A model generated the notes under the pieces. That model made no database searches, was not told the origin of the DNA, and worked only from the letters and a program-made list of their open reading frames with translations. Shown piece by piece: positions 1 to 44,216 of a DNA stretch of 44,216 nt. This DNA is from SAR86 cluster bacterium (GTDB lineage: Bacteria; Pseudomonadota; Gammaproteobacteria; Magnimaribacterales; D2472): positions 1 to 44,216 of the forward strand of contig JAQWXQ010000065.1 of assembly GCA_029254395.1 (NCBI GenBank), given 5' to 3'. How positions within the stretch are numbered: the first letter of the stretch is position 1; each line of letters begins with the position of its first letter. The translations under genes and the position numbers were made by a program.

Positions 1-18
1 AGTTGTAATTATGCATAT

Positions 19-369
19 TTATAACCAAATAATATAAAAATAAGAGATTGTTAAAATACAACCTAATAAAATAAAAAAGAGTTCATAAGTTTTTCTAATG
101 GTGTTGGCAACTCCCCCCAAACCTTGTGATAGAAAACCTAGTGTTCTTTCAGTCAAGTAATCTGTTCCTACTGTCCATAAACCAATAAATCCATGAATAT
201 TTGCAAGTAATATAAATAGGCTTGTAGATATCTTAAAAAAGATATTGCTGTTAAAAAAAATAAAATTGAATTGATTTGATAGATATAAATATTCTAAGTA
301 AACAATAAAAGCTAAAAAATATAATGCGCTATATCTTTGCATATACCAAAACAGTCTTCCTATATTCAT
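19..369 (-). CDS. sdhD: succinate dehydrogenase hydrophobic anchor subunit
   Basis: WYMQRYSA and HGFIGLWTVGTDY motifs of SdhD; follows sdhC. Start placed at ATG 369, which gives an ATGA overlap with the sdhC stop. Confidence 0.85.
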   Translation of the reverse strand: MNIGRLFWYMQRYSALYFLAFIVYLEYLYLSNQFNFIFFNSNIFFKISTSLFILLANIHGFIGLWTVGTDYLTERTLGFLSQGLGGVANTIRKTYELFFILLGCILTISYFYIIWL

Positions 370-746
370 ACGAGAACCCATATGGTTAGCAAAGCATCAA
401 TAATAAACAAAACCAAAGTTACTACTGACGACTTTTGTGATGATGCAAGACTGTGACTGATTATGTGGAAATCCATCAACATATGACGAACTCCAGTAAA
501 AATATGATACTTAAGAACAACAATGAGCATTATGATGATTGATTTAAACAGATAATTATTATGAAAGAATAAAGTAATTGCATTGTATGAATCCTGAGAA
601 TTCGAAAGCTGAAATAAGCCATAAACAGTTACAGGAAGAACTAAAAAAAAGATTATTATACCGCTAACCCTGTGTGTTATTGATAACATGGCGGTCAAAG
701 GAAGTTTTATCTTTAAGAGGTTAATGTTAACTGGTCTTTTATTCAT
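366..746 (-). CDS. sdhC: succinate dehydrogenase cytochrome b556 subunit
   Basis: RPVNINL, SITHRVSG and YHIFTGVRHMLMD motifs; three hydrophobic helices. Confidence 0.93.
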   Translation of the reverse strand: MNKRPVNINLLKIKLPLTAMLSITHRVSGIIIFFLVLPVTVYGLFQLSNSQDSYNAITLFFHNNYLFKSIIIMLIVVLKYHIFTGVRHMLMDFHIISHSLASSQKSSVVTLVLFIIDALLTIWVLV

Positions 747-793
747 ATTAAAAAGTAAACAAATGTTGATTTTATGCTGATATTTACGGGATG

Positions 794-799
794 ATTATA
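794..799 (-). promoter_or_regulatory. sigma70 -10 box (TATAAT) upstream of sdhC
   Basis: Perfect TATAAT on the minus strand about 48 nt upstream of the sdhC ATG, in the der-sdhC gap. Confidence 0.45.
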
Positions 800-841
800 C
801 CCTAGAATAGAATAGAAAATAGAAGAAAAAAGCTCAAAAAA

Positions 842-2227
842 CTATTTTTTATTTTTCTTAACGTGCTTCATCAACCTTTGTTTCTTTTTGATCTGCCTTT
901 CAGTTAATTTATTCACTTTATTTTCAAAAGGGTTTTTGGATTTTCTAAAAAATATTCTTAACTGAATGCTTTTAAGCTTTAAAGTTTCTCTAAATGAATT
1001 CTCTAGATAGCGTTTATAGTTTTGTGGAATCTTGCTTTCATTGTTTGAATGAATAACAAAAGTTGTTGGATTAATTCCTGCAAAATGAACATACCTAAGT
1101 TTTAATTGTCTGCCTCCCACTGAGGGAGGAGCGCTAGAATTTACAAATGATGCTAATAACTTGTTTAATTCTGAAGTTGTATAAGGTTTTTGTGAGCGCG
1201 TTATAAGTTGGTCAAGGTTTCTAAATAGCCTCTTAAAGCCCCTCCCTTTAATTCCTGAAATTTCTAACTTAATAAAATCAGCAACAAAATTTGATTGTGC
1301 TCTTTTTGAGTTATACATTTCATCTTTATCTTTTCTGCTTAAAAGGTCAATTTTATTAAAAGCAATAAGGATGGGTTTGCCTGTTTCACAAACCATATTA
1401 ATAATTTTTAAGTCTTGATCAACAATACCCTCTGAAGCATCACACAGAAATAAAACAACATCGGATTCTTCAACTGAATGCATTGCTCTAACATATGAGA
1501 AATACTCTACTTTGTGACTTGTTTTATAGCCCTTTCGGATACCAGCAGTATCAATAAAAATATAGTCATTTCCATCAATTTCAAAAGGAATACTGATTGA
1601 ATCAATGGTTGTTCCTGCAATCTCAGAAACAATCAATCTATCTTCATTAATGAATTTATTAATAAAAGTTGATTTGCCTGCATTTGGCCTGCCTATAACA
1701 GCTATCCTCTTCCCTTCTGGATATTCTAACTTTTCCTCAGGTAATTTTCCTTTGAGCAAAGCTCTGAGTTCTTTGATATTCAAGGAATGCTCTGCGCTAA
1801 CCTCAATAAGATCTTTAATTCCTCTTTTTGACAAATCATGAACCAACTGACTATCAGATTTTTTATCTGATTTATTCACTACAGTTATAAATTCTTTATT
1901 TAACTTTCTTAAACCTTCTAAAATATCAAGGTCTTCATTGTTTAAGTCTTGCGACCCATCCAAAACAAAAATGATTAGATTAGATTCCTCAGCAGCTACC
2001 CATGCCTGATCTGCAATATCTTCCTTAAGAATTGATTCATCTTTTGCAATACCTCCAGTATCAATAACAAAGAAGCGGTTTTCACCAAATTCTATATAGC
2101 CATAGTTTCTATCTTTAGTTAGACCTGAATAGTCAGATACTATAGCCTTCCTAGTTCGTGTGAGTTTGTTAAAAAGTGTGGATTTGCCAACATTTGGCCT
2201 GCCTATTATTGCAATTGAGGTAAACAT
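842..2227 (-). CDS. der: ribosome biogenesis GTPase Der (EngA)
   Basis: Two GTPase domains (GRPNVGKST, DTGG, NKSD; GRPNAGKST, DTAG, NKID) plus KH-like C-terminus; follows bamB. Confidence 0.98.
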   Translation of the reverse strand: MFTSIAIIGRPNVGKSTLFNKLTRTRKAIVSDYSGLTKDRNYGYIEFGENRFFVIDTGGIAKDESILKEDIADQAWVAAEESNLIIFVLDGSQDLNNEDLDILEGLRKLNKEFITVVNKSDKKSDSQLVHDLSKRGIKDLIEVSAEHSLNIKELRALLKGKLPEEKLEYPEGKRIAVIGRPNAGKSTFINKFINEDRLIVSEIAGTTIDSISIPFEIDGNDYIFIDTAGIRKGYKTSHKVEYFSYVRAMHSVEESDVVLFLCDASEGIVDQDLKIINMVCETGKPILIAFNKIDLLSRKDKDEMYNSKRAQSNFVADFIKLEISGIKGRGFKRLFRNLDQLITRSQKPYTTSELNKLLASFVNSSAPPSVGGRQLKLRYVHFAGINPTTFVIHSNNESKIPQNYKRYLENSFRETLKLKSIQLRIFFRKSKNPFENKVNKLTERQIKKKQRLMKHVKKNKK

Positions 2228-2239
2228 GTTTCACCGATT

Positions 2240-3388
2240 TTATATTGATAATGAAAATAGGTTAAAACTTTCATCTACAACATAAATTGCATTCCCCCTC
2301 GATGATAAGGATTTAATAGGTTGCTTAGATATTTTTTTTCTTCCAACTGTTTTGCCATTTATTGGATTTACTATGTGCACATACCCCTCATAGTCACCAA
2401 AAAGAAGATTACCTTTAAAGGAGATTGGGTTGCTTAAAGAGCGATTAAGGTACTCATCAGAATTCCATGATTCTTCTAAAGTTTTATTGGAGTATGTAAT
2501 GATTTTTGAATTTTCTTCAACAACTATCACCAATCCTTTTGTGATTACCGGTGAATAGAAAGAAGATGCCTCTGATTTCCAGATTGATCTTTTTTGAGAT
2601 TGGTCAAATATACTAAGATTGCCTTGGTAATTTACAGCATATATGAGTGAGCCTGCAATGACAGGGTTTGAATCTGCATCAACAAGATTGTCTAGTTCTG
2701 ATGTTCCTGATACATAAGAAATAGCACCATCCCAAAGAGGAAAACCAGTGGCAAGCTGAAAAACAACCAATCTACCATTATCAAATGTTGCTATAACCTT
2801 ATCGTCATCTATAACTGGACTACTGCTTCCACGGACTGTTAAAAGTGGTAGTTGCGATCTGTAAGACCAAACTATTTCTCCGTTATTTTTATCAAGAGCG
2901 ATCAACTCGCCAGCACTTGTTTTTACTATCACAACAGATGCATCAATTGCTGCTTGGGATAGAACACCTGCTTTTACATTTTTAGACCATAATTTAGAAC
3001 CATCAATTTGGTCATAAGATATAACGTTTCCCAATTTATCTGAAACCACAACGGCCCCGAAACCTGATGCAGTACCTGAAGAGAGCTCAGAACCCTTTAT
3101 TGTCCACAAAAGATTACCTGTGCTAGCTTCATAAGAATTGACATTGCCAAGCTCATCGGAAAAAAATAACTTATCAGCTGAAAAACTAGGTATAAAATTA
3201 CCTAAATCATTATTACCAGCAAGTTTAATTTTCCAATTCTCTAAAATATTTTCACTATTTTTAACATCGATCAGTGACATTGGTTCATCTAAATCAACTT
3301 CAGAGCTTTCCCAGAATTTCATAGAAGAAATAGAGGAGCAAGATGTTAATAGAAAAAAGAAAAGTAGATAGCAATATTTTAATTTCAT
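2240..3388 (-). CDS. bamB: outer membrane protein assembly factor BamB
   Basis: Lipobox LLTSC, repeated PQQ-like beta-propeller motifs (GxxxW), position hisS-yfgM-bamB-der. Confidence 0.9.
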   Translation of the reverse strand: MKLKYCYLLFFFLLTSCSSISSMKFWESSEVDLDEPMSLIDVKNSENILENWKIKLAGNNDLGNFIPSFSADKLFFSDELGNVNSYEASTGNLLWTIKGSELSSGTASGFGAVVVSDKLGNVISYDQIDGSKLWSKNVKAGVLSQAAIDASVVIVKTSAGELIALDKNNGEIVWSYRSQLPLLTVRGSSSPVIDDDKVIATFDNGRLVVFQLATGFPLWDGAISYVSGTSELDNLVDADSNPVIAGSLIYAVNYQGNLSIFDQSQKRSIWKSEASSFYSPVITKGLVIVVEENSKIITYSNKTLEESWNSDEYLNRSLSNPISFKGNLLFGDYEGYVHIVNPINGKTVGRKKISKQPIKSLSSRGNAIYVVDESFNLFSLSI

Positions 3389-4030
3389 TTACTGCTCTAA
3401 ACTAATATTTGCTATTTTCATTGAGACAATTGATTTTGCTTGCTGATCGTCATACTTATTTTTAGCAAATTCGTATTGCTCTAGACTTCTAGATTTATCA
3501 TTTTTTGCGGCAAAAATATCTCCAATTAATTCATGTATATAAGCATTTGTTGATTCTTCAGAATAGCTGGATAATTCTAATAATGCTTCGTCAAATTGTT
3601 CTAAGTGTATATGTATTCTTGAGATGCTAACCCGAGAAATCTTATTAAAGAATTTATTACCATTAAATCCATCTGTTAAATCTTTAAGATTAGAAAAGAC
3701 TTCTATACTTTCTTCATAACTTCCATTTTCAGCAAGTTCAGCCCCTTTACCTAACATTGCCATCATTGAGTAACCTGAATTAGGGTAATTATTTACCAAG
3801 TTCAAATAAAGGCTTTCAACATCGCTATTTTCAGACGCGGAAGAAATTAACCACTGATTATAGATCCCTGCAGCTTTTTCATTGGAGAGTTTATTTGTAT
3901 AAACGTTGCCAGCAAAGATAGCTGAGACCAAAATTGCAGCAGAAATAATAATTAAAATTAATTTCTTATTACTATTGAAAAAATTTTGAGCTGAAGATGT
4001 TCCAGCCTCATTGTCAAAAATTCTGTTCAT
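3389..4030 (-). CDS. yfgM: YfgM family TPR protein (ancillary SecYEG subunit)
   Basis: N-terminal TM helix, TPR-like helices, ELIGDI motif; syntenic between hisS and bamB. Confidence 0.8.
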   Translation of the reverse strand: MNRIFDNEAGTSSAQNFFNSNKKLILIIISAAILVSAIFAGNVYTNKLSNEKAAGIYNQWLISSASENSDVESLYLNLVNNYPNSGYSMMAMLGKGAELAENGSYEESIEVFSNLKDLTDGFNGNKFFNKISRVSISRIHIHLEQFDEALLELSSYSEESTNAYIHELIGDIFAAKNDKSRSLEQYEFAKNKYDDQQAKSIVSMKIANISLEQ

Positions 4031-4042
4031 TTTTCTTCCTGT

Positions 4043-5305
4043 TTATAGTGACTTGTAAAAAGATAAGACTTCTTCATGTGAGACAGTCTCCTGACTTCTT
4101 AGTTCATCATCCAAATATTTAATTAAAATACTACCGCTCTCCAACTCACCATCACCAATAATAATTGCATGGCTAGCACCTATTTTGTTGGCTCTTCTTA
4201 ATTTTGATTTAAGACTGCCGCTAGATAAGTTAACATCTAGTGTGACGCTTTTATTTAGCGTTCTGAGTTGGTGTGCTATTTTAAATGCTTTTGGCTCTAA
4301 ATTGCTAGTTATAGTTATGAAAGATACAGTCTTCGTCTTATTTAAATCAATATTTGCTATATCTGCCAGCCTCTCAATACCAATTGCCAAGCCAATGGCG
4401 GGCAAATTTTTACCACCTAATTTTTCGGATAAGATATCATAGCGACCACCACCTAAAAATGAATCTTGAGCGCCTAAATTGGAAGAAGATGCCTCAAAGA
4501 CAAAACCGGAATAGTAATCAAGACCTCTTACTAAGGAGTAATCTATCTCGATATTGTTAAACTCAGAAAAAGTTTCTTTGATGTTATTTAAAAGCTGAAT
4601 ATTCTCTAATGGTAAATACTTTTTTAGCACAGGTCCATTTTTTAATATTTCTTGTGTTCTTTCATTTTTAGAATCTAGGACTTTTAATGGGTTTTTTTGC
4701 AGCCTTTCCCGCTCAGTTTCACTAAGTTCTTCTAAATAGGGCGTAAGATATGAAACAAGATCTTCACAGTATTTCTTTTTTGTGTCTGGATCACCCAAAT
4801 GATTAATTTTAATTTTTGCATCTTTAACATCAAGGTCTTTAATAATATTACAAATAAGAGATATCAATTCAAATTCTGAGCTTCCCTCTTCATAACCAAG
4901 GATCTCAACACCTGCTTGATTAAATTGTCTAAACCTACCTTTTTGTGGTCTTTCGTATCTCCACATAGGTCCTATGTACCAAAATTTATTAGTTAAGGTG
5001 TCTTGTTTCTTTTCTATCATTGATCTGATGACACCTGCAGTCCCCTCAGGCCGGAGGCTAATGCTTTTATCATTTCTATCAAAAAAGCTATATATTTCTT
5101 TGTTTACTATATCAGAGACATCTCCAGCAGATCTTTTAAACAAATCTGTCTCCTCTAAAGCTGGGGTACGTATTTCAGAAAAATTAAATGAGCTGAATGA
5201 TAATTTTAATAACTCTTCAACTTTAAAGATTTTTTCTGCTGATTGATGTTTGTCTGAATTTTTAAATAAATCTAACATGCCGCTTAAGGATTGAATTTTT
5301 TTCAT
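4043..5305 (-). CDS. hisS: histidine--tRNA ligase
   Basis: LRPEGTA, RYERPQKGRFRQF, LVRGLDYY, GGGRYD motifs. Start at ATG 5305 with AAGGAG Shine-Dalgarno upstream. Confidence 0.97.
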   Translation of the reverse strand: MKKIQSLSGMLDLFKNSDKHQSAEKIFKVEELLKLSFSSFNFSEIRTPALEETDLFKRSAGDVSDIVNKEIYSFFDRNDKSISLRPEGTAGVIRSMIEKKQDTLTNKFWYIGPMWRYERPQKGRFRQFNQAGVEILGYEEGSSEFELISLICNIIKDLDVKDAKIKINHLGDPDTKKKYCEDLVSYLTPYLEELSETERERLQKNPLKVLDSKNERTQEILKNGPVLKKYLPLENIQLLNNIKETFSEFNNIEIDYSLVRGLDYYSGFVFEASSSNLGAQDSFLGGGRYDILSEKLGGKNLPAIGLAIGIERLADIANIDLNKTKTVSFITITSNLEPKAFKIAHQLRTLNKSVTLDVNLSSGSLKSKLRRANKIGASHAIIIGDGELESGSILIKYLDDELRSQETVSHEEVLSFYKSL

Positions 5306-5306
5306 A

Positions 5307-6401
5307 TTAACTCCTTGCAATAATCTCAATATTTGATTTAGCTATTTTTTCTCTTACCTTTGACTCTAATTCATCAACTAAATTTTCGCTGCTAATTTTT
5401 TTATCAGGCTGCCCATCTACATACATAAGATTTTTTGGGCTTGCCCCAGTTAAGCCAATATCTGCTGCTTTGCTTTCTCCGGGCCCGTTAACATAACAGC
5501 CTATTACAGCAACTTCTATATCTTCTGTTATATCCTCAAAACGAGATTCGAGCTCATTAACAACCTCGATCACGTTAAAGTTTTGTCTAGAGCAGCTTGG
5601 ACAAGCAACAATTTTTACACCCCTGCTTCTTAAATTTAAACTCTTTAATATATCCCACCCAATTTTTATTTCATCAATAGGATCTGAAGCCAAAGAAATT
5701 CTTATGGTATCGCCGATCCCCTCGGACAGCAACATGCCAACGCCTATTGAAGATTTAACTGTGCCAGCCCTATAAGAACCAGCCTCAGTAATACCAAGAT
5801 GGAGTGGTTGAGCTATTTTTGTAGAGATATCTCTGTAAGCCTCTACTGTCATTTCGATATTCGAAGCCTTTAAGCTCATTTTGTAATTTGTAAAATTGTG
5901 CCTATCTAATATATCTACGTGTCGTAAAGCTGATTCTACTAGCGCACTTGAATTTGGTTCACCATATTTAACCTGTAAATCTTTTTCAAGAGAGCCTGCA
6001 TTAACTCCTACCCTAATTGGAACATTGTTATCTTTGGCAGCACTTATTACCTCTCTTATTCTCTGCTCTTTGCCAATATTGCCAGGATTAATCCTGAGAC
6101 AATCTGCAGTACTAGCTACTTCAAGTGCAATTTTATAATCAAAATGTATATCGGCAACAAGTGGTATTTCCACTTCTTTCTTTATTTTTTTAAATGCATT
6201 TGCTGCATCAAATGTTGGTACTGAAACACGAACTATATCTGCTCCTGCGAGTTGAAGGTCATTAATTTGCCCGATAGTTGCCTCAACATTGCATGTATCA
6301 GTATTAGTCATTGATTGAATAGATATGGGGTTATTACCGCCAACTTTAACATCACCAACGCTTATAACTTTTGTTTTTTTTCTTGTTATCCAATCAGTCA
6401 T
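5307..6401 (-). CDS. ispG: (E)-4-hydroxy-3-methylbut-2-enyl-diphosphate synthase
   Basis: [42 protein letters not shown] motifs. Confidence 0.98.
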
Positions 6402-7272
6402 TTAAATAAAATATAGTATTTACATTAAGCCTATCAGCACCGGTGATAAAATCAATATCAAGGCCTTGATAAGTTCCTTTAATAGCATAGACATTTCCAA
6501 CTTTTAAACTGAATGGATATGCTACTGATAACGATAAAGAGTCCCCTTTAGAATAAAGCTCTGATACAAGAATATTACTTCCTGCCTGTATTTCAACCCA
6601 GCACTCATTATCAAAAAATAAGAGTAATTCATTATTAATATTAATATCATTAAGAATTTTCTGTGCGGTCTTTTCGATTGGCAAATTTAAGGCAGGAACT
6701 GTAAGGTTATTTTTAGTTGCACTTGGAATAATTTTTGGTAACTCCACAATATTTTTTTTAGTTATTTTATTTGCCAAGCTACTATTTTGGTTATCGTAAC
6801 TATTATTGTCATCGGCTGAGAATGTATCAGGAATTAATACCTGAATATTCTCACTTACTGATAAATTAGGCTCTAATACTTTGATATCTTTGCTTGTTGA
6901 TTTGGGAAGCATGCCTATAATAACTATTAAACTTAAAACTAAGCCAGCTAACCCAATTAAAATTTTTACAAAAGGGTTATTAATTGATTTGTATGATTTG
7001 TTTATTATTTCGTCTTTTCTATTTTGAACTGCATAAACAGCAGGGAATTCTGGTTTTATATCTAAAATATTTGAGTATTTACGAAAATAAGCTCTAGCAA
7101 AACCTTCGCTTGGAAAGCCTGAGTAACTCCCGCTCTCAATACTTCTTAAATATTTGATATTAATCATATATTTATTTGATACTTCGCTTATTGTTAATCC
7201 AAGCTCCTTTCTTCTTGCTTTGAAAATGATTCCAGTTTTTGCAGAGTTAGCAGACTTAAGATCTTCATTCAT
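6394..7272 (-). CDS. rodZ: cytoskeleton protein RodZ
   Basis: N-terminal HTH ([10 protein letters not shown]), single TM helix, C-terminal DUF4115-like CWVEI...LKVGN; lies between rlmN and ispG. Confidence 0.85.
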
Positions 7273-8351
7273 TAGATCTGTCTTGCGTTTATAAGGTTTT
7301 TACCTTTGATTGATTTTTTTAATTTGCCAACTAATTGCCCACAAGCTCCATCAACCGCATCACCTCTTGTAACTCTGAGTGTTGTAATAAAGCCTTTTTT
7401 TACGAGGATATCTTTAAAATTTTGAATATTAAGTTTATTTGATCTTTTGTAATCTGACCCATCAAATGGATTAAATGGTATTAAATTAATCTTGCATGAC
7501 AAACCTGATAAGAGTTTACATAACTCATATGCCAGATCTTTGGAGTCATTTACTCCATCTATAAGAATATACTCTATTGTAATGTTTCGTTTACCATCAT
7601 AAAAAGAAATAAAATCTTTGCAGGATTTAATCAATTTTTCAATTGGGTATTTTTTATTAATTGGGACAATTTCATCTCTTAGTTTATTGTTTGGAGCGTG
7701 CAAAGAGATTGCTAAAGAAATGTCCACATTATTGGCAATACTATCGATTTGAGGAACTATTCCAGATGTACTAATTGTGATTCTTTTTCTTGAAAGCCCA
7801 TAACCCATTTGATCCTTCATAATCTTTGCTGATTCTATAACGGGATTAAAGTTTAAAAGGGGCTCTCCCATACCCATAAAAACAACATTTGTTATAGGTA
7901 TATTTTCACTTTCGCCAAAATTTGCCAGCCATAACTGACCAATAATTTCATCAGAAGTTAAATTTTTTTCAAAACCCTGCGCTCCAGTAGCACAAAAAGT
8001 GCACTGCAAGGCGCACCCAGCTTGAGATGATATGCAAAGGGTGGCTCTTTTCTTTTCCGGTATTCTTACCATCTCTATCATTGTTCCAGAATCAAGCTTA
8101 ATTAGGTATTTCTTTGTTCCCTCTGGTGACAGGAATGACTCCTCGATTATTGGAGGCTTTATGAACGCTACTTCTTTTAATTTAGCCCTAAGGGGCTTAT
8201 TAAAATCCGTCATCTCATCAAAATCAATAATGCCTTTTTGATGTATCCACTTTGATAGCTGCTTGGCTCGAAAAGATGGTTCTTCTAGAGACTTAAAAAA
8301 AACCTCAAGCGATTCTAAAGAGTAACCAAGGAGATTCTTTTTTTCTATCAA
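7272..8351 (-). CDS. rlmN: 23S rRNA (A2503)-C2-methyltransferase RlmN
   Basis: CISSQAGCALQCTFC radical SAM motif, VFMGMGEPL, GACGQL; TTG start. Confidence 0.97.
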   Translation of the reverse strand: MIEKKNLLGYSLESLEVFFKSLEEPSFRAKQLSKWIHQKGIIDFDEMTDFNKPLRAKLKEVAFIKPPIIEESFLSPEGTKKYLIKLDSGTMIEMVRIPEKKRATLCISSQAGCALQCTFCATGAQGFEKNLTSDEIIGQLWLANFGESENIPITNVVFMGMGEPLLNFNPVIESAKIMKDQMGYGLSRKRITISTSGIVPQIDSIANNVDISLAISLHAPNNKLRDEIVPINKKYPIEKLIKSCKDFISFYDGKRNITIEYILIDGVNDSKDLAYELCKLLSGLSCKINLIPFNPFDGSDYKRSNKLNIQNFKDILVKKGFITTLRVTRGDAVDGACGQLVGKLKKSIKGKNLINARQI

Positions 8352-8354
8352 AAT

Positions 8355-8778
8355 TTATAATGACATTATTTCTTCTTTATTGAAAAAATAGTCTATCTCC
8401 CTTGCTGCACTCTCAAGTGAATCTGAGCCATGAACAGCATTTGCATCAATGCTGTGGGCAAAATCAGCTCTTATTGTTCCAGGCGCTGCTTCTTGGGGAT
8501 TGGTGCTTCCCATTAATTCTCTATTTTTAAGAACTGCATTCTCCTTCTAGGACTTGAACAAAGACAGGACCTGAAGTCATAAATTTCTTAAGATCTTCAA
8601 AAAAAGGCCTTCCTTCATGCTCAGCATAAAATCCAGAAGCTAATTCATCATCGAGCTGCATTAATTTTGCAGCAACTACTTTAAGGTTATTATCTTCAAA
8701 TCTAGATATTATTTTTCCTATTACATTTTTTGAAACTGCATCTGGTTTAATTATTGATAGTGTTCTTTCTTTTGACAT
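8355..8778 (-). pseudogene. ndk: nucleoside diphosphate kinase, reading frame broken near 8541 (probably a sequence error)
   Basis: N-terminal [12 protein letters not shown]...FMTSGPV in the called ORF. The C-terminus [41 protein letters not shown]...IDYFF continues in another frame to TAA at 8355. Adding 2 bp restores a 141-aa Ndk. Confidence 0.9.
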
Positions 8779-8819
8779 TTTGTATCCTTAGGTTAAAAAT
8801 TTTGAGTATTATATGAGAG

Positions 8820-9023
8820 TTATTCAAATTCTTCTATCCATAACATCTGAATTGCTTCTAATATTTTTTCGTTTGATTTTTTAGGGTCGCCTACAAAGCC
8901 AGTAAGGTTACATACCTTGCTATGTAAATCTGGAAATGAAATCCATTGAGGATCAATATCAGGGTATTCATCAGATAGCAAAATAGAGATTTCGTGGACG
9001 TCAGACCATTCTAACTTTTCCAT
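8820..9023 (-). CDS. iscX: Fe-S assembly protein IscX
   Basis: LEWSDVHEI, SNEKILEAIQMLWIEE; last gene of the isc operon. Confidence 0.95.
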   Translation of the reverse strand: MEKLEWSDVHEISILLSDEYPDIDPQWISFPDLHSKVCNLTGFVGDPKKSNEKILEAIQMLWIEEFE

Positions 9024-9362
9024 CTAATGGTCCTCTGAAACTTGGTTTATGTTATATCTAGGAAGCTCTACCTCTAAGTCGTCATTGATAGGTATAGTTT
9101 GGCAACTTAATCGAGATGTTTGTTCAAGACCCCATGCTTTGTCAAGCAGATCTTCTTCGGTATCATTTGCATCCTCTAAAGAATTAAACCCCTTTCTAAC
9201 AACTATGTGACAAGTTGTGCAAGCGCATGACATTTCACAGGCATGCTCAATCTTAATACCATTTCTTAATGCAGCTTCGCATACTGTTTCGCCCGGAAGA
9301 TTTTCAATTACAGCCCCATTTGGGCAAATTTCATGATGGGGAAATATCTTGATTTTAGGCAT
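9024..9362 (-). CDS. fdx: ISC system 2Fe-2S ferredoxin
   Basis: IEHACEMSCACTTCH, DLLDKAWGL, SRLSCQ. Start at ATG 9362 (MPKIKIFPH), 1 bp after the iscA stop. Confidence 0.96.
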   Translation of the reverse strand: MPKIKIFPHHEICPNGAVIENLPGETVCEAALRNGIKIEHACEMSCACTTCHIVVRKGFNSLEDANDTEEDLLDKAWGLEQTSRLSCQTIPINDDLEVELPRYNINQVSEDH

Positions 9363-9363
9363 T

Positions 9364-9705
9364 TTATATCGTGAAACTTTCACCACATCCACATACAGCT
9401 TTGGCATTTGGGTTTATAAATTTTATACCCTTATTAAGCCCATCTTCAGAATAATCTACCATGCTGCCAGATAAAAATTTGAGGCTGTGATTGTCAATGT
9501 AAATATTGCATCCTTTTTCTTCAAAAACGTAATCATTAATGTCAATATTGTCTATGAAATCAAATACATATTCATAGCCACTACAGCCAGCTTCTTTTAC
9601 ACCAATTTTAATACCTTCTCCACTGCCCCGCTGCTGAAGACTGGTGCGAAAGTGATTGATTGCTTTTTTTGAAAATGAAATTGATTTTGGGTTAAATTCT
9701 TGCAT
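9364..9705 (-). CDS. iscA: iron-sulfur cluster assembly protein IscA
   Basis: GCSGYEY and CGCGESF motifs; follows iscU. Confidence 0.95.
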   Translation of the reverse strand: MQEFNPKSISFSKKAINHFRTSLQQRGSGEGIKIGVKEAGCSGYEYVFDFIDNIDINDYVFEEKGCNIYIDNHSLKFLSGSMVDYSEDGLNKGIKFINPNAKAVCGCGESFTI

Positions 9706-9707
9706 AG

Positions 9708-10112
9708 TTATTGCTTTGATTCATAATCTTCAATTGCTTGACGTATTGAGTCTTCAGCAAGAACTGAGCAATGGATTTTTATGGGAGGCAATTCAAGAGC
9801 CTCTACAATCTCAATATTTTTGATAGCTTTTGCTTCTTCAAGCGTTTTTCCAATTAACATTTCTACTAACTCACTAGATGATGCAATTGCAGATCCGCAA
9901 CCATATGTTTTAAATTTAACATCTTTAATAACATGAGAGTTGCCTTTTGGTTCACATTTGATTTGAAGTTTCATGACATCACCACATGCAGGAGCTCCCA
10001 CCATTCCAGTACCTACATTTAATTCAGCCGGATCAAACCTTCCAACTTTAAATGCCTGAGGATTATTTAGAGTATCCTCGAATTTATCTACAACTTTTTT
10101 TGAATATGCCAT
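9708..10112 (-). CDS. iscU: Fe-S cluster scaffold IscU (variant N-terminus)
   Basis: GAPACGDVMKLQ, TYGCGSAIASS, LPPIKIHCS motifs. Confidence 0.96.
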   Translation of the reverse strand: MAYSKKVVDKFEDTLNNPQAFKVGRFDPAELNVGTGMVGAPACGDVMKLQIKCEPKGNSHVIKDVKFKTYGCGSAIASSSELVEMLIGKTLEEAKAIKNIEIVEALELPPIKIHCSVLAEDSIRQAIEDYESKQ

Positions 10113-10123
10113 TTTTAGTTACC

Positions 10124-11347
10124 TCAGTGTGTTTTCCATTCAACAGTATCAAGATCTATTCCATCGAGATGCATTTCCCAAAGTGGAGATAATTCTCGCA
10201 ATCTCTCAACAACATTTTTTAATATTGAAAGCGTTTCCAATACCTCATCTTCATTAGTGAATCTTCCAAAAGAAAATCTGATTGAGCTGTGGGCTAATTC
10301 ATCTTTTCTCCCTAGAGCTCTAAGAACATAAGATGGTTCTAAACTTGCAGATGTGCATGCCGATCCAGAGGATACAGCAATATCTTTTAAGCCCATAATC
10401 AACGACTCACCTTCAACAAAATTAAAACTTACATTAAGTATATTGGGAACTTTATTGGCAACATCACCATTTAAATAAACATGCTCTATATCATTCACTT
10501 GATCTAAAAACATATCATGAAATTTTTTAATTTTTTCTATGTCTTGTTTCATATCTATTTTTGCAATCCTGAAGGCTTCGCCCATTCCAACAAGTTGATG
10601 GGTAGGAAGTGTTCCGGACCTCATACCTCTTTCGTGTCCTCCGCCATGAATTTGCGCTTCAATTCTTACTCTTGGTTTTCTCCTCACAAAGAGGGCCCCA
10701 ACTCCTTTAGGCCCATATGTTTTATGAGCAGAAAAAGACATTAGATCCACGGGTAATTGTTTTAAATCAATTGGAACTTTGCCAGTACTTTGAGCGGCAT
10801 CAACATGAAAGAAAATTCCTTTTTCTCTTGTGATTCTGCCTATGCCATCAATGTTATTTAATGTCCCTAATTCATTATTAATATGCATAATTGATACTAA
10901 TATGGTGGAGTCTTTTATTGCTTCTTGTACAGCCTCTGGAGTAATAATTCCGCCTTCATTTGGCTCCAAGTATGTAACCTCAAAACCATCACGCTCAAGC
11001 TGCCTGCATGGATCTAAAACAGCTTTGTGCTCTATTTTTGAAGTAATAATATGATTGCCTTTTGTTTTATAAAACTTAGCAATGCCTTTAACAGCTAGAT
11101 TATCGGCTTCAGTGGCGCCAGAGGTCCAAACAATCTCTCTAGGGTCACAATTTACTAAATTTGCTACATGCGATCTTGCTTCTTCTACAGCCTCATCTGC
11201 CTTCCATCCGTAACGATGTGATCTCGATGCTGGATTACCAAACTCTCCATCAGGAGTTAAGAATTCCATCATTCTTTTAGCCACCCTTGGGTCAACTGGT
11301 GTTGTGGAAGCATAGTCAAGGTAAATAGTATTATTTTTTTCTTTCAT
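10124..11347 (-). CDS. iscS: cysteine desulfurase IscS
   Basis: [19 protein letters not shown] (PLP Lys), SSGSACTS (catalytic Cys). Confidence 0.98.
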
Positions 11348-11349
11348 TT

Positions 11350-11784
11350 TTATTTTATTTCTTTAAATTTTATATATGGGTTGTCTGGGGAATTAACAAG
11401 GCTGCTCAAGGTTATAGTTGTTAAATAATTATCAACTAAATTATTTAGATCATTCCATAAATTATGAGTTTTGCACTCTCTTCCATCCTGGCATGTGTGA
11501 CTTCCATGACAGTTTGTAGCATCTAAATCCTCGTCAACAGCGTTCATGATATCTTTGATAGATATTCTATTAATATCTTTTGCATATGCATAACCACCAT
11601 TTCTACCTCTAACACTTTTAACAATTCCAGCTATTCTAAGTTTTCTGAATAACTGCTCAAGGTAAGAAATTTCTATGTTCTGGTTGTTAGAAATATCAGT
11701 TAAGGATACTGGCCCGGAGTTGGCAAGAACTCCCAACTCTGTTAGAGCGCTAACTGCATATTTACTTTTCGTGGTGAGTTTCAC
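11350..11784 (-). CDS. iscR: Fe-S cluster assembly transcription factor IscR (Rrf2)
   Basis: [17 protein letters not shown]-x5-C-x5-C-x2-H ligand set; GTG start; head of the isc operon. Confidence 0.93.
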
Positions 11785-11790
11785 GCACGA

Positions 11791-11822
11791 ATTATAAATA
11801 CCTGACTAATTTAGTCAAGTTT
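11791..11822 (-). promoter_or_regulatory. iscR promoter (TTGACT-N16-TATAAT) overlapped by an IscR type-1 operator
   Basis: Plus strand 11798-11822 reads ATACCTGACTAATTTAGTCAAGTTT, matching the type-1 consensus ATASYYGACTRwwwYAGTCRRSTAT at 24 of 25 positions; -35 at 11818-11813, -10 at 11796-11791. Confidence 0.85.
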
Positions 11823-12533
11823 AATATTCATACCCAATCTATCGGCAACCTGATGATATGATTCAACCACATCTCCAAGGCCTTCTCTGAATCTATCTTT
11901 GTCCATCTTTTTTCCAGTTTCTACATCCCACAATCTACATCCATCAGGAGTAAATTCATCAGCAAGTATAATTTGGTTACCCTTTAGGAGACCAAACTCT
12001 ACTTTAAAATCAACCAAAGTAAGACCAGATTCTAAAAATAACTTTGAAAGAATATCATTGATTTTATAGGTAAGAATTTTCATCTGATCAATATGCTCTT
12101 GTTTCGCCCACCCGAATGAAATAATGTGCTCGTCATTTATTAGTGGATCGCCTAAATCATCATCTTTTAAAAAAAATTCAAAAAGCGGTGACTGTAATAC
12201 CAAACCATCTTCTGTTCCAAGTCTTCGGCAGATTGACCCAGAGGCAATGTTTCTTATTACGCACTCAATTGGAAACATCTCAAGCTTATGAACTAATGAA
12301 TCAGTCTGATTTAGAACCTTTATATGGTGTGTTGGAACATTATTATTTTCTAAATGCTCCAAAATAAAAGCATTAAATTGATTGTTAACAGCACCTTTTC
12401 CCAACAAGGCCTCTTTTTTCTTTCCATCAAAGGCAGAAGTGTCATCTCTAAAATTCATTATTAAATGATTTTCATTATCTGTAGTGTATAAAGATTTTGC
12501 TTTGCCTGAGGTTATTTCGTTTATTTTATTCAT
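11811..12533 (-). CDS. purC: SAICAR synthetase
   Basis: GKAKSLY, FRDDTSAFDG, LVDFKVEFG, ADEFTPDGCRLWD, DKDRFR. Confidence 0.98.
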   Translation of the reverse strand: MNKINEITSGKAKSLYTTDNENHLIMNFRDDTSAFDGKKKEALLGKGAVNNQFNAFILEHLENNNVPTHHIKVLNQTDSLVHKLEMFPIECVIRNIASGSICRRLGTEDGLVLQSPLFEFFLKDDDLGDPLINDEHIISFGWAKQEHIDQMKILTYKINDILSKLFLESGLTLVDFKVEFGLLKGNQIILADEFTPDGCRLWDVETGKKMDKDRFREGLGDVVESYHQVADRLGMNIKLD

Positions 12534-13510
12534 TAGTTTAATAATTCGTTAATTTTTGAAAGTAGCTGTTCGGATTCGCTTATATTACCATTTAATGATT
12601 TAGCACTTACGTAAGTTTTATTATTTTTTTGGCTAATTATTACTTCGAACTGTGAATCTTTATTAAAATCTGGTTCTTTTTTTGAACTTCCAAAACCTAA
12701 AAAGGAAAATATTCCCTCTTCTTCATCAAGGCCATAACTTACATAAAATATTCCGTTTGATCTGTCTCTGTCATTGGAAACAATATTCCCACTTGCAAGA
12801 GCTTTGCTTACCGATGACCAAGCTCTATCAAAGTTTAGATCTAATTCGATGATTGTTTGTCCATTCTCGGTAAATATATTAGCTTTTTTTCTTTCATTTA
12901 GATTTTGTGCTGCTAATGATGTACCAGTAAAGACATCAACAGATTCAGCCAAATATTCAACAACCCTACCCAGTTCAGATTGAATGAACTCAGGATTGCT
13001 TACAATTTCTTTAGTCTCTTTATTAATTTGATTTAAAAATATTTCAGAAGAGGCTTCTTTAATTCCATGTTCTATTTTCATTTCTAGTTCAAACTGTTCG
13101 CTAAAATCAATTCTTATAACCCCGCTGTCCGGGTCAGCGCTCAAAATTGAATAAATCGAGGTATCCCAATAATTTTTTGATATTGGCCAAGTAGTTGACG
13201 GAAGTGTTTCTATATAAACCCACATCAATTCGCCCAACCTTCTTAGTTGAACTGAACTTTCACCTCCAGATGAAAATATTTGCCTAGGCTTTGGGATATC
13301 TAAATTTTTCTCTACCTCTACAGCGCTAAAGTATGGATAGTGATTATCGGAGTTTAGCTCTGAAAGATCTTCAGGTGCCTTGAGTGGTGCCTGAGATGTT
13401 TCTTCTAGAAACTCATATTCATTTGTTGGAAAGTAGCCTTCAGGCCCAGTTAACCAAGCGCATGATGAGCATGTAATTAAAATTAATAATAATTTTGAGC
13501 TTTTTATCAT
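12533..13510 (-). CDS. bamC: outer membrane assembly lipoprotein BamC (NlpB/DapX)
   Basis: Lipoprotein signal with Cys, FDRAWSSV and DRDRSNGIFYV motifs; syntenic dapA-bamC-purC. Confidence 0.85.
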   Translation of the reverse strand: MIKSSKLLLILITCSSCAWLTGPEGYFPTNEYEFLEETSQAPLKAPEDLSELNSDNHYPYFSAVEVEKNLDIPKPRQIFSSGGESSVQLRRLGELMWVYIETLPSTTWPISKNYWDTSIYSILSADPDSGVIRIDFSEQFELEMKIEHGIKEASSEIFLNQINKETKEIVSNPEFIQSELGRVVEYLAESVDVFTGTSLAAQNLNERKKANIFTENGQTIIELDLNFDRAWSSVSKALASGNIVSNDRDRSNGIFYVSYGLDEEEGIFSFLGFGSSKKEPDFNKDSQFEVIISQKNNKTYVSAKSLNGNISESEQLLSKINELLN

Positions 13511-14394
13511 AAGACTTTTAGTTCCTTTAATGTAGACAAAACTTTATTGTGATAAGTTTCATTTAAATCAGTTAATGGCAAACGAATCGTTTTATTGATG
13601 TATCCCATTTGCGATAGCATCCATTTTACTGGAATTGGATTAGATTCTACAAACAGTAATTTTAATAGATCACTATAATTATCATTTTCTAGCTTAGCTT
13701 TATGATAATTACCGGAAAGTGAATCTTTGCATATTGTAGATATGCTTTTTGGTATTATATTTGCAGCTACCGATATTACTCCTGATGCACCAAGTTGCAT
13801 ACTTTCTAAAAATGTTGGATCGTCTCCTGAAAGAATTGAGAAATTTTTTATTTCTTTGGTAAGTTCAACTAAATGCTTAATCCTACTCATGTCATCTAAA
13901 GCCTCTTTTATACCAATTATATTGTCATGCTCTGATAGTATTTTTGTTGACTGAGGTTGAAGATCACAAGCTGTTCTCGATGGTACATTATATAAAATTT
14001 GAGGGATATTTACCTTGTTCGCAATAGCCAAGTAATGAAGTACAAGCCCTTCTTGTGTTGGTTTATTGTAATAAGGGGTTACCAACAAAGATGCATCTGC
14101 GCCAAGGTTCTTAGACTCTAGTGTTAAGTCTATAGCCTCTTGAGTTGAATTACCTCCGGACCCAGCAATAACTGGAATTCTATTATCAGATATTTTGACT
14201 GTATATCTAATCACATCCAGGTGTTCTTGGACACTTAGCGTTGAAGACTCACCAGTTGTACCAACTGAAACTATTCCGCTTGTGCCATTTTCTATATGCC
14301 AATTGATTAAATGTTTTAGGGAATCATAGTCAATAACACCATCTTCGAACATTGGCGTTACTAATGCGACAAAACTTCCTTTTAAAACTTGCAT
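13507..14394 (-). CDS. dapA: 4-hydroxy-tetrahydrodipicolinate synthase
   Basis: ALVTP, GTTGES, LVTPYYNKP, YNVPSRT, GIKEA, SNPIPVK. Confidence 0.98.
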   Translation of the reverse strand: MQVLKGSFVALVTPMFEDGVIDYDSLKHLINWHIENGTSGIVSVGTTGESSTLSVQEHLDVIRYTVKISDNRIPVIAGSGGNSTQEAIDLTLESKNLGADASLLVTPYYNKPTQEGLVLHYLAIANKVNIPQILYNVPSRTACDLQPQSTKILSEHDNIIGIKEALDDMSRIKHLVELTKEIKNFSILSGDDPTFLESMQLGASGVISVAANIIPKSISTICKDSLSGNYHKAKLENDNYSDLLKLLFVESNPIPVKWMLSQMGYINKTIRLPLTDLNETYHNKVLSTLKELKVL

Positions 14395-14463
14395 CAAATA
14401 AATTTTCAGTAAAAAATAGGACTATACACTATTTAATACAAAATCTTACACAAAGGAATTCAA

Positions 14464-14934
14464 ATGACAAAAAAACTAGTAGGCAAAAAAGCCCCAAACT
14501 TCAAAGCGGAATGTACCAGTGAAAAAACATATTCTAGGGATGATTTTAATGGTAAAAACTTAGTGCTATATTTTTATCCTAAAGATAGCACTCCAGGATG
14601 TACAACAGAAGGCCAGAATTTTAGAGATTTATATGAAGAATTTCAGGCTAATAATACTGAGATTATTGGTGTGTCGAGAGAGTCCATAAAATCTCATGAA
14701 AATTTTAAAGAAAAGCAGTCTTTTCCATTTGAGCTATTATCAGATCCTGATGAGAAAGTATGCAAGGCATTTGATGTGATGAAATTGAAATCTATGTATG
14801 GAAGAGAATATATTGGTGTGGACCGAAGTACATTTATCATAAATGCTAATGGTAAATTAATAAAAGAATGGCGCGGCGTTAAAGTGAAGGGTCATGCAGA
14901 TGAGGTTTTGGATTTTATTCAGAACTTAGATTAA
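14464..14934 (+). CDS. bcp: peroxiredoxin Bcp
   Basis: LYFYPKDSTPGCTTE motif; divergent from dapA as in other gammaproteobacteria. Confidence 0.93.
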   Translation: MTKKLVGKKAPNFKAECTSEKTYSRDDFNGKNLVLYFYPKDSTPGCTTEGQNFRDLYEEFQANNTEIIGVSRESIKSHENFKEKQSFPFELLSDPDEKVCKAFDVMKLKSMYGREYIGVDRSTFIINANGKLIKEWRGVKVKGHADEVLDFIQNLD

Positions 14935-15986
14935 GCGTTTCCACTAGAGGGCCATGCATTCCAAACTGCTTTAATAAATGTAGCTATTGGTATTGCAAAA
15001 AATACACCCCAGAATCCAAACATACTTCCAAACACAAATACGGCTAGGATAATTACTACAGGATGAAGCTTTACTGCATCTGAAAAAATTATAGGTACCA
15101 GCAAATTTCCATCTAACACTTGAAGTATTAGATACAAAATCATTAATAAGCCAAAATCAAAGGTTAATCCAAACTGAATAAGGCCAATAATAACTATTGG
15201 TACCGTAACAGCAAACGCTCCAACATAAGGAATTACAACCGATAAACCAACAAGAACAGACAAAAGTGCTGTGTAGTTAAGCCCAAGCGATGAGAATATG
15301 ATTGCAGCACACGCTCCCACTATAAATATTTCAAGAGTTTTACCTCTGACATAATTACTTAACTGAACATCCATTTCTTCCCAAATTTTTACAAGCATCT
15401 TCCTTTCTCCAGGAATAACTTTTAAAAAACCCTCTAAAATGGCCTTCCTGTCAAATAAAAAGAAATAGACCAAAATAGGAAATAATAAAATATATATTAA
15501 AAGAGTTATAGCACTTTGTATTCCTGAGATAGAGCTTTTAACAATGTTTTGAGTTAATGCTGATGCCTCAGAAGAAACTGCTTGAAAGAAAGTTGTAATC
15601 TGATCTGATGTTAGCAAATCAGGATAAGAAGACGGTATCTGTGACACAAAAATTACAAAATCATTAAGTAGACCTGGGGTTTCAAGAATTAATAATTGCA
15701 ATTGTGAATATAGAATTGGAATAAGCCATATTAAAAGAGCTGCGCCAACAATTATAAAAATTGAAAAGGTAGCCACCAATGCCCAAAAACTATTTACGCC
15801 AAAAGACTCTATTTTTCTTTGTAGACCAACCAACAAATATGCAACCACAATACTTAATAGGAATGGAGTAAGTATTGAACCAAAGTAGTTAAGCAAGACT
15901 ATAGTTGAAATCAGTAAAATGGAGAAAACAATAGTTTCATCATTTGTAAATATTCTTTTAAAAAAATTATTAAGTCTTTCTATCAT
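14931..15986 (-). CDS. AI-2E family transporter (PerM-like)
   Basis: Multi-TM protein; NYVRGK, IPYVGA, LDGNLLVP, LHPVVII motifs. Confidence 0.9.
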   Translation of the reverse strand: MIERLNNFFKRIFTNDETIVFSILLISTIVLLNYFGSILTPFLLSIVVAYLLVGLQRKIESFGVNSFWALVATFSIFIIVGAALLIWLIPILYSQLQLLILETPGLLNDFVIFVSQIPSSYPDLLTSDQITTFFQAVSSEASALTQNIVKSSISGIQSAITLLIYILLFPILVYFFLFDRKAILEGFLKVIPGERKMLVKIWEEMDVQLSNYVRGKTLEIFIVGACAAIIFSSLGLNYTALLSVLVGLSVVIPYVGAFAVTVPIVIIGLIQFGLTFDFGLLMILYLILQVLDGNLLVPIIFSDAVKLHPVVIILAVFVFGSMFGFWGVFFAIPIATFIKAVWNAWPSSGNA

Positions 15987-16118
15987 TTTTAATCTACATG
16001 TTATATTTAAAACTTATTACAAATAGCTTTGTCTAAAACAGTGTTTGTAATGTTATGTTATGTGATTATGACCGATATTAATCTAAAAAGTCTATTGTTA
16101 TAGTTTTTCAGCAGTTAT

Positions 16119-17573
16119 ATGGAAATTAATAAATTAATAAAAATAAGATTGGGATGCTATCTTTTTATAGTAATCTTTATTAGCTCCTTTGGTTATTCAC
16201 AAGCTGATAATCAAATTAAGCTTCCAGAACTTGGGGATAGAGTCTCTGGAGCTGTGTCATCTTCGCAAGAAAAAGCAATAGGTGAAGCTTTTCTAAAGCA
16301 AGCATATGCCCAAGCACCCCTAATAAATGATTCATTAATTCAGGAATACACTGAACTTCTTGTATTTAGGCTTTCAGAAAAAAGCTACGTACAAGATAGG
16401 TACTTTAATGTGCTTTTAATTGACGATCCATCTTTAAATGCTTTTGCGGCACCTGGGAGTGTTATAGGGGTTAATGGAGGGTTATTCCTTGAAGCAGAAA
16501 ATGAAGGTCAATTTGCCTCAGTTATGGCTCATGAACTAGCCCATCTAAGCCAAAGACATTTTGCAAGAAACATACTTAGATCACAAGATACCAGCCTATC
16601 ATCAGCGCTTGTTTTGGTTTCATCCATAGCGATTGCTTTAATTACAAATCAGCCGCAAGCAATTATTGGTGGAAGTGCCTTCATGCAGCAAGAAAACCTA
16701 AGATATAGCAGACTTTTTGAAAGAGAGGCTGATAGAGTTGGATTTACTAATTTAGTGGCCTCTGGTTATGATCCATATTCAATGGGTGAAATGTTCGAGA
16801 ATATGAACAAAATGAAAAGATACTATGGCGAGGCTCCGCCTGAATTTCTGCTAACACACCCTGTGACTTCTTCAAGAGTAAGTGATGCTTTTAATGCGGC
16901 TGAAAATATTGATGTTAAAGAATCAAAAAAAGATAGTATTGATTATTCTTTCATCCGCTCTAGATTAAAGGTTTATTATGAGAAAATACCAGCCTCCTCA
17001 GTAAGCTACTTTAAAGACGCTTTCAAAAAATCAAACTTACCCTCAGATCAATACGGATTAGCACTTGCATTGAGTAAAAATAATGAATTTGAAGATAGCA
17101 TCCTTGTAATGGATGAGCTTATTAGTAAATTTCCAAAAAACTTAATACTTAATACATCAAGGGTGGAGATATACTTGAATGCTGGTTTCTACACAGAAGC
17201 AAATAGTTATGTCGATAAATTTCTATCAATCTCTCCTGGAAATTACCCACTTACAATTACAAAAGCAAAAATTTTGAATGCGACAGGGGCATATTTTGCA
17301 GCTGAAGAACTATTAAGGGGACAGCTTCTTAAAAGAAATGGTGATCCGTATTTATGGCTTTTGCTATCTGATATACAAAGAGATGGGAAAAATATTGTTG
17401 GTTATTATCAAAGTAAGGCTGAATATCATGTATTACTAGGTCAGTATGAGGAAGCTATAAGCCAGTTAGAATTTGCACTACAACTTACAAAAAATAACTT
17501 TCAAGTATCAGAGAGTGTCATGACTAAAATTATTGATATAAAAAATAAAATCAATAAATCTAGAGGTCTTTAA
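16119..17573 (+). CDS. bepA: M48 metalloprotease/TPR chaperone BepA (YfgC)
   Basis: LNAFAAPG, HELAH zinc motif, EREADR, FLLTHP, C-terminal TPRs, signal peptide. Confidence 0.9.
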   Translation: MEINKLIKIRLGCYLFIVIFISSFGYSQADNQIKLPELGDRVSGAVSSSQEKAIGEAFLKQAYAQAPLINDSLIQEYTELLVFRLSEKSYVQDRYFNVLLIDDPSLNAFAAPGSVIGVNGGLFLEAENEGQFASVMAHELAHLSQRHFARNILRSQDTSLSSALVLVSSIAIALITNQPQAIIGGSAFMQQENLRYSRLFEREADRVGFTNLVASGYDPYSMGEMFENMNKMKRYYGEAPPEFLLTHPVTSSRVSDAFNAAENIDVKESKKDSIDYSFIRSRLKVYYEKIPASSVSYFKDAFKKSNLPSDQYGLALALSKNNEFEDSILVMDELISKFPKNLILNTSRVEIYLNAGFYTEANSYVDKFLSISPGNYPLTITKAKILNATGAYFAAEELLRGQLLKRNGDPYLWLLLSDIQRDGKNIVGYYQSKAEYHVLLGQYEEAISQLEFALQLTKNNFQVSESVMTKIIDIKNKINKSRGL

Positions 17574-18825
17574 ATCTTTTCTGTTTCGTAATACTCCAAC
17601 CTAAGTATGAGTAGAGGATTGCAAATGGAATCGCGGCTATCGGCATAAATGTAATTGGAAGAAATATAGATTTACCAATGCCCATAAAAATACTTCCAGA
17701 AAGGTCGCCAAACCTAGTCATAAATGTATCGATAAATACTGTGGTTTTGTATCTGTCCTTCTTTTCAAGTTGGCTATATGCGATTTCTCTAGCAGGCTTA
17801 TTAAATCCATATTCAAACATTCTAAGAGAGGTTTGACATATAATAACAACTGCCACAGATGGGAATAAACCATAAAGAGAGAAGACCACTACAAATAAAA
17901 TACCATAAACTATTAGTATGAATTTAATTCCAAACTTTGAAATAACATAATAAGTTAAAGTTAGCTGCACTATTAAAGTAAGAGGGGCAACTATTTGCTC
18001 TATCAAAGCAAATAATCTTATTCTTTCAGGAGACAATTCAGAATAGTTTTCAATAATTGGTATTGCAGCTATCCACTGCACTGTCATAAGAAATGTAAAG
18101 GACCATGAATAGAGAGCAATATTTCTAATATCATCCTTAGTTAATATATTCTTGATGCTATCAATTGAACCTCCACCAACCTTAGCTGAAAGGGCTTCAA
18201 CTGAAAATGTTCTTACTATGTATGTTGCGAGGGCTAATGCCAGCAATAAGTAAAAAGATGCTGCGATCAAAAATAGCGCTATGCCGGTTTCTGTAAATGA
18301 ATTTGAGAGGGTGCTGGATGTTGTAGAACCCAGCATAGCGCCAACCGATCCCCCTGCTAAAATAAATCCATAGTATTTTCTAGATGAAGAATCTCTAAAC
18401 AAATTTATTACCAACACCCAAAAAATTGAAACTGTAAAAAATGAATATATATTGCTCCAAACATAAAATATTCTTCCAAGCCACAACCTTTCAGTCACCA
18501 TAGATTGAGACAAACTTGACGAGTACATATATAAAAGTAGTAAGTTAAAAATAAAGAAAGAGTAAGTGTAGAAAATAATTCTTATATAGTTGCCTCTAGA
18601 TGCCACCCAGGAATAAATAGGATTTACTAAAATCATTATTAAAGTAGTGCTTATTAAAAGAGGTATCAGCATTCCTTCGCCATAACTCTCTACAGCAAGC
18701 TCATTTCTTAAGGGCCTTAAAACATACCAAGAAGAAAGTACAAGGTAGAACAGAATACTTGAAAGTAAAGTCTTATTTTTTATTAGCAAATAAGGATTTA
18801 AAGTGTTGATAATATTGAACTTCAT
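17560..18825 (-). CDS. NTT/TLC (ATP:ADP antiporter, AAA family)-like MFS nucleotide transporter
   Basis: About 12 hydrophobic segments; YVLRPLRN, FYVW...SIFW, RKYYGFI.AGGSVG, NKPARE, RYK...IDTF..RFGD motifs typical of the Npt1/TLC family. Confidence 0.75.
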   Translation of the reverse strand: MKFNIINTLNPYLLIKNKTLLSSILFYLVLSSWYVLRPLRNELAVESYGEGMLIPLLISTTLIMILVNPIYSWVASRGNYIRIIFYTYSFFIFNLLLLYMYSSSLSQSMVTERLWLGRIFYVWSNIYSFFTVSIFWVLVINLFRDSSSRKYYGFILAGGSVGAMLGSTTSSTLSNSFTETGIALFLIAASFYLLLALALATYIVRTFSVEALSAKVGGGSIDSIKNILTKDDIRNIALYSWSFTFLMTVQWIAAIPIIENYSELSPERIRLFALIEQIVAPLTLIVQLTLTYYVISKFGIKFILIVYGILFVVVFSLYGLFPSVAVVIICQTSLRMFEYGFNKPAREIAYSQLEKKDRYKTTVFIDTFMTRFGDLSGSIFMGIGKSIFLPITFMPIAAIPFAILYSYLGWSITKQKRFKDL

Positions 18826-18840
18826 AAAACTTAATTTAAG

Positions 18841-18916
18841 TGGTGGGTCGCACAGGATTCGAACCTGTGACCAATTGGTTAAAAGCCAACTGCTCTACCA
18901 GCTGAGCTAGCGACCC
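18841..18916 (-). tRNA. tRNA-Lys(UUU)
   Basis: GGGTCGCTAGCTCAGCTGGTAGAGCAGTTGGCTTTTAACCAATTGGTCACAGGTTCGAATCCTGTGCGACCCACCA: 76 nt cloverleaf, anticodon TTT, encoded CCA. Confidence 0.98.
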
Positions 18917-18942
18917 ATGATTAAGCATCATAAAAAATGTGA

Positions 18943-19593
18943 TTATTCCATATTTTTCAATAACTGCAAGGCCTGTGATGAAGCTGAGTTGTTTGGGTAC
19001 TCCCTAACTACAAACTTATACTTGTCAGTTGCCATATTTAAATCATTATTTTTAAAGTATATATCCCCTATTTTCTTATGTGCTAGTGGTACTCTGTAAT
19101 GATTTGGGTATGAGGAGATCAGATCTAAAAAATATTTTTTACTTACCTCAAGATTATTATTAATTAATGATATTTCACCAAGCCAAAAAAAGGCTAAAGG
19201 TGACTTTTGATCATTTGCAAAACTTTCAACAAAAAATTTAAATAGCTTGAATGCATCTTCATAATTCTGTTCTTCTAATGATTTTGTGGCAGCAGCATAA
19301 ACATCTTCTTCACTTTGAATATCGCTTACTCCTTTAAATCTTATGCTGCTATTTGCATTTATTGCATTACTTTCAGGTGCTTTATTATCAGCTTCGTTAA
19401 AGGTTTCGTTTATGAGTTTTTCTATTAAATGATTTTGGCTTTCAATTTGATTTCTTAATTGAGCAATCTCACTTTCAAGCTCTTGTATCTTTAGAAAAAG
19501 AATATCCGAAGCGTTACTTTTTTCATCAGCTAAGCTAGGGTAGGACGCAAATAGAACAGCCAAAGTTATAAAAGTATTTTTTGTAATTCTCAT
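18943..19593 (-). CDS. cpoB: Tol-Pal system protein CpoB (YbgF)
   Basis: Signal peptide, coiled coil, C-terminal TPRs (AFFWLGE, YPNH, YPNN); follows pal. Confidence 0.88.
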   Translation of the reverse strand: MRITKNTFITLAVLFASYPSLADEKSNASDILFLKIQELESEIAQLRNQIESQNHLIEKLINETFNEADNKAPESNAINANSSIRFKGVSDIQSEEDVYAAATKSLEEQNYEDAFKLFKFFVESFANDQKSPLAFFWLGEISLINNNLEVSKKYFLDLISSYPNHYRVPLAHKKIGDIYFKNNDLNMATDKYKFVVREYPNNSASSQALQLLKNME

Positions 19594-19600
19594 CTTTTTT

Positions 19601-20095
19601 CTAGTTAATCTCCGCCCTTCTATTTTTTGACCAACTTGCCTCGTTTGAACCTGTTACAAGAGGGTATTCTTCACCAAAGCTCTTCACAGTTACCCTATTA
19701 TCATTGATTCCATTTAACAATAAATAATCTTTTACAGCATCACCGCGTCTTTGGCCAAGGGCTAGATTATATTCACGAGTACCTCTCTCATCAGCATGAC
19801 CAGATACAGTGATAAGCATATCTGGGTTTTCATTCATTGCTCGCACAACACTTTTAAGAGTTTGTATTGACTTGGTAGAAAGGGTAAATTTATCGAAATC
19901 AAAATAAACTACCGCATTAGTAGTTATAGGTTTTTCGTCATATGAAACGACACTATCTTCTGCAACTGAAACTTCAACACTGCTTACAGTTGAATTGTAG
20001 ACAGATTCTTCTGTATTGTTTGTTGTGCTGCAAGATACTGCAAACATGAGGAATGAGACATAGAAAATATTTCTATTTTTAGATTGTATATACAT
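19601..20095 (-). CDS. pal: peptidoglycan-associated lipoprotein Pal
   Basis: Lipobox FAVSC, VYFDFDK, GHADERGTREYNLALGQRR, NRRAE. Confidence 0.97.
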   Translation of the reverse strand: MYIQSKNRNIFYVSFLMFAVSCSTTNNTEESVYNSTVSSVEVSVAEDSVVSYDEKPITTNAVVYFDFDKFTLSTKSIQTLKSVVRAMNENPDMLITVSGHADERGTREYNLALGQRRGDAVKDYLLLNGINDNRVTVKSFGEEYPLVTGSNEASWSKNRRAEIN

Positions 20096-20113
20096 TATTT
20101 TTACTCCAATTAT

Positions 20114-21388
20114 TTATCTTAAATACCCCGACCAAGATGGCTCCCTAACCTCTCCAGAACTTGATGGCAGTCTGAATTTAGCACCGCTGAGGGTAACACC
20201 AGCAAGAAGCCCAACCTTATCTTCTTTAATTGCATAGACTATCACATTACCGTTAGGAGAAATACTTGGAGATTCATCTAAGCGAGATTCGGTTAGAGGT
20301 CTTGAAAAATTCTCATTAAAGTATTTAAGAGCAATCTTGAACTCTCCTTCGTTTCTTTGAACAAACACAATACCCTCATTGCTTGGAAGGTAAGATGCTT
20401 TAGCGTTATAGTTTCCATCAAAGGTTAGCCTTTTTGGCTTTGTATTAAATTTTAATAAATCTATTTCATAAAGCTGAGGCGATCCTGATCTTCCGGATGT
20501 GAATAATATTTTTTTACCATCTGGTGACCATGATGATTCAGTATCTATGGAATAATGATTTGTTAAACGTGTTAGATTTTTATTCTCCAAATTAAGAATG
20601 TATATTTCTGCATTTCCATCTTGATATAAAGTGAGAGATAAAAACTTTCCATCTGGAGAGAATGCTGGTGAGCTGATCTGATATTTATTTTTTACAGCAA
20701 CCTCCCTACTTCCAGTGGCAATGTTTTGAATAAATACTTTTGCCAATCCTGTCTCAAATGAGACATATGCTATATCTTTAGAGTCAGGACTCCATGATGG
20801 AGAAATAATTGCGCTGTTACTTTTAAGCAAAGTCTGCTCATTCATTCCATCGGCATCAGCTAGCATCAATTTATAAACCTTTGCAGATCCCGCAAGACCT
20901 TCGCTAACATAAAGCATTTTTGTTGATGAGACTCCTTTTAAACCTGTTATCTCTTCATAAATACCGTCGCTCACATAGTGTGCTAACTGTCTGGTTTTGT
21001 TAGGTATACCATAAATTTTTGAAGATCTTATTTTTTTTTCTTTAACAGAATCGTAGATATCATATGAAACAGTGATATTCATTTCATCTTTACTATCGAT
21101 TATCCCTTTTAAAATATAATCAACACCAAGAAGTCTATAATTTTTATAATTTAATTCTTCTTGATATGTCTCTTCTGCCAGGAGCTCGTCAGAGCTTAGT
21201 ACTGAAAACTCACCTGTCCTTTGTAAGTCAGCTTTTATAATTGAACTGATTTCATTTGAAATCAAGGCCTGGCCATCAAAATCATGAATAGCAATTCTAT
21301 AGGGATTGTCAGAACTTTCTGTAATTTCAAGAACAAGCTCTGCATTTAAATTTAAGAAAACAAAGAATAGATATAGGATTTTTTTCAT
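20114..21388 (-). CDS. tolB: Tol-Pal beta-propeller protein TolB
   Basis: SPSWSPD, AYVSFE, repeated PD40 motifs, EPSWS C-terminus. Confidence 0.95.
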   Translation of the reverse strand: MKKILYLFFVFLNLNAELVLEITESSDNPYRIAIHDFDGQALISNEISSIIKADLQRTGEFSVLSSDELLAEETYQEELNYKNYRLLGVDYILKGIIDSKDEMNITVSYDIYDSVKEKKIRSSKIYGIPNKTRQLAHYVSDGIYEEITGLKGVSSTKMLYVSEGLAGSAKVYKLMLADADGMNEQTLLKSNSAIISPSWSPDSKDIAYVSFETGLAKVFIQNIATGSREVAVKNKYQISSPAFSPDGKFLSLTLYQDGNAEIYILNLENKNLTRLTNHYSIDTESSWSPDGKKILFTSGRSGSPQLYEIDLLKFNTKPKRLTFDGNYNAKASYLPSNEGIVFVQRNEGEFKIALKYFNENFSRPLTESRLDESPSISPNGNVIVYAIKEDKVGLLAGVTLSGAKFRLPSSSGEVREPSWSGYLR

Positions 21389-22026
21389 GATGGGTTGAAA
21401 GTGAGCATTATATTTTTAAAATTTGACTGATACATTTTTGCATCCATTTTGCTAAAAAAATTAAAAGTTTCAACCCTCTTTACAGCCTTAATTGCTGAGT
21501 TATCGAACCTTATGTTGCCGCTACTTCTAAAAAGAGACACATTGATTATCCTTCCATTTTTATTTATCTGAATTCTAAGGTCGCAAACCAGGCCATCTTG
21601 AATATTTTTTGGTTTTAACCATGCGCTTTCAATAGTATCTATTATCATCAGACTAAATTTATCTGCATCATTAATTTTTTCGTTATTTAAGAAATTTTTT
21701 TCTTCGCTTATTAGCTTACTAAGCTCTGGAATTACATTTATAGCTGGCTCAAATTCTTTAAATTGATTGGTTTTAGGGGTTGGTATTTTTGAGGAAACAA
21801 TTTTTATTTCATTAAAGCTTTCTTGAGGTATAGGTTTTTCAATAGTTTTTTTCATTGGACTAATTTTTGCATCTTGCTCAAAAATTAAACTAACATCTAT
21901 TGGGTTATTTAGAACAGGTCTTGCTTTTTTTTCTGAATAGAAATAACCAACAAGAAAAAGTATCAGTGAAGCATGTATTAGAAAAGAGAATATTGAGGCT
22001 ATAGTGTAATTAGTATTAATTTGCAT
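21385..22026 (-). CDS. tolA: TolA (short form)
   Basis: N-terminal TM helix with SHLS-type S..IH..L, C-terminal TonB/TolA domain (SSGNIRFDNSAIKAV); lies between tolR and tolB. Confidence 0.85.
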   Translation of the reverse strand: MQINTNYTIASIFSFLIHASLILFLVGYFYSEKKARPVLNNPIDVSLIFEQDAKISPMKKTIEKPIPQESFNEIKIVSSKIPTPKTNQFKEFEPAINVIPELSKLISEEKNFLNNEKINDADKFSLMIIDTIESAWLKPKNIQDGLVCDLRIQINKNGRIINVSLFRSSGNIRFDNSAIKAVKRVETFNFFSKMDAKMYQSNFKNIMLTFNPS

Positions 22027-22438
22027 AGCCTGTTGTGACGATGCCTATTTTCTCTATTCCAACACTTTGAACAGCTGCCATAGCCTTAGCAACGCTATCA
22101 AAAGATACATTTTTATCACCTTTAAAGACAACTTCAATATCAGGATTTGCTGAAAAAATAATTAAAGACTTTCTTTTTAATTCATCCAGGTCTATGGGAA
22201 GTTGCTCTTCACCAATATTAATAAAGTATTCCCCGTTTTTATTAATAGACACTACAAGTGGTTCATTTTGAACAGACATTTTTGTGGTATCAGTTTGAGG
22301 CAAATTAACCTCGACACCTTGGATTAATAAAGGAGAGAGAACCATAAAAATAATCAATAAAACCAACATGACATCAATATATGGGACTACATTAATCTCA
22401 GCATTTAATTTTTTCTTTTTCCCTAATCTGTAAATCAT
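22016..22438 (-). CDS. tolR: TolR
   Basis: EINVVPYIDVMLVLLIIFMV, VNLP, GDK motifs. Confidence 0.96.
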   Translation of the reverse strand: MIYRLGKKKKLNAEINVVPYIDVMLVLLIIFMVLSPLLIQGVEVNLPQTDTTKMSVQNEPLVVSINKNGEYFINIGEEQLPIDLDELKRKSLIIFSANPDIEVVFKGDKNVSFDSVAKAMAAVQSVGIEKIGIVTTGYAN

Positions 22439-23109
22439 TTATTTTTCAAAGTTTGCTTATAAAAAATGCTAGCAAGTTCTTCAGAAAATATGACAGTTGA
22501 TTGTGAAATGCTTTCAAGCTCAGATGCAAATTTGTTGTACGCTAGGACTGCGGGTATGGCTGCAAATAAGCCCATTGCTGTTGCTACCAATGCCTCAGAT
22601 ATGCCAGGAGCAACTGCGTTTATTGTTGCTTGAGTAGCATCAGACAACCCCTGGAATGAGGTCATAATTCCCCAAACTGTTCCAAATAAACCAACATAAG
22701 GACTCACAGAACCAACATTAGCCAAAAATGATAGGTTTACATTCATCTGCTCCTCATCTGAGGCTATAGCGACTCTCATGGAGCGATTAATACCCTCTAA
22801 ATCTAATTCAGTTATCTCATTAGTTTTAGTAAGAGTATTAAATTCATCAAAAGCGCTTCTAAAAACATTCAAAGAGCCATAATTAATATTATTATCATTT
22901 GGTATTTCATTATAAAGTGAATGCAAATCTTTACCTGACCAGAATCTAGATAAAAAATCAGAGTTAATTTTTTTTATTTTTTTATAAAAATTATAGCGTT
23001 CAATTATAACTATCCATGTCAATATTGAAGTTAATAAAAGGGTTAACATGACTGATTTTACAACCGGTCCTGCCTCGAGAAATAAATTTAAAACAGAAAT
23101 TTCATTCAT
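22435..23109 (-). CDS. tolQ: TolQ
   Basis: SPYVGLFGTVWGIM, VAPGISEALVATAMGLFAAIPA. Confidence 0.97.
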   Translation of the reverse strand: MNEISVLNLFLEAGPVVKSVMLTLLLTSILTWIVIIERYNFYKKIKKINSDFLSRFWSGKDLHSLYNEIPNDNNINYGSLNVFRSAFDEFNTLTKTNEITELDLEGINRSMRVAIASDEEQMNVNLSFLANVGSVSPYVGLFGTVWGIMTSFQGLSDATQATINAVAPGISEALVATAMGLFAAIPAVLAYNKFASELESISQSTVIFSEELASIFYKQTLKNK

Positions 23110-23118
23110 AATAATTTT

Positions 23119-23529
23119 TTAACCAAAAAGTAATAATAAATCATTGTGAAACGGTTTTGGTTTATTTGTTTCCGAATTGATCAGACAAACTTCAACCTCT
23201 GCAGAGCAAAGAATTTTGTTTGAGTTGCTTTCTTTTGCTGTTTGTGAAAATGTTAATCTAGCATTTGAGTTTTTGCGAACCAATGAAGAAATGGTCAATG
23301 CATCTTCAATTCTTGCTGGTGAAATAAAATTAATTTCCATCCTACGAACCACAAATACTAATTGTTGATTTAGCAACTTTTCCTGTGAGATGCCATTGTC
23401 TATGAGGAATTCCGTTCTAGATCTCTCAAAAAATTTTAAATAGTTTGCATGATATACAAAACCCTGAAAGTCAGTATCTTCACAGTAAACTTTTAGGTAT
23501 AAATCCTTAGACTTGATATGTTTGCTCAT
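23119..23529 (-). CDS. ybgC: Tol-Pal-associated acyl-CoA thioesterase YbgC
   Basis: VYCEDTD..GFVYHANYLKFFERSRTE hotdog motif; precedes tolQ. Confidence 0.93.
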   Translation of the reverse strand: MSKHIKSKDLYLKVYCEDTDFQGFVYHANYLKFFERSRTEFLIDNGISQEKLLNQQLVFVVRRMEINFISPARIEDALTISSLVRKNSNARLTFSQTAKESNSNKILCSAEVEVCLINSETNKPKPFHNDLLLLFG

Positions 23530-23932
23530 GAAGCTCTATATCTTTTTGAAAAAGCTCTAACAAAATTTGTATAAAATCTGGCCAGAGTAAGTCAACGGTT
23601 ATTAAATGATTTTGAATATTTGGATTGATTGTTGATGCAAGTACTCTTACTTTTATAGGTCTTCTATTAAATTTGTAGATGAGTGCAGGTATTAGATCCT
23701 GTCCATCTGAAGCTCTAATTACTTGATCCCACCAATCCTGAGGTGGCTCTCCGCCGTCACCATATCTCTTACATTCTAGGCACCATCTTCCAAGTCTGAG
23801 ATCGGGGAGTTCTTTTGTTCTGGTTTGCTCTAATATTCTTTTAACAGGATTTGTTAAATTTAGCTCTTGGACTAATAAATTACCTATCTCTCTTTCAAAA
23901 TTTGCACCTTTAGCTCTTGAGTTAACTGGCAA
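23507..23932 (-). CDS. Hjc-like (archaeal/phage-type) PD-(D/E)xK Holliday junction resolvase, putative
   Basis: NSRAKGANFERE (E13), PD (D44), ECK (E53-x-K55), WWDQ, PALIYKFNR. TTG start 2 bp after the yebC stop; overlaps ybgC by 23 bp. Confidence 0.8.
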   Translation of the reverse strand: MPVNSRAKGANFEREIGNLLVQELNLTNPVKRILEQTRTKELPDLRLGRWCLECKRYGDGGEPPQDWWDQVIRASDGQDLIPALIYKFNRRPIKVRVLASTINPNIQNHLITVDLLWPDFIQILLELFQKDIELHEQTYQV

Positions 23933-23934
23933 AA

Positions 23935-24672
23935 TTATTCTCCTGGTTCAAAATTGTCAGGGAATTGAGCATTGGTATGGACTTCTTGCACATCATCTAG
24001 ATCATCCATGAAATCCATAATTTTTAAGATTTTTTCAGCCATTTCTTGATCTACCTCTATAAGAGTATCTGCTCGAAGTGTTGCTTCAGCATTTGATATT
24101 TCAATATCTTTAGATTTTAAAATATCATTTATATTGCTTAAATCGTTATGGGGGGTAATTACTTCAAAATAATCACCTTCATCAACTAAATCTTCTGCGC
24201 CTGCATCCAAAGCAATATCCATCAAATCATCTTCGGTAATTCCCTTGGCAACATGAATGATTCCAAGCTTATTAAATAAATAAGCTACAGAGCCATCGGT
24301 ACCAAGATTTCCACCAAATTTAGAAAAAGCATGTCTAACATCGGAGACAGTCCTGTTTCGATTGTCTGTCATCGTCTCCACAAGAATAGCTACGCCTCCA
24401 GGGCCGTAACCTTCAAATACTATTTCCTCTAAACTTCCTGTCTCACCAGTACCTGAACCTTTTTGAATTGCCCTTTTTATTGTGTCTTTTGGCATATTTG
24501 ATTGGTTGGCTTTTTCTAGTGCAAGCCGCAATCTTGGATTATCTTCAGGGTCAGGGCCGCCTTTAGCTGCTACCGTTATTTCTCTTATAACTTTAGTCCA
24601 TACTTTGGCTCTAGAAGCATCTTGTCTTGCTTTGCGATGTTTTATATTTGCCCATTTAGAATGTCCTGCCAT
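23935..24672 (-). CDS. yebC: YebC/PmpR family protein
   Basis: MAGHSKWANIKHRK, EGYGPGG, TDNRNRT, DLDDVQEVHTN. Confidence 0.98.
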   Translation of the reverse strand: MAGHSKWANIKHRKARQDASRAKVWTKVIREITVAAKGGPDPEDNPRLRLALEKANQSNMPKDTIKRAIQKGSGTGETGSLEEIVFEGYGPGGVAILVETMTDNRNRTVSDVRHAFSKFGGNLGTDGSVAYLFNKLGIIHVAKGITEDDLMDIALDAGAEDLVDEGDYFEVITPHNDLSNINDILKSKDIEISNAEATLRADTLIEVDQEMAEKILKIMDFMDDLDDVQEVHTNAQFPDNFEPGE

Positions 24673-26442
24673 TTAAACCTCTTCTATTACTGTAGATTGT
24701 ATCTTAAGCTCATCTAATTGAGCATTATCAACTTTGCTAGGTGCTTCTGTAAGCAGGCATGTTGCACTCTGTGTCTTAGGAAATGCAATCACATCTCTTA
24801 TATTTGATGTATTAGTTATAAGCATTACAAGCCTATCTAATCCAAAGGCAATGCCTCCATGAGGCGGGCAACCGGAAGACAAAGCATTTAGCAAAAATCC
24901 GAATTTATTATTGGCCTCTTCCTTGGTTATCTTTAATATATCAAAAACTGCTTTTTGCATATCTTCTTGATAAATTCGCAAGGATCCTCCTCCAACCTCA
25001 TAACCATTTAAAACAATATCGTATGCATACGCTATTGCATCTTCAGGCCGATCAAGTAACTCAACTGCTGAACATTTTGGCAAGGTAAATGGGTGATGAA
25101 GAGAAGTTAGGCTTCCTTGGCTGTTCCTTTCAAACATAGGAAAATTAACAACCCAACATGGAGCCCATTCAGAAGAATATAAATTCAGATCTTCTCCTAA
25201 TTTTTTAATTAGGCTACTCATAGATAAATTGACGACATTTTTAGGTCCAGCTCCAAAAAATACTAAATCGCCCTTCTCAAGACCAAGATTACTAATTATT
25301 CTTTCAACTGTTTGTTTATTTAAAAATTTAAGAATTGGAGACTGGAGACCATTTTCGCTACCATCGAGCTCATTAACCTTGATATATGCAAGACCCTTGG
25401 CCCCTAGTTTTGAAACATACTTTGTATATTCATCAATTTTTCCTCTACTAAGACTATTTCCACCAGGAATTTTTAAAGCAACTACTCGAGACTTCTCGTC
25501 CTGAGCTGGGCTTGAAAATACTTTAAACTCCTCGTCCATCACCAATTCAGAGATTTCTACCAGATGCAAAGGTATTCTTAAGTCTGGTTTATCACATCCA
25601 TATTTTTCTATCGAATCGTGCCAATCAATAACAGGAAATTTATCTAGTTTATGGTTGCAAAATTTTTCAACCAGCTCCCTGACCATTCCTTCAGCTAAAT
25701 CGATAATATAGTCCTGATCAATAAATGATGCCTCTATGTCTATCTGAGTAAATTCAGGCTGCCTATCTGCCCTTAAATCTTCATCTCTAAAACACCTGGC
25801 TACCTGGTAATACTTATCAAGCCCTCCCATCATTAGCATTTGCTTAAAAAGTTGAGGTGATTGAGGTAAAGCAAAGAAATTTCCAGGCTGAACTCTACTA
25901 GGAAGAATATAATCCCTTGCGCCTTCAGGAGTTGCCCTCGTTAAAATAGGTGTTTCAATCTCATTGAAATCTTTATCATCTAAATAATTTCTGATAGTAG
26001 ATGATATCTTCGATCTTGTAACGATCCTTTGATTCATTTCAGGTCTTCTTAAATCAAGAACTCTATTTTTCAATCTAACATCCTCGTTAACCTCTTGGTA
26101 ATCATCTAGAGGGAATACCGGAGTAACCGCTTTACTTAAAATTTTTATATGTTTAGCCTCTAACTCTATCTCACCAGTAACCATATTTGCATTAGATGTT
26201 CCTTCAAGTCTTTTATTTACATTTCCACTTATGGAAACTACAAACTCATTTCTTAATGTCTCAGCAATCGCAAAAGATTCTTTAGAATCAGGATTAAATA
26301 CGACTTGGCAAATACCTTTGATATCCCTTAGATCTAAAAAAATAACACCCCCATGATCTCTTCGCTTATGAACCCAGCCGCAAAGTGTTACTTCTTGTTC
26401 TAAATTTTTAGTAGTTATTTCACCACAATAATGTGATCTCAT
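24673..26442 (-). CDS. aspS: aspartate--tRNA ligase (probably non-discriminating Asp/Asn type)
   Basis: [53 protein letters not shown]; RRDHGG His signature. Confidence 0.98.
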
Positions 26443-26458
26443 TTTTATTCCTCATTAA

Positions 26459-26737
26459 TTAAGTAATCTTATCTTGTTTATTGCCATTCTTGGAGTTAGT
26501 TACCTTATTTACTGAAGATTTTTTTGATGTATCTTCTGAAAGGTTCTTTTTTTTGCCTGTTTTAAAGTCTGTTTCATACCATCCAGAGCCTTTAAGTCTA
26601 AATGAAGGAGCTGAGATTAGCTTTTCAAGAGAATCCTTACCGCATTGCAGGCACTTTTTTAAAGGCTCATCACTAAACTTCTGAAGAGTTTCTATTTGAT
26701 GTCCACAATTTGAACATTTATATTCATAAATCGGCAT
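26459..26737 (-). CDS. FmdB family zinc-ribbon protein
   Basis: [11 protein letters not shown]...CLQC...[13 protein letters not shown]; usual position upstream of aspS. Confidence 0.92.
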
Positions 26738-26759
26738 ATGTCTCTAAAAAAAAGATAGA

Positions 26760-26790
26760 ATTATAAACCATAAGGATTTATTCATATAAT
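26760..26790. promoter_or_regulatory. divergent -10 boxes for the FmdB-aspS operon (minus, 26765-26760) and proS (plus, 26785-26790)
   Basis: Two perfect TATAAT hexamers back to back in a 59-bp intergenic gap. Confidence 0.55.
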
Positions 26791-26796
26791 TTAAAG

Positions 26797-28071
26797 ATGT
26801 TATTTTCAAAATTACTATTGCCGACATTAAAAGAGGCTCCTCAGGAAGCTGAAATTGTTAGTCATAAGCTAATGCTTAGGGCTGGGATGATAAGAAAAGT
26901 TGCCTCTGGAGTCTACACTTGGCTGCCATTAGGCTTAAAAGTTCTAAGAAAAGTCGAGGCAATTGTAAGAACTGAAATGAATAATGCTGGAGCCCAAGAG
27001 GTTTTAATGCCAATGGTTCAGCCAAAAGAACTATGGAATGAGACTGAAAGATGGGAAAAAATGGGGAAAGAACTTCTTCGATTTCAAGATAGGCATGATA
27101 GAGATTTTTGTTTAGGCCCAACACATGAAGAGGTAATAACTGACCTAATCAGAAGTAATGTGAAAAGCTACAAAGAATTACCAATTAATGCATATCAAAT
27201 ACAGACAAAATTTAGAGATGAAATTAGACCCAGATACGGTGTGATGAGAAGCAGGGAGTTTCTTATGAAAGATGCTTACAGCTTTAGTGTAAATGAAGAG
27301 TGTTTAGATAATAGCTACATAAATATGAGAAATACATATAAAAAAATTCTCCAAAATATCGGGTTAGAATTCAAAGTAGTAAAAGCTGATTCTGGAGCAA
27401 TAGGTGGAGATGCTTCCGAAGAATTCCATGTATTAGCTGAGAATGGTGAGGATACTATTGCTGTAAGTACTGGCTCTGAATTTGCCATTAATACAGAGCT
27501 TTTATTAGAAGAAGGTGAGGATATTAAATCTCTTGAAGGAGAAGACTCTCCTGACGGTAATGGGGTTATTCAAATAAAAAAAGGTATTGAGGTTGGTCAT
27601 ATTTTTAAACTTGGTCAAGTCTACTCGGAAAGTATGGGTGCTAATGTACAAACTAAAGAAGGAAGGCCAGCAACCCTTCACATGGGCTGCTATGGCATTG
27701 GTATCTCAAGAATAGTTGCAGCAGCTATAGAGCAAAATAATGATGAAAGGGGTATTGTCTGGCCACCAACGATTGCACCATTTGATGTAAACATTATCGC
27801 TATTGGCTTTGAGAAAGATGAAAAAATCGCTATGGCAGCAACAAAGCTTTACGAAAGTCTTTCACACCAAGGCTATGATGTAATTTTAGACGATAGAAAA
27901 ACTGGATTTGGGGCAAAAATTAAAGACTCTGAATTGATTGGAATTCCTATGAATATAATAATTGGTAAATCATTTGTAGAAAATGATGAAATAGAATTAC
28001 GAACAAGAGATGGTCAAATTTCTGTAGCCAAGATTGATGACTTGAAAATCATTTTTAACCACTACAAATAA
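26797..28071 (+). CDS. proS: proline--tRNA ligase lacking the INS editing domain
   Basis: [55 protein letters not shown]; only 424 aa. Confidence 0.97.
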
Positions 28072-28074
28072 TTA

Positions 28075-28356
28075 CTAATAATCATTGATATCTTTAGATG
28101 AATTATCTTTGTAATATTTCTGGATTAAAAATGACAAGGTAATGGAAAACAGCCCCCAGACAACTAAAGAAATTGCCCAGCTAGAAAGAATTATTACTCC
28201 AAGAGAAATCTGTATCTTGTAAATAACACCCACGAAAATTGCAGCAAGGCCAGCTGGAAGAAAAACAACAAAAGAACCTATTAAAAATAATTCAATAATA
28301 ATTAAAATAGTTCCTAGTATTAGCCAATTATTTGCATTTTCAATTAAATTTATCAT
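28075..28356 (-). CDS. short NfeD-like membrane protein (SPFH partner)
   Basis: WLILG.IL..IELF hydrophobic NfeD N-terminus; 2 bp downstream of the SPFH gene. Confidence 0.7.
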   Translation of the reverse strand: MINLIENANNWLILGTILIIIELFLIGSFVVFLPAGLAAIFVGVIYKIQISLGVIILSSWAISLVVWGLFSITLSFLIQKYYKDNSSKDINDY

Positions 28357-28358
28357 TA

Positions 28359-29273
28359 TTATTTATCTTTATTAGCTGTTGCACCCATTAGTAATTCAAT
28401 GCTACCTAGTGCTTTAGTAATATCTGAAGGAACTACAAGTGTTTTTGTTTGGTCGGATGATGCTAATTTTGCCAAACCATCAACCTGTCTTTTCATTATT
28501 TCAAAATCAACAGCCGGCTGACCATCATCTTTTATGGCTTTGCCTAGTAACATTGTTTGCTCAGCATCTGCCTCAGCCTTGACTTTTACAGCATAAGCAT
28601 CTGCATCAGCAGTCACTCTTACAGCTTCTGCTTCTTTCTGAGCCTCATACAATTGAGCATCAGCATTAAGCTCAACACTTCTTCTATCACCCTCAGCCTT
28701 TGCTATAGTTGCCCTTCTTTCTCTTTCTGCATTTAGTTGTTGCCTTTGTGAATCCTTTGTTTGTTCATCTACCAAAACATCAAGTATCTCAGTTCTTGTT
28801 ACCTCAACGCCCCATATTTCAGCTGCTTTACCAAGCCTCTCTTTAATCTCAAGATTCATTGATTCTCTTGAGGACTGCAAGTCATCAAGCTCCAATTTAC
28901 CAGCTGCAGATCTGATAACAGATATAGCAGTATTTTCTATAGCTGAATCAATATTTTTAATTCTGTAAACTGATTTAGATGCGTCTAGTATTCTAAAAAA
29001 TACAGTTGAGACAAGACCTACCTCTACATTATCTTTAGTTATAACTGAAATTTGAAATTTAGGTAATTGTCTTTCTAGAATATCAACTTTATGGGCAACC
29101 CTATCTAAAAAAGGTATTATTATCGAGAGACCAGATTCTAATGTTTTTGTATATCTACCAAACCTTTCTATAACATAAACCTTTGATTGAGGAACAACCT
29201 TAACTGAAAGGAATAAAAATGATATCGATAAGAAAAATAGAACGGTTAGAAATGCTTGAAATCCAGTCAACAT
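28359..29273 (-). CDS. SPFH/band 7 (stomatin-like, QmcA-type) protein
   Basis: N-terminal TM helix, VIERFG, IIPFLDRV, ITKDNV, WGVEVTR, AERERRA...AEG. Confidence 0.92.
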   Translation of the reverse strand: MLTGFQAFLTVLFFLSISFLFLSVKVVPQSKVYVIERFGRYTKTLESGLSIIIPFLDRVAHKVDILERQLPKFQISVITKDNVEVGLVSTVFFRILDASKSVYRIKNIDSAIENTAISVIRSAAGKLELDDLQSSRESMNLEIKERLGKAAEIWGVEVTRTEILDVLVDEQTKDSQRQQLNAERERRATIAKAEGDRRSVELNADAQLYEAQKEAEAVRVTADADAYAVKVKAEADAEQTMLLGKAIKDDGQPAVDFEIMKRQVDGLAKLASSDQTKTLVVPSDITKALGSIELLMGATANKDK

Positions 29274-29350
29274 AGAAACTCCGATTAATGTGTTATATAA
29301 ACCAATATAACAGATTGAAAAAATTTAACATTTATAAAAATATACACAAA

Positions 29351-30529
29351 CTATATCTTTTTTATAATAGTTGCATTAGCTGTACCGCCGCCTTCACAAA
29401 TAGCTTGAAGCGCATATTTCCCATTTCTTCTCTCTAGCTCATGAAGTAAAGTAGTCATTAATTTAGTTCCAGTAGATCCAAGTGGGTGGCCTAGTGAAAT
29501 TGCTCCACCATTAACATTAAGCTTTGAAATATCTGCTCTCAATTCATGTGCCCATGCCAATGGAACAGGTGCGAATGCTTCATTTATTTCATACAAATCC
29601 ATATCATCGATTGAAAGATTAATATTTTTTAATGCAGATATGGAAGCAGGTATAGGACCAGTTAACATAAATACTGGGTCATCACCTACCACTGATAAAG
29701 AAATTATTTCAGCCCTTGGATCAACTTTAATTTTTTTAAGCCCAGCATCATTACAAACCATAACTGCAGAAGCGCCATCAGTTATTTGACTAGCATTTCC
29801 TGCCGTTATAAGCCCTTCATCAATGACTGTTTTTAGTCCAGACAATGCCTCTAGTGAAGCATCATATCTAATACCTTCATCTTGATAAATTAGAGATCCA
29901 GTATTTGCGTCAGACCTTGATTCAATAGCTAAAATCTCATTTTTGAAAAAGCCTTGCTCTGATGCGTAAGCAGCCTTTTGGTGACTTAATAGTGCAAAAT
30001 TATCTAAATCTTCCCTACTTAAATTCCATTTTTTTGCAACTAGCTCTGCACCTGTGAATTGAGAAAAAAACACTCCAGGGTATCTAGATTCAATACCAGC
30101 AGCATTAAAGGGAAATCCATGACCTGCATCATAACCATCTTTCACACTAGCTCCAATCGGAACCAAAGACATAACCTCAACGCCACCTGCTATAACAACA
30201 TCTTGTGTCCCAGACATAACAGCTTGCGCAGCAAAATGGAGTGCTTGTTGTGATGATCCGCATTGACGATCAACTGAAGTTCCAGGAACTGATTCAGGTA
30301 GTGAAGAAGCTAGAATAGAATTTCTGGCTATATTTCCAGATTGAGCCCCAACTTGATCAACACAACCAAATATTACATCGTCTACATCTTTGGGTTGAAT
30401 GCCAGTTAAATTGACAAGCTCATCTAAAACAACAGCACCCATGTCAGCTGGATGCCATTTACTCAAGCTACCATTTTTCTTACCACCTGGTGTTCTTACT
30501 GCAGCAACAATATAAGCTTTTTCAGCCAT
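29351..30529 (-). CDS. acetyl-CoA C-acyltransferase (thiolase)
   Basis: DRQCGSSQQ (catalytic Cys), NEAF, GHPLG, CEGGG motifs. Confidence 0.95.
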   Translation of the reverse strand: MAEKAYIVAAVRTPGGKKNGSLSKWHPADMGAVVLDELVNLTGIQPKDVDDVIFGCVDQVGAQSGNIARNSILASSLPESVPGTSVDRQCGSSQQALHFAAQAVMSGTQDVVIAGGVEVMSLVPIGASVKDGYDAGHGFPFNAAGIESRYPGVFFSQFTGAELVAKKWNLSREDLDNFALLSHQKAAYASEQGFFKNEILAIESRSDANTGSLIYQDEGIRYDASLEALSGLKTVIDEGLITAGNASQITDGASAVMVCNDAGLKKIKVDPRAEIISLSVVGDDPVFMLTGPIPASISALKNINLSIDDMDLYEINEAFAPVPLAWAHELRADISKLNVNGGAISLGHPLGSTGTKLMTTLLHELERRNGKYALQAICEGGGTANATIIKKI

Positions 30530-30530
30530 A

Positions 30531-30568
30531 ATAATCCTTATTAAATTAGTCTAATAAGGATTATAACA
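30531..30568 (-). promoter_or_regulatory. 13-bp inverted repeat overlapping an extended -10 (TGTTATAAT) and the thiolase Shine-Dalgarno
   Basis: ATAATCCTTATTA (30531-30543) and TAATAAGGATTAT (30552-30564) in the recA-thiolase gap. Confidence 0.55.
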
Positions 30569-30573
30569 AATAT

Positions 30574-31593
30574 TTATTTTGTATCTTTAGATTTTGCCTT
30601 TGATGCTATATAAGATGATCTTATTTCGCTAATAAGCTCGTCTCTAATTTTTGTATTTTCTTTAAGATATATGCTTGCTTTAACTTTGCCTTGCCCAATA
30701 GTCTCTCCATTTAACTTATAAAAGGCACCTGACTTATCTACTAAACCGAGCTTATGACCAAAATCAAGTATTTCTCCTTCTTGATTAATACCTAAGCCAT
30801 ACATTATTTGAAACTCAGCCTGTTTAAATGGAGGTGAAACTTTATTTTTTACGACTTTTACCCTAGTTTCATTACCCATAACCTCATCACCTTCTTTTAC
30901 TGATCCTATCCTTCTTATATCTAGACGAACAGACGAGTAAAATTTGAGAGCATTTCCACCAGTAGTAGTTTCTGGACTTCCAAACATCACACCAATTTTC
31001 ATTCTAATCTGGTTAATAAATACCACCGTGGCTCCAGATCTTTGTATGTTGCCGGTTATCTTTCTTAGAGCCTGAGACATTAATCTGGCTTGAAGTCCAA
31101 CGTGATGATCACCCATCTCTCCCTCTATTTCTGCTCTTGGAACTAAGGCTGCTACAGAGTCGATTATGACTAAGTCAACACTTTTAGATTTTACTAACAT
31201 GTCAGCAACTTCTAGCGCTTGTTCACCGGTATCTGGTTGTGATAACAACAGCTCATCCACATTGACTCCAAGTTTTTCAGCATATTGCGGATCTAAAGCA
31301 TGTTCTGCATCAATAAATGCACAAGTACCACCTGCTTTCTGACACTGAGCTATTATTTGAAGTGTTAAAGTTGTTTTACCAGAAGATTCTGGTCCGTATA
31401 TTTCAGTAACTCTTCCTTTTGGAATCCCGCCAATGCCAAGGGCAATGTCTAAACCTAATGATCCTGTTGAGATTGATGGTATATCTACAAGCTCTTTATC
31501 GCCCATCCTCATAACAGTTCCTTTCCCAAACTGACTGTCTATGTCAGCCAAAGTTTCCTTTAATGATTTTTTTGTGTCTTTTAATTTAGCCAT
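30574..31593 (-). CDS. recA: recombinase RecA
   Basis: [55 protein letters not shown]. Confidence 0.99.
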
Positions 31594-31604
31594 TTATTAC
31601 TCCT

Positions 31605-31624
31605 TACTGTATATATATACAGTA
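31605..31624. promoter_or_regulatory. LexA (SOS) box upstream of recA
   Basis: TACTGTATATATATACAGTA, identical to the gammaproteobacterial consensus TACTG(TA)5CAGTA, abutting the recA AAGGAG Shine-Dalgarno. Confidence 0.93.
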
Positions 31625-31729
31625 TAAACTTTTATTTAAAATAAATACAACTTTAATTAAAATTATATATATTTTTTATGTTTAATAACTTAAAGTCTTT
31701 TTTTTAATTTTAAGTTATTATTTTATCTT

Positions 31730-32053
31730 ATGACATTTGTAGTTACTGAGTCTTGTATAAAGTGCAAATACACTGATTGTGTAGAGGTTTGTCCAGTTGA
31801 TTGTTTTTATGAAGGCCCAGAATTTTTGGTCATCCATCCAGATGAATGTATTGATTGTGCTCTTTGCGAACCAGAATGCCCTATTGATGCAATTCTGTCT
31901 GAAGATGAGCTACCAGATGATCAAATAGAGTTTATTGAAATTAACGCTAGGCTCTCAGAGGTTTATGAAAATATTGTTGAGGCCAAGGACCCCCTTCCAG
32001 ATGCAAAAAAATTTGAGACAGTAGAAAATAAACGAGATTTTCTAGATTTATAG
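31730..32053 (+). CDS. fdxA: 7Fe ([3Fe-4S][4Fe-4S]) ferredoxin FdxA
   Basis: [40 protein letters not shown]. Confidence 0.96.
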
Positions 32054-32788
32054 ATTTTCAAATGGGAATATTAATATTCCACTTAATAAAATTAATGCTG
32101 TAAAAAAAGTCATGATCTCTTTTTTTCTAATTTCCAGCAATGAATTTAGTAATTTTGGCATTGTAATCAAAGAAATTAAGCAGCCAAATGCAAATGGAAT
32201 AATTATTGAAAAATTAAGCATTGCTATAGATCCTATAATAATCTCATAAACTCCAAATGATAATAAAATTGCGCTTCCTGATATGCCTGGTAAAAGAAAA
32301 AATGTGAAGGCAATAAAACCCGTTAAAAAGATATAACCATTTGAAATATTTCCCGGAGAAATGCTGATTTCTTTTAAAGTCAATGCCAATAAAATCCCAG
32401 CAAAGAAATAAATATCAAATTTAAAGTTGTTATCAAATTCAGCTCTTACCCTCATCCCTATAATTACAGCAACGAGACACATTAAAATACTTATAAAAAC
32501 CAAAAAATATTCTGTATAAGATGTGTACAAAACAAGTATCAACTTTGATGCGAGAATTACACTAATCATCATGGAGGCTAGAAAAGGAACTATTAAATCT
32601 AGGAAGAATATTTTATTTAATTTTTTAATATCCCAAGTTAGATTAGAAAGCCGAAGATTAGAAAGAAATAGAATGAACTTATCATAAACATTAAAGGCAA
32701 GTGCAATCGTAGAACCTGATACACCTGGAAGTAATTCAGCGATACCTACAAAAAAACCTGAAACAATAAATCTTAGCCTTTCGTTCAA
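32048..32788 (-). CDS. DUF368 family membrane protein (undecaprenyl-phosphate translocase type)
   Basis: Two re-entrant motifs, [11 protein letters not shown] and [11 protein letters not shown], in a hydrophobic protein. Confidence 0.88.
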
Positions 32789-33468
32789 GAATCTAACCCA
32801 TCTTCAGACTTACCTGGGAGCATTGGTACAAATGAAACATCATCATACAAATCTTGCTCAACTTCATTGCTGGATATTTTATTAATAACATTTAACTTTT
32901 GTGATTTTGAATTACCGACAGGTATAACTATTTTTGCTGATACATTTAAACTATCAACCAGCTCATGAGGGTACTCCCTTGGTGCAGCAGCACAAATAAC
33001 ACCATCATATTTTATCGTATTGTCCCAGTCCTCAAAACCATCTCCATATATTAATTCTACATTTCTAATTTTTAGTTCATTTAAGTTTTCTCTAGCCTTA
33101 TTAACCAAAGGTTTGATTCTTTCTATGGAGTAAATATTTTCACAAAAATATGATAGTACAGCTGTCTGGTATCCACACCCTGTTCCAAGCTCCAAAACAT
33201 TATTTAGAATTTTTCCTCTAGCTTTTGTGTGCGATATTAAAAGTTCAGTCATTTTTGCAACAATATATGGTTGAGATATAGTTTGTTTATACCCAATGGT
33301 CAATGATCTATTTTCATATGCCCTAGACCACAAAGCTTCATCTATAAATATATGTCTTGGTACTTGCGAAATTGCATCTAGAACCCTGAAATCTTTAATA
33401 CCCATATTAAGAAGGTTTTCTATCATCTCTTCTCTAACTCTTCTGAATGTAAAGCCTGAATTAATCAT
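32785..33468 (-). CDS. pcm: protein-L-isoaspartate O-methyltransferase
   Basis: VPRHIF, QTISQPYIVAKM, LELGTGCGYQTA, FVPM; follows surE. Confidence 0.96.
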   Translation of the reverse strand: MINSGFTFRRVREEMIENLLNMGIKDFRVLDAISQVPRHIFIDEALWSRAYENRSLTIGYKQTISQPYIVAKMTELLISHTKARGKILNNVLELGTGCGYQTAVLSYFCENIYSIERIKPLVNKARENLNELKIRNVELIYGDGFEDWDNTIKYDGVICAAAPREYPHELVDSLNVSAKIVIPVGNSKSQKLNVINKISSNEVEQDLYDDVSFVPMLPGKSEDGLDS

Positions 33469-34205
33469 AAAAACTTTTTAAAATTCTCTGAAAGATTATT
33501 ATTTACAAGGTCGTAGTCCAAAATTGAAATAGATACATACCCGTCTTCAATTGCTTTAGCATCTGTTAGATGATCTTCTTGAATGGGCTCCCCTGATAGA
33601 TTGTATCTATATTTGGTAATGGTATCAGAGGATTTAACTGATAGTGGTTTGCTGGGAATACCATTTACTGCAAGGGTGGTGATTTTAATTCCTTTAAAAT
33701 CATCTTCACAAATATCAGGTAAGTTGACATTAAAAACCTTACCTTCATACCCTTTTGAAGAATTTACTATTAAATCAATAATTTCTGCTGATTTTTTTGC
33801 AATATAGCTTTTGTCTTTGCAATCATATGATGCTACTGATAATGCAATTGGAGGATATTTGAGCTTTCTACCTCCAATGGCTGCGCCAACAGTTCCAGAA
33901 TATAAAACATTATTTCCGATGTTAGCTCCATGATTAATTCCTGAAATAACAATATCAAACTCAAAATCAACCATGCCTAATAATCCAAAATAAGCACAGT
34001 CAGCTGGCGTTCCATCTACAGAATAAATTTTGTCACTAACCTTTTCAATTTCAGTTTCTTTTAAAAAAGATATTGCAGCGCTCATGCCACTACAATTATT
34101 TTTTGGAGCTATCATCCAGACCTCGTGATCTTTAACAAGCTCTTGATATAGACAATTGATATTCTCTGCTTTGTATCCATCATCATTAGTAAGTAGTATT
34201 TTCAT
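33465..34205 (-). CDS. surE: 5'/3'-nucleotidase SurE
   Basis: ILLTNDDG, GTPADC, SGINHGAN, YSGTVGAA. Confidence 0.97.
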   Translation of the reverse strand: MKILLTNDDGYKAENINCLYQELVKDHEVWMIAPKNNCSGMSAAISFLKETEIEKVSDKIYSVDGTPADCAYFGLLGMVDFEFDIVISGINHGANIGNNVLYSGTVGAAIGGRKLKYPPIALSVASYDCKDKSYIAKKSAEIIDLIVNSSKGYEGKVFNVNLPDICEDDFKGIKITTLAVNGIPSKPLSVKSSDTITKYRYNLSGEPIQEDHLTDAKAIEDGYVSISILDYDLVNNNLSENFKKFL

Positions 34206-35344
34206 TATTTATCTTTGAGATTTACAAGGGATTGAACAGATATTGCCTTATTTTTTCCAATAATACCAAGCTTTTCTGCTGTAGTTGCCTTTAGCCCTAT
34301 TTTTGATTCAGGGATACCTAAAATTTGACTGAGACTCTTGAGAATATTGTCTCGAAACGGATTAATTTTTGGTTGCTCACAAATAATAGTTGAGTCTATA
34401 TTGTAAATTTCCATACCAATTGATTCAATTTTATTTAGACAAAACTCAATTATTTTTTTACTATCAAGACCTTTATTATTGATATCTTGATCTGAGAAAA
34501 AAATACCTATATCCCCTAGCGCTGAAGCCCCTAAAATTGAGTCAGCAATTGAGTGAAGAAGCACATCACCATCAGAATGGGCAATAATACTATATTCACA
34601 AGGGACCTTAAAACCCCCTAGAGTTATACCATTACCCTCTTGGTATCTATGAACATCAAAGCCAGTTCCTGTTCTTGTATTAAATTTTGACAACAGCTTT
34701 AAGTCGTCTTTGTAGGTAATTTTTATATTTGAGCGAGAGCCAAGAATTCTACTTACATTAAAGCCACTATATTCTAAGGCAAATGACTCATCTGGAACAT
34801 TCACACCATCGGAAATGCACAATTGCAATGATTGTTTTAAATCATGAAAACTGCATACTTGCGGTGTTTGAGCTAAAAAATATTCATTTTTATCAACCGT
34901 TCCTAACTCTTTTGATCTAAGTGAGTCTGAAATTGGAATATACGGGAATGAACCAGAAGATTTGCTTTCCATTAAATTTTCCAATAATTTACTAATAATT
35001 GTGTAAGAAAAATTAGGCCTTGCAGCATCATGGACCAGAACGTAATCATAGCCATTTGCGCATTCATGATTCAAAGCATTATTAACAGATTCTGCTCTTG
35101 AAGAGCCTCCATTTATAAGTTGTATGGTTTTATTTTTATAAAAATTTTGATTTTTAATATACCTATCGCCTTCTGAAATAACAATTATAAGCTTATCAAT
35201 TAATTTTGATTTAAGCAGCTCATTAACAGTGTTTTCAATAACAGAAAGTGCATTCAATTGGGCATATTGTTTTGGTTTTTTTTCACCAAATCTATGGCCT
35301 ATTCCAGCAGCAGGAATAACTGCTAAGATTTTTTTAATTTTCAT
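34205..35344 (-). CDS. ispDF: bifunctional IspD/IspF
   Basis: IspD motifs (IPAAGIGHRF..KPKQY, LVHDAARP, AQTPQ, NIKIT) in one frame with IspF motifs (GTGFDVH, HSDGDVLLH, GDIG, KATTAEKLG). Exact start uncertain. Confidence 0.93.
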   Translation of the reverse strand: MKIKKILAVIPAAGIGHRFGEKKPKQYAQLNALSVIENTVNELLKSKLIDKLIIVISEGDRYIKNQNFYKNKTIQLINGGSSRAESVNNALNHECANGYDYVLVHDAARPNFSYTIISKLLENLMESKSSGSFPYIPISDSLRSKELGTVDKNEYFLAQTPQVCSFHDLKQSLQLCISDGVNVPDESFALEYSGFNVSRILGSRSNIKITYKDDLKLLSKFNTRTGTGFDVHRYQEGNGITLGGFKVPCEYSIIAHSDGDVLLHSIADSILGASALGDIGIFFSDQDINNKGLDSKKIIEFCLNKIESIGMEIYNIDSTIICEQPKINPFRDNILKSLSQILGIPESKIGLKATTAEKLGIIGKNKAISVQSLVNLKDK

Positions 35345-35633
35345 CATCCTTTTTCTTTTCAAAGATTATGAACTCTTCATCTGGATAGCTTAAACCCAGT
35401 CTCTCTCTAGCAAAGTTTTCAACATGTTCATCGGAACTTTGCGCACTTTGAATTTCAAAAATTAAAATATCATTTTTTGACTTCAACTGATTATTTTTAA
35501 TATGTTGAATGTTGTTATTGCTCACAAGACTTTCTTTGTGTGTATAGCTATTATCACCAAAAAAAATTGAGTAGCCCAGACCAAAAGAAATGGATATTAA
35601 AAGGGCTATGATTAAGTTAATTGCCCTTATCAT
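35334..35633 (-). CDS. ftsB: cell division protein FtsB
   Basis: TM helix, coiled coil, ENFARERLGL.YPDEEF; lies between eno and ispD. Confidence 0.88.
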   Translation of the reverse strand: MIRAINLIIALLISISFGLGYSIFFGDNSYTHKESLVSNNNIQHIKNNQLKSKNDILIFEIQSAQSSDEHVENFARERLGLSYPDEEFIIFEKKKDDEN

Positions 35634-36907
35634 TCAGGAAAACTAAAATTATTATTTTCCTCTTCAATCCATAATATGCGATTATATTTTGCCACTCTAT
35701 CAGATCTGCAGGGAGCTCCAGTTTTAATTTGACCAGCACCAAGGCCAATTGCCAGATCAGAAATTGTTGTATCCTCTGTTTCACCTGAACGATGAGATAT
35801 TATCGATTTATAGTTGTTTGAATTTGCTAAATGTATTGTTTCTATGGTCTCTGTAATGGTACCTATTTGATTAAATTTTATTAAAATAGAATTTGCGAGG
35901 CCTTGTTCAATTCCAGTTTTGAAAATATTTTTGTTTGTTACAAAAAGGTCGTCTCCCACAAGTTGGCATTTATGGCCAATTTTATCAGTCAACTCTTTCC
36001 AGCCATCAAAATCGTTTTCATCCATACCATCCTCTATAGATATGATTGGATATTTTTCAACAAGCTCTTCTAAATAAGAAACAAACTCTGATGGTGAAAG
36101 GCTTCTATCTTCACCTTTAAGGTTATATTTTCTTCCATCAAAAAACTCACTTGATGCGCAGTCAAGTGCAAGAAATATATCTTTTCCTGGAACAAGGCCT
36201 GACTGCTTAATTGCATCTAATATTAAAGTCAAAGCCTCTTCGTTAGACTTAAGATTAGGAGCAAAACCACCCTCATCACCAACAGCTGTCGAAAGAGATT
36301 TATTCTTTAGGATGTTTTTTAGATTCCAATATATCTCACTTGACCATCTCATAGCTTCACTAAAATTTGAGGCATTAGACGGGATTATCATAAATTCTTG
36401 AATGTCTATATTATTATCAGCATGCTCACCACCATTAAGAATATTCAACATTGGCATAGGTAGACTCGACTCGACACTTAACCTAGTTATGTCAGAATAT
36501 ACGTCACGAAAATGCTTGTGCAGTGGAATATTTTTTTTCTTTGCAGCGACATGGGAAATAGCTAATGAAACAGCAAGAATAGCATTTGCTCCAATGTTTG
36601 ATTTATCATCCGTGCCATCTAAGTCAATTAGCTTATGATCTATGAGTTTTTGATCTTGAGGGTTTAGATTTTTTAGAAGAGGGTTTATAAAATTATTAAT
36701 ATTATTTACAGCCTTGGTAACCCCTTTTCCCATAAAGGCACTACCACCATCTCTTAGCTCTAGAGCTTCTTTGGTCCCAGTGGATGCTCCACTAGGAACA
36801 ATAGCGCTTGCCTCTATTCCACAACTAAGTATTACTTTGCATGATACTGTTGGGAGGCCCCTAGAATCTAAGACTTGAATAGCTTTTATAGAATTAATCG
36901 TGCTCAT
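35630..36907 (-). CDS. eno: enolase
   Basis: VPSGASTG, GDEGGFAP, VGDDLFVTN, SHRSGETED, IKTG, RVAKYN. Confidence 0.99.
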   Translation of the reverse strand: MSTINSIKAIQVLDSRGLPTVSCKVILSCGIEASAIVPSGASTGTKEALELRDGGSAFMGKGVTKAVNNINNFINPLLKNLNPQDQKLIDHKLIDLDGTDDKSNIGANAILAVSLAISHVAAKKKNIPLHKHFRDVYSDITRLSVESSLPMPMLNILNGGEHADNNIDIQEFMIIPSNASNFSEAMRWSSEIYWNLKNILKNKSLSTAVGDEGGFAPNLKSNEEALTLILDAIKQSGLVPGKDIFLALDCASSEFFDGRKYNLKGEDRSLSPSEFVSYLEELVEKYPIISIEDGMDENDFDGWKELTDKIGHKCQLVGDDLFVTNKNIFKTGIEQGLANSILIKFNQIGTITETIETIHLANSNNYKSIISHRSGETEDTTISDLAIGLGAGQIKTGAPCRSDRVAKYNRILWIEEENNNFSFPE

Positions 36908-36912
36908 AATTA

Positions 36913-37751
36913 CTATTTAAGATTTAGATTTTCTTGATCTTTTATAAAAACATCAAGGTCCTTAATTTGCTTTAAAAAAGGTTCTATCATATCTAATTTT
37001 AATGCACACGGGCCGTCACATTTAGCATTATCTGGATCAGGATGTGCTTCCAGAAATAGCCCAGCTATACCTTGCGATATACCAGCTTTTGCAAGGCTCA
37101 AAAGATATTCACGCCTTCCACCAGCAGCATTTCCCAGACCACCAGGAAGCTGCAATGAATGTGTGACATCAAAAAAAACAGGTTTATCGAGATTTTTAAG
37201 AATTTGGAAATTCAAAGTGTCTACAATTAAATTATTATATCCAAATGAATTTCCTCTTTCACATAATGTAATTTTATTATTACCAGCTGACGCACATTTT
37301 TCTATTATGTTTTTCATCTCTGGAGCAGATAAGAACTGCGGCTTCTTGAATTGTATAATTGAATTAGTTTTAGCTGCAGCAGAAACTAGATCCGTTTGCC
37401 GAGCTAGGAAGGCTGGTATTTGTACTATCTCGCAAATTTCGCTTACTGGAGTAGCTTGATCAGGCTCGTGGATATCAGTAATAACAGGAATATCAAAGGT
37501 TTCCTTCACTTCTTGAAGTATTTTTAAGCCCTCGTCCATTCCGGGGCCTCTAAAAGAGTTTATCGAGCTTCTATTTGCCTTATCAAAAGATGCTTTAAAG
37601 ATATAGTTTATTTGCATTGATTCAGATACTTTTGCAAATTTTTCAGCGATTTTCATCGCAAGATCCCTGGATTCAAGAACATTCATTCCACCCATTAAGG
37701 TTAAATTTCCTTCATTTGATATTTCAAAATTTCTTAGTTTTAAATTATTCA

Positions 37752-37752
<1 letters not shown>
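36913..37752 (-). CDS. kdsA: KDO8P synthase
   Basis: [37 protein letters not shown]. Confidence 0.98.
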
Positions 37753-39413
<1,661 letters not shown>

Positions 39414-39452
39414 GATAACAATAGATAGTTAAATGGAAATAATAAAATACGG

Positions 39453-40508
39453 TTAATTATGGTATGTTTTTTTTACTCTAGATTTTATTCTTATCATTAG
39501 ATCATAAGATATTAAATCGTTAGGTATTGTAATGTTATTAATGCTTGATTCTGGTGAAAAAATTTCACAATAATCTCCAATTTTGCAATTTGTATGATCA
39601 GAAATATCTACCGTTGTAAGATCCATACTTACCTTACCAAATATTTTTGCTTTCTTTCCATTTACAAGAACTGAAGTTCCATCTTTTATATTTTGTGCTA
39701 AGCCATCTGCATAACCAATGTAAACAGTAGCAACGGTCATATCACAAATAGCTGTTGCTCTTCCATCATAACCTACAGAATCACCCTCCTTGATCTTCCT
39801 AATATTTACTATCGGTGATCTCAAGGTCATTGCTGTTTTAAGTTCATGCGTCCCAATATATCCTCCAAAAATACCTATTCCACATCTAACCCAATCATAT
39901 GAGTGATCTGGATAGTTAAATACACAACCTGTATTTGCTATGCTCTTAGAAACTTCTCCAGAAAGTTGATTAAAAACATTGTTAAATCTGGCAAATTGTT
40001 CATTATTACTTTTATTTTTTGGGTTATTAGAAGCAGCTAAATGAGACATAAGGACTATTTTTTTATCTTTTAAATGCTCATTATAAATTTGCAAAAATTC
40101 TTCTTCTTCGAAACCAAGCCTGTTCATTCCAGTATTGATCTTAAACCAAAGATTTTTGTAAAAATTATTTTTTTTGATTAACTCAAATTGCTCTTTATTA
40201 TGAATTACCAGATCGAGATTATGCTTTATTGCAATTTCTAAATCGTCTTCAGAATAGACTCCTGTCATTAAAAGTATTTTTTTATTAGACCTCTCTCTTA
40301 TTCTTATTGCTTCGCCTATTCGAACTGTCCCATACCCATCTACAAAGCAATCTATATGTTTCAATAAATTTTCCATGATGTGGCCATATGCATCAGATTT
40401 TATGACTGCCATAAAATTACTTTTATTTGGTATAAGGGCTTTAAGGTATTTAATGTTCTCTTGAACTATAGATGGATCAATTACTAGCTCAGATCTAAGT
40501 GATGTCAT
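39453..40508 (-). CDS. alr: alanine racemase
   Basis: AVIKSDAYGH (PLP Lys), KINTGMNRLG, VGYDG, GYADG, GKVSMD; follows dnaB. Confidence 0.95.
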   Translation of the reverse strand: MTSLRSELVIDPSIVQENIKYLKALIPNKSNFMAVIKSDAYGHIMENLLKHIDCFVDGYGTVRIGEAIRIRERSNKKILLMTGVYSEDDLEIAIKHNLDLVIHNKEQFELIKKNNFYKNLWFKINTGMNRLGFEEEEFLQIYNEHLKDKKIVLMSHLAASNNPKNKSNNEQFARFNNVFNQLSGEVSKSIANTGCVFNYPDHSYDWVRCGIGIFGGYIGTHELKTAMTLRSPIVNIRKIKEGDSVGYDGRATAICDMTVATVYIGYADGLAQNIKDGTSVLVNGKKAKIFGKVSMDLTTVDISDHTNCKIGDYCEIFSPESSINNITIPNDLISYDLMIRIKSRVKKTYHN

Positions 40509-41872
40509 TCAAATGAATCATAAAAACCATCATTAGAAAAATTCTCAAATCTTGTGTATTCTTTTAAGAATGTCAAATGAACCGTTCCGATTGGGCCATT
40601 CCTTTGTTTGCCTATGATGATTTCAGCTTTATTGCCTTGCTCTGAGTCCTCATTGTAAACCTCATCTCTATAGATAAACAATATTACATCAGCATCCTGC
40701 TCAATCGCACCAGAGTCTCTTAAGTCAGCCATTATTGGCCTTTTGTTTGGGCGCTGCTCAACAGCACGATTTAACTGAGAGAGTGCAATAACAGGAACAT
40801 TGAGTTCTTTGGCGAGAGACTTTAAAGCTCTTGAGATCTCTGATATTTGATTAACACGATTCTCGGCAGACGTTGGAAGCTGCATCAACTGAAGATAGTC
40901 AACAACTATTAATGACAACCCTCCTTCAGATCTAGCAAGTCTTCTAGCTTTTGCTCTTAGCTCCATTGGGCTTAGCAATGAGCTATCATCAATCCATAAA
41001 GGTAAATTTTTTAACCTCTCTCCTTCTTGCAAGAGTATTTTAAGCTGATCATCGCGTAACATACCTGACCTAACATTTTGTTGGTCAAGCTTGCACATAC
41101 CAGATAACATCCTGGTTGTTAGAGATTCGCCTGGCATTTCTAAACTAAAAATAAGGACAGCACCATCTGAATCATCATTAACTAAAACATTTTCTGCAAT
41201 ATTCATAGCAAACGATGTTTTACCCATACTTGGTCTACCGGCAACAATGATTAGGTCTCCATCTTGTATGCCTTGGAGCTTTTTATCAAGATCTTTAAAC
41301 CCTGAAGAAGAGCCTATAAGTCCACCCTTTTTATTAGAAAGCTCATGCAGTCTATCCATGGTCGATGGAATAAGCTCTTTCATAGATTGCAAAGAAGAAT
41401 CATTTTGGCTTGTCTCATCATTGAGCGCAAATATTAATCTTTCCGCATGATCTAATAGCGCTTCTCCATTTTGACCTTGTGGATTGTTAATGAGTTCAGT
41501 AATTTCTGAATTTGCATGCATCAATTTTCTAGAAATTGATCGTTGTCTAATTATCTCTGCATATGCTTCGAGGTTTGCAGCTGAAGGTGTGGATGTTGCT
41601 AATTCTATTAGGTAGTTTTTACCACCTACTCTATTTAAGTTATTACTATTATCAAGTTTCTCTGAAACAGTTAATGGATCTAAAGGTTTGTTTTCATTAA
41701 CAAGCTCAGCCATGGATTCAAATATGATTTGATGATCCTTACCCTGGAAATCAACTTCAGTTATAACTTGTATTACGGTGTCGAACCTATGAGTTTCAAG
41801 CATTAGGCCGCCAAGAACTGCTCTTTCAGCCTCTCTAGCTTGATTGTTTTGATCTATTGGTGTCTCTGTCAT
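40505..41872 (-). CDS. dnaB: replicative DNA helicase DnaB
   Basis: AGRPSMGKT, FSLEM, VVDYLQLM, LSQLNR, DLRDSGAIEQDAD, KQRNGP; no intein. Confidence 0.99.
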   Translation of the reverse strand: MTETPIDQNNQAREAERAVLGGLMLETHRFDTVIQVITEVDFQGKDHQIIFESMAELVNENKPLDPLTVSEKLDNSNNLNRVGGKNYLIELATSTPSAANLEAYAEIIRQRSISRKLMHANSEITELINNPQGQNGEALLDHAERLIFALNDETSQNDSSLQSMKELIPSTMDRLHELSNKKGGLIGSSSGFKDLDKKLQGIQDGDLIIVAGRPSMGKTSFAMNIAENVLVNDDSDGAVLIFSLEMPGESLTTRMLSGMCKLDQQNVRSGMLRDDQLKILLQEGERLKNLPLWIDDSSLLSPMELRAKARRLARSEGGLSLIVVDYLQLMQLPTSAENRVNQISEISRALKSLAKELNVPVIALSQLNRAVEQRPNKRPIMADLRDSGAIEQDADVILFIYRDEVYNEDSEQGNKAEIIIGKQRNGPIGTVHLTFLKEYTRFENFSNDGFYDSFE

Positions 41873-41910
41873 AAGAATATGATTTTTACATCATATTTTA
41901 AAATAAACAA

Positions 41911-42357
41911 CTATTCAGCTAATACTTTAACCACTACGTTTGCAGAAACCTCTGGATGAACGCTTATTGTAATATTATGATCGCCTTGTTCTTTAATGGG
42001 TCCATCAGGAAGTTGCACTTCACTTTTATCTATTTCAACACCGTTATTTGTGAAAGCCTCAGCTATTTCTCTAGTACCAACCGAGCCGTATAATGCTCCC
42101 TCTTCCGTTACCGGAACAAGTATTTCACAAGAAGAGCCTTCAATAGATTCTGATCTAGCCGTTGCTTGTGTAAGTTGATCGGCTGAAGCTGCTGCTAATT
42201 CTTCTTTTTTGGATTCTACTTCTTCGATATTCCTATCACTTGCAAATGCAGCTTTTTTTTGCGGTATTAAGAAATTTCTTGCATAGCCTGAGTTTACCTC
42301 AACTATATCTCCTATCTCGCCAAGTCTTTGAATTTTATCTAATAGTATTATTTTCAT
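41911..42357 (-). CDS. rplI: 50S ribosomal protein L9
   Basis: GYARNFLIP, LYGSVG, VHPEV. Confidence 0.98.
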   Translation of the reverse strand: MKIILLDKIQRLGEIGDIVEVNSGYARNFLIPQKKAAFASDRNIEEVESKKEELAAASADQLTQATARSESIEGSSCEILVPVTEEGALYGSVGTREIAEAFTNNGVEIDKSEVQLPDGPIKEQGDHNITISVHPEVSANVVVKVLAE

Positions 42358-42366
42358 TATATTCTC

Positions 42367-42561
42367 TTATTGATGCATATCAGTGTAAGGCAAGAGAGCC
42401 AAAAATCTAGCTATCTTAACGGATTTAGTAACCTTTCTTTGGTTAGAAGCTGTAATTCCTGTAACCCTTGCTGGCATTATTTTTCCAGTTTCAGTTATGA
42501 ACTGTTTAAGTAGGTCAGTATTTTTATAATCGAATTTTTTTGGTAGATCAAATTTACTCAT
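42367..42561 (-). CDS. rpsR: 30S ribosomal protein S18
   Basis: [28 protein letters not shown]...[10 protein letters not shown]. Confidence 0.97.
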
Positions 42562-42956
42562 TACTTTACTCCTCTATTTGTTTTTTCAGCAGAATCCTTT
42601 CTTTGAGATGTCTCATTAATATCTGATCTTTTATTTTTAGACTCAACCATCAGAACTGATTCTTCCTCAGAATGATTGCTAACAACTAAAATGATATGAC
42701 GAATAATTGATTCGTTATATTTAATTTTTGTTTCTATTTCTATCAGTTTACTTGGATCACCCTCAAGATTCATTAATAAATAATGACCCTTGTTATGGTT
42801 ATTGATGGAGTATGCAAGTTGACGTCTACCAATATCTTCAAGCTTAGTAACTTTGAAAGAATTTTCAGATAAAAGTTGATTGAACTCGTTTTTGAAATCT
42901 TCTACTTTAGATGATAGATTTGGATTTAATATCAGGACAGCTTCGTATTTTTTCAT
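42561..42956 (-). CDS. rpsF: 30S ribosomal protein S6
   Basis: [28 protein letters not shown]. Confidence 0.96.
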
Positions 42957-42960
42957 AATA

Positions 42961-43007
42961 TTCCCTTTGGTTAAAGATTTAAACTTTAATTAGCTTAAAC
43001 CAAGGAA
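42961..43007 (-). promoter_or_regulatory. rpsF leader RNA (S6:S18 autoregulatory element)
   Basis: Minus strand TTCCTTGGTT...TAAAG-TTTAAAT-CTTTA-ACCA-AAGGGAA: anti-SD pairing, inner hairpin and a CCR motif just before the SD, as in known rpsF leaders. Confidence 0.65.
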
Positions 43008-43037
43008 GATGCATTTTAATAGAATTAATTTTTAGAA

Positions 43038-44216
43038 TCAATACTCGCTTTTAACTATTTTTAATAGCTTAGACCATAGGGTTTGATTGCTTTCTGCAAC
43101 TAAATCCGAAGTTAGCTGATTATGGCCATGCTCCACAAGTCCAATAGAGGTTGAATATATTGGATTTTGCAAAACCCTTTCCATACCAACAAAATTATTA
43201 GGCACACCAAGCCTTACGCTTGTTTGAAAGATTGATTCGGCAAGCTCAACAACTCCTTCAATTTTGGAAGTTCCGCCAGTAAATACAATGCCCGCCGGTA
43301 TCTTGTCATCGAAACCATTTCTAGATATTTCAGCTTTAATTAATTCAAACAGCTCTACATAACGTGGTTCTATTATTTCTGCAAGAGATCTTCTTGAAAG
43401 TTCTCGTGGTGGCCTTCCACCAACACCTGGAACTTCTATGCTTTCGTCATCATTGGTAAATTCAGCAACAGAGCATCCGTGTTTTTGTTTTATCTCCTCT
43501 GCTTGCGGTGTAGGAGTTCTTAATGCTTGAGCAATGTCGCTTGTAACTTGATCGCCAGCAATGGGAATGACTCCTGTATGAACAATAGAGCCAGCATTGA
43601 ATATAGCAATATCGGTGGTTCCACCACCAATATCAACCAAACATACACCAAGATCTTTTTCATCATCAGATAAAATAGAATATGAGCTAGCCAATTGCTC
43701 CAATACGAACCCATCTACTGATAATCCACAATTTTTGACACATTTTTCAATATTTCTTAATGCGCTATTTGAGCAAGTCACGAGATGCACTCTAGCCTCT
43801 AGTCTTACTCCAGACATTCCAAGCGGCTCTTTAATGCCGTCTTGATCATCTATTACATATTCTTGTGGTAAAACATGCAGTACTTCTTGATCTGAAGGAA
43901 TTGAGACAGATGATGCAGATTCAATAACTTTTTCAATATCGAATGGTTTGACTTCTTTATCTTTAATGCCAACTATGCCCTGAGAGTTAATACTTTTTAT
44001 ATGACTTCCAGCCACTCCAACATATATTGATTTTATCTTATCTTCTTGTATTGATTGCGCTTGTTCAACAGCTTTTTTTATTGCATCAGTTGTAGCTTCT
44101 ATATTAACAACTACTCCTTTCTTGAGACCGCTCGATGGATAAGATCCAAGTGAAATAATTTCTAGTTGGCCATTTTCATCTCTAGTGCCAACAATACAAA
44201 CAACTTTTGATGTCCC
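43038..44216 (-). CDS. ftsA: cell division protein FtsA (5' end outside the window)
   Basis: Frame is open to the window edge (GTSKVVCIVG...GLKKGVVVNIE); VDIGGGTTD, IAGDQVTSDIA, FTGGTSK, C-terminal amphipathic helix. Confidence 0.98.
   Translation of the reverse strand, partial: GTSKVVCIVGTRDENGQLEIISLGSYPSSGLKKGVVVNIEATTDAIKKAVEQAQSIQEDKIKSIYVGVAGSHIKSINSQGIVGIKDKEVKPFDIEKVIESASSVSIPSDQEVLHVLPQEYVIDDQDGIKEPLGMSGVRLEARVHLVTCSNSALRNIEKCVKNCGLSVDGFVLEQLASSYSILSDDEKDLGVCLVDIGGGTTDIAIFNAGSIVHTGVIPIAGDQVTSDIAQALRTPTPQAEEIKQKHGCSVAEFTNDDESIEVPGVGGRPPRELSRRSLAEIIEPRYVELFELIKAEISRNGFDDKIPAGIVFTGGTSKIEGVVELAESIFQTSVRLGVPNNFVGMERVLQNPIYSTSIGLVEHGHNQLTSDLVAESNQTLWSKLLKIVKSEY

Follow-up and report, generated by a model that had tools for sequence, protein, structure and literature searches.

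The window analysed here, a stretch of 44,216 nucleotides of SAR86 DNA, holds between yebC and ybgC a single 141-aa ORF in the place of ruvC, ruvA and ruvB. We consider it likely, with a probability of roughly 0.72, that this ORF is the gene for the Holliday-junction resolvase used by SAR86 cells, an enzyme of the Hjc type that the order's ancestor would have acquired from a phage replication/recombination module and that became fixed where ruvC-ruvA-ruvB once stood, a proposal made in the absence of biochemistry, genetics or structure. The same inference stood at the centre of an initial annotation of this DNA, and the sequence evidence upholds it: the ruvCAB slot of a core operon is occupied by a PD-(D/E)xK nuclease whose family is mainly viral and whose catalytic layout is that of Hjc, in an order where RuvABC was detected in 0/61 genomes and the ORF in 58/61.

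The gene and its locus

The motifs first described for the ORF match its translation at the positions given for them (KGANFERE at 8-15, P43-D44, E53-C54-K55, WWDQ at 67-70 and PALIYKFNR at 82-90). Its catalytic residues are E13, D44, E53 and K55, accompanied by the basic residues R14, R32 and K87, and the four catalytic positions are invariant in 24 SAR86 sequences as well as in 91 diverse members of the family. The tight packing of the gene was also confirmed: reading along the minus strand, the yebC stop codon TAA (23935-23937) is followed by two bases and then by the TTG start codon of the ORF (23930-23932), whose 3′ end overlaps the ybgC gene, starting at ATG (23529), by 23 bases.

Table 1. 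Features of the window discussed in the text, with the evidence for each assignment
Feature	Position	Strand	Evidence or remark
cpoB-like TPR gene	18943-19593	-	Pfam TPR_6 and gene order
pal	19601-20095	-	Pfam OmpA and gene order
tolB	20114-21388	-	Pfam TolB_N+PD40 and gene order
tolA	21385-22026	-	Pfam TolA/TonB_C (C-terminal domain) and gene order
tolR	22016-22438	-	Pfam ExbD and gene order
tolQ	22435-23109	-	Pfam MotA_ExbB and gene order
ybgC-like 4HBT acyl-CoA thioesterase	23119..23529	-	PF13279 6e-14, PF03061 3.5e-11
Candidate Hjc-like Holliday-junction resolvase, 141-aa PD-(D/E)xK nuclease	23507..23932	-	ORF list, PF24608, phrog_244
yebC (TACO1/YebC family)	23935..24672	-	PF01709 1e-56, PF20772 1e-33
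AGGAG, Shine-Dalgarno-like	23940..23944	-	7 nt upstream of TTG, within the last yebC codons; function inferred
aspS (AspRS, aspartyl-tRNA synthetase), upstream of yebC	24673..26442	-	PF00152 2.5e-116 plus GAD and OB-fold domains
recA	30574..31593	-	PF00154 1.1e-141

All the neighbours that had been reported as intact, from aspS, yebC and ybgC to tolQRAB, pal and the cpoB-like gene, were recognised by Pfam, the single gene names of the tol-pal-cpoB block (18943..23109, minus strand) coming from Pfam domains combined with gene order. The order taken as the reference, yebC-ruvC-ruvA-ruvB-ybgC-tolQRAB, was verified with Pfam in two other Gammaproteobacteria (loci L127 and L131, genomes G267 and G112). 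Moreover, a spacing of 2.4-2.6 kb between yebC and ybgC-tolQ was present in 4/5 other Gammaproteobacteria examined, and yebC adjoins ruvC at five of six loci from such genomes. The yebC-ybgC gap of SAR86 measures 0.43 kb and is filled by the ORF; the proteins replaced add up to about 725 aa (174+201+350 aa for RuvC, RuvA and RuvB of G267) against the 141 aa of the ORF product. As had been stated, no phage genes lie nearby: all ORFs within 5 kb on either side are housekeeping genes, although not every ORF of the window was scanned.

Signals of transcription are less informative. A scan of positions 18800-26900 yielded 21 promoter-like sites, fewer than expected by chance (mean of 32.4 in shuffled sequence), and terminator-like sites at chance level, which tells nothing about operon boundaries. 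Contigs covering the ORF were found in all four RNA libraries inspected (3 studies), and in all four the junction between yebC and the ORF was bridged; such contigs may contain DNA, and a transcript is not proven by them.

A phage nuclease family remotely related to Hjc

The ORF product belongs to PF24608 (PDDEXK_15, "phage putative PDDEXK endonuclease"), which it matches over residues 4-97 with 39.3 bits (cut-off 27, E 7.8e-10), and the same family was matched by 91/91 members of the broad alignment A2. It also matches phrog_244 (2.4e-12), a group recovered with all 91 family members, phrog_2002 being recovered with 10 of them. Both groups are annotated as Holliday-junction resolvases, names that are annotations and not experiments. 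The PHROG label "RusA-like" was rejected as a misnomer for this family, the ORF having no Pfam RusA match. No RecU match was found with Pfam, and NCBIfam gave no meaningful family for the ORF (PpsR at E 0.18).

The relation to Hjc put forward in the initial annotation holds for the catalytic layout and as remote homology, but not as membership of the Hjc family PF01870, which the ORF does not match at E<=1 and which only 5/91 family members match (best E 2.4e-4). Mrr_cat (PF04471) is matched slightly more often and more strongly, by 6/91 members (best E 2.2e-6), although not by the ORF itself at E<=1. A search of 177,635 distinct PDB sequences with the family profile A2 placed archaeal Hjc proteins in the five best positions (E 0.087-0.56), and chains of the Hjc family made up 7 of the 16 matches listed (E 0.087-1.9), each single match lying above E 0.05. 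Only this broader profile raised Hjc, since the one built from SAR86 alone (A1) gave nothing meaningful in the PDB (best Bud20, E 0.78). Comparison of A2 by hhalign with seven archaeal-virus Hjc proteins reached a probability of 90.2% (E 1.5e-6) restricted to the N-terminal 58 columns, and the match with SIRV2 Hjc alone was weak (E 0.041, probability 1.3%). The HMMER alignment to 1gef pairs E13/R14/R32/D44/E53/K55/K87 of the ORF with E9/R10/R25/D33/E46/K48/K81, which are the residues given as essential for Hjc of P. furiosus in PMC10956419, and all seven counterparts are invariant in the SAR86 alignment. Judged from these profile and motif comparisons, the ORF product is a remote homologue of Hjc. 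In the same review, Hjc is described as lacking sequence specificity, and an archaeal Hjc as restoring repair in E. coli without RuvC (Bolt et al. 2001, cited in PMC10956419).

As in the archaeal and archaeal-virus Hjc/Hjr enzymes (PF01870; P. furiosus 1GEF, S. solfataricus 1HH1, SIRV2 ORF121), we find in the ORF a single PD-(D/E)xK domain in a protein of about 120-145 aa, the same order of motifs E...PD...ExK with near-identical spacing, and what seems to be the sole resolvase of the cell, as Hjc is in archaea. The differences are that similarity past residue ~92 is not established, that the host is a bacterium, that there is no PCNA partner, that no cleavage data exist, and that PF24608 is mainly a family of tailed bacteriophages. 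The Hjc-like type of junction-cleaving enzyme is nevertheless carried by bacterial viruses as well: Hjc_15-6 of the Thermus phage Tth15-6 cuts X-shaped DNA (PMC8805305). That enzyme has Pfam Hjc and COG1591 domains with the signature E-SD-EVK (PMC8805305), whereas the SAR86 ORF shows E-PD-ECK, has a different Pfam assignment and belongs to the core genes of a bacterial chromosome; Hjc_15-6 is absent from the PDB sequence matches listed for A2.

With RuvABC the ORF shares the slot (yebC-[ ]-ybgC-tolQ) and the presumed end step. RuvC is partnered by the RuvAB motor and has a different fold, that of the RNase H/integrase superfamily (PMC3834835). Replacement or suppression of RuvC by resolvases that are unrelated to it, and often derived from phages, has precedents in Bacillota (RecU) and in lambdoid prophages (RusA). 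The fold of RusA is different, and in E. coli it is a cryptic suppressor. RecU is, like the ORF product, a PD-(D/E)xK enzyme (PMC3424549), which still acts together with RuvAB (PMC8583203), unlike the role proposed here.

Distribution of the ORF, of RuvABC and of the viral homologues

The assembly under study (G000) is a 90.9% complete MAG of 1.148 Mb in 145 contigs, and absences in it count only jointly with absences in its relatives, several of the 61 genomes of the order being single-contig. RuvC (PF02075) was matched neither in G000, the ORF included, nor in any of the 61 genomes. RuvA was over the cut-off in none of them either, with no match of RuvA_N in G000, and RuvB was likewise over the cut-off in 0/61, G000 giving only cross-matches of about 29 bits to AAA+ proteins in ORFs of 416-811 aa. 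Such an absence is exceptional in the class: of 401 gammaproteobacterial genomes sampled, 392 have RuvC, among them endosymbionts of 0.3-0.4 Mb, and the four order members sampled (G000 among them) all fall within the nine negative genomes. This tally counts four unpublished genomes (G341, G183, G097 and G331), all positive for RuvC, and becomes 388/397 without them. RusA (PF05866) had no match in the genome, nor with the ORF at E<=1, and YraN was not found. The possible reliance on RecG or RadA for branch migration that had been suggested does not hold for this genome, as RadA was detected in 0/61 genomes of the order and RecG in 0/7 genomes of this genus, nor was RecG found in four sister genera. 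RecR is present, and so is recA, which indicates that the strand-exchange step creating Holliday junctions has been retained.

The ORF, on its side, was found in 58 of the 61 genomes, across 19 genera and always in the yebC-ybgC slot; the three negative genomes correspond to assembly breaks, where yebC lies at a contig end, is cut by it or is unassembled, meaning that the gene appeared in all 58 genomes with an assembled locus. The surrounding order aspS-yebC-ORF-(ybgC)-tolQRAB held in 31/31 primary loci, which represent four of its families, the gene being single-copy and fixed in one core operon throughout these families. Among the observations that the initial annotation had named as speaking against its reading were an intact ruvABC elsewhere in the genome together with a patchy presence of the ORF in relatives, and neither was made. 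The reading frame is intact in 57/58 carriers, the exception (G040) having an in-frame TAA. Its dN/dS values, 0.021 (dS 0.29) and 0.047 (dS 0.75), are comparable to those of yebC (0.010, 0.020) and tolQ (0.047, 0.045), and the ORF is under strong purifying selection.

Outside the order the family is mostly viral, with at least 527 members found in viral contigs; in other bacteria it turns up no more than sporadically, alongside RuvC. Of 396 genomes scored with a profile of the ORF, a single one outside the order was matched, and that one has RuvC; PF24608 occurred in 8/400 other Pseudomonadota, with RuvC in 5/5 of those tested and with yebC, ybgC or tol genes within ~1.5 kb of the PF24608 gene in none of the eight. 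Homologues are located in phage replication and recombination modules: that of CRP-811 adjoins an exonuclease-like PD-(D/E)XK protein, SSB and a RepA helicase, and another, in a SAR86 mobile element, adjoins a Toprim/AAA_25 primase-helicase. The more specific kinship with resolvases of the T5 D14 type suggested at first was not borne out: a tblastn search of 50,697 phage records matched six, belonging to five Roseobacter phages and to phage C72C1, with no T5-like record among them.

A quick IQ-TREE phylogeny of 149 family proteins over 144 columns, obtained from 184 rows after dropping those with internal stops or fewer than 100 aa and merging identical sequences, left many forks unresolved, with L054 and L195 on very long branches. 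One branch, with an SH-aLRT support of 97%, separates 64 rows from the 82 chromosomal copies of SAR86 accompanied by three viral rows (L141, L143 and L149). The 64 rows comprise 58 viral contigs, the mobile copy of G017, four viral copies like it, and G410. The tree is compatible with the chromosomal gene having arisen only once but does not prove it, and the transfer from phage to host is inferred, an unrooted tree not showing direction.

Proposed role, alternatives and implications

In the mechanism that we propose, RecA, loaded via RecFOR, would generate four-way junctions to be recognised by their structure by a small, probably homodimeric and Mg2+-dependent PD-(D/E)xK endonuclease, which would nick two opposing strands. 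Metal-dependent hydrolysis would be carried out by E13, D44, E53 and K55, R14, R32 and K87 contacting the DNA; the products would be sealed by ligase, and chromosome dimers derived from crossovers would be resolved by XerCD. Junction cleavage, dimer formation and the lack of sequence preference are all inferred for the ORF product. RuvC needs a consensus site, delivered to it by branch migration driven by RuvAB. A sequence-independent resolvase would then make the RuvAB motor dispensable, which would explain the joint loss of the three ruv genes, a saving of about 2 kb for a genome under streamlining. We advance more tentatively, and at slightly less than even odds, the stronger version in which no known motor for junction branch migration is left in this subclade, where RuvAB, RecG and RadA were not found, and all of RuvABC has given way, in place, to one Hjc-like resolvase of phage derivation that cuts independently of sequence.

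The main job of a structure-specific nuclease could also differ from classical junction resolution, the enzyme acting instead on stalled or reversed forks, flaps, D-loops or Y-structures while recombination intermediates are handled otherwise, for example by synthesis-dependent strand annealing without stable junctions or by RuvX. RuvX/YqgF is annotated by some as a resolvase and is present in SAR86, but the control bacteria have it alongside RuvC too, so that its presence is nothing peculiar to SAR86. RecB went undetected in 21/21 genomes (among the controls its model passed the cut-off only in E. coli, and AddAB was outside the search), as did RecQ in G000, the only genome searched for it, so that recombination in these bacteria is probably gap repair closely tied to the fork, and viral resolvases are described as promiscuous on branched DNA (PMC3864405). 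A reversed fork, however, is itself a four-way junction, and this possibility largely overlaps the resolvase role; the conservation of all seven essential Hjc residues and the retention of XerD (21/21 genomes) with a second Xer paralogue (20/21), which implies that crossovers occur, also count against it, and we regard it as unlikely.

A little less likely still, in our opinion, is that the ORF encodes an endonuclease for restriction, defence or repair, Mrr-like or otherwise, which has nothing to do with recombination and was inserted by chance beside yebC after a deletion of ruvCAB. Its basis lies in the PD-(D/E)xK core shared with Mrr_cat, in the six family members matching that model, and in the name "Restriction endonuclease type IV Mrr domain-containing" given automatically in UniRef and Atlas, the protein being elsewhere called "hypothetical" in public records. 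Mrr enzymes, however, carry a separate DNA-reading domain, for which a single domain of 141 aa leaves no room, and the ORF lacks partner genes and shows the distribution and context of a core gene. Genes for defence usually show patchy distributions and rapid evolution, in contrast to a single-copy gene kept in one core operon of four families with dN/dS of 0.02-0.05, whose presence is the exact complement of the absence of RuvC. Moreover, PADLOC assigned no defence family to the protein of the window and gave a weak match in only 1/24 relatives, and the best PDB matches are Hjc, with no restriction enzyme among the 16 listed. Finally, that the ORF is spurious and without function, or what is left of a phage gene in decay, as the TTG start, the small size, the overlap with ybgC and the stop codon of G040 might suggest, is already contradicted by the conservation data (57/58 frames intact, the same low dN/dS, invariant catalytic residues), to which the AGGAG motif ahead of the start and the coverage by RNA-library contigs can be added, and hardly deserves further credit.

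No paper reporting the replacement of a resolvase in SAR86 or discussing PF24608 was found in the literature, supplementary gene tables and maybe the original SAR86 genome papers falling outside the scope of the search. Since RuvABC is near-universal in Gammaproteobacteria, its loss throughout the order of a free-living and globally abundant clade, which ranks among the commonest bacterial lineages in surface ocean waters, was unexpected. If the resolvase role is true, a three-protein machine would have undergone non-orthologous displacement in place by one viral enzyme of 141 aa, a clear example of streamlining through gene replacement and not through simple loss. A function would be assigned to PF24608, now labelled only as "putative", the public annotation as "hypothetical" or "restriction endonuclease" would be corrected, and Hjc-type resolvases would extend from archaea and viruses to a housekeeping role in bacteria. 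In the stronger version, a gene of viral origin would have entered the core genome-maintenance set of an entire order, and SAR86 would offer a natural experiment showing that a free-living bacterium can do without any dedicated branch-migration translocase once its resolvase needs no consensus. With the resolvase role itself, a long-standing question would become directly testable, namely whether branch migration by RuvAB, RecG or RadA serves recombination itself or only the sequence requirement of RuvC.

The ruv slot and the absence of RuvABC

When 12 kb around ruvC were compared in five other Gammaproteobacteria, four of them showed yebC, a gap of 2.4-2.6 kb and then ybgC-tolQ-tolR-(tolA)-tolB. 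The ORFs in this gap were assigned by Pfam to RuvC, RuvA and RuvB in two genomes (G267 and G112), and ruvC adjoins yebC in five out of six shorter loci. In the window, the interval between yebC and ybgC is reduced to 0.43 kb, and its sole content is the 141-aa ORF, which carries an AGGAG sequence 7 nt upstream of its start and whose end overlaps ybgC, from its ATG, by 23 bases. Pfam analysis of the surrounding genes identified AspRS, YebC/TACO1, a 4HBT thioesterase (ybgC), TolQ/ExbB and TolR/ExbD, as well as TolA, TolB, an OmpA-family Pal and a TPR protein. The motifs that the initial annotation had placed in the ORF are all found in the translation where it put them, and its description of the flanking genes and their spacing proved right in every checkable particular (Pfam, sequence reading).

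Coordinates of the features discussed (window positions unless a locus or residues are indicated)
Feature	Position	Strand	Remarks
141-aa ORF	23507-23932	-	TTG start (ORF list)
ORF motifs	residues 8-15 (KGANFERE), 43-44 (PD), 53-55 (ECK), 67-70 (WWDQ), 82-90 (PALIYKFNR)		translation
yebC stop	23935-23937	-	followed by 2 bases, then the ORF TTG (23930-23932)
421-aa ORF	17560-18825	-	many hydrophobic stretches; no Pfam family at E<=1e-5
92-aa zinc-ribbon protein	26459-26737	-	PF09723; just upstream of aspS
ORF copy in genome G040	L038:5001-5411		one in-frame TAA
Second PF24608 copy, with its module, in genome G017 (C4)	L048:3488-8084		module described in the text
Copy on a viral contig	L141:4983-5423		IMG/VR contig of 24.9 kb

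The assembly that contains the window (G000; 1.148 Mb in 145 contigs) is 90.9% complete, and a lack of RuvABC from such an incomplete genome alone is weak evidence. No match to RuvC or RuvA_N was obtained in it, and the RuvB models gave only cross-matches of ~29 bits, to other AAA+ proteins encoded by ORFs of 416-811 aa. The same searches, whose controls were positive in the expected model organisms, were performed over 61 genomes of the order, covering four families and 19 genera and including several single-contig genomes. RuvC was found in 0/61, and neither RuvB nor RuvA exceeded the cut-off in any of the 61, with a single sub-cut-off RuvA match of 19.8 bits. In a class-wide sample, RuvC is present in 392 of 401 genomes (388/397 without four flagged as unpublished), among them endosymbionts of 0.3-0.4 Mb. 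Of the nine that lack it, four are all the sampled members of this order (G000 included), four are assemblies fragmented into 180-580 contigs, and the last is a 0.4-Mb genome.

Family identity and the link to Hjc

The ORF belongs to Pfam PF24608, described as 'phage putative PDDEXK endonuclease' (39.3 bits, cut-off 27), and also matches phrog_244, labelled 'RusA-like Holliday junction resolvase' (2.4e-12), with no match at E<=1 to the Pfam models of Hjc, RusA, RecU, Mrr_cat or RuvC. At E<=0.001, an exhaustive HMM search recovered 1,480 cluster representatives, of which 292 also pass E<=1e-10. In an alignment of 91 diverse members, K8, G9, E13, R32, D44, E53 and K55 are invariant, while R6, L34, Q36, W67, W68, Q70 and P82 are kept in at least 90%. 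All 91 members match phrog_244, and ten match phrog_2002, 'Holliday junction resolvase'.

The five best matches of the 91-sequence profile among 177,635 distinct PDB sequences were Hjc structures from Pyrococcus furiosus (1gef, E 0.087), Sulfolobus solfataricus (4tkd, 0.11; 1hh1, 0.54; 4tkk, 0.56) and Archaeoglobus fulgidus (2wcz, 0.41), with 2eo0 and 2wcw lower among the matches; PMC3424549 includes 2eo0 among PF01870 structures. No single E-value is significant, but Hjc-family chains make up seven of the 16 matches listed, all in the same register, a pattern that is not due to chance. The 1gef alignment covers residues 7-92 and places E13, R14, R32, D44, E53, K55 and K87, invariant among 24 SAR86 sequences, on E9, R10, R25, D33, E46, K48 and K81, seven residues given as essential for P. 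furiosus Hjc in PMC10956419. An independent Hjc profile was built from seven proteins of archaeal viruses (six from rudiviruses, SIRV2 ORF121 among them, and one from halovirus HHTV-2) that carry the annotation Holliday-junction resolvase. With hhalign, the two profiles matched at a probability of 90.2% (E 1.5e-6) across 58 columns that take in the catalytic core, and SIRV2 alone gave E 0.041. As a caveat, six of the 91 members match Pfam Mrr_cat (best E 2.2e-6) and five Pfam Hjc (2.4e-4); sequence alone does not put the family nearer to Hjc than to Mrr in the PD-(D/E)xK clan.

Distribution and viral relatives

The ORF was detected by protein search in 58 of the 61 genomes of the order, with 43-99% identity. 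The contig of one ORF-less genome ends 29 bases past yebC, in another a contig end cuts yebC, and in the third yebC was not assembled; because all three misses are assembly gaps at yebC, the gene is present wherever the locus has been assembled. In the synteny survey suggested by the initial annotation (tblastn with the window neighbours), the ORF sits in the slot at 31/31 primary loci, and the order aspS-yebC-ORF-ybgC-tolQRAB holds throughout except for ybgC in one family (f4: G039, G045 and G057; L045-L047), where this gene is missing and the ORF directly abuts tolQ. The copy of G040 is the sole interrupted one among the 58, which may reflect either a pseudogene or an error in sequencing.

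The source names of close homologues read 'SAR86 cluster bacterium', and a scan of genome contigs gave 64 loci, every one from a marine MAG or a single-cell genome; among these are SCGC AAA168-P09, AAA076-P13 and TMED112, which we take to be SAR86 representatives. Outside the order the ORF is rare: the SAR86 profile matches 1/396 other Gammaproteobacteria scored, and PF24608 occurs in 8/400 other Pseudomonadota, each of a different genus and with genomes of 2.9-4.9 Mb. RuvC is present in all five tested of these eight, and in every one of the eight the 1.5-kb flanks of PF24608 are free of yebC, ybgC and tol genes.

Homologues with 32-40% identity were found in six phage genomes (tblastn). In Roseobacter phage CRP-811 the gene, annotated 'putative PDDEXK endonuclease', has as neighbours a PD-(D/E)XK nuclease-like gene, SSB and a RepA-family helicase, and phage C72C1 has its copy close to genes for a replication initiator and a Sak-like annealing protein. 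Of 599 pattern matches in IMG/VR, at least 527 encode a relative, and yebC, aspS, ybgC and tol genes are missing from all 87 viral loci that were fetched. That the gene passed from phage to host is an inference from the family being overwhelmingly viral and sporadic elsewhere. In the phylogeny with viral homologues, the SAR86 chromosomal copies, together with three viral rows, are set apart from most viral copies by a branch with 97% SH-aLRT support. This is consistent with a single ancient capture, after which the gene was now and then exchanged with SAR86 phages; the tree is unrooted and gives no direction.

Two further copies were observed. G017 has a second one, 34% identical, whose module also encodes a 628-aa Toprim/AAA_25 primase-helicase and a 313-aa protein without Pfam family; IMG/VR viral contigs (L134-L136, L140) carry copies that share 96-98% identity with this second one, and the module is probably a SAR86 phage or integrated element. 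The other lies on a phage contig (L141) with tail-fibre, holin and endonuclease genes; it shares 60% identity with the chromosomal SAR86 protein from end to end, C-terminal part included, suggesting that SAR86 and its phages have exchanged the gene.

Proposed junction processing without RuvABC

RecA is encoded in the window, RecR and RuvX/YqgF elsewhere in G000, and XerD in 21/21 genomes, with a second Xer paralogue in 20/21 (G000 and 20 relatives). RusA, YraN/UPF0102 and RecQ were not found in G000, and RecB (TIGR00609) was not found in the same 21 genomes (AddAB was outside the search). The retention of RecA and the Xer dimer-resolution system implies that junctions form and crossovers occur, so that something must cut them. 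Of the candidates, the ORF alone has an active site of resolvase type; it lies in the ruv slot, and its conservation is the exact complement of RuvC's absence.

It had been suggested that RecG or RadA might take over branch migration, which for this genome is contradicted by their distribution: RadA was found in 0/61 genomes of the order, and full-length RecG in 40/61, with 0/7 in the genus of G000 (g1) and 0/21 over g1 and its sister genera g2, g4, g5 and g7, including the single-contig G007 and G031. The best 'RecG' match in G000, a 1,103-aa ORF with 356 bits, we read as Mfd. G000 and its RecG-less subclade therefore lack all three known junction translocases, RuvAB, RecG and RadA.

Hjc reportedly lacks sequence specificity, and an archaeal Hjc reportedly rescues E. 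coli without RuvC (PMC10956419). We therefore propose, by inference only, that the ORF product would be a dimeric, Mg2+-dependent, structure-selective nuclease that would nick two opposing strands at the crossover; requiring no cleavage consensus, it would remove the selective need for RuvAB. A nuclease processing forks or flaps instead is unlikely, though not to be neglected, and overlaps with junction cleavage, as reversed forks are themselves four-way junctions.

An Mrr-like restriction or defence enzyme looks improbable, backed only by weak Pfam cross-matches and automatic names. Such a role is contradicted by the small size of a protein with a single domain, by its distribution as a core gene, by PDB matches to Hjc only, by the lack of a PADLOC defence family for the ORF product and by the strong purifying selection. 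Pairwise dN/dS against the two closest unsaturated relatives is 0.021 (dS 0.29) and 0.047 (dS 0.75), compared with 0.010 and 0.020 for yebC, 0.047 and 0.045 for tolQ, and 0.116 and 0.043 for ybgC; its evolution is that of a core gene. The ORF is covered by contigs assembled from four RNA libraries (three studies); in all four runs contigs bridge the yebC-ORF junction, and one of 3,476 nt spans ybgC to aspS with two differences from the window. These contigs are only a hint of transcription, as they may derive from DNA and do not prove a single transcript. A dead remnant can be excluded for practical purposes.

Replacement of RuvC by unrelated resolvases was already known for RecU, RusA and archaeal Hjc. 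An Hjc-like enzyme has been described in a Thermus phage (PMC8805305), and PF01870 members in 'a handful of unrelated bacteria' (PMC3424549). Our literature search, which did not extend to supplements or non-open papers, found no report of RuvABC replacement in SAR86. What appears to be new is the joint loss of RuvA, RuvB and RuvC by an entire, ecologically dominant bacterial order, the fixation of a PF24608 phage nuclease in the exact place of ruvC-ruvA-ruvB, and the existence of a subclade without any known branch-migration motor.
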